Shown: one piece after another, positions 1 to 64,000 of the stretch
Position numbering within the stretch: the stretch's first letter is position 1
Layout of the letters: each line of letters begins with the position of its first letter
Source: Escherichia phage vB_EcoM_Maryam
Reading direction: 5' to 3' (one strand)
DNA length: 64,000 nucleotides
Sequence record: PQ799574.1
Notes under the pieces: model-generated
What the model was told of the DNA's origin: nothing
The model's database searches: none
What the model saw: only the letters and a program-made list of their open reading frames with translations
Program-made: the position numbers and the translations under genes

Positions 1-78
1 CATGAAAATGAATAAAGCCGGAAAAATATTATCGAAAAACCATTCAATAAATGTAAAAGCACTGCGTTTACGCTTCAT
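1..78 (-). CDS. hypothetical hydrophobic protein, N-terminal part only (gene runs off window start)
   Basis: ATG at 76-78 preceded by GAGGAAAAT RBS; reading frame open to position 1. Confidence 0.3.
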   Translation of the reverse strand, partial: MKRKRSAFTFIEWFFDNIFPALFIFM

Positions 79-85
79 ATTTTCC

Positions 86-199
86 TCACATAAATCCAAA
101 GTAAACGTTTAATACATCAATCATTAAAACGATTGGGAATATACTCAAAACAACTAAAATTATAATTATATTCCATATAGCTTTAATAATCTTTTTCAT
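86..199 (-). CDS. small hydrophobic protein (37 aa)
   Basis: Internal ATG of the 82-aa track ORF (which begins with TTG); GGAGG RBS 8 nt upstream; early promoter at 228-257. Confidence 0.4.
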   Translation of the reverse strand: MKKIIKAIWNIIIILVVLSIFPIVLMIDVLNVYFGFM

Positions 200-227
200 T
201 TTGTGTTCCTCCGTGGTTGATAGGGTA

Positions 228-257
228 ATAATACCACAGAGGAACAGTCTTGTAAAC
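228..257 (-). promoter_or_regulatory. T4-type early promoter (GTTTACA-N17-TATTAT)
   Basis: Reverse complement reads GTTTACAagactgttcctctgtggTATTAT. Confidence 0.45.
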
Positions 258-463
258 AACTTTTTTAAAAATATTCGTAATAAATGTGAATACCAATCAC
301 TACTGCCGAAACTTGCGCAACCCACCACGCACAAGCAATAAGTACAGAATTAAAAATTTTCATAATAACCTCATCACAAAAGTAAATGTTAAACAAATTA
401 CTGGAATACTAATTAACCAAACAAAACACCACCACAATGAACTCATAGTTCAATCTCAGCGAT

Positions 464-518
464 TTTCATTTTATTCTCCAAATCTGTATCAGTAGTTGAT
501 AGTTGTATAGTACCACGG
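464..518. repeat. 55-nt repeated promoter/leader cassette, copy 1 (identical copy at 27672-27726)
   Basis: Exact match by eye over about 55 nt. Confidence 0.7.
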
Positions 519-538
519 TCCTTGTGGTATGTAAACCA
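509..538 (-). promoter_or_regulatory. T4-type early promoter with palindromic spacer (PeSL-like)
   Basis: GTTTACAtaccacaaggaccgtggTACTAT on the minus strand. Confidence 0.5.
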
Positions 539-551
539 TTTTGTGAAATTT

Positions 552-1109
552 TTAAATGGAAAGATACCATCCATTGTAGTTGCTTTTTCTTACAACCTTA
601 CGAAGGTCTTCTCTATCACCGATGAACTTCGGAGTGTACTGGATGACACCTGGATGAATTTCTTTAGTGTTGAATATAATTATACAGTCCGCGACCTGGT
701 GATTTAGAATGGGCCCTAGATTTATTCCAGAACCATATGGATACTCTCCGCTGCATCCTGTTGTTACAGAAATCCAACGTGAGTCAGTTTGATGTGTCTT
801 AACTTCTACACGGAGCCCGCAATATTTTGGATGTGCTAAAACATCCCATGCATATGTGTACGGATCATTGACATCTTCTTGGCCTTTATTGACATATCCG
901 CTTAGCCAATCTGCTACAAAAAACTCTGCGTACACAGCGATACGGCATCTTTCGATAACTTCTGTCTTATCCTGATTTGGGTTTTGTTTTAAAGAGTATC
1001 TTGCAGTATCAGCAATTTTGACCTTCATTTCACCAGTCAAGTCACTGTTCGATAGGGTAAATGTCGGAATCTGAAATAGTCTCTGTAGCCCCGGATTCGT
1101 TTTCTGCAT
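552..1109 (-). CDS. denB: endonuclease IV (DenB-like), 185 aa
   Basis: Length and position downstream of rIIB match T4 denB; recalled sequence similarity. Confidence 0.7.
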   Translation of the reverse strand: MQKTNPGLQRLFQIPTFTLSNSDLTGEMKVKIADTARYSLKQNPNQDKTEVIERCRIAVYAEFFVADWLSGYVNKGQEDVNDPYTYAWDVLAHPKYCGLRVEVKTHQTDSRWISVTTGCSGEYPYGSGINLGPILNHQVADCIIIFNTKEIHPGVIQYTPKFIGDREDLRKVVRKSNYNGWYLSI

Positions 1110-1156
1110 TTAAACTTTCCTTTATGTCGGAATCACTGATATTCATATAATAAATC

Positions 1157-1181
1157 ATAAAACAAAAGGGCCGAAGCCCTT
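1157..1181 (-). terminator. intrinsic terminator (UUCG-loop hairpin plus U-run)
   Basis: AAGGGC-UUCG-GCCCUU followed by UUUGUUUU on the minus-strand RNA. Confidence 0.55.
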
Positions 1182-1184
1182 ATT

Positions 1185-1379
1185 TTATTTGAATTGTGCA
1201 ATTCTTTTCTCTAGACATTCAGCATAAGATTTCATTGAGATGAACTGTGAAAGCAGCAGTTCTTGCTCAACTGCACTAACCGTTAGAAACTTTGTGCTTT
1301 CTAAAAATTTGCTCAGTGCATTAATTTTGAGCATTAATTGATCGTATTCTTCTTTTACTCGTGCTTGATAACCTAACAT
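1185..1379 (-). CDS. hypothetical protein (64 aa)
   Basis: ORF with RBS between rIIB and denB. Confidence 0.45.
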   Translation of the reverse strand: MLGYQARVKEEYDQLMLKINALSKFLESTKFLTVSAVEQELLLSQFISMKSYAECLEKRIAQFK

Positions 1380-1407
1380 AATTTTCCTTAGTTAAGGGCC
1401 GAAGCCC

Positions 1408-2346
1408 TTATTTAAATTGTTCAGTAACGTCTTCAACTACTTCATATTGGCAGGTACGCATTTTAGCATCATTGTAATCAATCGGAATTGATACTACATC
1501 ACGTGGATGTACTTTAACTTTTACAACTCGGCTGGTTGAACTGCCAAAGTGACGAATATAAGATTTAGAACACACATGCAGACCACGAGAACAAGTTTGT
1601 GTATCATCGTCATTCACACGAGTACGCGGCATTTTAACTACTTTACCAGGACTGTTATCAAAGGTATTTGAGTGACAGTCAAAGTAATTGCTGCGAACTA
1701 CTTTCCAAGCATAGAAGTAACCATCTTCTGTAATTTCAATATCGTTTGCTACCAAGAAATCAAAAAGTCGAGATACCGCTTTCTGGCTTGGGTTTTCCAG
1801 CAGATTTTCCAAGAACGGAAAATAAAATTCAAAGTTTTCGCCTTTTTCCATCGAATCAAGAATACGATCAACCAAACCAGACCGCAATTCAATATTTTGA
1901 TAGAATAAGCTTCCACCTTCAATTCGAACATCGCCGGAAATATATTTTTCAACAGCACGACGAACATTAATTTTTTGTGCCGCTTCTTCCAGCTTATCTG
2001 CTACAAGCAGATTAAGAATTTCCTGGAAGTTTGAATGAGTATTAGGAGTTGCGTTATAAGTTACACCGTCAACAGTAATTGAAATGAATTTTTTAGATGC
2101 ATTCCAAATAATGTCAGATTTAGCAACTGGAGCAATAACTGCATCGCTATTAACTTTAACTGTAATATCACCGCTAATAGTAACTTTAGAGCGTTTAGCT
2201 TCTTCAGCATTTTTCAAAACACGACGGATTGTGTCAACCGATACATCCTTCCAATAAGCTAATTCCTGCTGAGTGTAATTACCACTTGAATACAGTTTAA
2301 CAATTTCAGCTTGTTCGTTTTTGGTCAGGCATTTAATATTGTACAT
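1408..2346 (-). CDS. rIIB: rIIB membrane-associated protein (312 aa)
   Basis: Length identical to T4 rIIB; lies immediately downstream of rIIA. Confidence 0.85.
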   Translation of the reverse strand: MYNIKCLTKNEQAEIVKLYSSGNYTQQELAYWKDVSVDTIRRVLKNAEEAKRSKVTISGDITVKVNSDAVIAPVAKSDIIWNASKKFISITVDGVTYNATPNTHSNFQEILNLLVADKLEEAAQKINVRRAVEKYISGDVRIEGGSLFYQNIELRSGLVDRILDSMEKGENFEFYFPFLENLLENPSQKAVSRLFDFLVANDIEITEDGYFYAWKVVRSNYFDCHSNTFDNSPGKVVKMPRTRVNDDDTQTCSRGLHVCSKSYIRHFGSSTSRVVKVKVHPRDVVSIPIDYNDAKMRTCQYEVVEDVTEQFK

Positions 2347-2357
2347 AATTTTCCTTA

Positions 2358-4535
2358 TTAGGCCGCAAGGGCCTTCATAGTTTTAGCGATTTGGGAAACT
2401 TCATCATCACTTAAAGAGTTGCGATATCCGATGAAGTCGGAAACAATACGGAATTTCTTGGTAAACTCAGCAACCATTTTATCACTGTTTTTTGAAGCAT
2501 TATTTGATAATACATCAAAAAGATTAGTTACTGTCCAGATGTCATGACCGATGGTATCTTTTCCACCATTAAAATATACACCGCGCAATGAACTAACTAT
2601 ATTAGCGAGTCGTGTATATTCTTCAGAAACTTCATCTGTACTGAAGTACTTCATCATAAAATCTAGTTCAGGATACTTGATAATTTTATCAATATATCGT
2701 TGAGCTGAACTTGAATAACCTACATACTTATCATAATCTACATCATCAAAAGCATCTACATATAAATCACGCAAAGCTTCAAAAATACATTGGCACTGAC
2801 CGAGTTCTTTTACCTTTTTCTGTAAAAGCGGACGAATAACATAAAATTCATTAATGCCAATAAGATTAGCCATACGAATCAAAATATTCATAGATGGATG
2901 ACAAAGAGATGTAGTACCATCCATAGAGAAAATATCAGAACGATGCATATACGCTACATAACCAGTAATTTCATCTGCTTCTGATGTGAGCGTAAATAAT
3001 TCCTCTTTTTCCCATCGCCCATCTTTAATTTCAAACTTAAATGCTGTAGCAGCTTTAGGACGAGGAGCTTTACTTTTAACTACCTTTGGAATATAGCTTT
3101 TAACTAAAGCTTCAATTTCTGACAAATAATGAATGTTAACTTCATCACTTTCAAACATCGCCATAATATCAGGAAGTAAATCAATCTGCGATTCTACTTC
3201 CGGATTAATAAACAGAAGACGCTCATTGTGATGAATATTCAAAGTGTTATTAAATTCACTATCATCTAACGCGTGTGCTAATCCACGGACAATATTAACA
3301 CGATTTTTAATATTATCAATAACGATATTAATTTTTGTTGCATTAATACCAAACAGACGATAACTTGATGCAACGGCTGAAGTTTCATGACTTTGCTTAA
3401 TGCGCTTCAGTCGAGGGTCAAGATTTACTTCATACACAACTCCTGCATTACATAACTTACTATCAGGTTCAAACATGCTTTGCATCTTCTTATATGACAG
3501 ATTTTTAGTCGTAAATTTGACTGAATTACTAATCATATAATCTCGAGCAGAATACCCCATCTTCATCAATTCACGATATGTATGACGGGGAGATGTGGAT
3601 TCTTTAAATCGTTTTACATCTTCATTAAATGCTTTCTCACTGAGTTCTTTAACTCGTTCAATGATATTTTTACGAGTGCGATCATCTAGTGAAAGAGCCT
3701 CGCGAGATGGAGCAATATCAAGTGAACCCATTGGAAACTTAATGTAATTCACTTCATTGCGAATGCTTAGCCAGTTACGGTCTCTAATAACACCATCGAT
3801 AGGATAAACAATACCGCCATAGATAGCATATAATCCACCACGATCAGGCCAGTATCTTTCTGGATTTACACCATAATAATCATCAAAATCCGGAAAATAA
3901 TCAATTTCACGGTCAAGACCATTAATGATAGCCAAATCTTTGAACGGTCGCATGATATAAGAAACTTCATAAGCAAAGTTTCTAAAGTCTTTTTCTTCAA
4001 CTGGAACTACGATTTCAATACCAGTTTTATCATCTGGACCCATTTCTTTTACGAATGTAGGTTTAATCTGTGGACCATCACCATCCATGTAAGCTACATA
4101 ACCACGAATTTCACCTTTATGATACGAAGTAATACTAAACGTATCAGTATAACTAAACGGAGATTTAGAACCTAAACCAAATCCGCCAATAAAGTCATTA
4201 GATTCAGCTTTAGATGAACTGAAGTATGAATTATACAACCCAGGAGAATTATCATCACCTTGAATATCAAAATCACTCATACCCGGACCAAAATCTCGAC
4301 AAACAAATCGCGGGTCTAAACGTCCAGGAACTTGTATGATAAATTTCTCTGGATTTCCATTAAGTGCATGAGCATCAATCATGTTAGTAATCAATTCACG
4401 GACTACTGCGCGAATCTTGTTTGTATACAAATCAGACGACAGAATTTTAAATACTTTAGGAGATGCTGTGATGCTAAATGCTTTCGATTTAGAACCATTA
4501 CCAAGAATTGTTTCTTTTTCAGTGGTGATAATCAT
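2358..4535 (-). CDS. rIIA: rIIA protein (725 aa, GHKL-type ATPase fold)
   Basis: Length identical to T4 rIIA; N-terminal ATPase motifs; synteny. Confidence 0.9.
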
Positions 4536-4545
4536 AATTTCCTCA

Positions 4546-4749
4546 TTAATTCATATTACGCTTAATAACTTCAGCAACTTCTAGTAGTTCATCTTTAGTT
4601 GCGGTGTCGGATTGAATTTTATCTCTAATATCTTTAAAGCGGTTTTTAAATTCTTCAGCTTCTCCCATATCGAAAAAGCGTTGAATGATTCTATATTCTC
4701 GATGAACTGCTTTATCAAAAAGTTCTAAATTTACTTTATATGATTTCAT
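4546..4749 (-). CDS. rIIA.1-like small protein (67 aa)
   Basis: Small ORF between gene 39 and rIIA as in T-even phages. Confidence 0.55.
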
Positions 4750-4774
4750 TTCAATATCCTCATTTGCCCAATTA

Positions 4775-4804
4775 ATTATACCACATCCTTGTGGTAAAGT
4801 AAAC
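4775..4804 (-). promoter_or_regulatory. early promoter upstream of rIIA.1/rIIA
   Basis: GTTTAC-N17-TATAAT with palindromic spacer CCACAaggatGTGG. Confidence 0.5.
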
Positions 4805-6624
4805 TACTGGCTCATCCATTCTTTACGAAGGTCAGCATTATCTCCCATGAGCATTTCAAAAAGCTCTTTCCAGTTCTCAGGAAGTTTAACAACATCATAT
4901 ACTGGGTTTTGAATCATCTCACGATATTCAGATTTTTCCAAAGAGCCAAGTCCCTTAATATAACGGATGCTATGTTTAGGTAGAGCATCTTTGGCACTCT
5001 CATATTCAGCGACTGTATAAAACCATTCTTGTTTTTTACCGACCTGAGCGATGATTACAGGAGTTTTGACAAAGCGAATTCGTCCTTGCTCAAACAATTC
5101 TGGCCAATTACTAAAAAATCCAAGCAGAGAAGGATAAATGCTTCCTAGACCATCATGGTCAGCATCAGTCATAATAGCAATATTATGATAATTCAAGTTT
5201 TCAGCTTTTTCACCGAGAACTAATCCAGTGATTGCGCAAATATCAAATAGTTCTTTGTTTTTAAGCATATCAGCATATGACATACCCCAACTATTAAGAA
5301 CTTTACCACGCAATGGATAACCACCATGAAGTTCTTTATCACGAACATCAATAAGATATCCGATAGCCGAATCACCCTCAGTCAAGAAAAGAGTCGTGTC
5401 AGCATCTTTACCACAAAGATTCGCTTTAATATGTTTATGAACCTTAGCTTTAGAAGCCTTTTTAGCTGCTTTTGTTTCTGCTGCTTTTTCTGCTGCCAAT
5501 TTACGAGCCAAAGCAGCTTCAATAATCGGCATTAGAATTGCTTCATTATTTAGAATAGCACGTGAAATCTTTTTAGCATCAAGCTGAATATGACTACGGA
5601 TTTCACCAAATGGAGAAGTCAAACGCTCTTTAGTTTGAGAATCAAATCGCATGTTTTTCATATCACGAACAAACATAACGATAGTCAAACATTCTTTAAC
5701 ACGTGCTTTAGTTACATCAATTTTGAATTTACGTTTGATTTGTGGAATAAGGTCTTCACAAATATCATCCATAACACAGTCAATGTGATGGCCACCATTC
5801 TTAGTGTGAATGTTATTCACATAAGTTAATTGACGAAATCCATCCGGTGAACGACCAACCGCAATAGAACAATTTTCTTGTTCTTGAACAATAGCATGTT
5901 CATCATACTGTCGTGCATATTTCTTAAAATTGCCCTGAACCTTTTTACCATTAAAGGTAAATTGAATATCAGGATAAACAACAGCAAGTGTCTGGAGACG
6001 ATCTAGTGTAATATCAAGATAAACTTGGGACAGCTCATTAGTTTCAAATGACATAAAATCAGGAATGAAAGTAACACGTGTTCCTTTCCATTTTCCAGGA
6101 ATATCTTCCCATGATTTATTTTCCATGCCATTTGAACAACGAACTACAATATTATTTTGACCATCACCCGTTTCACCAACAAACATCACAGAAAAAATGT
6201 TTGTCAAACTAGAACCAACACCATTCATACCGCCGGTGACACGTTCTTTATCATCACCAAAGTTACCACCCGCTTTTGGAATAGTCCAAGCAGCAACTGG
6301 ACCAGGAATTTCTTCACCGGTAGGTGTTTTAACCATCGCTTGTGGAATACCACGACCGTTATCTTCAACTGTTACTTGATTGTTTTTAATAGTAACATTA
6401 ATTTTATTTGCGAATTTAAACTTAGTACGAATACCTTCATCGACTGAGTTATCGATAATTTCATCAATAAGCTTAACAAGACCAGGTACATACTGAACAC
6501 TTTCCCATTTACCAAACAGAAAGCGCTCATGCATTTCATTAGCAGAAGAGCCAATGTACATGCCACTACGCTTTTTGATATGTTCAATATCGCTCAGAAT
6601 TTTAATTTCATTCTTAATCATCAC
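4804..6624 (-). CDS. 39: DNA topoisomerase II large subunit (GyrB-like ATPase plus Toprim), uninterrupted 606 aa
   Basis: GHKL ATPase and Toprim motifs; about 605-aa fused form as in T2/T6, no gene 60 split. Confidence 0.9.
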   Translation of the reverse strand: MMIKNEIKILSDIEHIKKRSGMYIGSSANEMHERFLFGKWESVQYVPGLVKLIDEIIDNSVDEGIRTKFKFANKINVTIKNNQVTVEDNGRGIPQAMVKTPTGEEIPGPVAAWTIPKAGGNFGDDKERVTGGMNGVGSSLTNIFSVMFVGETGDGQNNIVVRCSNGMENKSWEDIPGKWKGTRVTFIPDFMSFETNELSQVYLDITLDRLQTLAVVYPDIQFTFNGKKVQGNFKKYARQYDEHAIVQEQENCSIAVGRSPDGFRQLTYVNNIHTKNGGHHIDCVMDDICEDLIPQIKRKFKIDVTKARVKECLTIVMFVRDMKNMRFDSQTKERLTSPFGEIRSHIQLDAKKISRAILNNEAILMPIIEAALARKLAAEKAAETKAAKKASKAKVHKHIKANLCGKDADTTLFLTEGDSAIGYLIDVRDKELHGGYPLRGKVLNSWGMSYADMLKNKELFDICAITGLVLGEKAENLNYHNIAIMTDADHDGLGSIYPSLLGFFSNWPELFEQGRIRFVKTPVIIAQVGKKQEWFYTVAEYESAKDALPKHSIRYIKGLGSLEKSEYREMIQNPVYDVVKLPENWKELFEMLMGDNADLRKEWMSQ

Positions 6625-6690
6625 TTATCCTCGTTTGGTTTCGGGAATATTATACTCCGGTAATCATAAAGCTAAAGGCCCGAAGGCCTT

Positions 6691-6960
6691 TTATTTAAAA
6701 CGAATAGTTGAATCCTTAAAGAACAGCCCAGAACATACTGTTCCTTCTACTTTCTGCCCGGTAGGTCCAATAGCACGAAATCCAGTATGTTGGAAATCAT
6801 TTTCAGAGCAACCGAACCAGTTATATCCAGTGATTTCAATATTCGTAAAACCACTTGATGATAAAATTTTAGTTGCATTATCAGCATCAGTACATCCTAC
6901 TAAAGATACTGCTAATACTAATGCTGCAATAGAACGATTAATATATTTCATAATTTTCAC
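6691..6960 (-). CDS. putative lipoprotein (89 aa)
   Basis: Signal peptide with lipobox LVGC. Confidence 0.45.
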   Translation of the reverse strand: MKIMKYINRSIAALVLAVSLVGCTDADNATKILSSSGFTNIEITGYNWFGCSENDFQHTGFRAIGPTGQKVEGTVCSGLFFKDSTIRFK

Positions 6961-7328
6961 TTAAATTTAATGGCTTGAAGAAGACTAATAACTCTCAAGC
7001 GACTTCTTTCATCTTTAACTGTAAAGGAAAGAGGGTCACCAGATTTCATAGTGATAGTGCATCCAAAATCAAAATTTTCGGGAACTTCTTTGAAGAAGTC
7101 AAATTCTTCATCATAAATTAGAACATTACTCTGACAACTATGAAGAATTTTTCCATCATTTCCAGATGCTGTACTAATCATTGTAACATTATGACCTTTC
7201 ATATCTTCAACGATAAATTCACTAGTCAATATTACAGCATTAATAGAACTATTCCTATTACTAGCAGAAAGTAGAAATTTCTGTTCTTCACCTTCACGAA
7301 TGCAATATTTCTTACCAATTTTAAACAT
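6957..7328 (-). CDS. hypothetical protein (123 aa)
   Basis: ORF overlapping neighbour by 4 nt (translational coupling). Confidence 0.45.
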   Translation of the reverse strand: MFKIGKKYCIREGEEQKFLLSASNRNSSINAVILTSEFIVEDMKGHNVTMISTASGNDGKILHSCQSNVLIYDEEFDFFKEVPENFDFGCTITMKSGDPLSFTVKDERSRLRVISLLQAIKFK

Positions 7329-7330
7329 AA

Positions 7331-7507
7331 TTACCCTTTAAGTAAATCGTAAAATCCACCATTCACATGCTTAGGAGCAGAAGGCCGACGAGTAGACAAA
7401 CGATGACATTTAGGGCAAACATCATTTTCTCGTTCAGAAATCTTTTTAATTTTTTCATATTCATGCCCGCAGTCTTCAGATTGGCATTTATAATCATACA
7501 TTGGCAT
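7331..7507 (-). CDS. small zinc-ribbon protein (58 aa, two CxxC pairs)
   Basis: My own translation of an ORF below the track cutoff; CQSEDCG and CPKC motifs. Confidence 0.35.
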   Translation of the reverse strand: MPMYDYKCQSEDCGHEYEKIKKISERENDVCPKCHRLSTRRPSAPKHVNGGFYDLLKG

Positions 7508-7509
7508 AA

Positions 7510-7935
7510 TTATTCCTTAAAGTGTGCTTTCAGCATTTGATACAAGGACCATGCCTGTTCATTATTTTCAATAGTAACTTTCATGACAGGAAATTCTGTG
7601 AAATCTTCTATTTGTTCTTGCTCTTTCTCTTCCTGCTCTTGCTCTTCAGCTGCCTGATATGGATTTTCCACTTCATCAAAGAACTCGGCTTCGTTAGTAG
7701 AGAGCCAGATAAAGTTTTCGTCAAGGATATCACCATGTGTTGCATATCCAATTGTGCCAGTAAATGACATAATTTTAGTAGGACGACCAAGATGGTCAAC
7801 ATCTAAAATTTTAAAAGGATGCATACCTAAACGTCGTGCATAAATTCCGTTATCAGTATGGTCTTTAATAAAAGCTTCTTGAGCTTGTTTATTTTTAAAT
7901 TGATACCATTTATTAACTTCAAATTTAATAGCCAT
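7510..7935 (-). CDS. hypothetical protein (141 aa), possibly GoF-like
   Basis: Size and position match T4 goF; acidic repeat region. Confidence 0.4.
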
Positions 7936-8150
7936 TAATAAATTTCCTTCCAGTAAGTTGTGCCATCTTCAGTAATTTCACGAAATACACCGTAAATTGG
8001 TTGTTTATCACCAACCTTTTCATACACATAAACCGAAGTCAAGTGAGTAAACTTAACGGTATGTTCCTTTTGAACCACTACCAAATCTGGATCAAATAAT
8101 ACATCTTCAAATTCGTCATTAGTGCAATTCTGAACAATTTTACGTTTCAT
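7935..8150 (-). CDS. hypothetical protein (71 aa), possibly Cef-like
   Basis: Size and position only. Confidence 0.35.
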
Positions 8151-8163
8151 TACAATTTCCTCA

Positions 8164-8445
8164 TTAATTAAACATTGGAGCGATACGTTTCAGAAGAGTA
8201 GCAGCACCTTTAGCGAATTTTACATCATGAAAAACAGTTTCTTCTTCTGTAACAACTCGAACTTTAATATTTTCACAATCCCAATTTTTACGAACAATCT
8301 TCAAAAGCTGCAGTAAATCTTTACATTCAGCAATATCGATAACACATCCACGAGAATCTTCCATTATCGCACGATAACCGTAAGCCATACCATAATCGTT
8401 GAAAGATTGCTCGATGATAATTAAGTTTTCCATTTTATTCTCCAA
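8164..8445 (-). CDS. hypothetical protein (93 aa)
   Basis: ORF with GGAGAATAAAATG initiation region. Confidence 0.45.
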   Translation of the reverse strand: MENKMENLIIIEQSFNDYGMAYGYRAIMEDSRGCVIDIAECKDLLQLLKIVRKNWDCENIKVRVVTEEETVFHDVKFAKGAATLLKRIAPMFN

Positions 8446-8484
8446 GTTGTTTTCTGTATCAGTAGTTGATATTGATATAGTACC

Positions 8485-8513
8485 ATAATCAACTACTGAT
8501 GTATATAGTTTTA
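8485..8513 (-). promoter_or_regulatory. early promoter variant (TATACA-N17-TACTAT)
   Basis: Shares the leader sequence family with 509-538 and 27717-27746. Confidence 0.4.
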
Positions 8514-8530
8514 TGAAAAAATTTTAAACT

Positions 8531-9022
8531 TTATGCATAGCGAGCTTTGCTGTAGTGTTTAATCCAACTTTCAGGAATGACTTTGTATGTTCCTAAAAAT
8601 ACCGCGTTGTATAACTTAACGCCATCTTCTACCCATTGATCAGTAATGTATGCACACATAGCGCGAGTACGGTTAACAACACCTTCCTCACCTTCAGTAA
8701 ATTCAAACTCATAAGGAGCAACGAACTTGATAGCTTGACCGAGTTTCCACTTAAAGTCTACACCTACATGCGAAGTATCAATCGTTTCAATTCCTTTAGC
8801 GGGAACAGCTTTCAAAAACGCAGGCTCAAGAAATTTCCATCGAACATAACCAAACTGAGGTTTAGACATTCCATCTTTAGGAATGATACGCACTTTTACT
8901 TCAGAATCTTCATCTTTAACACCATGTTTAAGCTGAATGCTTACGACTTCAACCAATTTTCCTGCTGCTTTAGAACGGGATTTATCAGATACACGAGCAA
9001 TTTCACCGATATTAATATTCAT
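8531..9022 (-). CDS. MotB-like protein (163 aa), paralogue of 9096-9596
   Basis: Size and position match T4 motB; C-terminal motif ITDQWVEDGV shared with the adjacent ORF. Confidence 0.45.
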   Translation of the reverse strand: MNINIGEIARVSDKSRSKAAGKLVEVVSIQLKHGVKDEDSEVKVRIIPKDGMSKPQFGYVRWKFLEPAFLKAVPAKGIETIDTSHVGVDFKWKLGQAIKFVAPYEFEFTEGEEGVVNRTRAMCAYITDQWVEDGVKLYNAVFLGTYKVIPESWIKHYSKARYA

Positions 9023-9095
9023 AATTATCTCTCACTTGTTAAAAAGATTTTATACTCCGCAGGACCATTATACTCTGGTCCCAAGAGTTTGTAAA

Positions 9096-9596
9096 CTAGC
9101 TTACACGAACATTAATCACTGCGCTGCGAGGAACTACGGAGTACTCTCCAGCATGAACTACGTTCAGAAGTTCAACACCATCTTCAATCCACTGATCAGT
9201 TACCCAACCGCCAATCGGATTCGCGAATGGACGACGAATATAAACTGCCTTACACAACAAATCAGTCGGGTCTTCAATTTTTTCAACTGGTGTTACATAC
9301 ATAGAAACTAAATCCATATCAATATGGGATTTTTCTTGTTCTTCTTTTTCAATTTCTGTCAATAAATTGAAATCTTCTTCATAGATGATGAATGATGATA
9401 CCCTTCCATAATAGTTTCTAATTTCCATGTACACTGTACCAATGAGAATTCCGCTATTAACACTAATAACAGTAAAAGGATATCCGCCAGTTGTACCAAG
9501 AAGTTCCCAAAACTTGCTATCAGTCGTATTCGACATTGTCTGGAAATCAATTTCAGATGGTTTTTTCATTTGATACGTAGTATTAATTTTAATCAT
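9096..9596 (-). CDS. MotB-like paralogue (166 aa)
   Basis: C-terminal motif VTDQWIEDGV shared with 8531-9022. Confidence 0.45.
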   Translation of the reverse strand: MIKINTTYQMKKPSEIDFQTMSNTTDSKFWELLGTTGGYPFTVISVNSGILIGTVYMEIRNYYGRVSSFIIYEEDFNLLTEIEKEEQEKSHIDMDLVSMYVTPVEKIEDPTDLLCKAVYIRRPFANPIGGWVTDQWIEDGVELLNVVHAGEYSVVPRSAVINVRVS

Positions 9597-9605
9597 AATT
9601 TTCCT

Positions 9606-10118
9606 TTAATCTAAGGTAATAAAGCCTTTTAATTCGGCATGCGATTTGCGAAACATTACTTGATGCCCACCAATGATAACTTGATCATCTGGCACTTCAT
9701 AAATCGCAATGTACATTCCACGATCTTTTAAGTCTTCACGCTCTTCTCGAGTAAACCATCTCATTATATCATATTCACTAGCGAAAGCAAAATGATATAA
9801 TGCAATAAACCACAATGGAATATAATTTTCAATTCGTGAATAATCTTTATTCCATTTAGTTTTAATAGCATCATTAGCATTTTCAACTAATAACTTATCA
9901 TCGTGTGGAATAGGAATACTTTCATGACTTTCATAATCATTGCTATGATGATGAAATGATGATGAATTAATACCGCAAAATTTTAGCCAAGTTCGAGTTT
10001 TCATAGAATCAAATCCACGATAAGGAGTTGATTGAACACATAACTCTTGCCTAATTTTCATTATACCACTATCATCATTTAATGCGCTAAACGATGATTC
10101 AACACGATAAATTTTCAT
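9606..10118 (-). CDS. hypothetical protein (170 aa)
   Basis: Start moved to internal ATG (10116-10118) with GAGGA RBS; the track start overlaps a promoter. Confidence 0.45.
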   Translation of the reverse strand: MKIYRVESSFSALNDDSGIMKIRQELCVQSTPYRGFDSMKTRTWLKFCGINSSSFHHHSNDYESHESIPIPHDDKLLVENANDAIKTKWNKDYSRIENYIPLWFIALYHFAFASEYDIMRWFTREEREDLKDRGMYIAIYEVPDDQVIIGGHQVMFRKSHAELKGFITLD

Positions 10119-10145
10119 TTTATTATCCTCAGTAGCTATGGTGTT

Positions 10146-10175
10146 ATAATACCACAACTAACCGAGGAAGTAAAC
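10146..10175 (-). promoter_or_regulatory. early promoter (GTTTACT-N17-TATTAT)
   Basis: Consensus hexamers; leader CTACTGAGGATAATAAAATG follows. Confidence 0.45.
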
Positions 10176-10181
10176 AACTTT

Positions 10182-10865
10182 TTATCGTTTTGTTGGAAGA
10201 GATAGAGGATCGCACTCTTCCTCTGATGGAGCGTCTTCAAGACCCATCGCATAGCGCAAAGCATACTTCATCATCAGGATGTCTTTCGCACAGTCATGAA
10301 TAGAATCATGCGCAACGAATCCATCTAAAGTTCCCTTTGGAAGAGGACATGTGGTCATATCACGAACAAGCAGAAGTGCTTCAATTCTGGTACGAATATC
10401 ACGCTGATTCCAGAATTTACATGGTTCTAACTTAAATGTGTCAAGCTCATTCTCAGATACACCATTAAGGCGTTGAATATCACGAATGAGATCGACTAAA
10501 ATTGGAAAATCAAACGACATTCCACGGCACCAGCCTTGAGATTTCCAAGGATCGATATTATGTGCATTGATGTAATCATTAAATTTCGCAATACCGTCGA
10601 TAGTGCTTACATCTTCATCGGACGGTGCAATATTTTTTCGAGCTTCAGGAGACTGATTTTTCCACCATTCGATAGTGCTTTTAGTAAAAAGACGGTGTCC
10701 TTTTTGGCTTTTTAAATCAAATTTGATTTTAATGCCGCGTGAAACTAATTCATCAAATGTTTCAACTACTTCTGGGTTAGGGTCAAAAGCAATTACAGCT
10801 AAATCAATAACAGCTGCTTTTTCACCACTTCCCATTGTTTCAAAATCTATAATAAAATCAAACAT
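10182..10865 (-). CDS. dexA: exonuclease A (DnaQ-like 3'-5' exonuclease), 227 aa
   Basis: Length identical to T4 DexA; DnaQ-like exo I motif DFETMG. Confidence 0.8.
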   Translation of the reverse strand: MFDFIIDFETMGSGEKAAVIDLAVIAFDPNPEVVETFDELVSRGIKIKFDLKSQKGHRLFTKSTIEWWKNQSPEARKNIAPSDEDVSTIDGIAKFNDYINAHNIDPWKSQGWCRGMSFDFPILVDLIRDIQRLNGVSENELDTFKLEPCKFWNQRDIRTRIEALLLVRDMTTCPLPKGTLDGFVAHDSIHDCAKDILMMKYALRYAMGLEDAPSEEECDPLSLPTKR

Positions 10866-11122
10866 TAAATTTTCCTTGCTAAATCGCGAATTTGACCTAC
10901 AGTATAATCTTGGATATAAACTTTATTAATAGGCTCATCAATAAATTTTGACATAGATTCAATATCTTTTTGTATCTCTTCAAGACTGTATACTATCTTT
11001 AAAGCTTTTTCGCGAATAGTAATATTTTCAGGACCCTGATTTTCTTCAATGACAGCTTTAACATTTGTCATAAGAGATTTAAATTGGTACCAACTTAATT
11101 CAATCATTAATAATCGCCTCAT
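10865..11122 (-). CDS. hypothetical protein (85 aa), one of three tandem similar ORFs
   Basis: Overlapping tandem ORFs with related sequence. Confidence 0.4.
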   Translation of the reverse strand: MRRLLMIELSWYQFKSLMTNVKAVIEENQGPENITIREKALKIVYSLEEIQKDIESMSKFIDEPINKVYIQDYTVGQIRDLARKI

Positions 11123-11360
11123 AAAGATAGCTAATTTCGCCTAAAACATAATCATTAATTGTAACAGTTTTCACTTCACCGCAAAAGAATTCTAACGCAA
11201 TTAAATCTCGTTCAATTTCTTCTAATTGAAGCATCAACTTATTAGATTCAATTTTTACAGTTTCACGATTTTTACCATGAGCAATTTCATAAATTTCGCT
11301 AATTTTATCCTGAAGAAGATAAAACTGATCTTTAGTTATTTCCACGAATAGCTTCCTCAA
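11100..11360 (-). CDS. hypothetical protein (86 aa), tandem paralogue
   Basis: Similar length and motifs to 10865-11122. Confidence 0.4.
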   Translation of the reverse strand: MRKLFVEITKDQFYLLQDKISEIYEIAHGKNRETVKIESNKLMLQLEEIERDLIALEFFCGEVKTVTINDYVLGEISYLYEAIIND

Positions 11361-11592
11361 ATTTAATTAGTAATTTACAGACACTTTCATCTAGTGTAAT
11401 TACCGTATCTGTATTACTGTGATATGATTGTTTTTCAATTCGTTTAATTGCTAATATAGTATCACTTATAAGATAAAGCTTATGAAGGAGCTCAGCTCCT
11501 GTTACCATAACATTAAGATTATCTTGCTTATTAGTATGCTTCCTTATACCATCTATTAGACGATTTAAATATTTTGAATTGATGTTAATCAT
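11332..11592 (-). CDS. hypothetical protein (86 aa)
   Basis: Tandem overlapping ORF. Confidence 0.4.
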   Translation of the reverse strand: MININSKYLNRLIDGIRKHTNKQDNLNVMVTGAELLHKLYLISDTILAIKRIEKQSYHSNTDTVITLDESVCKLLIKFEEAIRGNN

Positions 11593-11598
11593 ATATCC

Positions 11599-12918
11599 TC
11601 ACACATAAAATACGTCATAACGACCACGGGTAACACCAACATAAAGAAGTTGTTGAGCCAATTCAGCATCTGCATAATGAATACAAGGCGTATAAATGAA
11701 AGCACGGTCTACAGACATACCCTGAGCTTTATGGAATGTTGATGCAGGAAGTGCTTTCACTTTACTGAACTGCGATTTAGCATCCCAAAAATCACTCCAT
11801 GGAGCTTTTCCGCCTTTGTTCCAATTTTTATAAGTTTCTGCCGTTTTACCTAAAAATAGGTTAAACTTATACAATTCTTCATCAGATGAAATTATTTTAA
11901 TCTTTTCACGATAATATTCATCATCGCCATAAGTTTCTACTGTTAAATCCCAATGACGAATTAAGTATTCCCCAGAAACACCACGAGCTTTAACAAACGT
12001 TGATGTATACTCTGCTTCTATAATACGAACTAATTGTCCGTTATTAAAAATAATTTCTGACACAGGCTTTCCATCAATTTTATATGTTTTAATTAATGGT
12101 TCCTGCATTACAATAATTTCACCGACAATAAAATCTTTATCAGTTTCAAAAATCTTTTTACGAATGATGTTATTTAACTTGTCAACAGATTTATTCGTAA
12201 ATGCCATTACGCGATTTTCAAACAAATCATCTAGTGATTTTACGATTGAAAAATAATTTACCATAAAATCGCGTAAAGCGGTATCACCAGTAAATCCACG
12301 TACTCCATGCCCGTCAACAACTTTATCATAAATCCACTTACCGTTGCGAACATCAGTAGCTACATCAATAATAGGAGCATTACTGCGTTTAACTTCAGTG
12401 AGTTCACACTGATAAAAATCTTTGTGTGTAAAGAATGGACTGATATAAGCAGTATTTTCTCCTGGGTCAACAGGTCTAATTTGCTTATTATCGCCTATTC
12501 CAATTATAGTACACCACGGCGGAATAGTTGAAAGCAGAATTTTAAACAGCTTTCTATCATACATTGACACTTCGTCACAGATTAATACTCTGCATTTAGC
12601 TAAATCTGGTACTTCCTTCTGCTCAAAGAGGACATTTTCTTCATATGTTACCGGGTTAATTTTAAGAATGCTGTGAATAGTACTCGCTTCTTTCCCTGAT
12701 AGTTTTGAAAGAATCTTTTTAGCTGCATGAGTAGGAGCTGCTAAAATAATACCAGTTTCACCCGTAGATATTAGGGCTTCAATGATGAATTTTGTAAGAG
12801 TAGTCTTACCAGTACCAGCAGGTCCATTAATAGTTACATGATGTTTCTTTTCTTTAATAGCCTTCATAACAATGTTAAAGGCATTTTTCTGGCCTTCTGT
12901 CAAATCATCAAATGTCAT
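11599..12918 (-). CDS. dda: Dda DNA helicase (SF1B), 439 aa
   Basis: Walker A GPAGTGKT; length identical to T4 Dda. Confidence 0.9.
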   Translation of the reverse strand: MTFDDLTEGQKNAFNIVMKAIKEKKHHVTINGPAGTGKTTLTKFIIEALISTGETGIILAAPTHAAKKILSKLSGKEASTIHSILKINPVTYEENVLFEQKEVPDLAKCRVLICDEVSMYDRKLFKILLSTIPPWCTIIGIGDNKQIRPVDPGENTAYISPFFTHKDFYQCELTEVKRSNAPIIDVATDVRNGKWIYDKVVDGHGVRGFTGDTALRDFMVNYFSIVKSLDDLFENRVMAFTNKSVDKLNNIIRKKIFETDKDFIVGEIIVMQEPLIKTYKIDGKPVSEIIFNNGQLVRIIEAEYTSTFVKARGVSGEYLIRHWDLTVETYGDDEYYREKIKIISSDEELYKFNLFLGKTAETYKNWNKGGKAPWSDFWDAKSQFSKVKALPASTFHKAQGMSVDRAFIYTPCIHYADAELAQQLLYVGVTRGRYDVFYV

Positions 12919-13226
12919 CGGAAAGTCCCTGCAATTGGAATACTAACAATACGCCCAGTATCTAGAATTCGTTGATATAATCTTTGTGTATCTACATCAG
13001 GCTTAACATGTTTAACTTCTATTTTATTAAACCAAAATTTACGTGGGGTCTCAACTAATCTTGGAATTCCCTTACCTAAAGCTAGTTTATATTGGTCTTT
13101 GAGAGTAGTAAAAACTCTATCAGCAATCTCTCTTTCAAAAAACACAGCAGGACGATGTTCATCAAGTGGAACTGGCGCCGTAAATCCGTCTTTGTCTCGG
13201 TAAACTATCGCATATACATAAACCAT
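12915..13226 (-). CDS. Dda.1-like protein (103 aa)
   Basis: Position downstream of dda; 4-nt overlap. Confidence 0.5.
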   Translation of the reverse strand: MVYVYAIVYRDKDGFTAPVPLDEHRPAVFFEREIADRVFTTLKDQYKLALGKGIPRLVETPRKFWFNKIEVKHVKPDVDTQRLYQRILDTGRIVSIPIAGTFR

Positions 13227-13227
13227 A

Positions 13228-13983
13228 TTATCCTCGGATAAGTTTAAAAATTGAACAATTTAGCGGGTATCCTCTTTTCAGTTTAAGTTTATCAATAAAA
13301 GACAAGTTTTGATACCGCTCTACACCTTGAATAATTTTATCACACATATCATATTGCATTTCTGCTTCTGACAACTTTTTCACAATTTTCCAATCCGAGC
13401 CTTTAAGAAGAACGTTCAGTTTAACAACTTCAGCGCCTTCTGCTATGCGAGAACCATCAATACGAGCTTTAAGTGCTATAATCTTTAGCTTAATGTCAGA
13501 GGTCTGTTTTGATTTAGAAAGCTGAGAAATGTGTTCAATTCGATTTTCACGTTTTTTCTGTATAGCTTTAATTTGATTATAAGTCTTTTTGATTTTAGCC
13601 CATTTCTTTTCATCTAAATTTAGTTTATGAACTTTTTTCGCAGATGAACGACCAATTCGCAAAGCAAATAAATCCCGTTTTTCAATCAACTCTTCTAAAG
13701 TATAATCAGAACGAAATGTATTATACTTTTTCTTTACTGCAATAACATTCCCTTTAATGTATCCAATGTTATTATCAAAACGTTCTAATGATAATTTCTC
13801 TCCTTCAATACGATTATCAAAAGGTTCTCCCGAGTAAGCACAAACTTTTTGATCTAAAATGTTCTTAATGTAATTGAAGTCTAAGTTAAAATCTTTAGAA
13901 CGTCTTTTTGCAGATGCCTGAGTATGCTCTAAACGACGTTTAATTTTACGAATTTGATTATTAGACATATTATGCAGTTTCAT
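13228..13983 (-). CDS. srd: Srd-like protein (251 aa)
   Basis: Size and position between dda.1 and modA; basic N-terminus. Confidence 0.5.
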   Translation of the reverse strand: MKLHNMSNNQIRKIKRRLEHTQASAKRRSKDFNLDFNYIKNILDQKVCAYSGEPFDNRIEGEKLSLERFDNNIGYIKGNVIAVKKKYNTFRSDYTLEELIEKRDLFALRIGRSSAKKVHKLNLDEKKWAKIKKTYNQIKAIQKKRENRIEHISQLSKSKQTSDIKLKIIALKARIDGSRIAEGAEVVKLNVLLKGSDWKIVKKLSEAEMQYDMCDKIIQGVERYQNLSFIDKLKLKRGYPLNCSIFKLIRG

Positions 13984-14018
13984 ATTTTTCTCACATCTTA
14001 CGGACGATTGACTACTAT

Positions 14019-14048
14019 ACTATAACATTTTTACCTTGGCTTGTAAAC
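14019..14048 (-). promoter_or_regulatory. early promoter upstream of srd (GTTTACA-N17-TATAGT)
   Basis: Consensus hexamers 36 nt upstream of the srd ATG. Confidence 0.45.
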
Positions 14049-14060
14049 AATTTTATGAAA

Positions 14061-14087
14061 AATGCTTTAAAAATTTCATGGTATAAT
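14061..14087 (+). promoter_or_regulatory. MotA-box middle-promoter-like element on the strand opposite the genes
   Basis: aaTGCTTtA, 12-nt spacer, TATAAT. Confidence 0.35.
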
Positions 14088-14104
14088 GAATCTAAGTCCT
14101 TCCA

Positions 14105-14707
14105 TTATAGATTAAATCCTTCAAAATCAAGAGTATAGATAGTGTATGTTGAGTACTTTTTGTACTCATATCTATCTGCAATTCTAAATACACTTCCAGC
14201 TGGTATCATTACTTCTTGTTCATCTGAAACTAATTCCATATTACGATAACGATGACTATCCGGAAACTTAAAGTTTGGATTGTATTCTTTACAGCGTAGA
14301 GCTTTTATAGCATACTCCTGGAAATTGAATACCATAGGAGCTTTGAATTCAAAAATAACTTGTGTGTTATACTCTAAACCAGAAGCAAAATGTAGAGCTA
14401 TATTTTTATCATATGAAGCTGATACGACTTTATCAAATGTAATAATATCAATTCCTTGATTTAATACTTGTTTAGTCTCAGCTGGAACACCTCTCCAAAG
14501 AGGTTTATCGTTTGGAACCAAACGAGATTTGATTATTTCATTTAACCAAGAATGATCGTCTGGTTTATTAGTAATACAATGAATTAAAAGTTCAATTTCA
14601 GATAAATTAAACCCTTCAGAAAGTAATTCTTCACGAATAGAAGCACGCACCGATGCATCCATTGATTTTATTTTAAAATCTTTTAGTTGCATTACCGAGT
14701 ATTTCAT
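14105..14707 (-). CDS. modA: ADP-ribosyltransferase ModA (200 aa)
   Basis: R-S-E type ART motifs (LWRG); T4 length and position. Confidence 0.7.
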   Translation of the reverse strand: MKYSVMQLKDFKIKSMDASVRASIREELLSEGFNLSEIELLIHCITNKPDDHSWLNEIIKSRLVPNDKPLWRGVPAETKQVLNQGIDIITFDKVVSASYDKNIALHFASGLEYNTQVIFEFKAPMVFNFQEYAIKALRCKEYNPNFKFPDSHRYRNMELVSDEQEVMIPAGSVFRIADRYEYKKYSTYTIYTLDFEGFNL

Positions 14708-15327
14708 TCAACTACCTCAATATCATAAACTTTAAATGTTCCAAATGAATCGTGTAATTTTTCTTTTGAAATAGAAGTTATTCTATACTTTCCAATTGGA
14801 ATCATCCATTCCTGTTCACGCACAATCATCATTAAGTTATCAGTACGCTCTGAATCTAATCCATCAGTATCTTCATACGTGTACTTAAACTCAGTATTAG
14901 GAGAAGAAAGTATAATATCGCTGATATGGTCAGAATAATTAAAAGCTTTATTAGTTTTTAAGCGAAGTATTATTTTAGTAAAATATTCAGCGTAAGAAAA
15001 AGAACATGCTGTGAGCAAACTAGTAGTAAATGAATCTACTCTATTCGTTGAAAACACTTCTCCAACTTGTAAATCTTTAATAAGTTCTTCTGTTGATTTT
15101 GATATACCACGATATAACTGATAAGGTGATTTAGTTAAATGCTTTTTAATGATTTTATTCAACTGCCGATGAAGAGCTTCATTCTTTTTGGCTTCCATAC
15201 ATTGCCAAAGAACTGACTGCTCAAAGTCAGTAAATTTTTCACAGACCTTTTTATACATATCATATTGAAAATCGACGCTTTCAGCTTTTATAGATAACTG
15301 TTCAACATCTGCAAGATTAATAATCAT
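14704..15327 (-). CDS. modB: ADP-ribosyltransferase ModB (207 aa)
   Basis: ART motif (YRG); T4 length and position. Confidence 0.7.
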   Translation of the reverse strand: MIINLADVEQLSIKAESVDFQYDMYKKVCEKFTDFEQSVLWQCMEAKKNEALHRQLNKIIKKHLTKSPYQLYRGISKSTEELIKDLQVGEVFSTNRVDSFTTSLLTACSFSYAEYFTKIILRLKTNKAFNYSDHISDIILSSPNTEFKYTYEDTDGLDSERTDNLMMIVREQEWMIPIGKYRITSISKEKLHDSFGTFKVYDIEVVE

Positions 15328-15394
15328 GATAGCCTCCGTATACTTCAGAAGCTATCATATCATCGTTAGAAAGGAAAGTAAACAACTTTTTGAA

Positions 15395-15577
15395 TTATTT
15401 TGCCCAGGGAGCCCAGGGCGGAGGGTCAAGATGGTATGAAGCTAGTTCTTCTAGAAGAGCATCTGGGGCTTCAATTCCATAATTCTGTAATACTATACGG
15501 TACTCTTTCTTATAATCACTAGAATCATTCTGGATATTCGTAGAATGATTATCTTCTAACATCTCAAATAAATCCAT
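15395..15577 (-). CDS. hypothetical protein (60 aa)
   Basis: ORF only. Confidence 0.35.
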   Translation of the reverse strand: MDLFEMLEDNHSTNIQNDSSDYKKEYRIVLQNYGIEAPDALLEELASYHLDPPPWAPWAK

Positions 15578-15585
15578 ATTAATTC

Positions 15586-16056
15586 CTAGCGATAAAAACC
15601 AAAATGACGATTAGCTTCAGCAATCTTTCTTTCTTCTTCGGACATTCTCCATCGTAGTCCAACATCAAAATGAGCCCAGACCATCCTAACAAATGCATTT
15701 ATATCTTTAATATCTTCAATAATGAATGTTTTACTTTTAGAAGGTTGACTCGCTAATTTAACTTTATCGTCTTCAAACATGTCAAAAAGACCATATTCAT
15801 GAGCTCTTTTATAGCCTTTAATAGTTAAAGCTTCAGAAGAAGAAAATGGTGAATCTGTATTCTGCAAAATATCTTCAGTATGCTTTATAATTAGAATAAT
15901 ATTTTCTGGATATTTTCTTTCTTTTATATCTTTAATTAAAATATCCGGATTTTCTGCTAAAGGAATAATTAATGAGCATTTTTTATCAAGTGTATTTACT
16001 GATTTACCTTCTTTAGACATAAATTCTATTGAATAATGTTTTGCTACTTCAATCAT
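15586..16056 (-). CDS. hypothetical protein (156 aa)
   Basis: ORF in the mod/mrh region. Confidence 0.45.
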
Positions 16057-16209
16057 GGGATTTCCTTTTGCCTACTAATGGACCATCGGGAATTTTGTTT
16101 TCCTGGATATATTTCTCATTTTCTTCCATCATTTTACTGCCAATTTTAAGAAGCAAATCCAGTGCTTCATTTGCTTTAGCTTTAGCCTCTTCCAGCGTCA
16201 TATCTTTGT

Positions 16210-16413
16210 TCACGATTTATCCCCATAGATGTCTCTCATCAATTTAAGCGCTGAGCGTTCTAATTTCTTTTCTTTCTCAGCACTAATCATTGATTTCATC
16301 CATTCTTCCGATTCGTTCTGCATTTCTTTATTTGCTTGTTCAACCCAACCATCATCAATGTACATTGAGTTTGGTCTATTGAACCATTCAAGAATCTTCT
16401 TGAGAGCTTTCAT
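16210..16413 (-). CDS. hypothetical protein (67 aa)
   Basis: ORF only. Confidence 0.35.
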
Positions 16414-16885
16414 TTATTTTACCTAAAACAATAGTAGGAGCATTGTCAAATTTATGAATTTTTAGCAAATTTGGATTTAAATTATTCCATAAAGAGGTAA
16501 TAAAATATGATAGCGCACTTTCGTCCGTAATTATAAATTTATTTCCTTTATCTATTTTCCAATCATATATTGAATCATATGAATAGAAGGATAACGGTTT
16601 ATTATTATAATATGCTTCAGCAACATCAATATAGTTAGATTTAGTAAATGCTTGAATTGCCATAAATGGAGAATTTTGTACAGTTTCAATAATTCCGATC
16701 TTTTTAAGTTTTATTTCAACATCTTCTGGAATTGGCATTGAAATAAAATCTTCTACTAGATACATGTTATTGTCATATCTTTTATCAATCATTACTGCTA
16801 CTGTAATTGGAACATCCTTGACAAACGCCATACTAATGCTATTGATAGACATTTCAAACAAAATTGCTTCCATAATTTTCCTCAA
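16388..16885 (-). CDS. hypothetical protein (165 aa)
   Basis: ORF only. Confidence 0.45.
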
Positions 16886-17223
16886 TCACAAGATGTAGAT
16901 GAACAACTAGAATCACAAGAACTTCCACATGAATCGCCCGTCCATACATAAACAGGAACATTTGTATCATATGAATCAGAACTAGACTGTGTTTTCTGTG
17001 CATTAGATGATGTAGTAGGTGTTGACCAGCGCCAAGGATTTTTATAATATTCTTGGGCTTCTTCATAAGTCATAGTAACTGCTTCTACTGTTCCATCTCC
17101 CATATAAACATACTCAACTACAGTTAAAGGAAGGTAGTCATTTGAAATAGGAACTACACCTTCTCCAGGAGTCGTAGAGAAAAAATCCGTAAAGAAACTT
17201 TTAAACCAATTAAAGATAAACAT
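16882..17223 (-). CDS. hypothetical protein (113 aa) with Cys/Ser-rich C-terminal tail
   Basis: C-terminus [18 protein letters not shown]. Confidence 0.45.
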
Positions 17224-17429
17224 TACAAAAAGCCTCTTTTGAATTCAACTTGTTTATCGCCATAATCATATCGAATTTCTGCATTAAATTCAACAGAACC
17301 ATCTGCGTACATCATAAATGAATGAACAACAACTTCTGTAGACCATGGTTGCAGTTCATATTTCTTCATTACATGCCGTGAAATGATAATATCTAAATCT
17401 TCATTTGGTTTAATCCAACGATTTAACAT
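17223..17429 (-). CDS. hypothetical protein (68 aa)
   Basis: RBS; consensus early promoter at 17456-17485. Confidence 0.45.
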   Translation of the reverse strand: MLNRWIKPNEDLDIIISRHVMKKYELQPWSTEVVVHSFMMYADGSVEFNAEIRYDYGDKQVEFKRGFL

Positions 17430-17455
17430 AATGCTCTCCTCTATAAGATAATTCT

Positions 17456-17485
17456 ATTATACCATACTCATTTTGGAAAGTAAAC
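17456..17485 (-). promoter_or_regulatory. early promoter (GTTTACT-N17-TATAAT)
   Basis: Perfect -10 and 17-nt spacing. Confidence 0.5.
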
Positions 17486-17490
17486 CGGTA

Positions 17491-17520
17491 AAATGAAAAA
17501 AGGACTCCCGAAGGAGTCCT
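17491..17520 (-). terminator. intrinsic terminator after soc
   Basis: 8-bp stem AGGACUCC with UUCG loop, then UUUUUUCAUUU. Confidence 0.7.
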
Positions 17521-17525
17521 TGAAA

Positions 17526-17771
17526 TTATTCACCAGTTACTTTCCACAAATCTTCGTTTGCAGTAATCCATTCAGTACGTTGATTTTCTTCATATACTGT
17601 AGAATATGCTGCTTTTTCTGAAGGGAATATCTGATAATGAGCTCCAGAAATTTTGTGAACGTCAGAATAAAGAGGGAAAGCTACAGAAATTTCCTTTCCT
17701 TCAATTTTCTTATTTCCATCTAATTTCTGCTCAAACGTTTTGATATTAACATAACCGCGAGTACTAGCCAT
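17526..17771 (-). CDS. soc: small outer capsid protein Soc
   Basis: 81-aa ORF of T4 Soc size; late promoter TATAAATA upstream; terminator downstream. Confidence 0.85.
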   Translation of the reverse strand: MASTRGYVNIKTFEQKLDGNKKIEGKEISVAFPLYSDVHKISGAHYQIFPSEKAAYSTVYEENQRTEWITANEDLWKVTGE

Positions 17772-17801
17772 GTAATTCTCCTTTTATTTAAATTACATGA
17801 T

Positions 17802-17809
17802 TATTTATA
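17802..17809 (-). promoter_or_regulatory. late promoter TATAAATA for soc
   Basis: Forward tatttata about 30 nt upstream of the soc ATG. Confidence 0.5.
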
Positions 17810-17993
17810 ATAAATTCTCACGGAACGTTAAAATACCCAATTTTAGTTAATATAACAATATCGCCGTTAATAATTACCGGAGAATAATCGGCTGGAGCAT
17901 TAAATTTTCAATGGGCTCTAATATTATATCCATCAGAACCAAATGCTCGACTAGCCGGTCTCCCGGCTTTTTGCCATGCATAAAAATCAAATT

Positions 17994-18200
17994 TCATTTT
18001 GAATGCTCTATAATTAATTTTAAGGCTTCTTCACGCACCAACTTGCCTAATGGTATATGACCAGTTTTAATTGTGTAAGCTTTGTGGAGCTGATTAGATA
18101 AGAGCTCGTATGTGAGCTCTTTGTCATAATTTTTAAATAGCTGGTCAATACGTTTCTTGCGGGCTTTCTTAAGCTGGCGTTTATTTAAACGAGCCATCAA
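17994..18200 (-). CDS. hypothetical basic protein (68 aa)
   Basis: ORF between 56 and soc. Confidence 0.4.
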   Translation of the reverse strand: MMARLNKRQLKKARKKRIDQLFKNYDKELTYELLSNQLHKAYTIKTGHIPLGKLVREEALKLIIEHSK

Positions 18201-18715
18201 TAACCTCGGTCTTGACGAGCGAAGTTTTCAGCATTTTTCAGATAATAAAGTTTAAAGATTTCTTCAGCTGACATTCCAAGAGCAATGAATTTATTCATGA
18301 AAAAGTGAAATTGGTCAATCAGTTCAAATTTAATTTCAAGCTGATCTTCAGGAGATAAGTCTTGAATTTTCTTGGATTGCATTTCAGAATAACGTTTCTT
18401 CCAAGGTTTCCATACGGCAGAAGCTTCTTTTTCACCATTACTCATACCACCAAGAGAAGTATATAGCTCGCGAGTTTCATCTGCGATATAATCGTCTTGG
18501 TTTCGCAGCCAAGTAAGAACTTCTCCTGCAGTTTCAAGTGAATCGGGATGACGATTTGTTTCTGGTTTATCATTAGCCAAACGAATCTGTAAATGCCGCT
18601 GCATATCAAGCATAACCTGCAGTGGGTCAATATTGTGCATAATATTCTCAGCATATGCACGATTTGCTTTATCAACACCTTCGATCAAATGAGCGCATTC
18701 ATTAAAGTGAGCCAT
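18197..18715 (-). CDS. 56: dCTPase / dUTPase (gp56), 172 aa
   Basis: Start taken at internal ATG (MAHFNE) with RBS; length then matches T4 gp56. Confidence 0.8.
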   Translation of the reverse strand: MAHFNECAHLIEGVDKANRAYAENIMHNIDPLQVMLDMQRHLQIRLANDKPETNRHPDSLETAGEVLTWLRNQDDYIADETRELYTSLGGMSNGEKEASAVWKPWKKRYSEMQSKKIQDLSPEDQLEIKFELIDQFHFFMNKFIALGMSAEEIFKLYYLKNAENFARQDRGY

Positions 18716-18786
18716 TATTTTTCCTTTCAATTCATGAGTTAGTAGATTAATTATACAATAAATATATAAAGCAATAAGGAGGACAT

Positions 18787-18987
18787 ATGGTACAAAAATT
18801 AATGGCACTTGTTAATGCCATCAAAGGTAATAAAAAGCGTATAGCTTTTACTATTTCTGCTATGGTAGGAATTTTACTCTGGAACTTTATTCTATCACCT
18901 GTTGCAATTGCACATGGTATTAATATTCCAGTAGTTACTCTTGATACATTCGTAGATTTAGCATTTGCTTTAGTTGGGTTAATTTAA
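18787..18987 (+). CDS. small hydrophobic protein (66 aa) on the opposite strand to its neighbours
   Basis: Strong RBS AAGGAGG then ATG; hydrophobic segments. Confidence 0.5.
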   Translation: MVQKLMALVNAIKGNKKRIAFTISAMVGILLWNFILSPVAIAHGINIPVVTLDTFVDLAFALVGLI

Positions 18988-20012
18988 ATCTTAGCATATT
19001 TAGATAACCGCATTTTAGCCATCAACCCCTGGGCAATATTATTTTTCATATATTCCATAATTTGTTCAGGGGTTGCACCTTCCTTTCTAATCATATCATT
19101 AACATCTTTTGATTTCCAGGGAGATTTATCCCAAAACATAACCCTTTCTCCTGCATCAACTAATTTAGTCATTCGCTTAATAGTGTCAGGATGACGAGGT
19201 TCATTATCTAAAACCCACACTCGTCTATCTTTAAATGGAACAACTTCTAGGTCTAATTGACCACCCGTAATAGCTATACCATTTTCAATAAAAAGTGAAT
19301 CTATAGGTCCTTCTAGAACATATACATCACCATCTTTAACTCGTTCGACTCCATATATTTTTGTTGCCTCAGGATAAGCTTTAATGGTGATATATTTTTG
19401 AGGAGCATCTTTCTTTAATGCACGTCCTTGAAAAGACTCAGCTTTTCCATTAGCATTATAAATTGGAATAACAAGACGAGGCTCAGAAATTTCCTTTTTG
19501 TATGTTCCCGGTGCTATGCTATTAACTAATTTAGGCCATTCGGTTGTAAACCAAAGATATTTCCATTTATCCTTTGGAATACAACGAGCTTTTACATATT
19601 TTATAATTGGATGGTCTTCCGCCAGTTTATCTAATCTAACACATGACGGAAGAGATTTAATTATTTTCTTCTCAGGTTGCTTAGGAAGTTCTTTAGGTTT
19701 TTCTACTGGACGACTTTTACCTTTTTCTTTTCTTATTTCAAAGATATACTCACGATATAAATCAGGTTCAAACTCCTTTAAATATATTCCGATTGGTGCA
19801 TGATAATTACAGTTATAACAATGAATATTTCCTTCATTATTATCACCATAATACCATCCACGAGCTTTATTCTGGTCGGTTTTTGAATCTCCACAAACAG
19901 GACATCTAAACCGCAATTTAAAAGTTGAACTATTATTTACTTGTGTGAATTTAGGTAAATGAGCCAATGCACGATACGCAAACTCATTATCAATCCAAGG
20001 TATTGATGACAT
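18984..20012 (-). CDS. 61: DNA primase (gp61), 342 aa
   Basis: Zinc-ribbon CPVCG...CYNC; length identical to T4 gp61. Confidence 0.9.
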   Translation of the reverse strand: MSSIPWIDNEFAYRALAHLPKFTQVNNSSTFKLRFRCPVCGDSKTDQNKARGWYYGDNNEGNIHCYNCNYHAPIGIYLKEFEPDLYREYIFEIRKEKGKSRPVEKPKELPKQPEKKIIKSLPSCVRLDKLAEDHPIIKYVKARCIPKDKWKYLWFTTEWPKLVNSIAPGTYKKEISEPRLVIPIYNANGKAESFQGRALKKDAPQKYITIKAYPEATKIYGVERVKDGDVYVLEGPIDSLFIENGIAITGGQLDLEVVPFKDRRVWVLDNEPRHPDTIKRMTKLVDAGERVMFWDKSPWKSKDVNDMIRKEGATPEQIMEYMKNNIAQGLMAKMRLSKYAKI

Positions 20013-20014
20013 TT

Positions 20015-20179
20015 TTACTCTTCTTTTTCTTTAGATTCCTCTTTTTTCTTTTTAGGAATCTGTTCAGGACCTTTATTTACTACAGCACCTGATGTTGTTC
20101 CAGTAGAGATATTTTCAGGATTACCACCTGAATCTCCAGCGACCATATCTTCTTTAATAAATTCTTTATATGTTTTCAT
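20015..20179 (-). CDS. small acidic/lysine-rich protein (54 aa)
   Basis: My own translation (below track cutoff); TAATATG coupling to upstream ORF. Confidence 0.35.
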   Translation of the reverse strand: MKTYKEFIKEDMVAGDSGGNPENISTGTTSGAVVNKGPEQIPKKKKEESKEKEE

Positions 20180-20225
20180 ATTAACCTCTATTCATAAAAG
20201 CATTAAAAATTTGGTCATCAATAGA
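20177..20225. repeat. 49-nt direct repeat at the 3' end of a 61.x-cluster gene, copy 1
   Basis: 46 of 49 nt identical to 20535-20583. Confidence 0.7.
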
Positions 20226-20537
20226 TGGCGCAGTAATATTTTCTGCATCATTTAGCAAATCATTAATTTCATCAGATAGCATAACACATGTACCTTTATT
20301 TCCTGTAATTGTTACTGCACAATTACGAACGTTTTCTTTATCAAATTTTAGGTTAATATTTTCGTAGTGAAAATCCTTTAATGCCGAATATATCTTTAAA
20401 ATGAAATTGTCTTTTACTACAATAAACCCAACCTCACTATTAAAACGCGGTTCATGGAAACTGTAATAAACCTTTTCATCTATAAAATCGTATGAAATTT
20501 TTTCCATTTTTAAATATGAAAATTCAGAACTATACAT
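20181..20537 (-). CDS. hypothetical protein (118 aa); C-terminal 16 aa duplicated from the next gene
   Basis: Shared C-terminus SIDDQIFNAFMN(R/K)G and 49-nt DNA repeat. Confidence 0.5.
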   Translation of the reverse strand: MYSSEFSYLKMEKISYDFIDEKVYYSFHEPRFNSEVGFIVVKDNFILKIYSALKDFHYENINLKFDKENVRNCAVTITGNKGTCVMLSDEINDLLNDAENITAPSIDDQIFNAFMNRG

Positions 20538-20583
20538 ATTAACCTTTATTCATAAAAGCATTAAAAATTTGATCGTCAATAGA
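20535..20583. repeat. 49-nt direct repeat, copy 2
   Basis: 46 of 49 nt identical to 20177-20225. Confidence 0.7.
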
Positions 20584-21180
20584 AACTTTTACTTTAGGCT
20601 GTTCTTCAAACGGTAATTCATATCCACATATTACAATTTTGTGATCGATACCAAAATACACAGAAGCAATATTATTAATATTATTTTCAGTGAAATCTAA
20701 ATTAACATCAATATCTTTTTGACTAACGCTCAAAGGATAATTAATACGAATAATTCGATTATCTTTAACAAAGATTCCACCGACATACTCTGTGCTGCGT
20801 TTAAAGTTTACACGTTTCCTAAATGAAAAATATTCAGGTTCTTTATGGGCTCGACTCATAGGGCTTAAAGTGTATTCCGAATATGAAATATCAAATCCTA
20901 CACCTTCAATATGAGCCAAAGTGTCATGATTAAACCAATTATAATCGTATGCCAAATCCATTAAATTGTAATATGTGAAAGGCACCGGATTAACATCATG
21001 TGTTGTACCTTTAAAATCTGCCCAGGCAACGATTTCGTTATCTTTAACAATTACAAAAATTGTGTCAATAAGATATCCACGGTTATTTTCATCAGGCGTT
21101 ATATTATAACATTGTGCATCAGGAAATTTACCGTATTTAAACGGCGGATTTTTGTGCATATAATAAATCATATTATTCAC
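20539..21180 (-). CDS. hypothetical protein (213 aa), 61.2-like position
   Basis: ORF; shares 3' end with 20181-20537. Confidence 0.5.
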   Translation of the reverse strand: MNNMIYYMHKNPPFKYGKFPDAQCYNITPDENNRGYLIDTIFVIVKDNEIVAWADFKGTTHDVNPVPFTYYNLMDLAYDYNWFNHDTLAHIEGVGFDISYSEYTLSPMSRAHKEPEYFSFRKRVNFKRSTEYVGGIFVKDNRIIRINYPLSVSQKDIDVNLDFTENNINNIASVYFGIDHKIVICGYELPFEEQPKVKVSIDDQIFNAFMNKG

Positions 21181-21466
21181 CTGTGATTTCGGTTACGATA
21201 TTTTTGTTATTAAAGTTTTTATCGCAATACAGAACATAATTATACTGCATTACACCACCAGACTTAAGTTGTTTTTGCACTTCAGCTTTCATTTTAGGAC
21301 GATCGCGCTCAACGATATTCATAATATCCGCTTCAATTTGAGTTTCAACTTCAGTCTGATCTGCAGTCATAGACCATTCACACAAATCTTTATCATATCC
21401 TGCCATAGCAGGCTGAGCAGCACAAGAAGCCAAAGTAAAAATTGTAGCAAAAATAAATTTTTTCAT
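21173..21466 (-). CDS. sp: Spackle (Sp) periplasmic protein, 97 aa
   Basis: Signal peptide; T4 Sp length and position in the 61.x cluster. Confidence 0.65.
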   Translation of the reverse strand: MKKFIFATIFTLASCAAQPAMAGYDKDLCEWSMTADQTEVETQIEADIMNIVERDRPKMKAEVQKQLKSGGVMQYNYVLYCDKNFNNKNIVTEITGE

Positions 21467-21526
21467 GATAATCTCCTCAGTAGTTTATGTTTATATAGTA
21501 TCTCAATTTCCAACAAAAGTAAACAG

Positions 21527-21826
21527 CTATTTTAAAACTTCTGCGTAATCACATGTTACAAACTGTTTCTCTAGCTTAACGATTTTACGAAAATACCTTT
21601 TATACTGACGAATCTGCCTCTTCGTAGGACGTACAGCAAACTTAATAAATTCCACTCGACCAAATGGAGGACTTTCTTCTGCTGGAATATCTAACACCAA
21701 TTCCCACGTATCTGCAATAAGTGCTTTGAATTGAGTATTTTTCCTGACGTTATACGGAGTAGGTTTAAATAAAACAATATGCATATTATCCTCGGCAATC
21801 CACTTCGCACACTTTCTTGTCATCAA
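21527..21826 (-). CDS. hypothetical protein (99 aa), 61.4-like
   Basis: ORF and position. Confidence 0.4.
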   Translation of the reverse strand: MMTRKCAKWIAEDNMHIVLFKPTPYNVRKNTQFKALIADTWELVLDIPAEESPPFGRVEFIKFAVRPTKRQIRQYKRYFRKIVKLEKQFVTCDYAEVLK

Positions 21827-21968
21827 TGAAAGCTTTAACTAATGCTTTATTAACTTCAGCATATTGAGTAGTAGCCCATTGAACGTCATCTTTCATCATT
21901 GTGATTTCTTTAGTAAACATGCTTTCATTCTTAAACCACCCCATAAAAACTACCTTTACCAATTCCAT
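21786..21968 (-). CDS. dmd: Dmd-like protein (60 aa), antitoxin against RnlA/LsoA-type toxins
   Basis: 60 aa and position immediately downstream of gene 41, as T4 dmd. Confidence 0.55.
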   Translation of the reverse strand: MELVKVVFMGWFKNESMFTKEITMMKDDVQWATTQYAEVNKALVKAFIDDKKVCEVDCRG

Positions 21969-22026
21969 AACAATCTCCTCATTTAACCAACAAGACTACT
22001 ATACCATAGTCTTGTCAGCTTGTAAA

Positions 22027-23454
22027 CTAAAATTTTAATTCATTTGCCAAAGCATCTAACTGAGCTCGAGCTGATTCGTTTCTTTGATAGCGATTCTGTT
22101 CAGCCTGAATCTGTTGTGAACCTGCTACTTCACTCACTTCGGTTGGAGTAGAATCTTGTTCAATTTCTACCCATTTTTGATTTCCTTTTTGAACACCCAT
22201 CAAAAACTTATTCCACTTATTCTTATCACCATATCGTGATTTGATTTGCTTAATAAGTTGTTGTTCAGCAGCTGCTAGCTCCTCAGTTTCAATGACCGCA
22301 AGCATAAAATCAGCTGTTGCTGGAAGACCAGCAGATTCTGCAATATCGCTCATGTTAACATCGGAAGAGTCCCAAGCTTGTTTACCGACCTGTGCTGCAG
22401 TCCAAAGAACAGTTTCGGTTTCAACAGCCAGAGCACGCAATTCCTCTGCGATAGCTTTAACAGTTGTGTAACTATTTTCTGAATAAACTCGGATGCGACA
22501 AGATTTACAAATACCCAGATAGTCGACAATAATGATTGTTGGAACAAAATTCTTTTTGAGCTTCAATTCATTCAAGAGAGACCTGAATGTATTAGCATCT
22601 GCTCCACCAGTAGGGTACTGTTTAACGATTAAACGACCAAGAGTAGATTTCTCACGCCATTTTTCCATTTTTCCTTTATACTCAGCGTAAGAAATATGTC
22701 CATCATCAATATCGTCAAGAGAAACATCGAGCATGTTAGCATCAATACGTTTAGCACAGACTTCTTCGGCCATTTCCATGGAGATATAAAGAACGTTATG
22801 ACCAAGCTGTAAATAATCCGCTGCTAATGAACACAATCCTAATGACTTACCAACGTTAACGCCAGCCATTAAAACGTTCAGTGTTCCTGTTTCAGCTCCG
22901 CCTTTTGTAATTTTATTCAAAATACGAAGTTTAAATGGAACTTTACGAGCTTTATTCATATAAGATAGCCAGCGTGCTTCGTAGTCATCCATCCAATCAT
23001 GACCAACGTAGCTATCAAATGAAATTGATAATGCTTGGCGCATGATGTCAGGAATAGCACCAACATCCGGCATTTTCTTATTTCGTTTTTCCGGAGGAAG
23101 CTCAGCATTAGTTTGAATTTCGATTATTTTAGACGTAGCATTAAACATCGCCCTTTGCTGAACATATTTTTCTGTTTCTTTTACTAACCAGCTGTGGTCT
23201 TCCGGAGAATCAGCCAGTTTTGAAATAAGTGTTTTTACACCAGAATATTCTGTTTCAGTAAATGAACTATTTTCTAATGCAACATTTAACGCATTAATAG
23301 ATGGAACGCTATGGTACTCATTAACATGAGATTTAATTAATTTGAATGTATTTTTAGCTGGACCACTTTCAAAATATTCTGAATCCATATATGGCCAAAC
23401 TTTTGAAAAATAAGCTTGATCAAATATAAGATGAGAAAGAATAATTTCTACCAC
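22027..23454 (-). CDS. 41: replicative DNA helicase (gp41, DnaB-like), 475 aa
   Basis: Walker A GVNVGKS; length identical to T4 gp41. Confidence 0.9.
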   Translation of the reverse strand: MVEIILSHLIFDQAYFSKVWPYMDSEYFESGPAKNTFKLIKSHVNEYHSVPSINALNVALENSSFTETEYSGVKTLISKLADSPEDHSWLVKETEKYVQQRAMFNATSKIIEIQTNAELPPEKRNKKMPDVGAIPDIMRQALSISFDSYVGHDWMDDYEARWLSYMNKARKVPFKLRILNKITKGGAETGTLNVLMAGVNVGKSLGLCSLAADYLQLGHNVLYISMEMAEEVCAKRIDANMLDVSLDDIDDGHISYAEYKGKMEKWREKSTLGRLIVKQYPTGGADANTFRSLLNELKLKKNFVPTIIIVDYLGICKSCRIRVYSENSYTTVKAIAEELRALAVETETVLWTAAQVGKQAWDSSDVNMSDIAESAGLPATADFMLAVIETEELAAAEQQLIKQIKSRYGDKNKWNKFLMGVQKGNQKWVEIEQDSTPTEVSEVAGSQQIQAEQNRYQRNESARAQLDALANELKF

Positions 23455-23463
23455 ACTTACTCC

Positions 23464-23826
23464 TTAAAAGAATTTAAACTTTTTCTTTGACCTTTTATTA
23501 AATGCATCTTGTAGTTGCATTGTAATACATTTTTCTACATGAGGAGCTAACTCAGCTTTTCTTTCTTGGTCAAGAACAGCAAAGTCCATTACAACCTTTC
23601 CATCAACCCAATCCAGTTTAGTTACATACACTATATGTGTAGAACCATCTTCTAGTTTAATGACAATCTCCTGGATAACATTTTCCATGGCAGATTTAAT
23701 TATCTTAAGAGATTCATTAAAAAGACGTTCTTTTCTTTCTTCTTCCCCCTCCGAAGAGGGGGATTCATCGATAATTTCTAGATCTAAATCTAAATCATCT
23801 TTATTCATTAAATTCTTCCATATCAC
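23464..23826 (-). CDS. 40: gp40-like protein (120 aa)
   Basis: Position between uvsX and 41. Confidence 0.5.
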   Translation of the reverse strand: MIWKNLMNKDDLDLDLEIIDESPSSEGEEERKERLFNESLKIIKSAMENVIQEIVIKLEDGSTHIVYVTKLDWVDGKVVMDFAVLDQERKAELAPHVEKCITMQLQDAFNKRSKKKFKFF

Positions 23827-24982
23827 TTAACTGCTCGAGGTCAGTTTCTAAATCAGCAGCTGATTTACTTTTACTTTCTGAAGATTTAAATTTTTCAACT
23901 TTTGAGTTAATCAATTCATCAACTTCAGCTTCAACAATTTCATTACTATCAATAGCACCTAACTGATAAGCACGTTTAATAGCATCTCGGAATGGTTGAT
24001 GCTTAAATAAAGGACCCCAGAATGTAGTGCAGTTGGTATCTTTTGCACGCCAAGATTTTTCTTCGCGAATCATCTCGCCGGTTTCTTCGTCAAGAAATTC
24101 ACGCGCATACCAACCATTTTTAGGTTTTACTACAAATCCTAATTCTAGAGCCATATCTAACAATCCAGAATAAGGATCAATACCACCGTCAAATTTAACA
24201 TCAATAAAGAATTTACTTTTTTCTTTAACGGTACGAGATTTTTCTACATTTAGAACAAATTGATACCCCTGAAGATCAGAACCATCTTTAATCTGACGCT
24301 TACCGATAATGAATACTGTATCAGCCGAATACATTACGCCTGTACCACCTGTCATCACGGTTTTACTAAACATTTCAATTGTTTCAATTGTATGGTTAAC
24401 CGCAACACATGGAATATTTTTAATGCTAAAGTAAGGAGTAACGATACGGAATAATGACTTCAGTGATTTAGCACGAGTCATATCTGCCACAGATTTTTCA
24501 TTTAAGGCATCTTCCGTTTCTTTCTTAGAAGCCATATTACCGATTGAGTCGATGAATACAATAACCTTTTCACCACGCTCAATAGCTTCAAGCTGATTCA
24601 CCATATCAATTTTCAGCTGTTCAACTGACTGAATCGGCGTATGAATTACTCGTTCCGGGTCAACTCCCATGGATCGCAAATAAGCTGGAGTAATACCAAA
24701 TTCACTATCATAGAATAGACAAACCGCGTCAGGATATTTGTTCAAATATGCCGCAACCATAGTCAAAGACATATTTGATTTAAAGTGTTTAGAAGGCCCT
24801 GCGAAAATAGTTAAACCAGACTGCATACCGCCATCAATCGCACCAGAAATAGCGATATTAAGCATTGGGATTTTTGTGCGGATTACATCCTTTTCATTAA
24901 AGAATTTAGATGTAGTCAGTTCAGCAGTCATTTTAGAAGTGGAAGCTTTAATCAAACGGGATTTTAAATCTGCAATAGACAT
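23801..24982 (-). CDS. uvsX: UvsX recombinase (RecA-like), 393 aa
   Basis: RecA-fold Walker A GPSKHFKS; T4 UvsX length and position. Confidence 0.9.
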   Translation of the reverse strand: MSIADLKSRLIKASTSKMTAELTTSKFFNEKDVIRTKIPMLNIAISGAIDGGMQSGLTIFAGPSKHFKSNMSLTMVAAYLNKYPDAVCLFYDSEFGITPAYLRSMGVDPERVIHTPIQSVEQLKIDMVNQLEAIERGEKVIVFIDSIGNMASKKETEDALNEKSVADMTRAKSLKSLFRIVTPYFSIKNIPCVAVNHTIETIEMFSKTVMTGGTGVMYSADTVFIIGKRQIKDGSDLQGYQFVLNVEKSRTVKEKSKFFIDVKFDGGIDPYSGLLDMALELGFVVKPKNGWYAREFLDEETGEMIREEKSWRAKDTNCTTFWGPLFKHQPFRDAIKRAYQLGAIDSNEIVEAEVDELINSKVEKFKSSESKSKSAADLETDLEQLSDMEEFNE

Positions 24983-25059
24983 TCATTTTTTCCATAGGCA
25001 TCATTATATTTTCCTCACTGGTTAAAGATAGAGTAATTATAACATAATAAATTTAGGCA

Positions 25060-25908
25060 TTAATCAACTGCTATTGGATGAATAGCATTAAACTTATGAA
25101 ATGCTTCTGATTTTTCTTTGCGCGAAACGCACATGCGAAGAACCTTTAATGGCTCGTCTTCTTCACCCAACGATTTTCGTTTTTCAATATTAGAAGTTTT
25201 CCAACGAGCTTGCTCTGGAAACTCTCTATTGATTTGCTCAAGCGCTCTATTATGTTTAGAATTACTACGAATTGAACTACACCCGCCAGGAGCTTGTGCT
25301 TTTCCAGATACAACCAGATATTTGAACAAGGCCAAATGCGGATAACCTTGATTAATTAAATTGAGAAATGCATACATATCTTCGCACAAATCAATTTTTC
25401 CATACCCAATTTGTTCTGTCGTAAGTTTTCCGAGGTCATACCATGTATTCGTGAATCCATATGAATTTTCACGATAATTACCCCAAGATGAAGTAATTTT
25501 AAAAATTGGTAGGCGAGCATGACCGTGATAATACCCGCAATCCATGGCATCTTCAACGTATTGAATCAATTCATAGAACTGTTCACGGGTTAATTGATTG
25601 ACTTTATCTACACAACGACGGTCATCTCTTTTTCGCATTGAACTCATACGAATAGTAGTATCATCGTCAATCATCCAGATTCGTTGACCTGCATACATAT
25701 CAGTAATTGCTTTACGAGTACCGGCAATTCCGTTTACATCATCAGGAATAGTTATAATTTTAGCTCTAGACCCATAGGCATCATAATAAGCTTTTTCTTC
25801 ATGTTCACGCACTACAATATGGGGTTCATAATCAGTCGGAAACATATCAAGGGCAGAAACTGCCCCGACACGCTGATAACTTGGAATTACGAATTGAATC
25901 ATTTCCAC
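25060..25908 (-). CDS. glycosyltransferase at the beta-gt locus (282 aa), candidate DNA glucosyltransferase
   Basis: DxD-like motif IWMIDDD; sits between uvsX and 42 where T4 has the 351-aa beta-gt. Confidence 0.5.
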   Translation of the reverse strand: MEMIQFVIPSYQRVGAVSALDMFPTDYEPHIVVREHEEKAYYDAYGSRAKIITIPDDVNGIAGTRKAITDMYAGQRIWMIDDDTTIRMSSMRKRDDRRCVDKVNQLTREQFYELIQYVEDAMDCGYYHGHARLPIFKITSSWGNYRENSYGFTNTWYDLGKLTTEQIGYGKIDLCEDMYAFLNLINQGYPHLALFKYLVVSGKAQAPGGCSSIRSNSKHNRALEQINREFPEQARWKTSNIEKRKSLGEEDEPLKVLRMCVSRKEKSEAFHKFNAIHPIAVD

Positions 25909-26639
25909 TCACCGTTATAATCTTTTTTCACAATATGAGTTTCGCCAGTATTCCACCAATGATCAACCAAGTAAAAATGACGAGAATATACATGAAGACT
26001 TCCAACATTCCATATAATAGAACCTGCTTTATACTGACGAGTTGAATCGCCGGCATTCAAATCAGATACTAATTTATCTAATACGTATTTTTGCCATGCA
26101 TAATCATTACGGAATCCGAAGACCACGTCATTTGAGCGCATGCTTACTACTGCATTGACTTTCTTATCACGAATCAGGTACTGTACTGTATTAGTACACA
26201 TGAAATCTGACATACCATCTTTATTGTAGTCAAATTGCATGGATGGACGAGTATAAATCATGATACCACGTCGAGAATCAGGATTTTGACCAAGTTCAGC
26301 TAAACACATATCATACTGGGCATAGTTATCTTCTGACCAAATAGCCCAACCATAATTCGAGTTAATTTCGCCTTTAGAAGATGCTACCTGCTGCCAAATC
26401 TTTGGTGTTTCGCCTGGAATATCTTTAACAAACAAGCTCTTAGATTTATACCATTCAAGTTCACGCTGAATGTATTCATCATTAAGAGCGCCAAAAATAA
26501 AGGGTTCATCTGCTACAAATGATGCGCCAATAATTTCAATAGTTTTAACGCCAGTTTTATCAACTACGAAATCTTTTTCCTTTAATGCAGTTCCCAAATA
26601 AAAACGGATTTCTTCAACTGTCATAGAGTCATTAATCAT
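25899..26639 (-). CDS. 42: dCMP hydroxymethylase (gp42), 246 aa
   Basis: Length identical to T4 gp42; thymidylate-synthase-like fold. Confidence 0.9.
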   Translation of the reverse strand: MINDSMTVEEIRFYLGTALKEKDFVVDKTGVKTIEIIGASFVADEPFIFGALNDEYIQRELEWYKSKSLFVKDIPGETPKIWQQVASSKGEINSNYGWAIWSEDNYAQYDMCLAELGQNPDSRRGIMIYTRPSMQFDYNKDGMSDFMCTNTVQYLIRDKKVNAVVSMRSNDVVFGFRNDYAWQKYVLDKLVSDLNAGDSTRQYKAGSIIWNVGSLHVYSRHFYLVDHWWNTGETHIVKKDYNGEWK

Positions 26640-26646
26640 TTAAACC

Positions 26647-26796
26647 TCAATTGATACATTCATATTTAACTTGTAACAGTAATAAACCCCAACCTAAAAT
26701 AATAGTCGGAATCATAAGAGGAACCGTTACACTATAGTATATACTTATTATAATCATCAAGATTAAAAGCAACACTTCTATAATTTTGCTTTTCAT
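26647..26796 (-). CDS. small hydrophobic protein (49 aa)
   Basis: ATGA overlap with imm stop; GAGAGAAGGA RBS; own translation. Confidence 0.3.
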   Translation of the reverse strand: MKSKIIEVLLLILMIIISIYYSVTVPLMIPTIILGWGLLLLQVKYECIN

Positions 26797-27044
26797 TCCT
26801 TCTCTCTGATGATAATTACTTGATTTGGCTGTGCAGACTTTTTAGTTTCACCCGCAATTGACCAAATAAATGTAATAAACCAACCAATAATTGACCAGTT
26901 AAACAGCAAAGACGTGAAAAAGATTCCTACTGTCGATTTTGACCCACGCATCAAGGCGATAAACCATGGAAGCATGTATATAATAATAGCCAACACACCT
27001 GAAACTAAAACCATAAAAATTGAACCTGCTACTAAAGTTTCCAT
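26793..27044 (-). CDS. imm: immunity protein Imm (superinfection exclusion), 83 aa
   Basis: Two-TM membrane protein; T4 Imm length and position. Confidence 0.8.
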   Translation of the reverse strand: METLVAGSIFMVLVSGVLAIIIYMLPWFIALMRGSKSTVGIFFTSLLFNWSIIGWFITFIWSIAGETKKSAQPNQVIIIREKE

Positions 27045-27051
27045 GTTTTCC

Positions 27052-27432
27052 TCACTTAGTCAAATTTTTTACGCATGAATTATAAGAATTCACTACATAC
27101 TCCATCGGAGCATTTTTACCGGTACGCCATTGGTAATTATTAGCCCAATTTGCCCAAAGCTCGGCGCAGTAGTTTTCAATTTTTTCTTCGCGTGTAATTA
27201 CATCCGAATTACGATATGCTTGAGCAGATTCATCTGGACGAATAGCTTCGTCAAAATTTGCCTGCATTTGTTCTACTGTTTGCTTTGGAGCTTCTTTATA
27301 ACACTTGACATTAGGATTATAAAACTTGCTTGAACAGTTTACAATTTTTCCTACATCAGACTGATTTACTACCGGTCCTTGAGCCACACAACCAGTAAGA
27401 CCTAATGCAATAACCAAAATAGCGATTTTCAT
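27052..27432 (-). CDS. putative lipoprotein (126 aa)
   Basis: Signal peptide with lipobox LTGC. Confidence 0.5.
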   Translation of the reverse strand: MKIAILVIALGLTGCVAQGPVVNQSDVGKIVNCSSKFYNPNVKCYKEAPKQTVEQMQANFDEAIRPDESAQAYRNSDVITREEKIENYCAELWANWANNYQWRTGKNAPMEYVVNSYNSCVKNLTK

Positions 27433-27442
27433 AATAATTTCC

Positions 27443-27679
27443 TCAAATGCAAGTAGTAATTACTCCAGTAGTGCTTATGCAGGTATTACCCATTTGCACA
27501 CCTAAAGATCCATTTGTATTCACATGAAGATTATCATCAATTTTAACTGATATTTTACCATTAGTGTGAATAACGGTGCTAGATTTAATCACAGGTTGAG
27601 TATCATTTTCAACACTAATAAATGGAACTGCTACTAATGCAACTAAACAAACTGCTAAGCATCCCATAACAATTTTCAT
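27443..27679 (-). CDS. small secreted/membrane protein (78 aa)
   Basis: ATG with GGAGAATAAA RBS; N-terminal hydrophobic segment; repeated promoter cassette upstream. Confidence 0.5.
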   Translation of the reverse strand: MKIVMGCLAVCLVALVAVPFISVENDTQPVIKSSTVIHTNGKISVKIDDNLHVNTNGSLGVQMGNTCISTTGVITTCI

Positions 27680-27726
27680 TTTATTCTCCAAATCTGTATC
27701 AGTAGTTGATAGTTGTATAGTACCAC
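27672..27726. repeat. 55-nt repeated promoter/leader cassette, copy 2
   Basis: Exact match to 464-518. Confidence 0.7.
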
Positions 27727-27746
27727 AGAAGAACAGTCTTGTAAAC
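27717..27746 (-). promoter_or_regulatory. early promoter (PeSL-like), second copy of the repeated cassette
   Basis: GTTTACA-N17-TACTAT; 55-nt repeat shared with 464-518. Confidence 0.5.
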
Positions 27747-27823
27747 AGTTTTGTGAAAATTTTTTAGGGAATTCTAAAGGTCCAGAATCATCTGTTTTTC
27801 ATAAGTATAGATTTATATTACTT

Positions 27824-27850
27824 GTATGAAAAAGGGACCCGGAGGTCCCT
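27824..27850 (-). terminator. intrinsic terminator after gene 43
   Basis: GGGACC-UCCG-GGUCCC plus U-run. Confidence 0.7.
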
Positions 27851-27862
27851 AGATTTATTCTA

Positions 27863-30558
27863 TCAGCCAAACAGGAAGTCTAACGAAGCTTTTTCTTCAT
27901 AGTCCATACCAGCCGATTCACACATGCCTGCAAGCGGTTTAACAAACGATTTTTGGAACAAAGTTGAGTAGTCAATCCAAGATAGTACATCAGAACGAAT
28001 TTCTTTTGGAAGTTCTGTACCCGACGGCCAAGCAATGCACTTGTCGCCAAATGGATTTCCTTCACGTAATGGAAGAACCATTACCTTATTTCCATCCAAA
28101 ATTGGAGCTACACCCAGACCACTAACAGCTCGACGATAAGTTAGCACACCACGAATATGGAACGGGCATTTAAATCCTGGCCAACCTTTATCATCATATT
28201 TCGCTATATCGTTCGCAGTTTTTACTTCAGCAATAACTTTATAGTCAAGTTGACGATATTCTTTCTCGAAGTTCTTGTAATATTCTTGGACAGACTCTTC
28301 ACCTTCCTGAAGAATACGACGAATACTTTCTTCAAGAGCTTCTTGAACTGCTTTAGGCGTTGAACTTTGCTGAGTTTCCATACCCATGATTTTTAGATGC
28401 GGTTCAGCAAAACGCTTATCTTCCATATCATATACGTTCAGAGCATAACGCTTTTTCGCTTTCCAAAATCCACCAACGCCCTTTGAACCAAGTGGAGGGC
28501 AAGAAATAGCTTCACGGTCCATATGCATCAGATGCTCGCGGTTATTCATATAATCACATAACTCACGATATGCAACATCAATCATAGGTTCCATCTTTTT
28601 CTTACCGAACTGATTCATGAATTCAACTAAATCGTTCTGCTCTTTGAATCGGTCAAGACCAACTTTTTCAATAACTTTATCTACACAAACATATACCGAA
28701 TCAGTATCACCTGCTGCAATGAAATCTTCGCCATTAGTTCCGCACACTTTATTCAGATACTCATTAATTTTACGAGCAATCCACTGAATACCAACTTGGC
28801 CGAAAATTGTGATAGCAGTAGCATTTCGCAAATCATAGTAACGGAAATGAATATTACCAAGAGCACCGTAAAGGCTGTTAATAAGAATTTTACGGTTCAG
28901 CTGATTTGTATTAGCAAGTGTAGCCGCTTTTTCACATTCTTCAATCAAACTATTGAGAACAGATTCAGTATAATTCGATAGTTCATTTAAGAAATCATCA
29001 CTGAACTTAACATATCGTTCAACTTCAGGTTTAGTTGAACAAGACCCTGCGCCTTTCATAATAATCTTTTTAATAGCTTCGGCATTCATTTCTTCAGCGA
29101 ACATTTTCTTTTTCCAATCTTTACGCTGGAAAAATACTTTAGCGATTTCCTTTGGAATGATACCTTCTTGATGCTTATCGTACATCCATCCATTCGGAGA
29201 ACAAGAATATTCATCACTCGGTTTAGGAGCTGTTCCTGCGATATATTCATGAATTGGATGAACTTTAAACTGACCACGAATAGTCTCAGGACTAATGTTA
29301 ACCTGACGAATAATGCTCGGATACAGAGACGTCAAGTCAAAACTCATAATATATCGACGAGCAATTGGTTTAGGTTCAAATACAAATGCACCCGGAAAAC
29401 TCTGTTTAACGTGCGAACCTTGTTGAGGAATAACCTTATGTTCACCTTTCAATGAGTTAAAAATAATAGCATCCCAGGTTTTAATAGGACTCATTACACC
29501 AGAAAAAGGCATTTTAGCGTAATAAGACATACTTAAAACTAGATCGATAAACCCGCGAATTTTATCAATTGCTTGAACTGATTCTACGTCAATGATGTTA
29601 TAACTAATGTATCGTTGATGATTAGTCTCACGAAGTTTATTAATAGGACCGTCGTATGGTAATTTACCTTTTTTGGTTTCATGCTGAGCAACTGATTCCA
29701 AAGAGAATGACGGCAAATTAGTAAATGCGAATTTCTTATACAAATCTAAATAATCAAGAATAGATACGCCATCAATAGAATAAATTTCTTTGCTACCGTA
29801 CATATTTTGGATAAGTTTAGATTTTACTCGACCGATTGGAGAGAAGCGTTTCATACTACGTTCACCGAGAACCATTTTAACGCGATTCATGATATACGGA
29901 ACGTCAAATCCCTCAATATTCCAACCAGTAAAAATAGCAGGTCGTTTCTGTTCCCAGAGATTGATATATTCCATGAGCATATCACGCTCATTATCGAATG
30001 GCATATAAATTACTCGGTCAAGAATTTCTTGAGGAACTTCATCACCACCTTCACAGTCAAGCTTAGCAGCTAACTTTGCATCCCATTTTGATACTGAACC
30101 ATACATTGAATTCAAAAGGTCGAAAACATAAAAACGATCATCAATTGAATCGTAATGAGTGATAGCATCAATTTCATATTCAGCTTTCATTGGGTCAGGA
30201 AATTTATCACCAGTAACCTCAATGTCACAGTTAGCTACACGAACAAATTTTCGGTCATAAACAATTTCTGAACCGTATGTATCACTGATAAAGCGAGTTT
30301 AAAATCGTTCATACCGAGAGCTTCGAGACCGATGTCTTCCATTCGTTTCATCCAATCTCGAGCATCTTTCATTGATGGAAATTTTTGAGGAGCGCAGTTT
30401 TTACCATAGATGTCTTTGTACTTTGACTCTTCCTTACAATGCCTAAACATAGTTGGAAGATATTCTACTTCACGAGTACGTTCCTTTCCATTTTCATCAA
30501 TATAACGTTCAACAATATTATTTCCGACTGTTTCAATAGAGATATAAAATTCTTTCAT
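27863..30558 (-). CDS. 43: DNA polymerase gp43 (family B), reading frame broken by an apparent 1-nt deletion near 30289
   Basis: 107-aa N-terminal ORF (30235-30558) plus 775-aa ORF (27863-30190); the frame of the large ORF stays open upstream to about 30290; fragments sum to the 898 aa of T4 gp43. Confidence 0.85.
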
Positions 30559-30606
30559 AGATATTCCTTAGTTTATAGCCCGAGTTATTAGGCTCTTGAT
30601 ATATTA

Positions 30607-30635
30607 TACTCCAAATAAGGGGCCGAAGCCCCTTT
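30607..30635 (-). other. stable UUCG hairpin in the leader of gene 43 (possible terminator or regulatory structure)
   Basis: AGGGGC-UUCG-GCCCCU; weak U-run. Confidence 0.35.
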
Positions 30636-30638
30636 GCT

Positions 30639-30875
30639 TTAAATTTCTATTGTACGACGCGATATAACGGACTTGCCATCTGTATTTGTGGTTTTGATAA
30701 TCGCATGAAATGCGCGTTGGCGTGGGTAAACTAATCGTTGGAATTCTTTTTGGAATTCTATTTGTTTATCTTCCGGGAGGTCAAAAACCAGTTGGGTAGA
30801 AGACAGACCATATGTTTGTTTTAGATTTTCGAATATTAGAAAAGCTTCGGTAAACTGAATCTCTGATTGTGTCAT
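30639..30875 (-). CDS. hypothetical protein (78 aa) between regA and gene 43
   Basis: Internal ATG with RBS; the track ORF start overlaps regA. Confidence 0.4.
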   Translation of the reverse strand: MTQSEIQFTEAFLIFENLKQTYGLSSTQLVFDLPEDKQIEFQKEFQRLVYPRQRAFHAIIKTTNTDGKSVISRRTIEI

Positions 30876-30885
30876 ATAATTTACC

Positions 30886-31254
30886 TTAATTACCAATCGT
30901 ATATTTAGGAACGAGTTTCCATTCATGTTTTTGTTTAAAAGAAATAACTCGGAAGTTATTAGTTAAATCTTTCATAAAAGTTCTTTGACCAGGAACGATT
31001 TCAATCAGTCCCCAATCTTCTAACAACCATGCAATCGAATCACGACGAACTTCATCTTCTTCTGTCATTTCAACTTGGCGACCATCCATACGAAGCATTT
31101 CTTTAAAATGAACGATATAGTATAGTCCTTTTTTCTGAAGAATATGACAGGACTGATACAGAACTTTATCTTTATTATTAGCAATTCCCATACGAGTCAA
31201 AGTTTCTTTTACTTTCAGAAAATCTTCAGGTTTTTTAAGAGTAATTTCAATCAT
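30886..31254 (-). CDS. regA: translational repressor RegA (122 aa)
   Basis: Length identical to T4 RegA; position upstream of 43. Confidence 0.85.
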   Translation of the reverse strand: MIEITLKKPEDFLKVKETLTRMGIANNKDKVLYQSCHILQKKGLYYIVHFKEMLRMDGRQVEMTEEDEVRRDSIAWLLEDWGLIEIVPGQRTFMKDLTNNFRVISFKQKHEWKLVPKYTIGN

Positions 31255-31255
31255 T

Positions 31256-31801
31256 TTACCATTCCAATGCTAGTTTTTTGAGTTGTTTCTGTTCTTTTAC
31301 GTTCTTAGTCACTTCTTTCAAAAAATCATCCGTGACTAAACCTTTTAGTTCTTTTAATACTAAAGGAAGTTTTCCATTTTTAGTAAGAATTGATTTATAG
31401 TTAATTGCATCATTTGTATTAACTTGATACCACTTAGCAAGTAACTTAATAATCAATACTTCGGTGGAATCTTCAACCAGTTTTGCCCATTTACCGTATC
31501 TTTTACCACGAGGAACTGCAGCCATTAGATAATTAAAATGAGCTTCATCACTTAAGCCTGATCCAATTAAATTCATAGCATATACAGCTGGCATGCACTC
31601 TGGAAATTGTGATAATGCATTTTCAACCATGAATTTTGAATAATCTTTTTGAGCAATAGAGCATTTAGTTTTATTATTGATAGCTCCAATTATTTCAAAA
31701 AATTCATTTTCAGCTTTTTCTTTAAAAGAATCAGCAGCGGATTGGACAGCTGTCCAATCTTTTGAATACCAAGCAAGTAGGAAAAGATTATGTATGCCCA
31801 T
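31256..31801 (-). CDS. 62: clamp-loader subunit gp62 (181 aa), 5' end possibly altered
   Basis: Position next to regA; about 6 aa shorter than T4 gp62 as I recall it; in-frame TAA directly upstream of the ATG. Confidence 0.75.
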
Positions 31802-31909
31802 TTAGTTCTCCGGTAAATGGAATGCTAAAACCTGCTTTACGCGATCTTTATATTGCGATGAACGAAGAAATGATAAAAGAATTAAAACGTCAACTGAAGG
31901 TGATTTAAT

Positions 31910-32128
31910 TTGGCCAGGGAAATTAATTCAAAATCCGATTATTTTAATTCTCTCAATGATAAAGATAAAAATCTAATACGGCATTTTATTGTTGAGATGG
32001 GATATACCGATACACGCGATTTAAGAGAACATATATTTGAATGTGGTGTAGCTAAAAAGTTTTCATTCACATGCAAATGTTTGAGAGAGGTAATTCAGCA
32101 CTATGAACAATTTAGTCGCAAAACATAA
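31910..32128 (+). CDS. hypothetical protein (72 aa by track, TTG start)
   Basis: ORF only; start codon uncertain. Confidence 0.35.
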   Translation: MAREINSKSDYFNSLNDKDKNLIRHFIVEMGYTDTRDLREHIFECGVAKKFSFTCKCLREVIQHYEQFSRKT

Positions 32129-32211
32129 TTTTAATAAAGCTTCTGTTCATAAGGATAAGAAGAAAGCGTTTAAAGAATCTAATCGCAAGCAGAAACATAA
32201 GGGGAAGGTCT

Positions 32212-32490
32212 ATGATTATTGATTCTCAGTCTGTGGTTCAATACACAATCAAAATTGATATTCTAGAAAAGCTATATAAGTTTCTACCAAATTTATACCA
32301 CTCAATTGTTAATGAATTAGTTGAAGAACTACATCTCGAGAATAATGATTTCTTGATTGGAACTTATAAAGACCTCTCAAAAGCAGGATATTTCTACGTA
32401 ATTCCAGCACCAGGAAAAAGTATTGATGATGTATTAAAAACTATAATGATTTATGTCCATGATTATGAAATTGAAGATTATTTCGAATGA
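32212..32490 (+). CDS. arn: Arn anti-restriction protein (inhibitor of McrBC), 92 aa
   Basis: T4 Arn length; adjacent to asiA; GGGGAAGG RBS. Confidence 0.7.
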   Translation: MIIDSQSVVQYTIKIDILEKLYKFLPNLYHSIVNELVEELHLENNDFLIGTYKDLSKAGYFYVIPAPGKSIDDVLKTIMIYVHDYEIEDYFE

Positions 32491-32639
32491 GTCATAATCT
32501 TGAAAAAGTAATCGAGCATAATGTAGCTCAGGAACGTAAGTCGTTCAAGGAATTCGTAGAAAAAATTTTTGAAGAAAATAGCACAGACCAGTTTACAAAT
32601 CAAACGTCTGATGATATTATAACAAAGTCAACTAATTGA
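32487..32639 (+). CDS. small protein (50 aa), asiA.1-like
   Basis: ATGA overlap with arn stop; own translation. Confidence 0.35.
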   Translation: MSHNLEKVIEHNVAQERKSFKEFVEKIFEENSTDQFTNQTSDDIITKSTN

Positions 32640-32651
32640 GTGGTATAGTTA

Positions 32652-32924
32652 ATGAATAAAAATATTGATACAGTTCGTGAAATTATTACTGTTGCGTCTA
32701 TTTTGATTAAATTTTCCAGAGAAGATATTGTTGAAAATCGTGCTAATTTTATTGCATTTCTGAATGAGATTGGAGTAACGCATGAAGGTAGAAAGTTAAA
32801 TCAGAATTCATTCCGTAAAACTGTTTCTGAATTAACTCAAGAAGATAAGAAAACCCTCATCGACGAATTCAACGAGGGTTTTGAGGGTGTATATCGATAT
32901 CTAGAGATGTATACGAACAAATAA
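32652..32924 (+). CDS. asiA: anti-sigma-70 factor AsiA (90 aa)
   Basis: T4 AsiA length; convergent with holin t. Confidence 0.85.
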   Translation: MNKNIDTVREIITVASILIKFSREDIVENRANFIAFLNEIGVTHEGRKLNQNSFRKTVSELTQEDKKTLIDEFNEGFEGVYRYLEMYTNK

Positions 32925-33581
32925 TTATTTAGCCCTTCCTAATATTCTGGCCGCCTGAGCACATATTGATTCAAGGCGGTCATTACTTATATGATCATTT
33001 CTATACCAGTACATGGTTATCGTTCCAGCATAGATATTATCCAAATTAAAATATGGACAACTGTACATGTAGTTTATTTCAGGAGTAGGCTTTTTAGTTG
33101 GTAAAAAAGCAAATTTTGAGTTGGAATAATAATGACGTCCATTTAAATGAACTGCATATTCATCCATAGTTTTATCAACAGGATATCCTCCAAGTGATTT
33201 TTCACTTATTGTTGAAGGTAATTTTCCTTCATATGCTATAATATCAACAAAATAGTTTAAGTTTTTAGGGCGGAAAGAATACACCGCACTAAAGTCTGCC
33301 TCAGATGATATATGAACTATCTGGAGTTGTTCCAGGGCGACAGATTCAAAGCGTGCATTTCTTTCCTTTTCAATAATTTCACTGTATGTTTCATACTTTG
33401 ATTGCTTATAGTACTCAAAGAAACTATCTCCCCTATACCAAACAATCGCCATCATAAATAAAAGAATTACGACAGCTACACGGGAAGCAAGAACTTTCCC
33501 GGTAGCGTTATCTTTGAACAAGCGATCTAGAACACCAAATAGAATATCAGAGGGCGAAAATGATATTCTAGGTGCTGCCAT
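32925..33581 (-). CDS. t: holin T (218 aa)
   Basis: Length identical to T4 holin; single N-terminal TM segment; follows gene 38. Confidence 0.9.
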   Translation of the reverse strand: MAAPRISFSPSDILFGVLDRLFKDNATGKVLASRVAVVILLFMMAIVWYRGDSFFEYYKQSKYETYSEIIEKERNARFESVALEQLQIVHISSEADFSAVYSFRPKNLNYFVDIIAYEGKLPSTISEKSLGGYPVDKTMDEYAVHLNGRHYYSNSKFAFLPTKKPTPEINYMYSCPYFNLDNIYAGTITMYWYRNDHISNDRLESICAQAARILGRAK

Positions 33582-33611
33582 AGACCCTCCTTTTAAGGAT
33601 ATTTATTCAAA

Positions 33612-34388
33612 TTATACTCTTGGACCATATATTGCTCCAACATTTTGCCACGTTGGAGAAGACCCTATAACAGCATATCCAGAATCGCCGCCATTGTATT
33701 CAGATCCTTGACCACGAATATTACATCTACCTCCTGCGGCGCCTACCTCACCACCGCTTCCGCCATTATAGATACCGTTCACGGACCCCGATCCAGGCGC
33801 ATAAAGAGTACCAGCAGTTGCGCCTGATTGCATATCAATAGATCCGCCAGGTGCACCAAACGGACGCCCACCACCACCACCAAAGGTTAATCTCATTTGT
33901 GAAAAAGGAGAATAATACCCACCGCCACCACCGCCACCACCGGCAGCAATAGCTCCGCCATTATTAATTCTTAGTCTCCCACCAATATCGTTTTGAATAC
34001 AATGACCTCCAGCTGAGCCAGGACTATTGCTACCGCCATTACCTCCACGACCATACATCGTTACGCCGTGTATATTTAACTGAACATATTCATTTGGTGT
34101 ATCTCCGTACATAAAGAATAAAGGAACATCTTTAGAATATGATACTAAATCACCTGTAATATTAAACACTATAGGTGCACTACCTGCCTCAAAACATCTA
34201 TCTCGGAACCATTGACCATTGAAGTTATGGTCTGCTCCAAGCGTGTGAATTATTTCAACAGATCGACCTATCATATTACTCATCCAAAACGGAACGCCCA
34301 TTCTTAATCTTGCGGCTGCTCCTGCCATCCAATGGTCTCCAGTCTGTGCCAATGCAGAAGTTCCTATCCACGGTCCTGCTACTGCCAT
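33612..34388 (-). CDS. 38: gp38 receptor-recognising adhesin (T2/Ox2/K3 type), 258 aa
   Basis: Poly-glycine segments flanking variable loops; GGAGG RBS before ATG at 34388; follows gene 37. Confidence 0.8.
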
Positions 34389-34398
34389 ATAAACCTCC

Positions 34399-34416
34399 AA
34401 GGGGCCGAAGCCCCTC
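34399..34416 (-). other. intercistronic UUCG hairpin between genes 37 and 38, next to the gp38 RBS
   Basis: GGGGC-UUCG-GCCCC directly upstream of GGAGG. Confidence 0.4.
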
Positions 34417-34419
34417 TTA

Positions 34420-37400
34420 TTATTTTAACAATGATTTAACTAATGCTTTAAGTTCTTCGATTTCTGATTTAAGTTCTGCAATTTCTGCAGTATGCTCATT
34501 GATTGCAGCTGTATTTAAACCAATTACACCGTTATAGTTCAAACGAAGTAAAGCTTCGCCATCAGGGTCACCTTCAACTAATTCTGGTAAAATAGCTTGA
34601 ACTTCTTGAGCAATTAAACCGGCGTTAGGTTCCCATTTCTGATTGCCTTCTTCATCTAGGCCTCGCTTCTGCATATAAGTGTAACCGTTAATTTTGGAAA
34701 GCTTCTCAGAAGCATTTTCAAATTTAACAAGGTCTTTTTTAACACGAATATCAGAACGGACATAAACATCTCGAACAAATGTGGAATAGGCATCGCTCTG
34801 TTGGACTAAATGACCAAAAGAAATAATAGCTCTTCCTTGTTCAGTCCACAAAGCACCAGTGGTATCCCAAAGACCTTCATGGAGATGGTAAGCGGACGAC
34901 CATGAAGCAATATGCATTCCATTTGCAACCATATTAATTCGCCCATCACCGCCATGAACTAATCCAGTATCATTATCACCAATAACAAGACATGGTCCAG
35001 TCCACACCGGGTCACCACCGCCAGCTGATAATCTTGCTCCGGTTTGAACCATGTTAGGAACATACAGAACTCCAGTGTGGTGGAATTCATAGATAGCTTG
35101 TGGGTCAGAACCGTTTTCCTGGTTACCTACACGAATAATACCTTGTGCCCAGTTATTAGTAATGCGACGCATACCAAAATCAACGCTAGATATGTATCCT
35201 TCATTCGTAATAGCAGATTTTCCTTTAATAATAGGATAATAACTATCATTACCAACATTACCAAAATCTACAAATATCGGAGCTTCTTGTCGCCATTGGT
35301 TTCCCCAATCGCCAGCCTGGTGCGCAGTCCATTGTGTACCGTTTATATGAAGGCGGTCTCTATTAAAATTAAATGTTCCTTGACCTTGAGGAGAAAGCGA
35401 TATTTCGCCGTTATTTGTTATGTATACACCACCCTGTGTAATGTAACTGTAAAAACCTAGACCGTTGTCGCCGCCACCTTTGCCTATATACCAGTTATTT
35501 GTACCACCTACATCACTACGGATATGTGATGAAGCACCTCCGCCAGCAGTTAAAACGAGAGCATCATTGCCTGCTGATAAAGTCAATTTACCAGTCATCG
35601 TGTCGCCTTCTTTAGAAACACGAGTAGCTATTGCATCGCGAATATTTGTGGTTTCTCCCGCAGAAGTAAACGATTTCCAAATATCTGAGAAAATATTACC
35701 ATTACGAGCAATAGTAGCTTCACCGCCGCCGACTTGAACGTTATCGGGGAAATTAACTGTACCGTCTTGATTAAAACGAGACGTATGGCCTTGTGAACCA
35801 TCTTCTTTTAAATGATGTAAAACAAATGTACCCGAATTAATTTCAGTACCTAAAGACCAAACAGCTTTACTGTTTAAAAACTTCTGTTTAACAATAGGAT
35901 AATATTTACTTACTGCGTCATCATCGATTTCCTGGAAAATAGGAGCTGCTTGAACATATTGAATATCATAACCACCAGCGCCAGCGCCGTGACCAGTAAA
36001 TTTAATATATCCGTTTGCTGCGAACGTATTGTAACTTGATTGTAAATCTGGAATAGTAACTTTACCAGTATCTAAAGCCATACTAAACGGGCGAAGTGGA
36101 CCGATATCACCATGTTTACCTTCACCATAAGCAGTTGGAATAATATGAAGACTGCCTTCTGAACGTCTAAAAATAGCTCCATAATCTGCGTTCCAAATGC
36201 GAAGAGCATTCACTGCTCCAGATGAAATTTCGCCTGTTGTGTGAACTCCTCTATTTCCAGCAGTAACACCAGATGATTCAAATGAACCGTTAACGTTCAT
36301 TTCTACTTCACCTGTTGTAAGTCTTTGAATATAGCTCATCCAGCTAGTTGCATCGGAAATTTCCATGACATTTTTGCGATTACCTTCACTAGGAATAGTA
36401 AATGTATTACCCCACACGGAAATTGTCATATTATCAACTGAACTACTACCAGTTGTGTTACCTCTAAACATCAGTGTAGAAGCATTATTTCTACCATCGA
36501 TATTAACAGAACCACCAATAACGTCAATATTACCAGGAGTAACTAACAAACCGCCATGAGTATTAATGTTTGTGGTACCCTTGCCGCGGAAATAATGATG
36601 ATAGTTACCGCCTTGATAATATCCTAAAAGAGTCTGACCATCTCCAAACGCGTTATTATCGTGATATGTCACGACAGTAGCAAGAGCATAATTTTCAGTT
36701 GGAGGAGTAGTTAAATCGGTTCCGTTAGTAGAATATCCAGCTACAAATTTTCTTAGGCTAGTTGTTTCGCTAGGACTAAATAAAAACGTTTTTGTTCCAT
36801 TATTAACGCTAAAATAATATCCATCTTGATGCCATTTAAATCCAGTATCATTATCTCCTAAAGCAATACTAGATTGTCCTAATATTGAATAATCTTTATT
36901 ACCAGGTGTTAAACCAATAGAAATTGAGTGACTTGATTTAATTCCGCCGCTCCAAGTAAATGACCAAAGATAGGTGTCAAGTCCATCACCTGCATACCAA
37001 GTTATTCCATCATTATCTTTAACTTCATGGAAAATACCAGAACCAACGGCATTACGCATGACACGAAGATGATTAATAGCAGTAGTGCTTTCAGACAATG
37101 GAACATTGTCTGCCATCGAATAGATGTCATAATCACCCGTAGATTTATTATTAGTAATGACTTTGTTGGTCAGAATTTGTGGAGACGAAATAGATTTCCA
37201 TGCTGATACTTCAGGTGAAGTAAATAGTCCACTGCCTGAAAATGCATAAGTGCTTTCGCTACCAGCGGCGTAGTCTTGAACCCTGATATTAAGTACTTGT
37301 GTAGTTAAACCATCATTAGCCGGGGCATAAATGATTCCGCGTTCGCGACTATTGTTATCGAAAAAACGAACATGCGCTGTACCTGAACTTTTTGTAATAA

Positions 37401-37731
37401 GTTCTCCGCCTTCAGTCATAATCTGCCCAGCGGAAATAATATCGCGAGTTACTCGAGCAATACCAATTAAATTAAAATTACCAGTCTGAGTGAAGACGCC
37501 ATTTAAAGTATAATCGCCAGTTTGGTTATAATTGCCTGTATGAATAACATTCCCGTCAATACTACCGCCTTTAGCAAAACCCAGATCAATAATATTTCCT
37601 TGGTCATCTTTAGTAAAAAGTACACGGTCTTTTAAGTTTATAGCCAATTCACCTTCGGCTAATACTGAAGCGGCAGGACGTGCTCCTGCAGTTTTGCTTC
37701 TTTTAAATTGTATTTGTTTTAAAGTAGCCAT
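34420..37731 (-). CDS. 37: long tail fibre distal subunit gp37 (1103 aa) with C-terminal chaperone-like domain
   Basis: Size and synteny 34-35-36-37-38; C-terminal SDIRVKKD motif and coiled coil. Confidence 0.9.
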
Positions 37732-37739
37732 AAGTCCTC

Positions 37740-38396
37740 TTAATAATAGCCGAAATCTTGAACAGAATCCTTAATAACAATTTGGTCAAATCGTGGAACA
37801 TGCGAGGGTTGAGATGCAGGATTCTGTGAAAAAAGGTTTGGCGCAGTTAAATTTCCTGTCATAGTGTCTCCAGAGCGTAATACCCTAGAGTTTGCGTTTG
37901 CTGTAACAATATTTATTGCTCCATCAACATAATCTTTCCGCGTAAGGTCATAATTATTTACTGGTGATAACGAAGTTACACGGATTTGTGATGCTTCAAT
38001 TACGCCCTTTGAGCTAATATCTCCATTTCGTGTGTTAATTACTACAGTTCTACCTGCTGTTCCTTGTGATGATTTAAAACCAATACCATACCACGAAACA
38101 ATATCCATATTTGTAGTATCATACGTGGCACTATCACCAGGACCAGCAAAAATACCATTATCGCCTGACCCTGCGCCAGGAACAGTCATTCCTTTATTAA
38201 AAATTACTTTATTTAAATAAGTACCACCATTAGCTTTAGAAACGAAATCGTTATCTGCAGCTTGTGGTTTATTATATTCTGAATATATTTTAAATGATTT
38301 ATAGAGTACATCGTCACCGGCTGGATTCAATGGAAAATTTCCTTGATGCCAAATGACAGAGCCTCCGGTTGTTGAACCTACTTTTAAATCAGCCAT
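37740..38396 (-). CDS. 36: long tail fibre hinge protein gp36 (218 aa)
   Basis: Synteny and size; late promoter upstream. Confidence 0.8.
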   Translation of the reverse strand: MADLKVGSTTGGSVIWHQGNFPLNPAGDDVLYKSFKIYSEYNKPQAADNDFVSKANGGTYLNKVIFNKGMTVPGAGSGDNGIFAGPGDSATYDTTNMDIVSWYGIGFKSSQGTAGRTVVINTRNGDISSKGVIEASQIRVTSLSPVNNYDLTRKDYVDGAINIVTANANSRVLRSGDTMTGNLTAPNLFSQNPASQPSHVPRFDQIVIKDSVQDFGYY

Positions 38397-38419
38397 TGTA
38401 TGCCCCTTTATTTTAATAG

Positions 38420-38427
38420 TATTTATA
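38420..38427 (-). promoter_or_regulatory. late promoter TATAAATA upstream of gene 36
   Basis: Forward tatttata between the gene 35 terminator and the gene 36 start. Confidence 0.5.
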
Positions 38428-38454
38428 AAGAAAAAGGGAACCCGAAGGCTCCCT
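38428..38454 (-). terminator. intrinsic terminator after gene 35
   Basis: Hairpin with UUCG loop plus UUUUUCUUU. Confidence 0.65.
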
Positions 38455-38458
38455 CAAT

Positions 38459-39574
38459 TTAAACTTCTCTAAATTCCTGTCCAAACACTTTACCAGTTTT
38501 AGACGATGCTTGCGTAGGAAGTACCATTATATCCGGAGGTGAAGCAGATTCACAGATATAATTAACTCGAATACCATTGACGCCAAACTCAGCAGGTTTT
38601 GAAATGCCACCATTTCTTGACACTTCAGAAAAGCTTAAATTTCTCATACCGCCTTGACCCGCTTGTGCAGTTCTCTGTGCGTATATCGTAAATCCAACTG
38701 CATTTTCTGGAACAACTACATAATCTTCTTTTAATTCCCAAGACCCAGCTTGTCCGGTAAACTCAGCATGTGTTGAAGAAATATATCCATCCGATTCATT
38801 ATAAAATCTAATGGATATATTCGTAGTTCCAAGAGCAAGTAAATCGGCATCAGCATATAGTTGTGCTTTAAGATAAAGAACATCGCCAGGAATTAAATTG
38901 TAGTCAGAAAGTTTACTTATCGCGGATGAAGTTGGTAGACGTGCAATTTCGTTATTAGTTCCACCAACCGCTGACATAAACTGCTCAACGCTTTCATATG
39001 TTCTTCTTGGAAACCCGGTAGCTCCAACGTCTTCTAAACTGTCAAATACAACATCTAAAATAGTTTGATAATCATCAGTGCTTTTTCTGTTGCTCAGTTT
39101 AACATGCTCTAATGCGATAGCTCTTTTAGAAGAAGTGTAAAAAGAAGCATATGATACATCAAATCTTGACAATACAGAGTCAGATGGAAAAGCAGACGTT
39201 CCTGCTGTTCTTAGCCAAGATACTACTTCAGGAGGAAAATTAACCTTTCCGCTAGTTAATATAGCAACAATTCTATTATTCGTCAAAGAATTCATGAAAC
39301 TAACAAAAGCAGCTGATGTAGTATCATTTGAAGTAGAAAAAGCATATGACTTACTATCAACTAATGCTCCTGTAGAAGGGTCAAAAACTCTTAAATGAAG
39401 ACCTGCGCTAAATGTTTGACTTCCTACAGGATTATCCTGAAATTTAACATATGGTCCTGCTGTAGAAAGCGGGCAAGAACCCGCTATACTTATTTTGTAT
39501 CTTACTGAATTACTTTCCGATAAAAATGGCGTTTGGACGTATCCTTGTCCAAACTCTGCCATAAATTTTTCCAT
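38459..39574 (-). CDS. 35: long tail fibre hinge connector gp35 (371 aa)
   Basis: Synteny and size. Confidence 0.8.
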   Translation of the reverse strand: MEKFMAEFGQGYVQTPFLSESNSVRYKISIAGSCPLSTAGPYVKFQDNPVGSQTFSAGLHLRVFDPSTGALVDSKSYAFSTSNDTTSAAFVSFMNSLTNNRIVAILTSGKVNFPPEVVSWLRTAGTSAFPSDSVLSRFDVSYASFYTSSKRAIALEHVKLSNRKSTDDYQTILDVVFDSLEDVGATGFPRRTYESVEQFMSAVGGTNNEIARLPTSSAISKLSDYNLIPGDVLYLKAQLYADADLLALGTTNISIRFYNESDGYISSTHAEFTGQAGSWELKEDYVVVPENAVGFTIYAQRTAQAGQGGMRNLSFSEVSRNGGISKPAEFGVNGIRVNYICESASPPDIMVLPTQASSKTGKVFGQEFREV

Positions 39575-39582
39575 AATACCTC

Positions 39583-42500
39583 TTATTCAACCCATTCAAA
39601 TTTAACAGTTTTATTCACTGGGTCAGGAATAATACGAACATTACCAATTCGCAAGAAATCACGAATAGTAAGATTACCCATTATAGCATTATCAGATGGT
39701 AAAGCACCGATATCAGATGGCTGAGGAGGGTTACCTCCGTCAAATACCTGAACAAAACTTGACCAAGAGTTTTTGGTTTTCTGCCATGTGCGTGTCCAAC
39801 GAGTGGTACGCGCTTCTGGTGTTGTTGGATAAGTAATCCAATCTTGGTAAAGCGAATCAAGTGTGTTACCAAACTGAGTCAATGTACCAGGAGATTTAAC
39901 TTCTTCGCCACGTTCTAAGTATGGAAGTCCAGTCACTTCATTAGTTTTTTCAACCATTTTAAAATAACCAGGGAATTGATTATAAGTGGCTGAATCGTTA
40001 ATATCAATTGACCAGAATCCTACTGTATCAGTTGTTGGTGCGCGGGTATATAAATCAGATGTTTTAGTGCCCTGAGAACGAATTCTCGAGTTAACAGTCA
40101 AACCGCCTGAATTTATAGTAGCACCTTTGGCAATAATTAAGCTTTCGCCAATCGTTACTTGGCCAGATGCATTATTAATAGCTAAAGGACGTAATCCATT
40201 AAATCCACCAGTCTGATCACCCGATGCAGTAAGCATAAAATTCGTTACTGATCCATCATTGCGAACAATGAAACCATAATTTCCGTTAATAGCACGGAAA
40301 GCATTTGCGCTTCGAGAAATAATTTCACCAGTTGCAGTGACTGAATTACCAAATGTTGCTACACCATTTGCATTCAATGTTCCTGAAGCATTAACATTTA
40401 TAGGTGTTACTGTACCGTTGATATTAAATGTTATATTTCCGGCTTTATTGCGCTGAGAATAAAAATGACTAGATGTTTCATCACTAACTTCAAATACGGT
40501 AGAACGTGTTGTATCTAATTCCCCACTAAATTGATTTCCCCACACTCTAACAGTCATCGTTTGGGCTGGGTTTGTTCCAGTTTGAGGTCCTTTCTCAAAA
40601 ATCAATCGAGTTGCTGTTCCAGTATTAGAAATAGTTAATGTACTATTTGCTGAAACTGATCCACCGAACGTAGCAGTACTAGATGATACAAGAGGGGCAC
40701 TCAGATTCGTTTGTTGGGTTAAGGTTAGTGAACCATTAACTGTCTGCGCAATGTCCCTACGAATGAACTGAGATGAATCTAGACCATCCAATAAATTACT
40801 ATCTACAGCTTTTGCTTTTAATGGCAAATAATTTGCTAATACACGGTTTAATTCATATGGTGATACTGCATAACCATTTTTCTCATATGATTCTAATGGC
40901 TGTGTTGAACCTACCGTATCATTACCAACAAACGTTAATGAACCAGAAGAAGTTTTAACAAAGCCCCTTATCGCAGTAGTTGCTGCCCAAGTAGATTCGC
41001 TCTGCACAATCCATTTTAAATTTTTTGGAGATACAGCAGTATTTGCTGACGTTCCAGTCACAGTTTCAGACTGAGTTGCAACTTTAATAACACCTTCTTG
41101 TGCTTCAGTAGATTTAGTACCTAAAAGCTTTTTAGGAGTTATTAAAACATTATCTAATGTTCCTGCAGCAGCTTCGACCTGTGTAGCTACACGAAGTGTA
41201 CCACGCTGTGTCTCATTTGCTTCAAGAATATCAAGGGTATAATGGTCCCAGAGAGTTCCTGATTCAACTAATCCAGATAGAGCAACAACAGAAGTACGAT
41301 CAGTACTATTAAATCTGGTTTTAATTTTTAATGGTGTAGAGATACGAGTATCGTCGACGCCTGCGTCGAATTCAACCTGTGTAGCAATTTCAGCTATACC
41401 ACTTAAACTTTCAGTTGCTCTACGGTCATTTAAAGTTTTAGGAGTGACTGCACGAGTATAGTCAGTTCCTGTGTTAACTTCACTTTGCGTAGCAATTTCA
41501 ATTAAACCAATTCTTGCATCAGTTGATGTCTTTTTATGTAACGTTTCTGGCGTTACAACCGCATTTGCCCATCCTTCTTGGCTTTGTCCAGCAATTACTT
41601 CACTTTCAACTGCTAAAATTACTGCGCCTTGTTGCGTTGGAGTAGCTTTATACTGATCCAAAGCTTTAGGTGAAACAACTAAATTATTAGTGTTTTTATT
41701 ATAAACATTCGTACCATTTAATTCACGACTAGAAGCTGGAGTAGCACCTGCAGTAGATACAAAGGTTACAATACCAGATAATGATTCAGAACCTTGACGA
41801 GCTTGAAGCTTTTTAGGAGTGATGATTGTAGTATCATCGGTTCCTGCATTAGTTTCTTGCTGCGTAGCAATTTCTGCGACACCTCTACGAGTTTCTGTAG
41901 CAGTTCTTTCATTCAGCTTTTTAGGAGTAATGATAAGGTCATCTGCAAAAGAGAATGTGGTGTTCTGATTCACTTGAGCAGTAGTTGCTATTCTTGCAAT
42001 ACCTCTACGAGTTTCTGTAGCAGTACGATTAGCTAACGTTTCTGGAGTAATTGCCAATTCTTTTTGTGGAGAATTTTCTAAATCAGCATTAGCTTGAGCT
42101 TGTGTAGCTAAAGCAATTACACCTAATCTTGCTCTAGTAGAATCATTTAAAGAATCTACTCTTTCTACGGTTGGAACATTTTGCTGTACAACCCAATATT
42201 TTCCGTCAGAATCTTCTATATAAGCAAGCTCTAAAACTGGAACATAATTAGTTTCACCGTTAAAAACTAATTCTTGAACTGTAACCCACTCAGCTTCAGG
42301 TGGATATTCTGAGCGTTTTGGGAATTGCAGCAATTGAACTGAAGAAGCAATTTTATCTTCACCTGCAGCTTTGATTTTAACCGTTTGTCCTTTTCTCATG
42401 TAATTCATAGAAATTTTGACAGTATCACCAACAGAAATATCAGTCGGAAGCTGAAGTTCAATTGTTTGGGTTGTTCCATTATTCGCGCCAAATACCATGA

Positions 42501-43452
42501 CTTCTTCGTTTGGACGAATATTAGAATTAGTTGTTATAATGCGTAAACGTGCTTTACTATCCCCGTCAAACAATCTCCACAATTTCTCATTATCATCAAA
42601 CATCAAGAAACCGTCAATCGATGTACGGCCTTCAATGGAATGAGTTCCAACTTCTTGTACTGAAGTTGTTTCATCATATGTAGTAACAATTGTGTGATAA
42701 AGAGGATTTAATTTATCCAAATCAACGAAATTAATAATATCGCCATGATTGGCAAATCTTGGAAGTTTAATATTAATTGCTGAAGCAGAAGTAAATCTAC
42801 GTACGATAAAATCGTTTGATTGTGCCTGATAGAGACTCGCAGGAGTTACAACTACAGCTTCTCTACTATAATCAGCAACATACATTTGCCACAGACGATT
42901 ACTAAAAATTAAAACTATCTGTGATTTTGGATGAGTCATTAGTACTGAACGTACTTGCTGACCTCTAAAATTTACAATGCTTTGTACCGGAGCTGTAATT
43001 AAAACTTGATTAACTCCAGGTTTTCCTCCAATATCTTGGAGAACGATGGTATCACCATCAATTGGAGAAGATGGTAAAGTAAATGTAATGTCATTACCAG
43101 CTGCAGTATCAACTGAAATTGATTCGCCCGATTTTAATTGATAAGGTCCTGATGAAACAGTTGTCCAGTTTGCATCAGTACGTAACGCTCTCCATCGTAC
43201 GCTATTAAAAGCTCCTGCTGGTTTTGGAATATCATTTATAGCAGCCCAAAAGCGGTTATCATAAATGATTACAAAATCTTTTAAATATCCACGAGTTGGA
43301 TCATATTGTTGAACTGTGTTTTCTTGAATTAAGTAATCAACGTTAACGCCGTCAGTTCCTACGGCACGATCAGCTAAAGCTACGTTGATTATTTTATCAC
43401 CACCTGCGTCCAGACCATCTTCTGCTCTGAACTTTCTTTTAATCTCGGCCAT
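39583..43452 (-). CDS. 34: long tail fibre proximal subunit gp34 (1289 aa)
   Basis: Length identical to T4 gp34; internal ITPKKL-type fibre repeats; late promoter upstream. Confidence 0.9.
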   Translation of the reverse strand: MAEIKRKFRAEDGLDAGGDKIINVALADRAVGTDGVNVDYLIQENTVQQYDPTRGYLKDFVIIYDNRFWAAINDIPKPAGAFNSVRWRALRTDANWTTVSSGPYQLKSGESISVDTAAGNDITFTLPSSPIDGDTIVLQDIGGKPGVNQVLITAPVQSIVNFRGQQVRSVLMTHPKSQIVLIFSNRLWQMYVADYSREAVVVTPASLYQAQSNDFIVRRFTSASAINIKLPRFANHGDIINFVDLDKLNPLYHTIVTTYDETTSVQEVGTHSIEGRTSIDGFLMFDDNEKLWRLFDGDSKARLRIITTNSNIRPNEEVMVFGANNGTTQTIELQLPTDISVGDTVKISMNYMRKGQTVKIKAAGEDKIASSVQLLQFPKRSEYPPEAEWVTVQELVFNGETNYVPVLELAYIEDSDGKYWVVQQNVPTVERVDSLNDSTRARLGVIALATQAQANADLENSPQKELAITPETLANRTATETRRGIARIATTAQVNQNTTFSFADDLIITPKKLNERTATETRRGVAEIATQQETNAGTDDTTIITPKKLQARQGSESLSGIVTFVSTAGATPASSRELNGTNVYNKNTNNLVVSPKALDQYKATPTQQGAVILAVESEVIAGQSQEGWANAVVTPETLHKKTSTDARIGLIEIATQSEVNTGTDYTRAVTPKTLNDRRATESLSGIAEIATQVEFDAGVDDTRISTPLKIKTRFNSTDRTSVVALSGLVESGTLWDHYTLDILEANETQRGTLRVATQVEAAAGTLDNVLITPKKLLGTKSTEAQEGVIKVATQSETVTGTSANTAVSPKNLKWIVQSESTWAATTAIRGFVKTSSGSLTFVGNDTVGSTQPLESYEKNGYAVSPYELNRVLANYLPLKAKAVDSNLLDGLDSSQFIRRDIAQTVNGSLTLTQQTNLSAPLVSSSTATFGGSVSANSTLTISNTGTATRLIFEKGPQTGTNPAQTMTVRVWGNQFSGELDTTRSTVFEVSDETSSHFYSQRNKAGNITFNINGTVTPINVNASGTLNANGVATFGNSVTATGEIISRSANAFRAINGNYGFIVRNDGSVTNFMLTASGDQTGGFNGLRPLAINNASGQVTIGESLIIAKGATINSGGLTVNSRIRSQGTKTSDLYTRAPTTDTVGFWSIDINDSATYNQFPGYFKMVEKTNEVTGLPYLERGEEVKSPGTLTQFGNTLDSLYQDWITYPTTPEARTTRWTRTWQKTKNSWSSFVQVFDGGNPPQPSDIGALPSDNAIMGNLTIRDFLRIGNVRIIPDPVNKTVKFEWVE

Positions 43453-43486
43453 TCTCCCGGGCTCCTATTGTGTTTTCAATAATAAG

Positions 43487-43494
43487 TATTTATA
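43487..43494 (-). promoter_or_regulatory. late promoter TATAAATA for gene 34
   Basis: Forward tatttata 35 nt upstream of the gene 34 ATG. Confidence 0.55.
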
Positions 43495-43497
43495 CTT

Positions 43498-43527
43498 GTT
43501 TACTTTAAGATTTGGATGGTATATAAT
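43498..43527 (+). promoter_or_regulatory. early promoter for rnh (GTTTACT-N17-TATAAT)
   Basis: Divergent from the gene 34 late promoter. Confidence 0.55.
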
Positions 43528-43556
43528 AGAAATCTCACTAATTGAACGAGGTTCAT

Positions 43557-44474
43557 ATGGATTTAGAAATGATGTTGGATGAAGATTACAAAGAAGGAAT
43601 TTGCTTTATTGACTTTAGTCAAATTGCGCTTTCAACTGCTTTGGTAAACTTCCCAGATAAAGAAAAAATTAATTTATCAATGGTTCGTCATTTGATATTG
43701 AACTCAATTAAGTTTAATGTCAAAAAAGCAAAAACGCTTGGATACACTAAAATTGTACTGTGTATTGATAACGCGAAATCTGGATACTGGCGTCGTGATT
43801 TTGCGTATTATTACAAGAAAAACCGTGGAAAAGCACGAGAAGAATCTACTTGGGACTGGGAAGGTTATTTTGAATCCAGCCATAAAGTTATAGATGAATT
43901 GAAAGCTTATATGCCATACATTGTTATGGATATTGATAAGTATGAAGCAGATGACCACATTGCTGTTCTTGTTAAAAAGTTCTCTTTAGAAGGACACAAG
44001 ATTTTAATCATTTCATCGGATGGTGACTTTACTCAACTTCACAAATACCCAAATGTTAAGCAATGGTCACCGATGCACAAGAAATGGGTTAAAATTAAAA
44101 GCGGTTCTGCTGAAATTGACTGTATGACTAAAATCCTTAAAGGCGACAAAAAGGATAACGTTGCTTCAGTTAAAGTACGATCTGACTTTTGGTTTACCAA
44201 AGTTGAAGGTGAACGAACTCCTTCAATGAAAACTTCAATCGTTGAAGCTATTGCTAATGACCGTGAGCAAGCTAAGGTGCTTCTCACAGAATCTGAATAT
44301 AATCGTTATAAAGAAAATTTAGTTCTAATTGATTTTGATTATATTCCTGATAATATTGCTTCAAACATTGTGAATTACTATAATTCATATAAATTACCAC
44401 CGCGTGGCAAAATTTATTCATATTTTGTAAAAGCGGGTCTTTCTAAATTAACTAATAGCATTAATGAATTTTGA
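43557..44474 (+). CDS. rnh: RNase H (FEN-1-like 5'-3' exonuclease), 305 aa
   Basis: Start at ATG after GAGGT RBS (track ORF starts at TTG); T4 RNase H length; divergent from gene 34. Confidence 0.85.
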   Translation: MDLEMMLDEDYKEGICFIDFSQIALSTALVNFPDKEKINLSMVRHLILNSIKFNVKKAKTLGYTKIVLCIDNAKSGYWRRDFAYYYKKNRGKAREESTWDWEGYFESSHKVIDELKAYMPYIVMDIDKYEADDHIAVLVKKFSLEGHKILIISSDGDFTQLHKYPNVKQWSPMHKKWVKIKSGSAEIDCMTKILKGDKKDNVASVKVRSDFWFTKVEGERTPSMKTSIVEAIANDREQAKVLLTESEYNRYKENLVLIDFDYIPDNIASNIVNYYNSYKLPPRGKIYSYFVKAGLSKLTNSINEF

Positions 44475-44482
44475 GGTGAATA

Positions 44483-44752
44483 ATGGCTAAAAAAGAAATG
44501 GTTGAATTTGATGAAGCTATCCATGGCGAAGATTTGGCTAAATTTATTAAAGAAGCATCTGATCATAAACTGAAAATTTCCGGTTATAATGAACTGATTA
44601 AAGATATTCGAATTCGTGCCAAAGATGAACTTGGTGTTGATGGCAAGATGTTTAATCGTCTGTTAGCTTTGTATCATAAAGATAACCGTGATGTGTTTGA
44701 AGCTGAAACTGAAGAGGTAGTTGAACTTTATGACACAGTTTTCTCTAAATGA
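44483..44752 (+). CDS. dsbA: dsDNA-binding protein DsbA (89 aa)
   Basis: Size and position between rnh and 33. Confidence 0.75.
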   Translation: MAKKEMVEFDEAIHGEDLAKFIKEASDHKLKISGYNELIKDIRIRAKDELGVDGKMFNRLLALYHKDNRDVFEAETEEVVELYDTVFSK

Positions 44753-45068
44753 TATTCGTCCGGTCGATGAGACCGGTCTTTCAGAAAAAGAACTTTCCCT
44801 TAAGAAAGAAAAGGATGAAATTGCAAAGCTTCTTGATCGTCAAGAAAATGGATTTATCATTGAAAAAATGGTAGAAGAGTTTGGAATGAGTTATCTTGAA
44901 GCTACGACAGCATTCTTGGAAGAAAACTCTATTCCTGAAACTCAATTTGCTAAATTTATTCCTTCGGGTATAATTGAAAAAATTCAGTCAGAAGCTATTG
45001 ACGAAAATCTTTTGCGTCCTTCTGTTGTTCGTTGTGAAAAAACTAATACATTAGATTTTCTGCTATGA
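44730..45068 (+). CDS. 33: late transcription co-activator gp33 (112 aa)
   Basis: Start at MTQF; length then equals T4 gp33. Confidence 0.8.
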   Translation: MTQFSLNDIRPVDETGLSEKELSLKKEKDEIAKLLDRQENGFIIEKMVEEFGMSYLEATTAFLEENSIPETQFAKFIPSGIIEKIQSEAIDENLLRPSVVRCEKTNTLDFLL

Positions 45069-45718
45069 TTAAACTCCGCATGCCTGCTGGTGGTGAAAGA
45101 TACATTGATGGTAAATCAGTTTATAAATTATACTTAATGATAAAACAGCATATGAATGGAAAGTATGATGTTATTAAGTATAATTGGTGCATGCGGGTGT
45201 CTGATGCCGCTTATCAAAAGCGAAGGGATAAGTATTTTTTCCAGAAGTTATCAGAAAAATATAAATTAAAGGAACTTGCTTTAATCTTTATAAGCAATTT
45301 GGTTGCTAACCAAGATGCTTGGATTGGTGACATCTCTGACGCTGATGCACTTGTGTTTTATCGTGAATATATCGGACGCTTAAAGCAAATTAAATTTAAG
45401 TTTGAAGAAGATATTCGCAATATTTACTATTTTAGTAAAAAAGTTGAAGTTTCTGCTTTTAAAGAAATCTTTGAATATAATCCAAAGGTTCAGTCAAGTT
45501 ATATTTTTAAACTTCTGCAATCGAACATAATTTCGTTTGAGACGTTTATCTTGCTTGATTCGTTTTTAAATATAATTGATAAACATGATGAACAGACTGA
45601 TAATTTAGTCTGGAATAATTATTCTATAAAGTTAAAGGCTTATAGAAAAATTTTAAATATTGATTCACAGAAAGCTAAAAGTGTTTTCATTGAAACTGTG
45701 AAATCTTGCAAGTATTGA
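45065..45718 (+). CDS. 59: helicase loader gp59 (217 aa)
   Basis: Length identical to T4 gp59; synteny 33-59-32. Confidence 0.85.
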   Translation: MIKLRMPAGGERYIDGKSVYKLYLMIKQHMNGKYDVIKYNWCMRVSDAAYQKRRDKYFFQKLSEKYKLKELALIFISNLVANQDAWIGDISDADALVFYREYIGRLKQIKFKFEEDIRNIYYFSKKVEVSAFKEIFEYNPKVQSSYIFKLLQSNIISFETFILLDSFLNIIDKHDEQTDNLVWNNYSIKLKAYRKILNIDSQKAKSVFIETVKSCKY

Positions 45719-45719
45719 T

Positions 45720-46352
45720 ATGAATATAGTATATTGGTTTACATTTGAAGACCGTGTCAAAAATAAGACTCCACCGTACTACTATATCGGTAGTAAATTA
45801 AATTGCTCATTTGAGAACGGAATAATATATGACTCTTCCGGAAAGGAATACTGGAGCTCATGTAAACAAAAAAGATTTTTGAATGCGCTAATGCTTCAAA
45901 AACCGAGCGTTAAAATAATTCAAATTGATGATGACTTGGATGTTATTGAAGCAGAACGAAAATACCAACTTGAAGTAAATGCCAGAGATAATCCAGACTA
46001 TTTTAATCTGGTATATGCTGGTGGTGGATTTGGTGTGAGTGGTGAAACTCATCCAGCCAAAGACCCGGAAGTTAGAGAGCATATGAGATTGGCTAATTAT
46101 ATGAACCGTGACGATTTTAGACCTTGGAAAACATCACGAGCTAATATAGAGTCTTGGAAATTATCTCATATTGCTTACGAGAATTATGTGTTATTATTAT
46201 CCTCTAATCTGTACGGTAAAACTCCTGGATGGCGAAGAGTTAAAGGTAATATAAATATAACTGATACAACTGCTAAATCGATGGTAAAGTATTTCAACTC
46301 AGGTTGGATACCTCTCGAAGACCCAGAGTATTGCAAATTATGCCAGCTATGA
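45720..46352 (+). CDS. GIY-YIG family endonuclease (SegG-like homing endonuclease), 210 aa
   Basis: VYW...YYYIG...R...E...N pattern of GIY-YIG domains; lies between 59 and 32. Confidence 0.5.
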   Translation: MNIVYWFTFEDRVKNKTPPYYYIGSKLNCSFENGIIYDSSGKEYWSSCKQKRFLNALMLQKPSVKIIQIDDDLDVIEAERKYQLEVNARDNPDYFNLVYAGGGFGVSGETHPAKDPEVREHMRLANYMNRDDFRPWKTSRANIESWKLSHIAYENYVLLLSSNLYGKTPGWRRVKGNINITDTTAKSMVKYFNSGWIPLEDPEYCKLCQL

Positions 46353-46406
46353 GGTAAAGTGTCATAGCACCAACTGTTAATTAAATTAAGTTAAAAAGGA
46401 AATAAA

Positions 46407-47312
46407 ATGTTTAAACGTAAATCTACTGCTGAACTTGCTGCGCAAATGGCTAAACTGAATGGCAATAAAGGTTTTTCTTCTGAAGATAAAGGCGAGTGGA
46501 AACTGAAACTCGATAATGCGGGTAACGGTCAAGCAGTAATTCGTTTTCTTCCGTCTAAAAATGATGAACAAGCACCATTCGCAATTCTTGTAAATCACGG
46601 TTTCAAGAAAAATGGTAAATGGTATATTGAAACATGTTCATCTACCCATGGTGATTACGATTCTTGCCCAGTATGTCAATACATCAGTAAAAATGATCTG
46701 TACAACACTGACAATAAAGAGTACGGTCTTGTTAAACGTAAAACTTCTTACTGGGCTAACATTCTTGTAGTAAAAGACCCAGCTGCTCCAGAAAATGAAG
46801 GTAAAGTATTTAAATACCGTTTCGGTAAGAAAATCTGGGATAAAATCAATGCAATGATTGCAGTTGATGTTGAAATGGGTGAAACTCCGGTTGATGTAAC
46901 TTGTCCGTGGGAAGGTGCTAACTTTGTACTGAAAGTTAAACAAGTTTCTGGATTTAGTAACTACGACGAATCTAAATTCCTGAATCAATCTGCGATTCCA
47001 AACATTGATGATGAATCTTTCCAGAAAGAACTGTTCGAACAAATGGTTGACCTTTCTGAAATGACTTCTAAAGATAAATTCAAATCGTTTGAAGAACTGA
47101 ATACTAAATTCGGTCAAGTTATGGGAACTGCTGTGATGGGCGGTGCCGCTGCAACTGCTGCTAAGAAAGCCGATAAAGTTGCTGATGATTTGGATGCATT
47201 CAATGTTGATGACTTCAATACAAAAACTGAAGATGATTTTATGAGCTCAAGCTCTGGTAGTTCATCTAGTGCTGATGACACGGACCTAGATGACCTTTTG
47301 AATGACCTTTAA
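46407..47312 (+). CDS. 32: single-stranded DNA-binding protein gp32 (301 aa)
   Basis: Length identical to T4 gp32; zinc-binding Cys/His cluster; acidic C-terminus. Confidence 0.9.
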
Positions 47313-47334
47313 TAGATTATATTACTAATTAATT

Positions 47335-47362
47335 GGGGACCCTAGAGGTCCCCTTTTTTATT
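47335..47362 (+). terminator. intrinsic terminator after gene 32
   Basis: GGGGACC-CUAGA-GGUCCCC plus UUUUUUA. Confidence 0.75.
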
Positions 47363-47384
47363 TCAAAAATTTTTTCACAAAACG

Positions 47385-47414
47385 GTTTACATCCTTGTCC
47401 TTCCATGGTACTAT
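47385..47414 (+). promoter_or_regulatory. early promoter (PeSL-like) downstream of the gene 32 terminator
   Basis: GTTTACAtccttgtccttccatggTACTAT. Confidence 0.5.
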
Positions 47415-47457
47415 ACAACTATCGGCAATACTGCTAATAATTAAAGAGGAAAATAAT

Positions 47458-47685
47458 ATGGCTAAAGTTGATATTGATGTTGTTGATTTTGAATATATTG
47501 AAGAAATTATTCGTAATCGTTATCCTGAACTTAGTATCACAAGCGTGCAAGATTCTAAGTTTTGGAGTATTCAAATCGTTATTGAAGGTCCTCTTGAAGA
47601 CCTCACCCGCTTTATGGCTAATGAATATTGTGATGGCATGGATTCTGAAGACGCAGAATTTTACATGGGACTGATTGAACAATAA
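47458..47685 (+). CDS. hypothetical protein (75 aa)
   Basis: ATG with AAGAGGAAAA RBS; early promoter at 47385-47414. Confidence 0.45.
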
Positions 47686-47731
47686 TTATCAAGGGGCTCT
47701 ATCAAGCCCCTATCAAAATGAGGAAACCGTA

Positions 47732-48097
47732 ATGTATATCGGCAAAAAGTATGAGCTTGTTCCAAGACTTATTGATACATTTATTAATTATCGCCCACGT
47801 TCTAATTCATCAATAGTTAAAATTATTCAAGAAAACGGCGGATGGTTTGAAGTTAAAGAAGCTTTCTTTGTTGATGGATTTAGAGTAATAAAACACATTG
47901 AATGCGCAAATGGAAAGCATTTTTACTTTAACGTTTGTGAAGACGAATTTCATTGTTTTCGCGAGTATAAAGAACCGACTTCTGAAGAAGATGAAGTCAA
48001 AGACAAGGTTTCTGGCGTAACAAAAATTCACTGCATTGTAGATGAAAACAATGTAGACGAAATCATTGAACTTTTGCGAAAAACTTTTAAGGCCTAA
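47732..48097 (+). CDS. hypothetical protein (121 aa)
   Basis: ATG with GAGGAAA RBS. Confidence 0.45.
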   Translation: MYIGKKYELVPRLIDTFINYRPRSNSSIVKIIQENGGWFEVKEAFFVDGFRVIKHIECANGKHFYFNVCEDEFHCFREYKEPTSEEDEVKDKVSGVTKIHCIVDENNVDEIIELLRKTFKA

Positions 48098-48098
48098 T

Positions 48099-48359
48099 AT
48101 GACTAAAGATGATTTCCTGGATGCGGTAGAAAAAGCTAGTGAGAAATTTGAAGTGATGGGTGTACGGGTCCATAAAGACAGAAATTACGGGCTCGATATT
48201 CAAACGTATTCATTATGGCTTGTGGGTGAACACAGTCTTGTAACCAGTTTAGTTATGGGTGTCGATACCTATCCTCTATTGGTTAAGTTCAGAAGTATGG
48301 AAAAGGCTACTAAAGAAATGATTAAGCTTGGTAAGTGGCTCGATAAAATTCAAAAATAA
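48099..48359 (+). CDS. hypothetical protein (86 aa)
   Basis: ORF; ATG start chosen over TTG. Confidence 0.4.
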   Translation: MTKDDFLDAVEKASEKFEVMGVRVHKDRNYGLDIQTYSLWLVGEHSLVTSLVMGVDTYPLLVKFRSMEKATKEMIKLGKWLDKIQK

Positions 48360-48361
48360 TT

Positions 48362-48391
48362 GTTTACAACAGGGTAGTAGTGTGATACTAT
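48362..48391 (+). promoter_or_regulatory. early promoter (GTTTACA-N17-TACTAT)
   Basis: Inverted repeat agggta...taccct spans the -10 region. Confidence 0.5.
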
Positions 48392-48419
48392 TACCCTATC
48401 AACTACTGAGGAGAATAAA

Positions 48420-48662
48420 ATGAGATTACAACGCCAGAGCATCAAAGATTCAGAAGTTAGAGGTAAATGGTATTTTAATATCATCGGTAAAGATTCTGAG
48501 CTCGTTGAAAAAGCTGAACATCTTTTACGTGATATGGGATGGGAAGATGAATGTGATGGATGTCCTCTTTATGAAGACGGAGAAAGCGCAGGATTCTGGA
48601 TTTACCATTCTGACGTTGAACAGTTTAAAGCTGATTGGAAAATTGTGAAAAAGTCTGTTTGA
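48420..48662 (+). CDS. hypothetical protein (80 aa)
   Basis: Early promoter and GGAGAATAAAATG initiation region upstream. Confidence 0.5.
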   Translation: MRLQRQSIKDSEVRGKWYFNIIGKDSELVEKAEHLLRDMGWEDECDGCPLYEDGESAGFWIYHSDVEQFKADWKIVKKSV

Positions 48663-48672
48663 GGAAAATAAT

Positions 48673-49028
48673 ATGTCTGACATTCGTGTAGCTGGAATTA
48701 CTCGAGTAAGTATTCGTTGCCAACTTAAAACTGCACCCGGGACGGCTTATATTAATTTATCACACGACCTATGTTCTAGTGAAAGACCATTAACTGGTGT
48801 AATTACGTTTTACGCTGGAATTGGCGGAAACGAATTTACTGTAGGCGAATTTGTTGGCTGTAAATTAAAAGTTCAGAAGAACGTATTAGAACTTTTTAGC
48901 GATCTTTATGGTGATATTGATGAAGTTTTTGATGAAATCGCACAAGCAGTTAACAGAGGAATGGTAACTTTAGTTAAAATGATTAAAGATAGCGGATTTG
49001 CTTCTAGCTCTTTTCAGTGGGAGGTAAT

Positions 49029-49032
<4 letters not shown>
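48673..49032 (+). CDS. hypothetical protein (119 aa)
   Basis: ORF with RBS. Confidence 0.45.
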
Positions 49033-50057
<1,025 letters not shown>

Positions 50058-50058
<1 letters not shown>

Positions 50059-51934
50059 TGAAACAATACCAATTTTTAATTAAAGATATCCTGGAAAATG
50101 GCTACGAAACCGATGACCGAACAGGCACAGGAACAATTGCTTTGTTCGGTACTAAATTACGCTGGGATTTAACTAAAGGTTTTCCTGCAGTAACAACTAA
50201 GAAGCTCGCCTGGAAAGCTTGCATTGCTGAGCTAATATGGTTTTTATCGGGAAGCACAAATGTCAATGATTTGCGATTAATTCAACATGATTCGTTAATT
50301 CAAGGCAAAACAGTTTGGGATGAAAATTACGAAAATCAAGCAAAAGATTTAGGATATCATAGCGGTGAACTTGGTCCAATTTATGGAAAACAGTGGCGTG
50401 ATTTTGGCGGTGTAGATCAAATTATAGAAGTTATTGATCGTATTAAAAAACTGCCAAATGATAGGCGTCAAATTGTTTCTGCGTGGAATCCAGCTGAACT
50501 TAAATATATGGCATTACCGCCTTGTCATATGTTCTATCAGTTTAATGTGCGTAATGGCTATTTGGATTTGCAGTGGTATCAACGATCAGTAGATGTTTTC
50601 TTGGGTTAATTGAGGCCTGAGTATAAGGTGACTTATACTTGTAATCTATCTAAACGGGGAACCTCTCTAGTAGACAATCCCGTGCTAAATTGTAGGACTG
50701 CCCTTTAATAAATACTTCTATATTTAAAGAGGTATTTATGAAAAGCGGAATTTATCAGATTAAAAATACTTTAAACAATAAAGTATATGTAGGAAGTGCT
50801 AAAGATTTTGAAAAGAGATGGAAGAGGCATTTTAAAGATTTAGAAAAAGGATGCCATTCTTCTATAAAGCTTCAGAGGTCTTTTAACAAACATGGTAATG
50901 TGTTTGAATGTTCTATTTTGGAAGAAATTCCATATGAGAAAGATTTGATTATTGAACGAGAAAATTTTTGGATTAAAGAGCTTAATTCTAAAATTAATGG
51001 ATACAATATTGCTGATGCAACGTTTGGTGATACATGTTCTACGCATCCATTAAAAGAAGAAATTATTAAGAAACGTTCTGAAACTGTTAAAGCTAAGATG
51101 CTTAAACTTGGACCTGATGGTCGGAAAGCTCTTTACAGTAAACCCGGAAGTAAAAACGGGCGTTGGAATCCAGAAACCCATAAGTTTTGTAAGTGCGGTG
51201 TTCGCATACAAACTTCTGCTTATACTTGTAGTAAATGCAGAAATCGTTCAGGTGAAAATAATTCATTCTTTAATCATAAGCATTCAGACATAACTAAATC
51301 TAAAATATCAGAAAAGATGAAAGGTAAAAAGCCTAGTAATATTAAAAAGATTTCATGTGATGGGGTTATTTTTGATTGTGCAGCAGATGCAGCTAGACAT
51401 TTTAAAATTTCGTCTGGATTAGTTACTTATCGTGTAAAATCTGATAAATGGAATTGGTTCTACATAAATGCCTAACGACTATCCCTTTGGGGAGTAGGGT
51501 CAAGTGACTCGAAACGGTAGACAACTTGCTTTAACAAGTTGGAGATATAGTCTGATCTGCATGGTGACATGCAGCTGGATATAATTCCGGGGTAAGATTA
51601 ACGACCTTATCTGAACATAATGCTTCCATTTAATATTGCATCATATGCTGCGTTAGTTCATATTGTAGCTAAGATATGTAATCTTATTCCGGGAGATTTG
51701 ATATTTTCTGGCGGTAATACTCATATCTATATGAATCACGTAGAACAATGTAAAGAAATTTTGCGTCGTGAACCTATGGATTTATGCGAATTACAATTAA
51801 AATTTCCAGATGAATTTGATGAATGGAACACAGAATCGCAGGTATTTTGGTTGAGTCAATTTGCAAAGCCTCATAATTTTGTTCTTAACAACTATGAATC
51901 ACATCCTCCTATTAAAGGAAAGATGGCGGTGTAA
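50058..51934 (+). CDS. td: thymidylate synthase, split by a group I intron (exon 1 50058-50606, exon 2 51623-51934; 286 aa spliced)
   Basis: Exon 1 ends ...VDVFLG and exon 2 continues LPFNIASYA... in frame; spliced length equals T4 TS. Confidence 0.9.
50607..51622 (+). mobile_element. td group I self-splicing intron (1016 nt) carrying the I-TevI homing endonuclease ORF
   Basis: Intron starts UAAUUGAGGCCUGAGUAUAAGG and ends ...GAACAUAAUG between td exons; 1016 nt as in T4. Confidence 0.85.
50738..51475 (+). CDS. I-TevI GIY-YIG homing endonuclease (245 aa), intron-encoded
   Basis: GIYQIKN...YVGSA motif; zinc finger; inside the td intron. Confidence 0.9.
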   Translation: MKSGIYQIKNTLNNKVYVGSAKDFEKRWKRHFKDLEKGCHSSIKLQRSFNKHGNVFECSILEEIPYEKDLIIERENFWIKELNSKINGYNIADATFGDTCSTHPLKEEIIKKRSETVKAKMLKLGPDGRKALYSKPGSKNGRWNPETHKFCKCGVRIQTSAYTCSKCRNRSGENNSFFNHKHSDITKSKISEKMKGKKPSNIKKISCDGVIFDCAADAARHFKISSGLVTYRVKSDKWNWFYINA

Positions 51935-51954
51935 TTTTATTATTGCGAGGATAT

Positions 51955-52218
51955 ATGATTTTACGATTTAAAGATACTTCTGGTGTAGTTCTTTTTACAC
52001 TTCCTAATCCAAGTGAGTTAGAAGTTCCAGGACCAAATCAGCCTATTATCATTTATGGCAAAAAATATTATACTCATAAAATGACTCGTGAGTATTTTGA
52101 TAATAAAATTTCCACAGTTAAAACTTCTTCTGACTGTTACTACGATATTACTGTTTTAACGGAAGAACAATATGAACACTTACAACCGCGCAGGCCGTAT
52201 ATGCCGAGTAGTGAATAA
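51955..52218 (+). CDS. hypothetical protein (87 aa)
   Basis: ATG with GCGAGGA RBS (track ORF starts at TTG). Confidence 0.4.
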
Positions 52219-52498
52219 ATATAAATCCGACTTTGATGTTAATATTCACCGTGGTACATTTTGGGGAAATTACGTCGGTAAAGATGCTGGCAGCCGGGAG
52301 GCTGCCATTGAATTATTCAAAAAAGATTTTATACGTCGAATTAAATCCGGAGAAATAACTAAAGCACATTTAGAGCCTTTACGTGGAATGAGGCTAGGAT
52401 GCACATGTAAACCAAAGCCGTGTCATGGTGATATAATAGCTCATATAGTTAACCGATTGTTTAAAGACGATTTTCAAGTTGAGGACTTATGCAATTAA
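52172..52498 (+). CDS. hypothetical protein (108 aa)
   Basis: ORF overlapping the nrdA start. Confidence 0.4.
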
Positions 52499-54753
52499 TT
52501 AATGTTATCAAAAGTAGTGGTGTTTCTCAGAGCTTTGACCCACAAAAAATTATTAAAGTTTTATCTTGGGCAGCTGAAGGAACATCAGTAGATCCTTATG
52601 AATTATATGAAAATATTAAATCTTATCTCCGTGATGGAATGACAACTGATGATATTCAGACTATTGTCATTAAGGCCGCTGCGAATTCTATTTCGGTTGA
52701 AGAACCTGATTATCAATATGTAGCTGCACGCTGTTTAATGTTTGCTCTTCGTAAGCATGTTTATGGGCAGTATGAACCACGTTCATTTATTGACCATATT
52801 TCTTACTGTGTAAATGAAGGTAAATATGACCCTGAATTATTGTCAAAATATTCAGCAGAAGAAATTACATTTTTAGAATCAAAAATTAAGCACGAGCGGG
52901 ATATGGAATTTACTTATTCCGGGGCGATGCAATTAAAAGAAAAATATCTCGTTAAAGATAAAACCACTGGTCAAATTTATGAAACTCCACAGTTTGCATT
53001 TATGACTATTGGAATGGCATTGCATCAAGATGAACCTGTTGACAGATTAAAACATGTTATTCGTTTTTATGAAGCAGTATCTACTCGACAGATTTCATTG
53101 CCAACTCCTATTATGGCTGGTTGTCGTACTCCGACTCGACAGTTTAGTTCATGTGTTGTTATTGAGGCAGGTGATTCGCTGAAGTCTATCAATAAGGCTT
53201 CCGCTTCGATTGTTGAATATATCTCTAAACGCGCTGGAATTGGTATTAACGTTGGTATGATTCGTGCCGAAGGTTCTAAGATTGGCATGGGTGAAGTACG
53301 CCATACTGGGGTTATTCCTTTTTGGAAACATTTTCAGACTGCTGTTAAATCATGCTCACAGGGTGGAATTCGTGGCGGCGCTGCTACTGCTTATTATCCT
53401 ATTTGGCATTTGGAAGTTGAAAATCTTCTCGTTTTGAAAAATAACAAAGGTGTAGAAGAAAACCGCATTCGTCATATGGATTATGGTGTTCAGCTGAATG
53501 ATTTGATGATGGAACGATTCGGAAAGAACGATTACATTACTTTGTTCAGTCCGCATGAAATGGGTGGCGAGCTTTATTATTCTTATTTTAAAGACCAAGA
53601 CCGTTTCCGTGAATTATACGAAGCAGCAGAAAAAGACCCTAATATTCGTAAAAAGCGTATTAAAGCCCGTGAACTATTTGAATTGCTCATGACTGAACGT
53701 TCAGGAACAGCAAGGATTTATGTACAGTTCATTGATAATACGAATAACTATACTCCGTTTATTCGTGAAAAGGCACCTATTCGTCAGAGTAACTTGTGCT
53801 GTGAAATTGCTATTCCAACAAATGATGTGAATAGTCCTGATGCTGAAATTGGCTTGTGCACGTTATCTGCATTTGTGTTGGATAACTTCGATTGGCAAGA
53901 CCAAGATAAAATTAATGAATTGGCAGAAGTTCAAGTTCGTGCTCTTGATAATCTTTTGGATTACCAAGGATATCCAGTTCCTGAAGCAGAAAAAGCTAAA
54001 AAGCGTCGTAACCTCGGTGTAGGTGTTACTAACTATGCAGCTTGGCTGGCAAGTAACTTTGCTTCTTATGAAGATGCTAACGATTTAACACATGAACTAT
54101 TTGAGAGATTACAGTATGGACTCATTAAAGCATCCATTAAGCTCGCCAAAGAAAAAGGACCTTGCGAATATTATTCAGACACTCGTTGGTCTCGAGGCGA
54201 ATTACCTATCGACTGGTACAATAAAAAGATTGACCAAATCGCAGCTCCAAAATACGTTTGTGACTGGTCGTCGCTGCGGGAAGACCTTAAGCTCTTTGGC
54301 ATCCGTAATAGCACATTATCAGCACTTATGCCATGTGAGTCATCTTCCCAAGTTTCTAACAGTACAAACGGTATCGAGCCTCCACGTGGACCAGTCTCTG
54401 TTAAAGAATCAAAAGAGGGCTCCTTTAATCAAGTCGTGCCCAATATTGAGCATAACATAGACCTCTATGATTATACATGGAAATTAGCTAAGAAAGGTAA
54501 TAAACCTTATCTTACGCAGGTAGCTATTATGCTGAAATGGGTGTGTCAATCAGCTTCAGCGAATACATACTATGACCCGCAGATTTTTCCAAAAGGAAAG
54601 GTTCCAATGTCAATAATGATTGATGACATGCTATACGGATGGTATTATGGCATTAAAAATTTCTATTATCATAATACCCGTGATGGTTCTGGTACTGATG
54701 ATTATGAAATAGAAACTCCAAAAGCTGAAGATTGTTCATCCTGTAAATTATGA
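52489..54753 (+). CDS. nrdA: ribonucleotide reductase large subunit (754 aa)
   Basis: Length identical to T4 NrdA; ATP-cone N-terminus. Confidence 0.9.
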   Translation: MQLINVIKSSGVSQSFDPQKIIKVLSWAAEGTSVDPYELYENIKSYLRDGMTTDDIQTIVIKAAANSISVEEPDYQYVAARCLMFALRKHVYGQYEPRSFIDHISYCVNEGKYDPELLSKYSAEEITFLESKIKHERDMEFTYSGAMQLKEKYLVKDKTTGQIYETPQFAFMTIGMALHQDEPVDRLKHVIRFYEAVSTRQISLPTPIMAGCRTPTRQFSSCVVIEAGDSLKSINKASASIVEYISKRAGIGINVGMIRAEGSKIGMGEVRHTGVIPFWKHFQTAVKSCSQGGIRGGAATAYYPIWHLEVENLLVLKNNKGVEENRIRHMDYGVQLNDLMMERFGKNDYITLFSPHEMGGELYYSYFKDQDRFRELYEAAEKDPNIRKKRIKARELFELLMTERSGTARIYVQFIDNTNNYTPFIREKAPIRQSNLCCEIAIPTNDVNSPDAEIGLCTLSAFVLDNFDWQDQDKINELAEVQVRALDNLLDYQGYPVPEAEKAKKRRNLGVGVTNYAAWLASNFASYEDANDLTHELFERLQYGLIKASIKLAKEKGPCEYYSDTRWSRGELPIDWYNKKIDQIAAPKYVCDWSSLREDLKLFGIRNSTLSALMPCESSSQVSNSTNGIEPPRGPVSVKESKEGSFNQVVPNIEHNIDLYDYTWKLAKKGNKPYLTQVAIMLKWVCQSASANTYYDPQIFPKGKVPMSIMIDDMLYGWYYGIKNFYYHNTRDGSGTDDYEIETPKAEDCSSCKL

Positions 54754-54804
54754 TATAATTTGACTCACGGACGAGTCACTATCTATTAACTAAGCGGAAA
54801 ATTT

Positions 54805-55983
54805 ATGAGCACAGTTTTTAATACAAATCCAGTTGATGTTTTAAAAGAACCTATGTTTTTTGGTTCAGGTCTTGGTATTGCGCGTTATGATATTCAACGG
54901 CATCGAGTATTTGAAGAACTTACAGAGAAGTCCTTATCATTTTTCTGGCGCCCGGAAGAAGTAAACTTAATGATGGATGCTGCACAGTTTAATAAGCTTC
55001 CTCAGTATCAGCAAAATATTTTTACTAATAATCTGAAATATCAATCACTTTTGGATAGCATTCAGGGTCGTGCGCCGTCTGCTGTACTTATGTCATTAAT
55101 TTCAGACCCAAGTCTTGACACATGGGTTGCTACATGGACTTTTAGTGAAACTATTCACAGCCGTTCATATACACATATCATGCGAAATCTTTATACTGAT
55201 CCATCGAAGGTATTTGATGAAATTGTATTAGATGAAGCTATTATGAAACGTGCTGAATCCATTGGACGTTATTATGATGATGTTCTGATTAAAACTCGTT
55301 ATTGGGAAAACGCTAAAGCTGATATCGAATACCAAAAAGAAATTAATGCAGACGAAGACGTTATTGAAGATGCTATTGAGCATGAGACATATTGGAAGCG
55401 TGAGCTAATGAAATCTCTTTACCTCTGTTTGCATGTAATCAACGCATTGGAAGCTATTCGTTTTTATGTATCTTTCGCATGTACCTTTAACTTCCATAAA
55501 AACATGGAAATCATGGAAGGTAATGCCAAGATTATGAAGTTCATTGCACGTGATGAGCAGCTTCACCTTAAAGGCACCCAATATATTATTCGTCAACTTC
55601 AGCTTGGCACTGATGGTGATGAATGGGTTAAAATTGCTCAAGAGTGTGAACAAGAAGCAGTTGATATTTTCATGGAAGTTAACCGCCAAGAAAAAGATTG
55701 GGCAGTTCATTTATTTAAAGATGGCGATGTTCCTGGATTAAATACAAATAGCATGTGGAGCTTTATTGATTACTTAACTGTATCTCGTATGAAACAGTGC
55801 GGTCTTCCATGCCCAATTACCGATGCTCCGGTTAAACATCCATATCCTTGGATTCGTGAATATCTTAATTCTGATAATGTTCAATCCGCGCCACAAGAAG
55901 TAGAACTGTCATCTTACCTTGTTGCGCAGATTGATAATGATGTTGATGATAAAGTTATGATGAGTTTTAAAAAATATTTTTAA
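54805..55983 (+). CDS. nrdB: ribonucleotide reductase small subunit (392 aa), no intron
   Basis: Continuous ORF; ferritin-like diiron motifs; synteny. Confidence 0.9.
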   Translation: MSTVFNTNPVDVLKEPMFFGSGLGIARYDIQRHRVFEELTEKSLSFFWRPEEVNLMMDAAQFNKLPQYQQNIFTNNLKYQSLLDSIQGRAPSAVLMSLISDPSLDTWVATWTFSETIHSRSYTHIMRNLYTDPSKVFDEIVLDEAIMKRAESIGRYYDDVLIKTRYWENAKADIEYQKEINADEDVIEDAIEHETYWKRELMKSLYLCLHVINALEAIRFYVSFACTFNFHKNMEIMEGNAKIMKFIARDEQLHLKGTQYIIRQLQLGTDGDEWVKIAQECEQEAVDIFMEVNRQEKDWAVHLFKDGDVPGLNTNSMWSFIDYLTVSRMKQCGLPCPITDAPVKHPYPWIREYLNSDNVQSAPQEVELSSYLVAQIDNDVDDKVMMSFKKYF

Positions 55984-55988
55984 GGAGT

Positions 55989-56010
55989 GGGCCGCAAGGC
56001 CCATTTTATT
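55989..56010 (+). terminator. intrinsic terminator or attenuator after nrdB
   Basis: GGGCC-GCAA-GGCCC plus AUUUUAUU. Confidence 0.55.
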
Positions 56011-57598
<1,588 letters not shown>

Positions 57599-57601
57599 GC
57601 T

Positions 57602-57631
57602 GTTTACAAGTCCCTCGTGTTGTGTTATAGT
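57602..57631 (+). promoter_or_regulatory. early promoter upstream of alc
   Basis: GTTTACA-N17-TATAGT. Confidence 0.45.
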
Positions 57632-57659
57632 AGTCTTACTGACATAACATGAGGACTTT

Positions 57660-58166
57660 ATGATGGATTTGCAGCTTATTACTACTGAAATGGTCGTTGA
57701 AGCATACGGTGATACTACAGATGGGATTTCTGTATTCAAAGGAAATCGTCGAGTTGGATATATCACCGATCTTAAGAAAGATTTAGCTAAGCAAGTCAAG
57801 CGGAAAACGACCATTAAAGAATATCGAAATCGTCGTCTTGAGCAAGCCCGTGATATGCTTCCTGATGCGGTTGAGGAGATGAAAGTCTTTTTAGAAAATC
57901 AACTCGCTAAGTATGAGTGCGAAGTATTCATTAATCAGACTCAGCCTAATGTTCATATCAATAGCTGCAAATGCTATATCATCGTTAATCCTTTGACTGG
58001 AAAGCATCGTCTTGGAATTAGTAATCCAAATCGTAGTGCATCGGATATGGCAGAAGATGTTGAGGCATGCTTTAAAATTTCTAAATCTCCGGCTGAACAT
58101 CATATTTTAATTAACGGTCTTTCTCAAGACGATATTATAGAGGTTATTAAAACTTTATGCATGTAA
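57660..58166 (+). CDS. alc: Alc-like protein (168 aa)
   Basis: Size and position between 63 and pseT; early promoter upstream. Confidence 0.5.
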   Translation: MMDLQLITTEMVVEAYGDTTDGISVFKGNRRVGYITDLKKDLAKQVKRKTTIKEYRNRRLEQARDMLPDAVEEMKVFLENQLAKYECEVFINQTQPNVHINSCKCYIIVNPLTGKHRLGISNPNRSASDMAEDVEACFKISKSPAEHHILINGLSQDDIIEVIKTLCM

Positions 58167-58510
58167 GTAATACGACAGCAGGCTTGTTATTAATTGTAAT
58201 TGCATTGGGCGGAACTTCTTTAATTTTAAAAAATAAAATTGAAAGATTAGAAACGTCTGTTGTAGAAATTACAAAAACGGCCAATGAAAACGCCTTAGCA
58301 TTAAATGATTTAAAAAATCAATATAATTATATTGATGCGATGAATAATAAAAATCGTGAGGCGATTGCTGCTATTGAGCGTGAAAATGAAAAGCTGCGCA
58401 AAGACGCAAAGAAGGCGGATGTGGTGGCTCATAAGCCAGGATTGGTTGAAAAACAAATCAACAACTCCTTCAACAAGTTCGCAGAAGACATCCAGGACCT
58501 TTCTAAATGA
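58157..58510 (+). CDS. membrane-anchored coiled-coil protein (117 aa)
   Basis: N-terminal TM segment then coiled coil. Confidence 0.45.
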   Translation: MHVSNTTAGLLLIVIALGGTSLILKNKIERLETSVVEITKTANENALALNDLKNQYNYIDAMNNKNREAIAAIERENEKLRKDAKKADVVAHKPGLVEKQINNSFNKFAEDIQDLSK

Positions 58511-58806
58511 TTAAACTATCAGCAGTAATATTATCTATTGGTCTTCTAGCTGGTTGTTCGACAAAGCCTCTAGAAGTAAAGAAAGAAACAGTTCATCCTA
58601 ATTGGCCTGTACAAATAAAGTCATATGACGAAGCTAAACTATCTTGGCAAGTTAAAGTTATTGATGGTAAAGCTTGGGTAGGTATGCCATTTGAAGATTC
58701 TCAGGAATTTCGTATTTGGCTTAATGATGTAAAACGATATGTACATGACCAGAAAACTATGATATGTTATTATCGTCAAGAGCTAAAAGAGGATAAATGT
58801 AAATGA
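58507..58806 (+). CDS. putative lipoprotein (99 aa)
   Basis: Lipobox LLAGC. Confidence 0.5.
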   Translation: MIKLSAVILSIGLLAGCSTKPLEVKKETVHPNWPVQIKSYDEAKLSWQVKVIDGKAWVGMPFEDSQEFRIWLNDVKRYVHDQKTMICYYRQELKEDKCK

Positions 58807-59029
58807 TTTCATGGTATCAATTTGAACATCTAAAAGGATTAATTTATGAATCCGAGATGGCTGCAATGATTTATGGACGACAGATTCAACGATTAGAATC
58901 TTTACCTCCAACTAATGATGTTTTATTAGCTCAATCACGCGCTAATCTCAAAAATGAATATCAAAATAAGTGGGGTAAAGCATCTAAAGACCTGCATGAT
59001 TATATTCAATCATTGGTTGAGAAAAATAA

Positions 59030-59033
<4 letters not shown>
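58803..59033 (+). CDS. hypothetical protein (76 aa)
   Basis: Overlapping coupled ORF. Confidence 0.45.
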
Positions 59034-60233
<1,200 letters not shown>

Positions 60234-60234
<1 letters not shown>

Positions 60235-60431
60235 TGGCTTTGCATCATGAAACTTGGGCTATTATTATTGTAAATAGTGGTTTAGTCGGTACTAGTAATG
60301 GGCAATTTTGTGTATTCACTAGTGAAAATAGAGCATGGGAGGAATGCCTTAAATTAAGAGAAAAGAATCCTGATGTTGAACTAACAGTAAAGAAAACTAA
60401 ACTGCCTTTACCATGGAAAACGTATGAATAA
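60234..60431 (+). CDS. hypothetical protein (65 aa)
   Basis: TAATG overlap with pseT stop; GGAGA RBS. Confidence 0.4.
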
Positions 60432-60624
60432 CCTAGAAAAGATTTATCGTCTTTGTGATAAAATTGAAAAAGAAAAGAAATATCTATTTTGTCTATGGCC
60501 TATTGTTGACGGAAGAGTAGGCCTAGATGTTCTTGATTATGAAACAGAAGACAAAGTAGATGGCGCAACTTTTGATAACGCTTTGGATGTTATTGATTGG
60601 CTCGAAGAAAATTATGTGAGGTAA
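60424..60624 (+). CDS. hypothetical protein (66 aa)
   Basis: ORF only. Confidence 0.4.
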   Translation: MNNLEKIYRLCDKIEKEKKYLFCLWPIVDGRVGLDVLDYETEDKVDGATFDNALDVIDWLEENYVR

Positions 60625-60626
60625 AT

Positions 60627-60902
60627 ATGTTTCCGACTTACTCTAAAATCGTAGAAGTAGTGTTTAGCCAAATTATCGCTAATAACATGTTTGAAAAGCT
60701 TGATAATGCAGCTGAACTTCGAATCCATGCTCAAGTGACTCATGTATTAAACACTTTGCTTCCAGACCAGGTGGATTCTGTTGCCATTACGCTGTATCCA
60801 GGTTCCGCGCATATCATTGTCGTATTCGGTCTTGATGCTGAGTTAGTTATCAAAGGCGACATTCGCTTTGAATCTCAAACTGCGGAATTCAAAGCGATTT
60901 AA
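60627..60902 (+). CDS. hypothetical protein (91 aa)
   Basis: ATG with GAGGTAAAT RBS. Confidence 0.45.
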   Translation: MFPTYSKIVEVVFSQIIANNMFEKLDNAAELRIHAQVTHVLNTLLPDQVDSVAITLYPGSAHIIVVFGLDAELVIKGDIRFESQTAEFKAI

Positions 60903-60905
60903 TGG

Positions 60906-60935
60906 TTTACTTTACGGTAGAGTTGTGATATTATA
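60906..60935 (+). promoter_or_regulatory. early promoter (GTTTACT-N17-TATTAT)
   Basis: Consensus hexamers. Confidence 0.45.
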
Positions 60936-60963
60936 GCTCTACCAAACAAATGAGGAAAACAAA

Positions 60964-61200
60964 ATGCTAAGTGAAAAACCAATTACTGTTAAAGAATTCC
61001 AAGAAAAAGTTAAACTATTTGCTCAGGAATTGGTAAATAAGGTTTCTGAACGATTTCCTGAAACATCGGTTCGTGTTATTACCGAAACTCCTCGTTCAGT
61101 ATTAGTAATTGTGAATCCAGGTGATGGCGATCAAATATCGCATCTTAAACTGGATTTTGATGGATTAGTTGAAGCACAAAGGGTGTATGGCGTACTATGA
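60964..61200 (+). CDS. hypothetical protein (78 aa)
   Basis: Early promoter at 60906-60935; GAGGAAAA RBS. Confidence 0.45.
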   Translation: MLSEKPITVKEFQEKVKLFAQELVNKVSERFPETSVRVITETPRSVLVIVNPGDGDQISHLKLDFDGLVEAQRVYGVL

Positions 61201-61535
61201 TGAATTTAACTGATATAATTGATAATTGTCTTGAAAATGATACTGGCGATCATAGAGCGCTTGACTCTGAAACAGCACAGTTCATTAGAATAACTTTAAT
61301 GAATGACACTCTAGTAAATAGTATTCATCCTTCTGTATATGATGCTATTATTGTGACGAAGTATCCAGTTGAGCTTCACAAAAAGATGGTTGGCGCAATT
61401 TTTATTGATAAGAAAAACCGCTTTAAAGACGGACAGAATATAATTAGTTCTGTTATTAAAAGTATAACTAAACTTCGTCATGAAATTTATCGTGTTGAAA
61501 CTGCTAAATCTGCTTATCTGGTGATTATGAAATGA
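61197..61535 (+). CDS. hypothetical protein (112 aa)
   Basis: Coupled ORF. Confidence 0.45.
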   Translation: MMNLTDIIDNCLENDTGDHRALDSETAQFIRITLMNDTLVNSIHPSVYDAIIVTKYPVELHKKMVGAIFIDKKNRFKDGQNIISSVIKSITKLRHEIYRVETAKSAYLVIMK

Positions 61536-62113
61536 AAGCGAGTACAGTACTTCAAATTGCATATTTAGTATCACAAGAATCAAAATGTTGCTCCTGGAAG
61601 GTAGGAGCAGTAATTGAAAAGAATGGACGTATTATTTCTACTGGGTATAACGGTTCACCCGCAGGAGGTGTGAACTGTTGTGATTATGCCGCTGAGCAAG
61701 GTTGGTTGCTGAATAAACCTAAACATACTATCATCCAAGGCCATAAGCCTGAATGCGTATCATTTGGTTCAACTGATCGCTTTGTCTTGGCGAAAGAACA
61801 CCGTAGCGCTCACTCTGAATGGTCGTCTAAAAATGAAATTCATGCTGAACTAAATGCAATTTTGTTTGCTGCACGAAATGGTTCTTCTATTGAAGGTGCT
61901 ACTATGTATGTAACACTTTCTCCTTGCCCAGATTGTGCAAAAGCGATAGCTCAATCTGGTATTAAAAAGCTGGTTTATTGTGAAACATACGATAAAAATA
62001 AACCTGGCTGGGATGATATTCTGCGAAATGCAGGTATTGAAGTGTTTAATGTTCCTAAGAAAAACTTGAATAAGTTAAACTGGGAAAATATCAACGAATT
62101 CTGTGGTGAATAA
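61532..62113 (+). CDS. cd: dCMP deaminase (193 aa)
   Basis: Zinc-binding HAE...PCxxC deaminase motifs; T4 Cd length. Confidence 0.85.
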   Translation: MKASTVLQIAYLVSQESKCCSWKVGAVIEKNGRIISTGYNGSPAGGVNCCDYAAEQGWLLNKPKHTIIQGHKPECVSFGSTDRFVLAKEHRSAHSEWSSKNEIHAELNAILFAARNGSSIEGATMYVTLSPCPDCAKAIAQSGIKKLVYCETYDKNKPGWDDILRNAGIEVFNVPKKNLNKLNWENINEFCGE

Positions 62114-62349
62114 TGAAATTTCGTTTGGTAAAGCTCATAGCAATTAGTTCTTATTCTAACGAGAACATCTCATTTGCTGTAGAGTATAAGAAATATTTTT
62201 TCTCTAAATGGAAACAGTATTATAAAACTGATTGGACTAGTATTGATAGACCATATAGTTGGAAATCTGATTTAGAAAAATGCCAAAAATTACTTTCCAC
62301 CCTTAAAGAACGTGGAACAACTCATATTAAAACTGTGATAGGTAAATAA
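62113..62349 (+). CDS. hypothetical protein (78 aa)
   Basis: Coupled ORF. Confidence 0.45.
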   Translation: MKFRLVKLIAISSYSNENISFAVEYKKYFFSKWKQYYKTDWTSIDRPYSWKSDLEKCQKLLSTLKERGTTHIKTVIGK

Positions 62350-62658
62350 ATGAAACTGACAACTGAGCAGAAAGTAGCAATTCGTGAAATTTTGAAAACT
62401 AAACTGTCCATGGGTGTTTCAAACGTAGTTTTTGAAAAGTCTGATGGTACTATTCGTACTATGAAAGGTACGCGTGATGCAGACTTTATGCCAACCATGC
62501 AAACTGGTAAATTGACTGAATCTACTCGGAAAGAATCTACTGACATGATTCCAGTATTTGATGTTGAACTTGGTGCATGGCGAGGTTTTTCTATTGACAA
62601 ATTGATTTCTGTTAATGGTATGAAAGTTGAGCATTTACTCCAATTTATTGGTAAATAA
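62350..62658 (+). CDS. hypothetical protein (102 aa)
   Basis: ORF only. Confidence 0.45.
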   Translation: MKLTTEQKVAIREILKTKLSMGVSNVVFEKSDGTIRTMKGTRDADFMPTMQTGKLTESTRKESTDMIPVFDVELGAWRGFSIDKLISVNGMKVEHLLQFIGK

Positions 62659-62714
62659 ATGCTTTAAGAATTATTTGTTATTATTAATTCATCTGTTAAC
62701 AAAAAGGAAAAACG

Positions 62715-63050
62715 ATGTCTGAAGTACAACAGCTACCAATTCGTGCTGTCGGTGAATATGTTATTTTAGTTTCTGAACCTGCACAAGCAGGTGATGAAGA
62801 AGTCACAGAATCAGGACTTATTATCGGTAAACGTGTTCAAGGTGAAGTTCCTGAACTGTGTGTAGTTCACTCTGTCGGTCCTGATGTTCCTGAAGGTTTC
62901 TGCGAAGTTGGTGATTTGACTTCTCTTCCAGTTGGTCAAATTCGAAATGTTCCGCATCCTTTTGTAGCTCTGGGTCTTAAGCAGCCAAAAGAAATTAAAC
63001 AAAAATTCGTTACCTGTCACTATAAAGCTATTCCGTGTCTTTATAAGTGA
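62715..63050 (+). CDS. 31: co-chaperonin gp31 (GroES analogue), 111 aa
   Basis: Length identical to T4 gp31; position next to rIII. Confidence 0.85.
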
Positions 63051-63196
63051 TATAAATAATAATATGAATTGGGTGTCGGAATAATAAGTTAACCGAACAA
63101 TTTATGTGGTAGTCTACAACTGAGAGATCTGTCGAAAGAAGATGAAATTCAGAAGAACGTGACTACCGAGTTTTAATCTCTAACGAGAATTTTTAA

Positions 63197-63445
63197 ATGA
63201 TTAAACAATTACAACACGCTCTTGAACTGCAACGAAACGCATGGAATAATGGTCACGAAAACTATGGCGCATCTATTGATGTTGAAGCCGAAGCTCTTGA
63301 AATCCTGCGTTATTTCAAACATCTGAATCCTGCTCAAACTGCATTAGCCGCTGAGCTCCAGGAAAAAGATGAGCTTAAATATGCTAAGCCTTTGGCTTCT
63401 GCTGCACGAAAAGCAGTTCGTCACTTTGTGGTAACACTGAAGTAA
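63197..63445 (+). CDS. rIII: rIII lysis-inhibition accessory protein (82 aa)
   Basis: Length identical to T4 rIII; synteny. Confidence 0.8.
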   Translation: MIKQLQHALELQRNAWNNGHENYGASIDVEAEALEILRYFKHLNPAQTALAAELQEKDELKYAKPLASAARKAVRHFVVTLK

Positions 63446-63564
63446 TTATGTTGACGAGGTTTATGGTTATCCTGTCGGTAAATATTCAAAACCTAAGTAC
63501 CCCTTGAGGGCTTGCGCAGGCAATGCCAATAAGTCCTGCATTTTCATTTAAAAGAGAATTTATA

Positions 63565-63741
63565 ATGGCAAAACAAGCTAAAGCAAAGAAAGCAGTTGAA
63601 AAGAAAGTTGGTGATTCTAAACGCGCTGGCTACAAGCGTGGGTCAAACTCTCGTATTAATCAAACTGTTGAGAAGATCATGCGTCGAGCACGTGCGGTTC
63701 TTCGAGATGATGCTTCTCGTTTTGGTAAGCAGAAAGCATAA
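63565..63741 (+). CDS. small basic protein (58 aa)
   Basis: ATG with RBS; terminator follows. Confidence 0.4.
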   Translation: MAKQAKAKKAVEKKVGDSKRAGYKRGSNSRINQTVEKIMRRARAVLRDDASRFGKQKA

Positions 63742-63746
63742 GTTGA

Positions 63747-63775
63747 GGACTCCTTCGGGAGTCCTTTTTTATTTT
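63747..63775 (+). terminator. intrinsic terminator
   Basis: GGACUCC-UUCG-GGAGUCC plus UUUUUUAUUUU. Confidence 0.75.
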
Positions 63776-63794
63776 CCAAAGATTGCACAAAGTT

Positions 63795-63824
63795 GTTTAC
63801 AGTACGGTTCCTTTGTGATAGTAT
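63795..63824 (+). promoter_or_regulatory. early promoter (GTTTACA-N17-TAGTAT)
   Basis: Consensus -35; weaker -10. Confidence 0.4.
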
Positions 63825-63850
63825 TATCTTACACAAACAAAGGAGAATAA

Positions 63851-64000
63851 AATGAAAACGATTAATCTGAACGCTACAGTTAAAACTAAATGCTTCAATG
63901 GTAAATATGATGAAACTATGTGGTTCTTAATGGCAGTTGAAGGTGATATTATTGAAGTAGAAACAACAGAAGGTATGGGAACAGATTTCACCTTTACAAT
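63851..64000 (+). CDS. hypothetical protein, N-terminal part (runs off window end)
   Basis: AAAGGAGAATAAAATG initiation region; early promoter upstream. Confidence 0.45.

Follow-up and report, generated by a model that had tools for sequence, protein, structure and literature searches.

A family of putative immediate-early promoter/leader cassettes in the early region of a T4-like Escherichia phage

The early region of Escherichia phage vB_EcoM_Maryam (PQ799574.1; the 64,000-nt stretch analysed here is called the window throughout) carries, at three minus-strand loci, copies of one promoter and leader unit that ends in a candidate target of the T4 endoribonuclease RegB. In our judgement, to which we attach a probability of about 85%, these copies are paralogous immediate-early expression cassettes that are related by shared descent and continue to exchange sequence, with the firing of the promoters, their start points and the cleavage by RegB predicted from consensus sequences and the literature. 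The cassettes are T4 early promoter/leader units of a class that has already been described as promoter-early stem-loop (PeSL) cassettes, and the accepted picture is unchanged. What is added here is that the 3' end of the cassette is exactly the RegB optimum, so that the cassette is predicted to encode both its switch-on and its switch-off, and that the 8-codon open reading frame (ORF) of T4 and of this phage is identified as the remnant of an 87-aa gene. Indications of concerted evolution between cassettes 27 kb apart are a further, modest addition. The case also illustrates that regulatory cassettes can be recognised from sequence alone by a reader without tools, and it offers a worked example of T4-like phages swapping small accessory genes behind standard expression units.

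Three copies of an early promoter and leader unit

By its sequence matches the window belongs to a T4-like phage (Tequatrovirus) with a genome of 65% A+T. Its first 31.8 kb carry, in this order, ndd.4, denB, rIIB, rIIA, 39, motB, dda, 56, 41, uvsX, 42, imm, 43 and 62, and each of the genes named is encoded on the minus strand. A preliminary description of this DNA had reported a 55-nt identity between positions 464-518 and 27672-27726. Extending the match base by base confirmed the exact length and the second interval and shifted the first by 2 nt, to 462-516, with both copies on the minus strand. A 50-nt core of this repeat is found at both places in the window, and no second occurrence arose in any of 100 dinucleotide-preserving shuffles. 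The diverged third copy that had been suspected at about 8450-8500 was located at 8431-8534, likewise on the minus strand, and is 66-74% identical to copies 1 and 2 across the whole cassette; the repeat finder ties copies 1 and 2 both to this third copy (~8427-8526) and to a fourth (210-275).

Each cassette consists of four parts, namely an A/T-rich upstream tract, an early promoter, a leader of ~30-35 nt and the sequence GGAGAATAAAATG, which closes the leader in all three copies, in agreement with the shared leader end noticed earlier. Cassette 1 (467-564, minus strand; nhmmer E 1e-23) lies just after denB at the site of the T4 ndd.6 promoter, where it was aligned with its T4 orthologue and coincides with a promoter annotated in X75802. 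It comprises an A/T-rich tract at 564-537, the -35 element GTTTACA at 536-530, a spacer at 529-513, the -10 element TACTAT at 512-507 and a leader at 506-470, with GGAGAATAAAA at 479-469 and the ATG at 469-467. Cassette 2 (27677-27774, minus strand; nhmmer E 4e-26) is situated between the gene 43 terminator and imm.1 and has GTTTACA at 27746-27740, TACTAT at 27722-27717, a leader at 27716-27680, GGAGAATAAAA at 27689-27679 and its ATG at 27679-27677. Cassette 3 (8431-8534, minus strand), supported by profile search, alignment with T4 and folding, is found between motB and cef, with a -35 element ATATACA at 8506-8500, TACTAT at 8482-8477, GGAGAATAAAA at 8443-8433 and the ATG at 8433-8431.

The promoter reads GTTTACA-N17-(TGG)TACTAT, in which the TGn-extended -10 element is TGGTACTAT, and the A/T-rich tracts TTTAAAAATTTCACAAAA, CTAAAAAATTTTCACAAAA and TTTAAAATTTTTTCATAAAA precede the three -35 elements. 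The form GTTTACA-N17-TACTAT had been ascribed to every copy; it holds for copies 1 and 2, whereas copy 3 has ATATACA-N17-TACTAT, a poor -35 element with one mismatch to TTTACW (TATACA). The stretch of ~26 nt from the -10 element to GGAG (ACAACTATCAACTACTGATACAGATTT) shows no difference between copies 1 and 2, and copy 3 departs from it only slightly. A general promoter scan returned 38 sites against 43 expected and is uninformative in DNA as AT-rich as this.

In T4 all three cassettes occupy identical loci, upstream of ndd.6, imm.1 and cef, and agree nearly base for base with those of the window; the T4 reference and hundreds of independent genomes contain all three. In the T4 record X75802, as deposited, the copy-1 (ndd.6) and ndd.4 sites are each annotated as promoters, including their -35 and -10 signals.

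A graded family in the window and beyond

The number of copies had been put at three, which proved too low. With a profile built from five cassettes, an nhmmer search of the window at E < 1e-4 returned 10 members, which range from the near-identical copies 1 and 2 to early promoters of the ordinary kind. The fourth copy, at the ndd.4 promoter (197-285, minus strand; called cassette 0 here), was recovered by the profile search and is annotated as a promoter in X75802; its -35 element lies at 257-251, its -10 element TATTAT at 233-228 and its ATG at 199-197, and its leader reads TACCCTATCAACCACGGAGGAACACAAAATG; the distance between this cassette and cassette 1 is 279 nt. On the plus strand, cassette 4 (48334-48422) has GTTTACA at 48362-48368, TACTAT at 48386-48391, the leader TACCCTATCAACTACTGA and, at 48410-48420, GGAGAATAAAA, which is followed by an 80-aa ORF with its ATG at 48420. 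Another plus-strand member is situated downstream of gene 32 (47364-47457; GTTTACA-N17-TACTAT-ACAACTATC..., E 4e-10) and has the upstream tract of cassettes 1 and 2 with a different leader tail, and a further one at 63774-63854 (plus strand; E 7e-8) ends in GGAGAATAAAATG. The weaker members are found at 10116-10184 (minus strand; GTTTACT-N17-TATTAT ... CTACTGAGGATAATAAAATG, E 7e-8), before the spackle gene at 21472-21540 (minus strand; GTTTACT-N17-TACTAT ... AACTACTGAGGAG, E 2e-5) and at 60900-60966 (plus strand; GTTTACT-N17-TATTAT, E 9e-6).

In other T-even phages the -10 element and leader of the copies also precede motA and a gene of the internal-protein locus. Scanning IMG/VR with the 19-nt leader core yielded 21 loci, about half of which are unrelated coding matches, and the remainder include these motA and internal-protein-locus cassettes.

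Inverted repeats in and around the cassettes

An inverted repeat had been noted in the spacer of each copy. It is clear in copy 1 (TACCAC-N7-GTGGTA) and weak in copy 2, whereas the arms in copy 3, located in spacer and leader respectively, flank the -10 element as a perfect 13-bp inverted repeat (8458-8470 / 8488-8500). The hairpin that these arms can form (-20.2 kcal/mol, z -5.2) extends across the -10 element and lacks a T run, and the inverted repeat is kept in T4, T2, HY03 and PYPS2T. In the 104 nt upstream of copy 1 no significant stem-loop was found (z -1.0). Among the regions upstream of the three copies, a canonical stem-loop is present only before copy 2; it is the terminator of gene 43, a hairpin GGGACCTCCGGGTCCC with a T run at 27835-27850 (minus strand), ~90 nt upstream of the -35 element of cassette 2 in a region with z -3.1. 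A 5-bp hairpin at the 5' end of the leader is no better than shuffled sequences (-1.9 kcal/mol, z -0.5).

As a separate observation, the spacers of the minus-strand early promoters at 4775-4804, 507-536 and 9067-9096 contain an inverted repeat of 5-7 bp whose pairing involves the TGn/-10 edge; examples are TACCACA-AGGA-TGTGGTA (4804) and ACTCT-N7-AGAGT (9096).

The leader end as a predicted RegB/S1 target

The first 11 nt of GGAGAATAAAATG coincide exactly with the optimal site for RegB/S1 cleavage given in the literature. According to Durand et al. (2006; PMC1702504), GGAGAAUAAAA is the sequence required for efficient cleavage by the T4 endoribonuclease RegB together with S1, and the general RegB consensus has been given as an 11-nt single-stranded GGAGRAYARAA (Uzan and Miller, 2010; PMC3014915). 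The pattern GGAGRAYARAA occurs five times in the 64-kb window against 0.4 expected, each time as GGAGAATAAAA, and all five instances stand directly after an early-type promoter and directly before an ATG, in the Shine-Dalgarno position. The 11 nt of the cassettes match the T4 consensus at every position, fall where translation of early genes is initiated and stay single-stranded in the predicted fold, and we infer that the leader ends of the cassettes are a target of RegB.

Among the 26 well-cleaved RegB sites in the accessible part of PMC1702504, none is named for ndd, and cef is not mentioned there. The accessible literature yielded no transcription-start, promoter-activity or RegB-cleavage data for the cassette sites, and nothing on ndd.6, imm.1 or cef was found in two T4 transcriptome papers.

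Gene turnover behind the cassettes

Comparison of the flanking genes across related phages, which had been suggested at the outset, shows that their content varies at every copy. Behind copy 1 only an 8-codon ORF had been recognised. This ORF (443-469, minus strand; MKIAEIEL) does exist, but it is no dead end, since its stop codon overlaps the ATG of ndd.6 as ATGA and would couple it to that gene; the genes actually served by cassette 1 are ndd.6 (446-360, 28 aa) and ndd.5 (363-265, 32 aa), which together cover 265-446 on the minus strand. An 87-aa gene ending in ...NSNEMKIAEIEL is intact behind copy 1 in a48, PYPS2T, AR1 and HY03, and in T4 and the window its codons 2-79 have been lost in frame, which fused the start codon to the last 8 codons. 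By this comparison the 8-codon ORF is a deletion remnant, with predicted translational coupling to ndd.6. In T2 and PP01 an unrelated 68-aa gene, flanked by TAAAATG, is found between the leader ATG and the 8-codon remnant. The candidate explanation that the ORF is a remnant of the imm.1 N-terminus, considered because both start with ATGAAAATCGCT, was rejected, as the octapeptide is the in-frame C-terminus of the 87-aa gene in a48, PYPS2T, AR1 and HY03.

Directly behind cassette 2 lies the 78-aa gene that had been reported at 27.7 kb (27443-27679, minus strand; phrog_4189, AR1_049 type). It is present in ~60% of Tequatrovirus records and is lacking in T4, where the cassette is fused directly to imm.1, and the insert is bounded on both sides by the 8-nt repeat ATGAAAAT. 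Cassette 3 is followed by an 89-aa gene (8164-8433, minus strand; phrog_3720); in T4 ~200 nt of this gene are deleted, and the junction falls at the start codon. Every one of these cargo genes is a member of a phage family whose function is unknown.

Between the window and T4, 11 indels were counted in the first 31.8 kb, two of which abut a cassette and nine of which do not; several of the latter fall in regions that contain homing endonuclease genes in T4 (mobA, segF, segA), and one looks like a tandem gene duplication between 49-nt direct repeats. The junctions of the indels behind the cassettes lie in 6-13 nt of microhomology within the SD/ATG-AAA motif rather than in the 50-100 nt of homology that the cassettes would offer, and those at copies 2 and 3 are start-codon microhomologies inside one transcription unit, with no joint between two cassettes. 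Such joints at the Shine-Dalgarno sequence and start codon probably persist because the next gene stays correctly expressed.

A homologue of the 89-aa gene in Klebsiella phage Roth67 (480-600) keeps GTTTACA-N17-TACTAT and GGAGAATAAAATG and lacks the leader middle and the 13-bp inverted repeat. This preservation of both ends only argues that the ends are functional parts and that the leader middle would have been carried along. Gene and cassette type appear to co-occur in another genomic context in this phage. The Roth67 homologue adjoins tRNA-Thr and acb1 (anti-CBASS), not motB and cef.

Mosaicism and co-variation between copies

The cassettes are mosaic with respect to one another. The leaders of cassettes 1 and 2 agree at 40 of 40 positions and their spacers at 6 of 17, and the spacer of cassette 2 is identical at 16 of 17 positions to that of cassette 0 at ndd.4. 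Chimeric forms occur in related phages as well: T2 combines the copy-2 promoter with a leader tail of the ndd.4 type, and AR1 and HY03 combine the copy-1 promoter with a leader of the ndd.4 type. Leader variants further co-vary in some of the genomes, with ACAG in both the ndd.6 and the imm.1 copy of the window and of ECP52, ACGG in both copies of T4 and PYPS2T, and an identical 3-nt deletion in both leaders of a48; discordant or chimeric leaders were seen in four of nine genomes (PP01, AR1, T2, HY03). The co-variation within genomes indicates recombination or gene conversion, as judged from these alignments. Concerted evolution of cassettes that are 27 kb apart is supported by it and not proven, since the sample is small (nine genomes with 2-3 variable positions).

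The simplest reading of the perfect 55-nt identity is that copy 1 has recently been converted by copy 2. The exact version of copy 1 in the window was found only in ECP52 and EO1, and the ACAG version of copy 2 occurs also in AR1, PP01, KRT47 and ESh33-type phages; this distribution points to a conversion of copy 1 by copy 2, of which direction and recent timing are probable and derived from the distribution of the two versions.

Proposed function and alternative explanations

If the cassettes act as their sequence elements suggest, host sigma-70 polymerase would fire from the promoter immediately after infection, and the GGAG of the leader would serve as the Shine-Dalgarno sequence of the first gene. 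The leader end, GGAGAAUAAAA followed by UG, would at the same time present an optimal RegB/S1 target, at which RegB would cut GG/AG and inactivate the message within minutes, and the net output would be a short, strong pulse of expression for the small gene behind the cassette. The cassette ends would be alike through common functional constraint, and the copies may exchange sequence via the very active homologous recombination of the phage; the identity of the unconstrained leader middle and the mosaic make-up of the cassettes would be due to shared descent and ongoing exchange. Genes are gained and lost in the slot behind each cassette, where junctions at SD/ATG-AAA would survive because the next gene stays correctly expressed.

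The resemblance might instead have arisen by purely functional convergence on the early-promoter and RegB/S1 consensus, without shared descent or exchange. Such convergence would fit the cassette ends, which are parts with known sequence requirements, are the sole parts kept in the Klebsiella phage homologue and are the only parts shared by the weaker family members. It does not account for the ~26 nt of ACAACTATCAACTACTGATACAGATTT, which have no known requirement and are yet as closely conserved among the three copies as described above, nor for derived variants, including the 3-nt deletion, that are common to both copies within a genome, nor for the clear chimeras, and we regard it as improbable. 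We give a slightly smaller chance to the view that the leader middle is itself a functional element, either a protein operator on the DNA or a 5'-terminal RNA structure, for early shut-off or mRNA stability. Its ~+1 to +20 region contains a partial palindrome, TATCA-N5-TGATA, which is found in at least four different early promoters across T-even phages; in copy 3 the segment is duplicated as the inverted 13-bp arm across the -10 element, with a highly significant potential for a hairpin or cruciform that is conserved in T4, T2, HY03 and PYPS2T; and the mechanism of early shut-off has been described as incompletely understood (PMC3014915). Against this stand the 5-bp leader hairpin, which does not exceed shuffles, the natural 3-nt deletions in a48, T2, PP01 and HY03 that break symmetry or spacing, the many early promoters of the window (most of them) without TATCA-N5-TGATA, and the distant homologue, which has neither the motif nor the inverted repeat. 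That the leader middle (~+1 to +22) might be the binding site of a phage factor, or a 5' RNA element, that switches off a subset of immediate-early promoters is accordingly a long shot, although, if true, it would bear on the unexplained abrupt shut-off of T4 early transcription.

The dispersal of the repeats beside variable small ORFs could also recall a mobile element, autonomous or non-autonomous, MITE-like or of the homing type, that inserts its own copies, all the more as a model with excised mini-circles has been published (PMC2839356). Terminal inverted repeats, target-site duplications and an associated transposase or endonuclease are, however, missing, Tequatrovirus genomes share the cassettes at orthologous, fixed positions, and the indels linked to homing endonucleases lie elsewhere, so that we consider a mobile element very improbable. 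Least probable of all, to a degree that we regard as negligible, is a chance similarity or an artefact of assembly or duplication. The high A+T content and two signs that the window may be imperfectly assembled, the gene 43 frameshift and the non-collinear junction near 31775, could be taken to favour it, but the shuffled sequences never produced a second copy, and the three copies recur in T4 and in hundreds of independent genomes. Related genomes, which might have exposed the repeats as chance AT-rich similarity, did nothing of the kind, and the comparative data exclude chance and artefact as well as a mobile element.

Relation to known systems

Read as paralogous expression cassettes, the copies can be set beside known systems of T4 and its relatives. 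T4-type phages have been described to carry PeSL cassettes (Arbiol et al., 2010, PMC2839356; Comeau et al., 2014, PMC4122927), with the T4/PST consensus TTTACW-N17-TAYWAT and, as the worked example, the ndd.4/ndd.5 exchange, which is next to copy 1 (PMC4122927). The likeness to PeSL cassettes that had been proposed holds for the promoter (TTTACA-N17-TACTAT in copies 1 and 2, TATACA-N17-TACTAT in copy 3), for the A/T-rich tract at the 5' side, for the 3' end of each cassette with its Shine-Dalgarno sequence and start codon, and for the variable ORFs, the cassettes being located in plastic early regions, where the small neighbouring genes have no known function and vary from one close relative to the next. 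The likeness is doubtful for the stem-loop, which in the published cassettes is a terminator upstream of the promoter and not an inverted repeat in the spacer. Here the upstream terminator stem-loop is missing at copy 1, the candidate at copy 2 is that of gene 43, ~90 nt away, and the hairpin of copy 3 overlaps the promoter. The indels also differ from the PeSL model in that they join start-codon microhomologies in one transcription unit, not two PeSLs.

T4 early promoters in general have an UP / -35 / TGn / -10 architecture that is read by the unmodified host sigma-70 polymerase (Hinton, 2010; PMC2988021). The cassettes share this architecture, with a -35 element GTTTAC(A/T), as well as the same genomic sites (ndd.6, ndd.4, imm.1, cef), and there is no essential difference; copies 1-3 stand out as a particularly close subgroup whose likeness extends into the initially transcribed region. 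Deletions between short homologies are likewise known in T4, for which PMC2839356 refers to Singer (1982) and Mosig (1998). The indels behind the cassettes resemble these in being bounded by direct repeats of 6-13 nt, such as ATGAAAAT and TAAAATG, and differ in that the repeats are the conserved Shine-Dalgarno and start-codon motif, so that the products keep the downstream gene expressed.

Genome setting and further repeats

To positions 1-1400, ~500 Tequatrovirus genomes match at 90-96% identity, and the segment at 27.3-28.0 kb matches KRT47, AR1 and PP01-type phages at 99% or more. For positions 1-1400, no database record gives a full-length match above ~96%, and other parts of the window reach at least 99%; the ndd-denB end of the genome would by these matches be a comparatively novel combination of alleles.

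Gene 43, which encodes the DNA polymerase (27863-30558), is split by a frameshift into a 107-aa N-terminal ORF (30235-30558), which departs from the gp43 frame after ...NDFKLA, and a 775-aa ORF (27863-30190). Since gene 43 is essential, the frameshift is likely a sequencing error. The window parallels T4 as far as ~31775, starting at T4 position 166.5 kb, passing the origin and reaching gene 62. Collinearity with T4 breaks at ~31770-31780, and the remaining part (~31775-64000) has the reverse orientation, with the arn/asiA/t region first, followed by genes 38-34, rnh, 59 and 32. The N-terminus encoded by the gene 62 ORF (31256-31801) is foreign. The junction is bridged in none of 50,697 phage records, and a search for a cassette there found none; a misassembly, a chimera or a genuine inversion might account for it.

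Several other repeats were observed in the window. At 20177-20225 and 20535-20583 lies a 49-nt direct repeat (94% identity) that spans the start of each of two neighbouring small genes on the minus strand and bounds a 310-nt segment that T4 lacks; from its sequence, 20177-20583 looks like a tandem gene duplication. The GC-rich hairpin AAGGGCCGAAGCCCTT (GGGC-UUCG-GCCC on the minus strand) is present in three terminator-like copies, at 1166-1181 after denB.1, at 1394-1410 after rIIB and at 34400-34425. Within the coding region of the long tail fibre gene 34, four diverged direct repeats of 68 nt, 62-75% identical to one another, occupy positions 41075-42051.

What the first reader, a model, noticed from the sequence alone, without database searches (positions are those of the whole stretch)
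14061..14095. Consensus MotA-type middle promoter pointing against the genes between srd and modA
aaTGCTTtA, a 12-nt spacer and TATAAT form a near-perfect MotA-box promoter on the plus strand, although every gene in this block is on the minus strand. Transcription from here would run antisense into modA. In T4, middle-mode promoters serve as replication-origin primers, and an origin (oriA) maps to this general area, so this may be an origin primer promoter rather than an mRNA promoter. A converging minus-strand early promoter sits 15 nt away.
Basis: inference. Interest (0 to 1): 0.45.

Follow-up and report, generated by a model that had tools for sequence, protein, structure and literature searches.

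The report
Conserved orphan antisense T4 middle promoter

Summary
In detail: on the + strand, AAATGCTTTA (14060-14069), a 12-nt spacer with TGn, and TATAAT (14082-14087) form a MotA-type middle promoter in the srd-modA gap, predicted start 14094. A weight matrix built from the experimentally identified T4 middle promoters ranks it first in the window and first on both strands of the whole T4 genome. The same antisense promoter sits upstream of srd in all ten MotA-type genera sampled. Across seven genera, 14 of 16 invariant gap columns are the MotA-box core, the -10 hexamer and the G after it. It is missing from an RB49-like phage, a group with no motA. It always lies within a polymerase footprint of the srd early promoter. 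In T4 it shares an exact 21-mer with PuvsY, the oriF primer promoter, and with a second orphan antisense promoter. oriA is annotated 4.9 kb away with a minus-strand primer from P56, and the neighbouring early promoter diverges from this one; it does not converge. The most likely role is an early-to-middle switch acting by promoter competition and head-on antisense transcription into modA-modB. An R-loop origin primer remains possible. The site is absent from the published table of identified T4 middle promoters, though a 2006 supplement lists its RB69 counterpart without comment.

The parts
14060..14069 (+). MotA box AAATGCTTTA (core TGCTTTA at 14063-14069), a 10/10 match to the consensus (a/t)(a/t)(a/t)TGCTTtA
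   Evidence: The core GCTTT is invariant in the alignment of seven genera.
14070..14081 (+). 12-nt spacer, the commonest length among known T4 middle promoters; its last three bases, TGG (14079-14081), form the TGn extended -10 motif
   Evidence: spacer lengths among the 58 known promoters: 12 nt in 28, 13 nt in 15. The spacer sequence is not conserved between genera.
14082..14087 (+). sigma-70 -10 hexamer TATAAT
   Evidence: TATAAT and the following G are invariant across seven genera.
14094..14094 (+). Predicted transcription start (the A in gaatctAagtcc), placed by identity with the mapped PuvsY start at T4 115371
   Evidence: This is an inference; no transcript data were available.
14079..14107 (+). 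Stretch shared with PuvsY, the oriF primer promoter: an exact 21-mer TGGTATAATGAATCTAAGTCC (14079-14099) and 27 of 29 positions up to the modA stop codon. A third copy lies at T4 about +76000.
   Evidence: Tequatrovirus genomes carry three exact copies of GGTATAATGRRTCTAAGTCC each.
14019..14048 (-). Early sigma-70-type promoter for srd: -35 GTTTACA (14048-14042), 17-nt spacer, TG-extended -10 TATAGT (14024-14019). It is back-to-back with the middle promoter, with predicted starts about 82 nt apart, so the MotA box falls at about -57 to -51 of this promoter.
14105..14707 (-). modA (RNA polymerase ADP-ribosylase), the first gene that the plus-strand transcript would enter, in antisense; its stop codon is at 14105-14107, 11 nt past the predicted start
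14704..15327 (-). modB (ADP-ribosylase), the next gene the antisense transcript would reach if it is not terminated
   Evidence: There is no convincing conserved terminator on the antisense strand.
13228..13983 (-). srd, the gene served by the adjacent early promoter

Best explanation
This is a functional MotA/AsiA-dependent middle-mode promoter that serves no gene. Once MotA and AsiA have been made, a few minutes into infection, host RNA polymerase initiates at about 14094 on the + strand and transcribes a non-coding RNA head-on into modA and probably modB. The promoter always lies within one polymerase footprint of the srd early promoter. In Tequatro-, Mosig-, Dhaka-, Gapriver- and Kanagawavirus the two are back-to-back, and the MotA box sits in the early promoter's -59 to -43 upstream (UP-element) zone. 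In Karam-, Gelderland- and Winklervirus they are face-to-face with coincident starts. I therefore propose that it works as a local early-to-middle switch. First, MotA and polymerase bound here compete with the srd early promoter. Second, the outgoing polymerase and its antisense RNA oppose early read-through transcription and the modB-modA mRNA, helping to confine these toxic ADP-ribosyltransferases to the early period. Shown here: the motif, its rank, its conservation and the geometry. Inferred: that it fires in vivo, that occupancy of the two promoters is mutually exclusive, and that modA-modB or srd expression is reduced as a result.
For: The site is the best PWM match in the window and in all of T4 on both strands: 23.8 bits, above every identified middle promoter. 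Only two plus-strand sites in T4 reach 16 bits, against 39 on the minus strand, and those two rank first and second. Chance does not explain this: no score of 22 bits or more in 6.8 Mb of null sequence, and P of about 0.0016 for 15.6 bits or more in a 150-nt gap on one strand. The antisense promoter is present in the gap upstream of srd in ten genera although ModA is only 25-36% identical: Mosig 22.9, Gelderland 20.2, Dhaka 18.1, Gapriver 18.0, Kanagawa 17.2, Jiaoda 16.5, Hadassah 16.2, Karam 15.6 and Winkler 15.6 bits. In each 4-5.6-kb locus it is the only antisense hit or the best one. In the seven-genus alignment, 14 of 16 invariant columns are GCTTT and TATAATG, and the spacer is free to vary. 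The distance from the MotA box to the early -35 varies while the distance from the box to the -10 is kept. Krischvirus JSE serves as a negative control. It has no site of 12 bits or more on either strand of 4.3 kb, and RB49-type phages have no motA or middle-promoter consensus (PMC1524935). Polymerase footprints would overlap in both architectures. There is no gene on the + strand to express, and the 5' 150 nt of the RNA is unstructured (z = -0.85). ModA is highly toxic, and how early transcription is shut off remains unexplained (PMC2988021).
Against: I could not obtain transcript data. The site is not among the 58 identified T4 middle promoters, and the T4 dRNA-seq start-site table (150 starts, 22 of them antisense) is not held. 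There is no conserved terminator, so the extent of the RNA is unknown. In Acinetobacter phage AB-Navy71 a similar promoter (14-nt spacer) sits upstream of srd with no modA, and its RNA would end at a terminator after about 140 nt without overlapping any gene. That argues against an explanation based only on antisense pairing with modA. Promoter occlusion is inferred from geometry alone. The review reports that deleting modA does not change the decline of early transcription, so any regulatory effect may be subtle. T4's one characterised orphan antisense middle promoter, P34i, is an origin.
Confidence: 0.45

Rival explanations
1. R-loop origin primer promoter. The plus-strand middle transcript stays hybridised in the A+T-rich DNA just downstream, is processed, and primes rightward leading-strand synthesis as at oriF and oriG. 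On this view the site is an unrecognised origin, or contributes to the replication signal attributed to oriA.
For: The minimal oriF and oriG elements are a middle promoter plus an A+T-rich DUE (PMC3016281). The site shares an exact 21-mer, and 27 of 29 positions including the first bases transcribed, with PuvsY, the oriF promoter. The oriG primer promoter P34i is likewise an orphan promoter antisense to a gene. The +11..+60 region is 76% A+T (93rd genome percentile), against 74% for oriF. The site lies 4.9 kb from oriA and points towards it. The second orphan lies 3.3 kb from oriE and also points towards it. The review places oriA only loosely, 'near soc'.
Against: oriA is annotated at 16763 with a minus-strand primer from the gene 56 transcript, and all four origins annotated in the record (oriA, oriE, oriF, oriG) are given as '(-) strand direction'. 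According to the review, only oriF and oriG support autonomous plasmid replication. The A+T test does not discriminate: oriG is only 64%, and ordinary promoters overlap the range. The identity with PuvsY is lineage-specific. It is partial in VR7 (15 nt) and absent in QL01, so it looks like duplication or gene conversion and not a shared origin requirement. The tight, conserved coupling to the srd early promoter is not something an origin would need.
Confidence: 0.2
2. The promoter's product is a trans-acting or otherwise functional small non-coding RNA, and its overlap with modA in Tevenvirinae is incidental.
For: In AB-Navy71 the equivalent promoter would yield a discrete, terminated RNA of about 140 nt with GC-rich hairpins, lying wholly within an intergenic gap. 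The first transcribed bases are conserved across genera (TATAATGGTTCTAAGG-like). The T4 5' end, AAGUCCUUCC, is pyrimidine-rich.
Against: The first 150 nt are not significantly structured in the window or in T4 (z = -0.85 and -0.57). There is no Rfam match and no conserved terminator in Tevenvirinae. Downstream sequence is simply the reverse complement of the poorly conserved modA coding region. The same start-region motif also occurs on ordinary mRNA promoters such as PnrdC.7, APCEc01 PrnlB and VR5 Pcd.3, so it looks like a promoter feature and not an RNA motif.
Confidence: 0.1
3. A non-functional by-product: a duplicated copy of a strong middle-promoter cassette (related to PuvsY) that landed in the gap, or a MotA-box look-alike maintained by the upstream A/T-rich element of the srd early promoter.
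For: T4 has three copies of the module, which suggests cassette duplication. The MotA box overlaps the UP-element zone of the early promoter. The site is not in the list of identified promoters.
Against: The promoter is conserved in the same gap and orientation in ten genera, with selective invariance of the GCTTT and TATAATG columns and preserved 12-13-nt spacing. Meanwhile the flanks, the spacer and even the relative position of the early promoter all change. It is absent exactly where motA is absent. A UP element would not require an invariant TATAAT 12-13 nt away on the opposite strand.
Confidence: 0.07

Closest known systems
T4 P34i, the oriG / ori(34) primer promoter
   Same: It is a MotA-dependent middle promoter with no gene to express, pointing against the gene it lies in or beside. 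It is a strong consensus match (18.7 bits in T4, 21.3 bits for its counterpart in this window).
   Different: P34i lies inside a late structural gene, is a proven origin on plasmids and in the genome, and runs in the (-) direction. The present site is intergenic, runs in the (+) direction, is coupled to an early promoter, and has no replication data.
T4 PuvsY, the oriF / ori(uvsY) promoter
   Same: It shares an exact 21-mer covering TGn, the -10, the discriminator and the first 6 transcribed bases, and 27 of 29 positions overall. Both have a near-consensus MotA box, and they rank 1 and 3 in the genome.
   Different: PuvsY is a sense promoter that also expresses uvsY. Its spacer is 13 nt, not 12, and has a different sequence. 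Its DUE and R-loop have been shown experimentally.
Identified T4 middle promoters (58 in Hinton 2010, Table 1)
   Same: Same architecture: a MotA box at about -30, 11-13 nt, then a sigma-70 -10, often with TGn.
   Different: All 58 are on the minus strand, co-directional with the early and middle genes; of these, P34i is itself an orphan, antisense to late gene 34. This site is on the plus strand and has no downstream gene. None of the 58 combines a 7/7 box, a 12-nt spacer and TATAAT.
Cis-antisense and convergent-promoter switches in phages (lambda oop and PaQ, P22 sar, and T4 gene 32 antisense transcription, Belin et al. 1987, cited); apart from that citation, this comparison rests on my own knowledge
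   Same: A promoter placed at or after the 3' end of a gene and firing back into it, timed by the phage programme, so that it can act through RNA pairing or polymerase collision.
   Different: Here the activator is MotA/AsiA sigma appropriation. The promoter also overlaps the control region of the next gene's early promoter, and no target effect has been shown.
PeSL 'promoter-early stem-loop' mobile cassettes of T4-type phages (Arbiol et al. 2010; from my own knowledge, not read here)
   Same: Short promoter-containing modules repeated within and between T4-type genomes, which suggests recombination at regulatory cassettes. Here a roughly 50-bp middle-promoter module occurs three times in T4 and in other contexts in Mosigvirus and Dhakavirus.
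   Different: PeSLs carry early promoters with a stem-loop. This module is a middle promoter with a conserved start region and no stem-loop.

Membership tests
MotA/AsiA-dependent T4 middle promoter | MotA box (a/t)(a/t)(a/t)TGCTTtA centred near -30 | tested here: met
   AAATGCTTTA at 14060-14069 matches 10 of 10 positions. The consensus is as given in PMC2988021 and PMC1524935.
MotA/AsiA-dependent T4 middle promoter | sigma-70 -10 element (TAnnnT) 11-13 bp downstream of the box, often with TGn | tested here: met
   TATAAT at 14082-14087, a 12-nt spacer, and TGG immediately upstream. Twelve nt is the commonest spacing among the 58 known promoters.
MotA/AsiA-dependent T4 middle promoter | No functional sigma-70 -35 hexamer in place of the box (hence dependence on the activator) | tested here: met
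   The sigma-70 scan (TTGACA, 16-18 nt, TATAAT, at least 9 of 12) reports no plus-strand promoter ending at 14087. The bases 17 nt upstream of the -10 read AAAATG.
MotA/AsiA-dependent T4 middle promoter | The phage encodes MotA and AsiA | tested here: inconclusive
   Window 31777-33606 matches T4 162025-160197 at 97% identity, which includes asiA (T4 160878-161150). motA (T4 162967-163602) lies just beyond the window's breakpoint and so is not in the window. Many sense-strand middle promoters are present in the window.
MotA/AsiA-dependent T4 middle promoter | MotA/AsiA-dependent initiation in vivo or in vitro | not testable with these tools
   The site is not in the table of identified promoters, and the T4 dRNA-seq start-site table is not held.
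T4 R-loop replication origin (oriF/oriG type) | A middle-mode promoter within a minimal element of about 100 bp | tested here: met
   See the rows above. The definition is from PMC3016281, section 6.
T4 R-loop replication origin (oriF/oriG type) | [quoted passage not shown] | tested here: inconclusive
   The +11..+60 region is 76% A+T (93rd genome percentile), against 74% for oriF and 64% for oriG. Ordinary middle promoters overlap this range, so the measure does not discriminate.
T4 R-loop replication origin (oriF/oriG type) | A persistent R-loop, and origin activity (plasmid replication or a nascent-DNA peak) | not testable with these tools
   According to the review, only oriF and oriG support autonomous plasmid replication. 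There are no data for this site.
T4 oriA specifically | Coincides with the mapped oriA and its primer transcript | tested here: not met
   The T4 record puts oriA at 16763 in gene 56, in the (-) direction, with the gene 56/segF transcript as primer. P56/69 starts at 16813. This site is at T4 11866-11897 on the + strand, 4.9 kb away.
Cis-antisense RNA / transcriptional-interference element | A promoter oriented against an adjacent gene so that the transcript overlaps its mRNA | tested here: met
   The predicted start at 14094 is 11 nt from the modA stop codon (14105-14107), and the same layout is found in all nine Tevenvirinae genera sampled. The overlap follows from the geometry; the transcript itself has not been observed.
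Cis-antisense RNA / transcriptional-interference element | A measurable effect on the expression of the opposed gene or the neighbouring promoter | not testable with these tools
   Only the geometry is available: the footprints overlap with the srd early promoter in both architectures.

The most novel reading that the evidence does not exclude
The two orphan plus-strand middle promoters of T4-type phages are a conserved class of clockwise R-loop primer promoters. They are this one, in the srd-modA gap, and its sibling in the gene 3-gene 2 gap. Both are relatives of the oriF promoter, and each points towards a mapped origin 3-5 kb away (oriA and oriE). On this reading they generate or contribute to the replication signals assigned to oriA and oriE, whose initiation mechanisms are still poorly defined. 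The review states that no middle promoter lies near oriE.
Probability: 0.15. Interest if true: 0.7.

Novelty: new member of a known kind. Interest (0 to 1): 0.5.

Why it matters
T4 is the reference system for temporal control of phage transcription and for R-loop-primed replication. The best match to the middle-promoter consensus in its whole genome is missing from the catalogue of identified promoters, serves no gene, and is conserved in ten genera. If it is an early-to-middle switch, it gives a concrete local mechanism for shutting off an early promoter and the toxic ADP-ribosyltransferase genes, a step the field still calls unexplained. If it is an origin primer, it would revise the poorly understood oriA. 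Both ideas can be tested with one intergenic point mutant and with existing dRNA-seq data. The conserved start region (TATAATGGTTCTAAGG-like) shared by the strongest middle promoters also suggests that the accepted consensus is incomplete.

Tried and rejected
1. Curated promoter features in the T4 records AF158101 and NC_000866: there are none; only CDS, RNA, rep_origin and misc features are annotated.

2. Literature. Miller 2003, Brister 2008, Brister and Nossal 2007, Vaiskunaite 1999 and Tiemann 1999 and 2004 are not held. I did not look for the other primary papers (Mosig 1995/1998, Stoskiene 2007, Truncaite 2003). The start-site table of the T4 dRNA-seq preprint is not among the held supplements. 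The 2022 T4 RNA-seq paper does not mention antisense transcripts.

3. A ModA-based scan of IMG/VR returned only six near-identical loci, so I used the annotated phage collection instead.

4. Terminator search on the antisense strand: there are only weak hits in the window and nothing conserved in Mosigvirus or Dhakavirus.

5. Rfam search of four loci: no relevant match.

6. RNA folding of the first 150 nt: not significant.

7. DUE test by A+T content: it does not discriminate. My "least stable window" lines mistakenly reported the most stable windows and should be ignored.

8. Concerted evolution of PuvsY and this promoter: partial in VR7 and absent in QL01, so I rejected it as a general rule.

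9. Plus-strand ORFs downstream (35 aa starting with GTG, 59 aa starting with TTG): no ribosome-binding site, no conservation, antisense to a fast-evolving gene. Rejected as coding.

10. The apparent excess of plus-strand MotA-box hits beyond 40 kb in the window is explained by the inverted block.

Full report
**What the window is.** The region around the finding matches about 500 Tequatrovirus genomes at 95-99% identity, with phage AV122 the best at 98.8%. Window 11599-17809 is collinear with T4 9410-15610 at 96.7% identity. The ORFs flanking the site are srd (13228-13983, -) and modA (14105-14707, -), followed by modB.

**Check of the observation.** On the + strand, AAATGCTTTA lies at 14060-14069, followed by a 12-nt spacer ending in TGG, then TATAAT at 14082-14087. 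T4 has the same element at 11863-11890, with one spacer substitution. The strict pattern TGCTTTA-N12-TATAAT occurs once in the 64-kb window on either strand.

I took the start sites of the 58 identified T4 middle promoters from Hinton 2010, Table 1 (PMC2988021). I confirmed that they all lie on the minus strand with the expected motifs, and built a box + spacer + TGn/-10 weight matrix from the 50 with a recognisable box. Results:
- On both strands of T4 the site ranks first, at 23.8 bits. It is still first, at 23.6 bits, when PuvsY is left out, and it is first in the window.
- Only two plus-strand positions in T4 reach 16 bits, against 39 on the minus strand. Those two rank first and second.
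- In 6.8 Mb of first-order Markov sequence with T4 composition, nothing reached 22 bits.
- None of the 58 known promoters combines a 7/7 box, a 12-nt spacer and TATAAT.

The neighbouring minus-strand early promoter (GTTTACA, 17 nt, TG-TATAGT; 14048..14019) is also real. However, it fires leftwards into srd while the middle promoter fires rightwards. The two are divergent, not converging.

**Relation to oriA.** The T4 record annotates oriA at 16763 in gene 56, [quoted passage not shown]. The identified middle promoter P56/69 starts at 16813. [quoted passage not shown] The site studied here is 4.9 kb away on the other strand. In the window, the P56 equivalent is a minus-strand promoter with a predicted start near 18743. 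It is therefore not the oriA primer promoter as currently defined.

**An unexpected relative.** The site shares an exact 21-mer, TGGTATAATGAATCTAAGTCC, with PuvsY, the primer promoter of oriF. Identity is 27 of 29 positions up to the modA stop codon. The stretch covers the TGn motif, the -10, the discriminator and the first transcribed bases. This is what places the predicted start at window 14094.

A third copy is the other top-scoring plus-strand site, at T4 about 76000 in the gene 3-gene 2 gap. Tequatrovirus genomes carry three copies each.

Similar modules, with TATAATG(A/G)(A/G)TCTA(A/G)GTxC, precede ordinary genes in other genera: rnlB in Mosigvirus APCEc01 and cd.3 in Dhakavirus VR5. 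In VR7 the uvsY promoter and the antisense promoter share a different 15-mer, and in QL01 they do not match at all. I read this as an extended consensus for strong middle promoters, plus a lineage-specific duplication or gene conversion in Tequatrovirus. I do not read it as a shared origin requirement.

**Conservation.** ModA identity is bimodal: at least 95% within Tequatrovirus and below 40% elsewhere. Even so, the gap upstream of srd carries a MotA-type promoter on the antisense strand in every MotA-type genus sampled:

| Genus | Score (bits) |
|---|---|
| Mosigvirus | 22.9 |
| Gelderlandvirus | 20.2 |
| Dhakavirus | 18.1 and 16.1 (two phages) |
| Gaprivervirus | 18.0 |
| Kanagawavirus | 17.2 |
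| Jiaodavirus | 16.5 |
| Hadassahvirus (Acinetobacter; 14-nt spacer) | 16.2 |
| Karamvirus | 15.6 |
| Winklervirus | 15.6 |

- In each 4-5.6-kb locus it is the only antisense-strand hit or the best one.
- In the alignment of eight gaps from seven genera, 14 of the 16 invariant columns are GCTTT and TATAATG. The spacer and flanks vary.
- The chance of a score of 15.6 bits or more in such a gap on one strand is about 0.0016.
- The Krischvirus JSE has the same gene order but no site of 12 bits or more on either strand. RB49-type phages lack motA and a middle-promoter consensus (PMC1524935).

This pattern shows selection on the antisense promoter itself.

**Geometry.**
- In Tequatro-, Mosig-, Dhaka-, Gapriver- and Kanagawavirus the two promoters are back-to-back, with predicted starts 74-84 nt apart. 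This puts the MotA box at -59 to -43 of the early promoter, the zone where UP elements are contacted.
- In Karam-, Gelderland- and Winklervirus the promoters are face-to-face, with predicted starts within 1 nt of each other.

In both layouts the two polymerase footprints must overlap. In all nine Tevenvirinae genera the RNA runs into modA within about 60 nt of its start. In the Acinetobacter phage there is no modA, and the RNA would stop at a bidirectional terminator after about 140 nt.

**The transcript.**
- There is no plus-strand gene to express.
- There is no convincing conserved terminator.
- There is no Rfam family match.
- The first 150 nt show no significant structure (z = -0.85 in the window, -0.57 in T4).

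**Origin test.** According to the review, the minimal oriF and oriG elements are a middle promoter plus an A+T-rich DUE. They form persistent R-loops and replicate plasmids autonomously in infected cells. The promoter criterion is met. The downstream +11..+60 region is 76% A+T, at least equal to oriF's 74%. But oriG's is 64% and ordinary promoters overlap the range, so the test is uninformative. R-loop formation and origin activity cannot be tested with these tools.

**Interpretation.** I give about 0.85 that this is a working MotA-dependent promoter. For its role I favour (0.45) a local early-to-middle switch. MotA and polymerase bound here would compete with the srd early promoter, while outgoing polymerases and their RNA would oppose early read-through and the modB-modA mRNA. 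This fits three things: the conserved coupling to the early promoter, the toxicity of ModA, and the fact that the shut-off of early transcription is still unexplained.

An R-loop origin primer remains a serious rival (0.2), because T4's one characterised orphan antisense middle promoter, P34i, is an origin and because of the kinship with PuvsY. A trans-acting RNA (0.1) and a non-functional duplicate (0.07) are less likely.

**Novelty.** The site is absent from the table of identified T4 middle promoters and from the T4 record's features. Its RB69 counterpart does appear, without comment that I could find, as "Pm:12081 (+), score 7.9, 1 bp ins" in a 2006 supplement. The gene 3-gene 2 site appears there as "Pm:79256 (+)". 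The motif is therefore not wholly unseen. I did not find the following described in any paper I could read: its rank, its conservation in ten genera, its coupling to the early promoter, or the three-copy module shared with the oriF promoter. Several key subscription papers were unavailable. I classify it as a new member of a known kind.

Noticed in passing
T4 (L004) + strand about 75966-76000, outside this window; RB69 (L045) + strand about 79262-79296: There is a second orphan plus-strand MotA-type promoter in the gene 3-gene 2 gap (T4 23.4 bits, rank 2 genome-wide). It carries the same module as this site and PuvsY and is conserved in RB69 (15.1 bits; listed as Pm:79256 in the Nolan 2006 supplement). 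It points towards oriE, 3.3 kb away, although the review says no middle promoter lies near oriE.
   Followed up: partly
window 31776|31777: There is a breakpoint here. Window 1-31776 is collinear with T4 166552..30862, and then the match jumps to T4 162025 and runs in reverse to 130105. None of 515 matching phage records spans the junction, and it truncates gene 62. It is probably an assembly join or chimera, less likely a real 131-kb inversion.
   Followed up: partly
window + strand 41215-41243 (predicted start about 41250), in the inverted block: This is the counterpart of T4 P34i, the oriG primer promoter (21.3 bits). Together with the P56/oriA-equivalent promoter (minus strand 18776-18750, start about 18743), the window therefore holds the promoters of two annotated T4 origins.
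   Followed up: no
window - strand 14007-13996 (CGTCCGTAAGAT), just upstream of the srd start codon: A srd leader motif, CGTCCGTAAGA(T/C)G...GA(A/G)AAAATAT, is strongly conserved in Tequatro-, Mosig-, Dhaka- and Gaprivervirus. In Jiaodavirus it overlaps the spacer of the antisense promoter. It may be a translational or RNA-processing signal.
   Followed up: no
T4 PnrdC.7, PuvsY and sites 1 and 2; L027 1500-1560; L028 1500-1545; the antisense promoters in L029-L041: The strongest middle promoters in several genera share a start-region motif, TATAATG(G/A)(T/A/G)TCT(A/G)(A/G)G(T)(C)C. It is not part of the MotA-box/-10 consensus given in the reviews I read, so it may be an unrecognised extension of that consensus.
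   Followed up: partly
L041 (Acinetobacter phage AB-Navy71) 1375-1545, - strand: An antisense MotA-type promoter (TGCTTTA-N14-TATAAT) upstream of srd would produce a terminated RNA of about 140 nt with GC-rich hairpins, lying wholly inside a 376-nt intergenic gap with no modA nearby. Folding gives z = -2.2, and there is no Rfam match.
   Followed up: partly
window 17809-18234 compared with T4 15610-16307: The segF homing-endonuclease gene of T4 appears to be missing or replaced in this phage, and the gene 56 region is only 75% identical to T4.
   Followed up: no

Follow-up and report, generated by a model that had tools for sequence, protein, structure and literature searches.

The window, that is, the whole stretch of 64,000 nucleotides that was analysed, is of Tequatrovirus (T4-like) origin. 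Over the first 25 kb it shares 97% identity with Escherichia phage vB_EcoM-101117BS1, and the 501 bases surrounding the ORF described here are 100% identical to phage vB_Eco_CP. The ORF lies between gene 56 and gene 61, both of which are likewise annotated in the RB14 and T4 records. An earlier note on this DNA had put the 56-61 interval at about 270 nt, with no room for a gene the size of dam, and had pointed out a hydrophobic plus-strand ORF of 66 amino acids behind a strong AAGGAGG ribosome-binding site. Both descriptions agree with our measurements: the interval is 268 bp long and contains such an ORF, to which we refer as dam.1, the name used for it in the T4T record (HM137666). The features of the locus and its surroundings are as follows.

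17526..17771: soc (Pfam Soc, E 8e-54)
17994..18200, minus strand: ORF of 68 aa, homologue of RB14ncORF029c, at the place of T4 segF (phrog_5782, E 6.7e-38; RB14 annotation)
18197..18715, minus strand: gene 56 (dCTPase/dUTPase), 172 aa (phrog_173, E 1.4e-44)
18750..18773, minus strand: middle-promoter-like element for gene 56 (TGCTTTA at 18773..18767, 11-nt spacer, TATAAT at 18755..18750)
18757..18764, plus strand: AATAAATA, box of the T4 late-promoter type with A at -13, 22 nt before the ATG of dam.1 (predicted start near 18770)
18776..18782, plus strand: Shine-Dalgarno sequence AAGGAGG, 4 nt ahead of the dam.1 ATG, read from the sequence
18787..18987, plus strand: dam.1-type coding sequence, 66 aa, ATG start (ORF listing; phrog_2024)
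18789..18824, minus strand: terminator-like hairpin (stem-loop 18824..18799) followed by TTTTTGTACC (pattern scan)
18984..20012, minus strand: gene 61 (DNA primase), 342 aa (phrog_47, E 1.1e-106)

The gap between gene 56 and dam.1 measures 71 bp. At its other end dam.1 is convergent with gene 61; the two reading frames overlap by 4 nt and share the stop-codon stretch TTAA. A Shine-Dalgarno sequence (AGGAG or GGAGG) precedes the ATG in all homologous loci of T4-like phages.

Conservation of dam.1 was assessed with profile searches, tblastn and codon-level comparison. The protein matched phrog_2024, a family with no function assigned, with E 1.4e-31 (residues 2-66 on profile positions 1-65 of 65), and all 19 diverse family members matched the same profile. 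By tblastn, homologues were found in 692 phage records, about 500 of them at ≥90% identity and 190 at <60%, and the frame was intact with at least 80% protein coverage in 686 of the 692. The dN/dS values, obtained from Tequatrovirus pairs among nine distinct alleles, were mostly 0.14-0.30. Copies from Mosigvirus and Gaprivervirus were 49-57% identical to dam.1, and word-seeded and exhaustive profile searches yielded family members down to about 20-25% identity, from T4-like phages of Klebsiella, Enterobacter and Citrobacter, from metagenomic T4-likes and from E. coli prophages. A profile search of 1.8 billion representatives returned small proteins only (33-70 aa), of which the full-length ones (57-70 aa) share the sequence motif described below. 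The place of the gene is equally constant. The order of a leftward 56, a rightward ORF and a leftward 61 was found in Tequatrovirus, Mosigvirus and Gaprivervirus, and also in Enterobacter phage ZX14, Klebsiella phage Marfa, Citrobacter phage CkP1 and metagenomic T4-likes; in Karam-like phages dam.1 likewise lies on the opposite strand and abuts the 3' end of 61. dam.1 and gene 61 meet tail-to-tail, on opposite strands, in all T4-like genomes examined. In some Gaprivervirus (phage UPEC01) and metagenomic T4-likes the 56-61 interval holds two paralogues in tandem. Klebsiella phages such as Marfa have the second type alone, and in TH40 the second tandem copy has decayed.

Taken at the level of sequence, these comparisons show dam.1 to be a protein-coding gene under purifying selection. 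The earlier note had allowed that the ORF might turn out to be a non-conserved artefact of an AT-rich intergenic region, and the full-length family match, the spread over 692 records and the low dN/dS speak against this. The same holds for the related view that a chance frame has arisen in an AT-rich interval which holds only promoters and a terminator of the minus strand. That the T4 reference annotation does without the ORF would fit such a view, as would the two signals on the minus strand, namely the MotA-type promoter of gene 56 and a hairpin within the 5' end of the ORF. However, the frame is intact in nearly all records, homologues of about 20-25% identity retain both architecture and position, the hairpin is not kept outside Tequatrovirus, and an Rfam scan of the dam.1 locus gave no match. 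The conserved plan, position and strand thus cannot be explained by a chance ORF or by a purely RNA-level element, and we consider a chance frame almost certainly wrong.

The TGCTTTA of the middle-promoter-like element is a putative MotA box of a middle promoter for gene 56, as judged from the consensus, and the element overlaps the late-type box of the opposite strand. In T4 and fPS-65 the corresponding site is found ahead of gene 56; the fPS-65 record labels it 'predicted middle promoter', and the T4 record has oriA annotated at the 5' end of gene 56. The hairpin sits antisense within the first dam.1 codons, downstream of gene 61. The pattern scan by which it was detected found one such structure where 0.7 were expected, and the fPS-65 record has a terminator annotated at the same place. 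The hairpin folds in Tequatrovirus only and not in the other genera; by these predictions it is weak and lineage-specific. A conserved RNA element was considered for it and ruled out, given the Tequatrovirus-only folding and the lack of an Rfam match.

dam.1 is not a new gene, as it is already annotated elsewhere as a hypothetical one. Besides its entry in T4T it is known as RB32ORF030w in RB14, where it is described as 'similar to RB69ORF029w', and it appears as a hypothetical protein in a later T4 record and, as RB32ORF030w, in hundreds of Tequatrovirus records. The T4, RB32 and RB69 genes share with the ORF of the window the strand, the ribosome-binding site and the place at the 3' end of 61. 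The protein of RB14 and many other phages is 100% identical to that of the window, and in the T4 copy 64 of the 66 residues are identical. This T4 copy is found at 17738..17938 of NC_000866.4, in which RefSeq record it is unannotated; the 309-bp stretch between dam and 61 of that genome carries no annotation and contains the dam.1 ORF, AAGGAGG included. A literature search on dam.1, RB32ORF030w and RB69ORF029w found no paper on the ORF. Overall, we are confident that the ORF is the copy in this window of the conserved T-even gene dam.1 (PHROG 2024), and that its product is probably a late protein of the inner membrane.

The absence of dam from the interval was examined against T4, whose reference record has dam between 56 and 61. 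A tblastn search with T4 Dam against the whole 64-kb window gave nothing below E 2.2, which bears out the earlier statement that dam is missing between 56 and 61; a Dam-like coding sequence was found neither there nor elsewhere within the window. The statement that a 68-aa ORF is all that lies between soc and 56, with no segF-like endonuclease, held as well: the ORF at 17994..18200 on the minus strand occupies this place, and the corresponding search of the window with T4 SegF gave no match. The implied suggestion that the plus-strand ORF stands in the place of dam did not hold. T4 carries both the ORF and dam, so the ORF does not replace dam, and this role was ruled out.

What differs between these phages is the 5' neighbour of dam.1. 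About 500 Tequatrovirus records contain the dam.1 ORF; a contiguous dam-less 56-ORF-61 layout, as in the window, is found in 293 phage records and the T4-type dam in 184. Nothing separates 56 from dam.1 in the window and in RB14, dam does so in T4, and dam plus an ORF of 186 aa in BF15 and fPS-65. Other small genes occupy the gap in ZX14, Marfa and CkP1, those of Marfa coding for a secreted-looking protein of 252 aa and a 93-aa ORF, and an ORF of 95-101 aa is another filler among related phages. The comparison of gene orders shows dam, with or without a neighbouring gene, to be a variable insert between 56 and dam.1. By the record counts, the dam-less state is commoner than the dam-bearing one and presence/absence polymorphism is common. 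The lack of dam and segF here is ordinary gene-content variation. In related phages the 56-dam.1 gap is a hot spot of gene gain and loss. GATC occurs 68 times in the whole window, compared with about 208 copies expected from base composition.

Signals for expression of dam.1 were sought on the plus strand. A sigma-70-like site was not found near dam.1, and the late-type box at 18757..18764 is the only promoter-like element on the strand of the gene. T4 late genes are preceded at a short distance by a TATAAATA-type box that spans -13 to -6; dam.1 has one as the AATAAATA variant, in which the first base deviates from consensus. In a list of 50 T4 late promoters, A for T at -13 is found in 9 and is the commonest variant (PMC2988020), and Nolan et al. 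made a like remark on position -13 in other T4-like phages (PMC1524935). The first base is A in the window, C in Gaprivervirus and G, a rarer deviation, in the T4 copy of dam.1. Almost all T4-like lineages examined (Tequatro-, Mosig-, Gapriver- and Karam-like phages, Marfa and metagenomic T4-likes) have the ATAAATA core 14-22 nt ahead of the ATG, the flanking bases being divergent. A perfect TATAAATA box is present in ZX14-like phages and Marfa, and the box of CkP1, ATTAAATA, deviates inside the core. The dam-bearing phages keep the ATAAATA motif although in them 900 bp separate it from the gene 56 promoter.

The motif is rare in the window, with 13 copies of ATAAATA on both strands compared to 36.6 +/- 6.2 expected from Markov simulations. 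Six of the 13 are found just before a Shine-Dalgarno sequence and ATG, namely those of soc (17808, minus), dam.1 (18758, plus), t (33606, minus), 36 (38426, minus), 34 (43493, minus) and I-TevI (50708, plus). The genes soc, t, 36, 34 and I-TevI are late-transcribed in T4. They have the (A/T)ATAAATA box 18-34 nt before the Shine-Dalgarno sequence and ATG, and dam.1 resembles them in this, its box being a candidate only. The boxes of t and I-TevI in the window are of the same AATAAATA variant as that of dam.1; the latter precedes an ORF of 245 aa that begins at 50738 on the plus strand and that we take to be I-TevI of the td intron.

dam.1 is oriented clockwise on the T4 map and the early and middle transcripts of T4 run the other way. 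Because of this polarity and the late-type box, dam.1 is most likely transcribed late, by gp55-RNA polymerase; the late promoter itself is predicted, from its agreement with a consensus from which the first base departs. The polymerase would start late in infection at the AATAAATA box, at about 18770, and the resulting leader of about 17 nt would carry the AAGGAGG. A plus-strand terminator was not found within 4 kb past dam.1, hence the late transcript should run on, antisense into gene 61.

In principle, the conserved feature could be this transcription itself, that is, a late promoter from which antisense RNA would extend into 61 and beyond, shutting off early replication genes late in infection, with the ORF being secondary. 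The linkage to the 3' end of 61 is invariant, including the overlap of the stop codons, the path into 61 is free of plus-strand terminators for 4 kb, and the neighbour at the 5' end of the ORF (56, dam or other genes) varies. Transcription of both strands at different times has been described for several T4 sites (PMC2988020), which also counts for this reading. However, even homologues of about 20-25% identity retain frame, length, motif and ribosome-binding site, and dN/dS lies far below 1, which argues that the dam.1 protein itself is selected; moreover, the prophage homologues are not beside a primase gene. We therefore judge it very unlikely that antisense transcription is what has been conserved, and an antisense effect on gene 61 is possible as an added role at most.

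The membrane topology of the protein was predicted from hydropathy, charge and an AlphaFold2 model. Kyte-Doolittle hydropathy reached up to about 2.0 over residues 19-43. The model, built from a 19-sequence alignment, contains helices at residues 2-12, 16-42 and 52-63, with a mean pLDDT of 79.6. The hydropathy peak and the helix 16-42 agree with the earlier description of a small membrane protein, for which prediction of transmembrane helices had been proposed. The N-terminal 18 residues have a net charge of +5 and the last 24 residues, which are hydrophobic and without a basic residue, one of -2, so the positive-inside rule would place the N-terminus on the cytoplasmic side and the C-terminus on the periplasmic side. 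dam.1 is accordingly predicted to code for a single-pass inner-membrane protein with its N-terminus in and its C-terminus out. The 66-aa product would be inserted through helix 16-42, with a short amphipathic helix on each membrane face, as suggested in part by the helical moments.

The other members of the family (57-70 aa) follow the same plan: a basic N-terminal flank, a hydrophobic helix with Trp-Asn, then Pro, Gly and Pro, and finally an acidic residue followed by a short helix at the C-terminus. The family alignments show little or no variation at W32, N33, P38, G44 and P48. An Asn beside a Trp halfway along the membrane helix and the invariant Pro and Gly residues combine to suggest a specific helix-packing surface in the modelled protein. 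The Trp-Asn...Pro...Gly...Pro motif most likely forms this surface and would serve for self-association or for docking onto another membrane protein.

Searches for a known function were made with the ORF and with diverse members of its family. Scans of the ORF and the 19 diverse members against Pfam, NCBIfam and PADLOC gave no supported family, a sequence profile search of the PDB gave no functional match for dam.1, and a Foldseek search with the AlphaFold2 model against the PDB and BFVD returned nothing beyond the family itself. A type I toxin was considered and ruled out; a single match to Ldr_toxin had an E of 0.1. Several neighbouring small T4 ORFs are covered by recent Pfam families and dam.1 by none.

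As a working model, a late inner-membrane dam.1 protein would bind itself or a membrane partner and affect the envelope at the end of the cycle. That dam.1 in this way modulates lysis timing or membrane integrity is a tentative proposal, more probably wrong than right, which we draw from just two properties, the late timing and the membrane location. T4 is already equipped with holin, antiholin and spanins, which counts against it. A more far-reaching version would have dam.1 fulfil an overlooked core late function, as a bitopic inner-membrane protein that tunes lysis or integrity via the Trp-Asn motif, combined with antisense silencing of the primase and helicase genes. We regard this version as decidedly improbable; if true, a core function would have escaped the omics studies and screens that were built on the T4 reference annotation.

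A more specific form of a lysis role is that of a holin-, pinholin- or antiholin-like protein whose oligomers in the membrane would determine or adjust when lysis occurs. dam.1 resembles holins and pinholins in its small size, in its one strong transmembrane helix (predicted) with a polar residue, Asn, and in its predicted late expression. Matches of single family members were found to phrog_3427 (E 5e-4), phrog_11161 (E 0.012) and the Pfam family GTA_holin_3TM (E 0.03), but these are weak, reach no curated threshold and are what hydrophobic peptides would be expected to give. One UniProt entry labels a 63-aa variant 'Holin'; we discarded this label as a submitter's name without support. Unlike holins, dam.1 has no charged hydrophilic C-terminal tail, as its C-terminus is hydrophobic with a net charge of -2, nor does it have a significant sequence or fold match to them. 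There is no endolysin neighbour in the T4-likes or the prophages, the flanking genes in the former being 56 and 61. The phage also has holin T, encoded at 32925..33581 of the window. T4 t mutants do not lyse, from which it follows that dam.1 does not suffice as a holin. The missing charged tail, the lack of endolysin linkage and the presence of holin T make a canonical holin unlikely, and we consider a holin-like role in the wider sense unlikely, too.

The earlier note had further brought up superinfection exclusion or host interaction, on the ground that small membrane proteins encoded on the opposite strand in such places are often factors of this kind. dam.1 would then act from the inner membrane, in the manner of Imm, on incoming DNA or on a host envelope protein. 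T4 Imm and Sp are like dam.1 small envelope proteins (predicted for dam.1) and their genes are located in the same early-gene neighbourhood, sp being 61.3. However, Imm and Sp are encoded on the early strand and expressed early, whereas dam.1 lies on the other strand and is preceded by a late-type box. T4 exclusion proteins act from the first minutes, and late expression of dam.1, as predicted, makes superinfection exclusion unlikely in the T4-likes. Similarity to Imm, Sp, Cor or Llp, or to any exclusion or defence family in PADLOC or Pfam, was not detected at the level of sequence or profile, and these phages already carry imm and sp. The proposal is thus not supported by our data, and exclusion seems less likely than a role in modulating the envelope as the cycle ends.

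The distant homologues from E. coli (67-70 aa) offer a different setting. They are located at the outermost end of prophages, after the tail-tip and tail-fibre genes and a SegE-like GIY-YIG ORF, and adjoin host genes such as alkA. This is a typical place of accessory genes that are expressed in the lysogen, which speaks for an exclusion or host factor, and a host-interaction role for the prophage homologues is conceivable; lysis genes were not recognisable among the neighbours scanned. For dam.1 itself, all points combined, we hold an exclusion or host-interaction function to be a poor prospect.

For the window itself these findings are of little consequence, as the gene is already annotated in hundreds of Tequatrovirus genomes. 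They matter for the T4 reference annotation and probably for the resources derived from it, which omit a gene conserved across genera of the Tevenvirinae. A gene that is always beside the primase gene and behind a late-type promoter (predicted) is worth adding to reference annotations.

One further observation concerns the window as a whole, which is not collinear with any phage record across positions 31,776/31,777. As far as 31,776 its gene order is that of the standard T4 map (rIIA ... 61, 41, 43, regA and part of 62), and from 31,777 it continues with the reverse complement of the map region down from arn/asiA/t (t, 38-34, rnh, 32, td ...). Phage records that span 30000-33500 of the window were not found. 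At the junction, which is clean, gene 62 (ORF 31256..31801, minus strand) acquires a foreign N-terminus and a small ORF of the arn region is cut. The junction represents a large inversion or, more likely, an artefact of assembly or concatenation.

Follow-up and report, generated by a model that had tools for sequence, protein, structure and literature searches.

AdfA (anti-DarT factor A) is one of the few known phage inhibitors of DarTG defence, and gene 61.2 of T4 is known to be adfA (PMC11257639, PMC9391042). The AdfA of phage RB69 gains DarT1 binding and neutralisation through the substitution R164H, as followed by bacterial two-hybrid, and AdfA-T18 fusions, whose C-terminus is blocked, still bound DarT1 (strain table), indicating that a free C-terminal end is unnecessary for AdfA-DarT1 binding (PMC11257639). 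T4 lacking adfA showed no DarTG1 phenotype, not even when adfN was missing as well, and the authors propose other DarT homologues as the targets of different adfA alleles (PMC11257639). What even the AdfA alleles act on physiologically is therefore uncertain.

The gene belongs to the anti-toxin-antitoxin island of the T-even phages (Srikant, Guegler and Laub 2022, PMC9391042), which has an early promoter upstream of dmd and includes TifA, the 85-aa gp61.4. T4 amplifies and deletes DNA in this same region through microhomologies of 6–10 bp, and the other genes of the island are regarded as attractive anti-toxin candidates (PMC9391042). AdfB (ICP1 Gp145) is a further small DarT-binding protein, an "antitoxin mimic" for which direct blocking is proposed and of which natural alleles both with and without activity are found; this protein of 77 aa is unrelated to AdfA in sequence (<15% similarity) and belongs to another group of phages (PMC11481870).

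Here we analyse the corresponding locus in a window of 64 kb (64,000 nucleotides) from Escherichia phage vB_EcoM_Maryam, in which adfA and a smaller gene of 118 codons stand side by side. The large gene and the island are already known, and the likeness of the small gene to gp61.2 has been noted by annotators: GenBank lists it in RB14 and RB32 as "RB32ORF033c, similar to gp61.2", and RefSeq names it "61.2" in T2 and PP01. The small gene is an uncharacterised one-domain variant of the same Pfam family, not a new kind of system, and the advances reported here are modest. In the searchable literature, whose coverage leaves out the primary AdfA paper (LeRoux et al. 2022, Nat Microbiol), we found no description of a superfamily-wide invariant C-terminal peptide, of a one-domain paralogue in phages said to lack adfA (T2, for example), or of the coincidence of the shared tail with indel boundaries, and no paper on RB32ORF033c. 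The reading that we consider probable is that the locus carries AdfA and a one-domain paralogue, both ending in a family tail that is selected as a peptide and would double as homology for recombination, and that the 118-aa protein would be an AdfA-like toxin inhibitor.

adfA and a smaller relative side by side

The window belongs to a Tequatrovirus, and the 1.7-kb region around the two genes is 99.6% identical to Escherichia phages vB_EcoM-101117BS1, 303Ecol101PP and others. The gene order on the minus strand is 61 (primase, 18984-20012), 61.1, the 118-aa ORF, the 213-aa ORF, sp, a 61.4-like ORF, dmd and 41, with the following features.

20015..20179, minus strand: gene 61.1, 54 aa, constant right flank of the variable interval (phrog_1823, E 7e-34)
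20177..20225: repeat copy A, comprising the last 14 codons of the 118-aa gene (SIDDQIFNAFMNRG), stop TAA, and the Shine-Dalgarno sequence (GAGG) and ATG of 61.1
20181..20537, minus strand: 118-aa single-domain AdfA paralogue by homology (RB32ORF033c type), body plus family tail (phrog_4122; BLASTP, Pfam, hhalign)
20535..20583: repeat copy B, comprising the last 14 codons of adfA (SIDDQIFNAFMNKG), stop TAA, and the Shine-Dalgarno sequence (AAGG) and ATG of the 118-aa gene
20539..21171, minus strand: adfA (T4 gene 61.2), anti-DarT factor A, 210 aa from its probable start (Pfam PF23813, E 1e-137; phrog_3781)
21173..21466, minus strand: sp (spackle, 61.3), constant left flank (Pfam T4_Spackle, E 7e-45)
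21527..21784, minus strand: tifA (61.4), ToxN inhibitor, 85 aa from ATG (Pfam DUF7279, phrog_2375); the mechanical TTG ORF extends to 21826
21786..21968, minus strand: dmd (61.5), inhibitor of the RnlA/LsoA toxins (Pfam Dmd, E 1.6e-46)
21998..22026, minus strand: promoter-like site upstream of dmd, TTTACA-17-TATAGT with an extended TG, the strongest match to the consensus in this region

Locus and gene order are those of the T-even island: dmd, tifA and adfA cluster between 41 and 61 downstream of one early promoter, and both ORFs occupy the genome position of AdfA, between sp and 61.1/gene 61. Gene 61.1 is annotated as such in RB14 and RB59. The site upstream of dmd, the only promoter-like site that rises above the shuffled background, is the known one and is likely the start of a dmd-tifA-sp-adfA-118-61.1-61 transcript. 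While the published work on the island concerns microhomologies under experimental evolution (PMC9391042), what we describe here is a 49-nt coding repeat between paralogues, together with natural polymorphism.

The large ORF matches the Pfam AdfA profile (PF23813) with 456.8 bits against a cut-off of 27, aligning to profile positions 1-211 from residue 4, so that the 210-aa form has the full-length profile; homology identifies it as AdfA, T4 gp61.2. Homologues of AdfA are 208-216 aa long and begin MIYYMHK or MLYQMHK. The mechanical ORF starts at a GTG and reaches 21180 (213 aa), and the true start is probably the ATG at 21171, since homologues begin MIYYMHK and this start gives 210 aa. An earlier note on this DNA, made from the letters and their open reading frames, had the coordinates of both ORFs right; its 213 aa for the larger gene is the mechanical length.

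The whole 118-aa protein aligns to AdfA residues 101-213 with 35% identity (BLASTP, E 2e-11). It also passes the AdfA profile of Pfam at 31.9 bits (cut-off 27), on the C-terminal half only (profile positions 113-211), and the C-half of AdfA matches the single-domain family with an hhalign probability of 98.7% (E 3e-16). The 118-aa ORF has a PHROG of its own, phrog_4122. Its AlphaFold2 model shows five strands followed by two helices, with an overall pLDDT of 82.8 and values above 90 over residues ~10-95; the C-terminal helix (106-115) is poorly placed (pLDDT ~50). The model of AdfA is weaker (pLDDT 71.7) and shows two successive modules, each of strands and then a helix, followed by the same terminal helix. 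The small protein therefore lacks the two-module architecture of ~210 aa, being a single five-strand, two-helix domain with a tail, and the alignments place it as a single-domain paralogue of the C-terminal half of AdfA, with the same C-terminal domain, the same invariant tail and the same locus but without the N-terminal module. The earlier note had suggested a module of unknown function and had proposed structure prediction and an HMM search; these recover the AdfA relationship, together with the domain fold.

The N-half of AdfA also matches the single-domain family, weakly but in register (hhalign 35%, E 4e-4), and the Smith-Waterman score between the two halves, 42.5, is reached by 21 of 500 shuffles. 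It is likely, though unproven, that AdfA itself arose by an old internal duplication of the domain, its N-module being a degenerate copy.

The window contains one family of 49-nt direct repeats, whose copies at 20177-20225 and 20535-20583 are identical at 46 of 49 positions (94%), lie 358 nt apart and bracket exactly one gene, the 118-aa ORF. No further copy occurs in the 64 kb at up to 3 mismatches, and 100 shuffles give an expectation of 0.00. Both ORFs share the ending SIDDQIFNAFMN(R/K)G, after which both read TAATATG. The final two codons together with the stop codon, (A/C)GA-GGT-TAA-TATG, provide a GAGG Shine-Dalgarno sequence and the start codon of the next gene, the signal for the following gene reading GAGGTTAATATG. 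The earlier note had reported the common ending and its TAATATG junction in both ORFs as well as 49-nt segments with three differences, and both descriptions hold on the minus strand. If adfA starts at the ATG at 21171, its likely start, the passage from sp to adfA is a third TAATATG junction.

Conservation and possible role of the C-terminal tail

To follow the tail beyond the window, family members were collected from a degenerate IMG/VR scan, two profile searches and annotated loci. The results show a near-invariant ending, S[IV]DDQIFNAFM[NK]R[GD], on members of every subfamily. At least six subfamilies share it, with bodies that are 20-45% identical:

AdfA, 208-216 aa, in Tequatrovirus and Mosigvirus
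118-aa type, in Tequatrovirus
116-122-aa type, in Gaprivervirus
125-aa type
120-aa type
122-148-aa type, in Dhakavirus and Gaprivervirus

The tail is also found in single-copy contexts (Mosigvirus, Dhakavirus, Gaprivervirus). Depending on the genus, the gene downstream of it is 61.1, the 118-aa gene, a gene of 63-65 aa or a tifA-like gene. When 1.84 billion representative proteins were searched with the profile, E<=1e-10 was reached by just 7 clusters (50% identity), none from outside this phage family; on this census, the AdfA-domain superfamily is tiny and restricted to Tevenvirinae. Weaker HMM matches to BACON and TAL repeat proteins in the same set were rejected as spurious. A profile search against PDB sequences returned nothing below E 0.08, NCBIfam gave no matches, and Foldseek against BFVD found family members and no other fold relatives. 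A degenerate DNA scan for host mimicry, run over 185,579 genomes of bacteria and archaea, found no DDQIFNAFM.

Between genera, the tail DNA varies at synonymous sites (ATT/ATC/ATA, GAT/GAC, CAA/CAG, GCT/GCC/GCA, TTT/TTC, AGA/CGA), while the peptide DDQIFNAFM stays constant. The primary constraint on the tail is therefore, as judged from these codons, at the level of the protein, with purifying selection on the peptide. In both AlphaFold2 models the tail and the linker that precedes it have the lowest confidence (pLDDT 48-63), and the prediction for the tail is a short, amphipathic helix attached through a flexible linker. That the tail is invariant on divergent bodies and is placed with low confidence suggests that it serves for interaction and is not part of the core. 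Type II antitoxins have a comparable design, with a short amphipathic C-terminal helix that binds the toxin, a flexible linker and a variable body; the likeness to the AdfA tail is one of predicted shape only, without homology. A clamp-binding or PIP-like motif was set aside as improbable because the spacing of Q and the aromatic residues does not fit.

A more specific version of the interaction motif, which we put forward as a speculation, is that the tail helix would act in every AdfA-domain protein as a docking element (a "warhead" or adaptor) that engages one conserved site, for example the conserved catalytic or ssDNA groove in ADP-ribosyltransferases of the DarT type, or else a conserved factor of the host or the phage. 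The rapidly diverging bodies would set the toxin variant, and the tail DNA, which brings its own RBS, would serve as a portable recombination joint. If this were true, the phages would carry plug-and-play arrays of anti-toxin cassettes, with zero to two in each genome and with pairs that differ by genus, which could be likened to the bacterial arrays of polymorphic immunity genes.

We regard it as unlikely that the tail is kept purely for the folding or stability of the domain, with its consequences for recombination incidental and evolutionarily unimportant. An amphipathic, helical pattern (IxxxIFxxFM) and a helix in both models are what such a role would call for. Yet the helix and linker are modelled at pLDDT 48-63, as opposed to above 90 for the 118-aa body, and a structural helix should change along with its body, whereas this one is near-invariant on bodies that share 20-30% identity. 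In addition, the K/R site of the tail goes with the gene downstream and adfA has a mosaic structure (see below), indicating that recombination does shape the locus.

It is still less probable that the repeat is kept as DNA or RNA, for translational coupling, as a hairpin or as a cassette of the PeSL type, and not as a peptide. At every junction the Shine-Dalgarno sequence, stop and start for the downstream gene lie in the last 13 nt, and megablast with the 1.7-kb query matches nothing but the 46-nt tail between Tequatrovirus and the Dhakavirus C6, as a nucleotide-level element would predict. The RNA folds at the two junctions, however, are no more stable than those of shuffled sequences (z = -0.80 and +0.35), no terminator-like site or hairpin lies between 19900 and 22100, and promoter-like matches in the region number 14 against 12.4 expected in shuffled sequence. 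Moreover, third-codon positions are free between genera while the peptide is invariant. The PeSL cassettes of T4-type phages also place a short conserved sequence at gene boundaries beside variable gene content; here there is no stable stem-loop at the ORF boundary and no promoter, and the conserved sequence is coding and selected as peptide.

Gene content and recombination between 61 and 41

Deposited Tequatrovirus genomes present four arrangements of the interval: sp-adfA-61.1 (RB59, T4-type), sp-118-61.1 (RB14), sp-adfA-118-61.1 (the window, PhiZZ6, Sf22 and one IMG/VR contig) and sp-61.1 with neither gene (phiC600P9). In the phage collection, full-length AdfA is found in 486 records and the adfA/118 junction in 157, and 298 phage records have the 118-aa gene, counted at >=60% protein identity; from 298 and 157, roughly 140 genomes would have the small gene alone. 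T2, RB14 and RB32 are among the carriers of the 118-aa gene and have it without adfA. T4 records contain AdfA, and a T4-derived record matches the AdfA side of the junction only. A parallel tandem, built from two other subfamily members, occurs in Gaprivervirus, where sp is followed by a 145-aa gene and then a 117/122-aa gene; both carry the tail, and their junctions read TAATATG or TAGTATG. The indel boundaries of the 118-aa gene fall within the 49-nt repeat.

Based on the reading of a peptide-selected tail that doubles as homology, the ~45 nt common to every family member, next to a constant flank, would offer a stretch at which T-even recombination could exchange, homogenise, delete or add family members. 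We infer that family members are gained and lost through recombination at the shared tail, which would explain both the direct repeat and the occurrence of four arrangements in nature. Since T4 recombines in this region through microhomologies of 6-10 bp, the 358-bp unit could plausibly be lost or amplified through the 49-nt repeat.

To assess exchange at the tail we compared codon usage at identical residues of the two genes. In the window, the same codon is used at 10 of the 12 identical tail residues and at 12 of 32 in the bodies (Fisher p = 0.008), a test that comprises 12 tail codons only, all of them T4-preferred. The two tails of Sf22 differ at a single nucleotide, and in the Gaprivervirus DK-13 both tails carry the lineage-specific codons GAC-GAC-CAG...GCC-TTC...AAG-CGA, including an N->K change. 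A higher synonymous likeness of tails than of bodies within one genome fits recombination at the tail. On the other hand, this homogenisation of paralogous tails is not universal, as the tails of the Gaprivervirus EAWsc9 differ at four synonymous sites.

The tail that adjoins 61.1 always ends in AGA-GGT (R), and the tail that adjoins the 118-aa gene always ends in AAA-GGT (K), whatever the AdfA allele; the uniform AAA at tandem junctions fits a single origin as well as recurrent events. A sliding comparison places crossovers inside adfA in PhiZZ6 and PE37. In PhiZZ6, adfA is T4-like in its 5' part, and from its 3' part onwards, across the 118-aa gene and the greater part of 61.1, the sequence is 100% identical to the window; PE37 presents the reverse pattern. 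No recombinant in the making was seen among these sequences.

The earlier note had interpreted the locus as the recombinational insertion of a gene cassette into a plastic interval. The plasticity is borne out by the four arrangements, and the 118-aa gene does behave as a presence/absence module with its boundaries in the repeat; the repeat itself is a conserved C-terminal motif and not a product of insertion. The note had also named two observations that would speak against a cassette, namely a tail conserved in all homologues and constant gene content between the repeats. We find that the tail is conserved in this manner and that the content varies among relatives. The strict form of the proposal, in which a foreign 118-aa cassette entered by site-specific or illegitimate recombination and the repeat is a duplicated target or attachment sequence, is largely refuted and, in our judgement, very improbable. 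Exactly one gene lies inside the direct repeat, and it is missing from many relatives, such as RB59, and from T4 records, as expected for an insertion. But the supposed insert shows homology to its neighbour along its entire sequence; the repeat is protein-coding, and its peptide is conserved in every family member, including single-copy genomes and other genera; and the ORFs between 61 and 41, all accounted for and none of them an enzyme, include no integrase, transposase or homing endonuclease, so that the locus lacks the adjacent recombinase or endonuclease of a site-specific mobile cassette. Where the 118-aa gene stands alone, as in RB14, repetition is limited to a 14-nt ribosome-binding block, TAGAGGTTAATATG.

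A recent tandem duplication of the 3' half of adfA in this lineage, with the tail as the part that has not yet diverged, can practically be set aside: the 118-aa gene is adjacent to adfA, in the same orientation and homologous to its C-half, but the bodies are only 35% identical with synonymous sites saturated (the 12 of 32 codons above), the gene occurs without adfA in T2, RB14 and RB32, and relatives at 45% identity exist in Gaprivervirus. Because of this saturation and of the 45%-identity relatives in another genus, the duplication that gave rise to the 118-aa gene and the AdfA C-half is, by these measures, ancient and predates the radiation of Tequatrovirus. The dN/dS of the 118-aa gene among Tequatrovirus copies is 0.03–0.33, and the gene is therefore judged to be a maintained protein-coding gene, neither a remnant nor a recent module. 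The earlier suggestion of a recent module thus gives way to an anciently diverged AdfA paralogue.

Candidate function of the 118-aa protein

The 118-aa gene lies beside adfA in the dmd-tifA-sp-adfA island between 41 and 61 and would share one transcript with dmd, tifA, sp and adfA, starting at the early promoter that precedes dmd. By analogy with AdfA, we infer that its product may be a stand-alone toxin-binding inhibitor module of AdfA type. It would act by directly binding and neutralising a toxin of the DarT type or another one, with a specificity different from that of the neighbouring AdfA, and would in this way extend the repertoire of the anti-toxin-antitoxin island.

These findings bear on how the family is surveyed and studied. 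Surveys of the presence and absence of adfA undercount the family: T2, which is described as lacking adfA, has a one-domain paralogue at the same locus. The shared tail would provide built-in homology for gain and loss of genes in the island, which helps to explain why near-identical T-even phages differ in its content. The near-invariant peptide that ends every member is an obvious target for mutagenesis.

In the AlphaFold2 model, AdfA residue 164 lies in helix alpha1 of the C-domain, the part that the 118-aa protein keeps. At the position equivalent to RB69 residue 164, the DarT1-neutralising allele has His; both window proteins have Asn instead of His or Arg, at N167 in AdfA (NINNIAS) and at N72 in the 118-aa protein (NVRNCAV), which corresponds to neither of the characterised alleles.

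Allelic variation within adfA

We compared adfA (T4 gene 61.2, anti-DarT factor A) across homologous loci, and its 5' part falls into two deeply diverged classes, MIYYMHKNPPFKYGKFPD... versus MLYQMHKCKDTYKYKGAQ..., found in the following stretch:

window about 20990-21171, 5' third of adfA, two allele classes (loci L002, L018, L019 and L021)

Nucleotide identity between the classes is only 47-67% over about 180 nt, and 93-100% in the flanks. Sequence comparison identifies PhiZZ6 and PE37 as natural recombinants, with breakpoints lying within adfA.

At the position equivalent to R164H of RB69 AdfA, the change that gives DarT1 binding and neutralisation (NIN[H/R]IAS), the window AdfA (20539-21171) carries Asn (N167, in NINNIAS). 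The majority of homologues have His here and some RB69-type sequences have Arg; Asn is a third allele, which the IMG/VR locus L017 shares. The 118-aa paralogue of the AdfA C-terminal half (20181-20537) also presents Asn, N72, at the aligned site.

TifA-like ORFs at the tail junction and the tifA start

Outside Tequatrovirus, the TAATATG immediately 3' of the gene bearing the near-invariant C-terminal tail of the AdfA superfamily opens an ORF that lacks annotation and encodes about 70 aa:

L004 (Dhakavirus C6), about 2807-3004, minus strand, TifA-like unannotated ORF
L024 (Gaprivervirus DK-13), 3311-3508, TifA-like unannotated ORF

Both resemble TifA/DUF7279 (…GRVTTQAYVARPTKRQ[IL]RKLKK…). The ORF is present in DK-13 and absent from EAWsc9 (L023) at the same junction, a further indel that falls exactly at a tail junction.

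In the window, tifA (T4 61.4) corresponds to a 99-aa ORF called mechanically from a TTG (21527-21826). The true product is probably 85 aa, starting at the ATG at 21784 directly 3' of the dmd stop, in agreement with the published TifA length (PMC9391042).

Neighbouring genes and database labels

The 54-aa gp61.1 (window 20015-20179) matches the C-terminal third of a longer Mosigvirus protein:

L025 (Mosigvirus AV112), 2870-3337, 155-aa protein containing the gp61.1 sequence (phrog_2086, positions 109-154)

The common sequence reads …DMVAGDSGGNP…TGTTSGAVVNKGPEQIP.KK…; 61.1 is thus either a free-standing fragment of a longer gene or became fused to one.

A small ORF on the opposite strand shares 4 nt with the 3' end of gene 61:

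window 18787-18987, plus strand, hydrophobic 66-aa ORF (dam.1 / RB32ORF030w)

The ORF is conserved there in RB14, RB59, Sf22 and other phages, and it is annotated as a predicted membrane protein in Sf22 and as 'holin family' in one Gaprivervirus.

Some database annotations of AdfA-domain genes are misleading, as in two genes of EAWsc9 (L023, Gaprivervirus):

2562-2999, 145-aa tail-bearing gene, annotated 'serine/threonine protein kinase'
3001-3369, 122-aa AdfA-domain gene, annotated 'DUF2528 domain-containing protein'

In other records, AdfA or the small paralogue is labelled 'major capsid (domain-containing) protein'.

Follow-up and report, generated by a model that had tools for sequence, protein, structure and literature searches.

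The gene between uvsX and gene 42 in Escherichia phage vB_EcoM_Maryam (record PQ799574.1) is very probably an intact T2/T6-type beta-glucosyl-HMC-alpha-glucosyltransferase (ba-gt), a GT-A-fold enzyme that attaches the second glucose of gentiobiosyl-hmC. Within the window, by which we mean the whole 64,000-nt stretch analyzed, the list of open reading frames places a minus-strand ORF with a GTG start and 282 aa at 25060..25908, flanked by uvsX and gene 42. T4 is annotated in the same interval with a 351-aa b-gt preceded by segA. The original prediction held that a glycosyltransferase different from T4 b-gt occupies this position, and the ORF, the Pfam assignments of its neighbors and the T4 annotation all agree. 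The gene, its locus, fold class, product and role in defense evasion have already been published, and the identification is in itself nothing new to biology; the gene should be annotated as beta-glucosyl-HMC-alpha-glucosyltransferase (ba-gt/TAGT). The features that define the locus are as follows.

25060..25902, minus strand: coding sequence of ba-gt (ggt, TAGT), 280 aa plus stop from the ATG at 25902, assigned from PF20691, PHROG 842 and the N-termini of homologues
25899..25902, minus strand: ATGA overlap, in which the ba-gt start (25902..25900) overlaps the gene 42 stop (25901..25899), read from the sequence
25899..26639, minus strand: gene 42, dCMP hydroxymethylase, the upstream neighbor (Pfam PF00303, Thymidylat_synt; annotated in relatives)
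23801..24982, minus strand: uvsX recombinase, the downstream neighbor (Pfam RecA and T4_UVSX_C)
24971..25916, no strand: cassette unlike T4, from blastn against T4 and T6, whose T4 counterpart is segA plus b-gt

Profile and sequence searches place the protein in a single phage family. It matches PHROG 842, named "beta-glucosyl-HMC-alpha-glucosyltransferase", at E 2e-89, and Pfam PF20691 (TET-associated glycosyltransferase, TAGT) at 38.9 bits, the gathering threshold being 27.5; the latter match covers residues 5–209 and profile positions 2–205 of 205. Identity to T2 ba-gt is 278/280 against both T2 records, and identity to T6 ggt is 98.9% over the 262 aa compared. Together with the two profile matches and the colinearity with T6 described below, these values bear out the suggestion that this is the second-glucose transferase of T2/T6-type phages. 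Four records carry a protein that is 100% identical by tblastn (vB_Eco_EH2, PE37, slur07 and Ptacy1496). The gene is present at full length and at least 90% nucleotide identity in 474 phage records, nearly all of them Tequatrovirus (megablast), and it is therefore not a chance ORF. Homologues extend to 688 records in tblastn, including ~200 T4-like phages of Klebsiella, Enterobacter and Citrobacter at 60–80% identity. No NCBIfam model matches the protein, and T4 a-gt and b-gt show no detectable similarity to it (blastp/tblastn E > 1). We also considered membership in CAZy GT2 and rejected it, as there is no Pfam GT2 match at E ≤ 1 and no PDB sequence match, and the likeness is at fold level only; TAGT has been described as a sister group to GT2 and not a member (PMC13216743).

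Translation of ba-gt almost certainly begins at the ATG at 25902, which lies two codons 3′ of the GTG at 25908, and yields a product of 280 aa. The homologues, including those at only 32% identity, all begin M-(x)-IQFVIPSY, and the ATG equivalent to 25902 is the annotated start in CrRp10, wV7, EH2, EL and T2; T2 ba-gt is listed at 280 aa (PMC6024577). On the strength of these N-termini and published annotations we dropped the GTG as start, so that the originally proposed length of 282 aa holds for the ORF as called from 25908 and not for the protein. The ATGA overlap with gene 42 is likewise annotated in the same five phages, and this arrangement suggests that ba-gt is translationally coupled to and co-transcribed with gene 42.

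The gene occupies a precisely bounded cassette next to the maker of the hmC precursor, the gene 42 dCMP hydroxymethylase. Homology to T4 stops at 24970, within the 5′ end of uvsX, and restarts at 25917, in the 3′ end of gene 42 (blastn), and the exchanged cassette therefore runs exactly from the uvsX start to the gene 42 stop. By the same method the window aligns colinearly with T6 at 97% over 23422..27100, which spans uvsX-ggt-42, a synteny common to T6, T2 and the window. The spacer between uvsX and ba-gt is 77 nt long (24983..25059) and is conserved in 455 records. Neither promoters nor terminators stand out above chance in 24800..27000, where promoter-like sites number 12 (10.1 expected) and terminator-like hairpins 1 (1.1 expected).

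Two smaller sequence elements lie within the gene. At its 3′ end, a 25-nt island (25058..25082) matches T4 24238..24262, which lies between segA and b-gt, at 96% identity. Nowhere else in the exchanged cassette is there homology to T4, and the island may be what is left of an intergenic element common to both, or a recombination boundary. Codons 12–18 contain a 7-bp GC-rich hairpin (GGGGCAG TTT CTGCCCT; 25850..25866, minus strand) followed by a T-rich stretch, which is also found in T2 and T6. We assign it no function, because the count of terminator-like hairpins equals the chance expectation.

Conservation across the family and structural modeling both point to an intact GT-A enzyme. Searching 1.84 billion representative proteins with a profile gave 2,165 clusters of the family (E ≤ 1e-3), and the representatives of 153 of these clusters make up our conservation alignment. 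Two of the conserved sites lie as follows.

25660..25668, minus strand: codons of D79-D80-D81, the DxD-type metal/UDP-sugar motif of the GT-A fold (IWMIDDD), read from the sequence
25870..25872, minus strand: codon CGT of R11, in the N-terminal IPSYQR motif after beta-strand 1, invariant in the family and His in T2

Arg is found at position 11 in 151/153 representatives, the other two being gaps. D80, D175 and G207 are present in all 153, D79 in 151, D81 in 146, G206 in 152 and R212 in 150, and G186 is also invariant or nearly so. The window protein keeps every one of these residues (R11, D79–D81, D175, G186, G206–G207 and R212) and all the family motifs (IPxxxR, DDD, ED and PGGxSxxR); the DxD-like motif IWMIDDD is thus present as originally reported.

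Modeled with AlphaFold2 from nine homologues (pLDDT 74.6, pTM 0.78), the protein shows alternating strands and helices over residues 3–128, with the DDD directly after a predicted strand at E74–78. In a structure search with this model, the 55 PDB matches inspected at E ≤ 0.001 all have GT-A folds or folds of related NDP-sugar transferases, among them TarS, TarP, WrtF, AvpGT, chondroitin polymerase K4CP and RmlA, a likeness at the level of fold only (E about 2e-4, TM 0.34–0.45, 9–15% identity). The best match in BFVD is a protein annotated as ba-gt in Klebsiella phage PKO111 (TM 0.84), followed by phage proteins with TAGT domains (TM 0.5–0.66). As modeled, the protein is a GT-A enzyme with a single Rossmann-like alpha/beta domain and a DxD motif. 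T6 TAGT has likewise been modeled as a GT-A enzyme in a sister group to GT2, and a-gt and b-gt are GT-B enzymes (PMC13216743). The HMM and structure searches put forward with the original prediction gave the PHROG 842 and PF20691 matches and the GT-A fold matches. A PDB sequence search returned only two chance-level matches (E 1.6–2) to unrelated PNPOx-like proteins, and we found neither a solved structure nor in-vitro kinetics for the ba-gt/TAGT family.

Published chemistry of phages carrying this gene shows the gentiobiosyl product. DNA of EH2, whose protein is identical to that of the window, consists of ~two-thirds alpha-5-gentiobiosyl-mdC, one-third 5hmdC and a trace of alpha-glucosyl-mdC, with no beta-glucosyl form (HPLC-MS, PMC13390438). 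The DNA of NR1, QOTSP and CP, Tequatrovirus members of the Durham Collection, has the same make-up (PMC13390438); their ba-gt genes are 98% identical at the nucleotide level to that of the window (megablast). Gentiobiosyl-hmC is likewise published for T6 DNA (PMC13390438). Like T6, these four phages have an alpha-GT and a TAGT syntenic with T4 beta-GT (PMC13390438). The measurements corroborate the expectation of a hypermodification pattern different from that of T4.

Deletion of the gene in T6 changes both DNA chemistry and sensitivity to defense. DNA of T6 without ba-gt carries only alpha-glucosyl-hmC and is degraded by Brig1 in vitro, and the mutant is more Brig1-sensitive in vivo (PMC11078745). 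DNA of T6 delta-g-gt is also a substrate of the BapA deglucosylase, and wild-type T6 DNA is not (preprint, bioRxiv 10.64898/2026.02.25.707755). The altered sensitivity to modification-targeting systems that was anticipated for this locus is therefore matched by the Brig1 and BapA responses of the T6 mutants. Gentiobiosyl-hmC has been published to withstand Brig1 in vitro and deglucosylation by BapA, yet it is still a target of GmrSD/BrxU-type enzymes.

These observations suggest a pathway in which ba-gt, a protein of ~32 kDa, would be made early in infection from a position directly downstream of gene 42, to which it is probably translationally coupled. Gp42 and the replisome would put 5-hydroxymethylcytosine into phage DNA, alpha-gt would then attach an alpha-linked glucose to hmC, and ba-gt would add a second glucose from UDP-glucose in beta-1,6 linkage to the first sugar, forming gentiobiosyl-hmC. 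D79–D81 would provide the site for the metal and nucleotide-sugar, the catalytic roles of single residues being putative. A beta linkage formed from UDP-alpha-glucose implies an inverting reaction, in keeping with the GT2-like GT-A fold and the DxD site at D79–D81. The second sugar would hide alpha-glucosyl-hmC from defenses that recognize the monoglucosylated base.

A different acceptor for the enzyme is improbable on present evidence. That ba-gt glucosylates bare hmC directly, standing in for T4 b-gt, could be argued from its place in the b-gt slot and from the many phages that have a solitary TAGT and no alpha- or beta-GT, where other acceptors are possible (PMC13216743). We nevertheless judge this very unlikely, as beta-glucosyl-hmC is absent from phages whose protein is identical or 98% identical, and these leave ~one-third of their hmC bare (PMC13390438), in T6 without the gene the gentiobiosyl form alone disappears and alpha-glucosyl-hmC persists, and the protein has no sequence or fold relation to the GT-B enzyme b-gt. 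More improbable still is that the enzyme acts on something other than DNA, for example a polymer of the host envelope or a protein of the phage. In favor of this, the solved structures most similar to it are GT-A enzymes of teichoic acid and polysaccharide synthesis (TarS, TarP, WrtF and K4CP). The original prediction named strong homology to a non-DNA glycosyltransferase as an observation that would speak against it; what we found are these matches, at fold level only and with the low TM scores and identities given above. Furthermore, PF20691 is a DNA-modification-associated family, the gene is probably coupled to gene 42, which encodes the hmC synthase, and it is DNA chemistry that changes in the T6 deletion mutants.

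It could also be that the gene is intact and has no substrate or relevance, the genome being truly rearranged and alpha-gt lost. In the window, tblastn with the T4 and T6 proteins found neither alpha-gt nor b-gt (nothing at E < 1), and genes 44 to 55 are missing past a breakpoint in gene 62. To the left of this junction (31777/31778) lies a T4-type early region that ends within gene 62, whose N-terminus is lost (context 31256..32924); to the right lies the reverse complement of the arn/asiA/t/38/37/36/35/34/rnh...32 region. An assembly mis-join is the likelier origin of the junction, a very large inversion being the alternative. It cuts an essential gene and is spanned by no public phage record. 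Gene 43, the DNA polymerase gene, is moreover split by a 1-nt deletion relative to wV7 near 30243 (CGCTTATATCAG to CGCTTTATCAG), leaving two fragments.

30235..30558 and 27863..30190: ORFs representing fragments of gene 43, separated by a single-base frameshift

Since gene 43 is essential, this frameshift probably arose in sequencing or assembly, and together with the junction it suggests an imperfect assembly. Alpha-gt lies beside gene 47 in wV7, EH2, EL, T6 and T2, that is, in all close relatives examined, and EH2 has the normal order 62-44-45-46-47-agt. Even a real inversion would simply place alpha-gt outside the 64-kb window. We therefore hold true loss of alpha-gt to be highly improbable: the window lacks the gene because the junction removes genes 44 to 55, and this is not evidence of its absence from the genome. 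The favored reading remains an intact second-glucose transferase in a phage that itself would have alpha-gt and gentiobiosylated DNA. The window contains no Dam-type (DPPY) methyltransferase ORF anywhere; EL carries Dam between genes 56 and 61, and the counterpart of that interval in the window (16000..19000) is without a Dam ORF.

Phages that share ba-gt differ in how much of their DNA it diglucosylates. Reported gentiobiosyl content is ~5% in T2, about 40% in EL and about 67–72% in EH2 and T6, and the quantitative outcome is therefore not fixed by the presence of the gene. In both T2 records (AP018813 4283..5125 and MH751506 4286..5128, extract positions), ba-gt has the substitutions R11H and P251S. 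These are the two residues at which EH2 and T2 ba-gt differ, and their alpha-gt proteins differ by one conservative change (D327E). Because two such nearly identical sets of glucosyltransferases go with ~5% and ~67% gentiobiosyl content, R11H is a candidate cause of the low diglucosylation of T2. We advance this tentatively, from the invariance of R11 in the alignment, as a possible though somewhat doubtful explanation of why T2 DNA is mostly monoglucosylated, which has long been unexplained; we did not find it stated in the literature consulted on ba-gt. If true, the balance of mono- and diglucosyl forms, and with it sensitivity to Brig1-type defenses, would be partly readable from codon 11, and the present phage would be predicted to resemble T6 and EH2 in having a high gentiobiosyl content.

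The comparison with EL shows the limits of such predictions. EL differs from EH2 by 7 substitutions in ba-gt and 33 in alpha-gt, and also carries Dam. We considered predicting the mono-/diglucosyl ratio from the ba-gt allele alone, an idea weakened by the different ratio measured in EL; as EL differs in both ba-gt and alpha-gt type and has Dam, the cause of its ratio cannot be assigned to any one of them.

Other alleles show further variation. The T6 record MH550421 (4138..4980 in the extract) has CAG changed to TAG at ba-gt codon 10, a Q10 amber, which is why ba-gt is annotated there as 261 aa from an internal Met. In the T6 record AP018814 (4135..4974 in the extract), one Asp of the invariant DDD is lost in-frame, leaving 279 aa. 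Alpha-gt falls into two allele classes that are ~91% identical, T2/EH2/wV7 and T4/T6/EL, with 33–36 differences in 400 aa, and these classes pair with the ba-gt alleles in different ways.

EH2 2438..3640, wV7 14924..16126 and T2 2394..3596 (extract positions): alpha-gt of the T2/EH2/wV7 class

Most Tequatrovirus phages combine alpha-gt with ba-gt, and T4 b-gt is the exception. An alpha- or beta-GT together with a TAGT is reported as the common arrangement, with the alpha plus beta pair of T4 in 6/753 genomes (PMC13216743), and 12/14 sequenced RB phages have a-gt and ba-gt (PMC6024577). We accordingly predict that this phage carries alpha-glucosyl- and gentiobiosyl-hmC and not the alpha/beta mixture of T4. 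The predicted modification sets the expected response to modification-dependent defenses, and is thereby useful for choosing therapy phages and for reading host range.

Among the closest known systems, the EH2 glucosyl transferase (OZ034684, EH2_028) is 100% identical as a protein and lies at the same locus; EH2 has an annotated alpha-gt and normal gene order, whereas the window breaks off within gene 62. The ba-gt of T2 and T6 (ggt; UniProt Q06717 / Q06718 as cited in PMC6024577) is the same gene at the same locus with the same ATGA overlap. Where T2 has H11 and S251, the window allele keeps the consensus residues R11 and P251, and unlike the sequenced T6 stocks it has neither the Q10 amber of MH550421 nor the DDD to DD change of AP018814. 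The protein shares the four motifs of the PF20691 TAGT family, and its modest score against that profile indicates that the T-even proteins form a divergent branch. Its partners also differ from those of a typical TAGT, being a thymidylate-synthase-type hydroxymethylase and alpha-gt instead of a TET/JBP dioxygenase. With the inverting GT-A enzymes of GT2, exemplified by TarS (5TZ8) and TarP (6H2N) of S. aureus, it has in common the Rossmann-like GT-A fold, a DxD after a beta-strand and a beta-linked product; it is set apart from them by the low identity and TM values above, the missing Pfam GT2 match and a DNA-linked sugar as acceptor. Finally, T4 b-gt (351 aa, GT-B, PDB 1JG7 as cited in PMC13216743) occupies the equivalent slot, and likewise uses UDP-glucose, forms a beta linkage and acts on hmC DNA. 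In contrast, the enzyme described here is GT-A and not GT-B, is unrelated to b-gt in sequence and would act on alpha-glucosyl-hmC where b-gt acts on bare hmC, and the T4 slot also houses the homing endonuclease gene segA.
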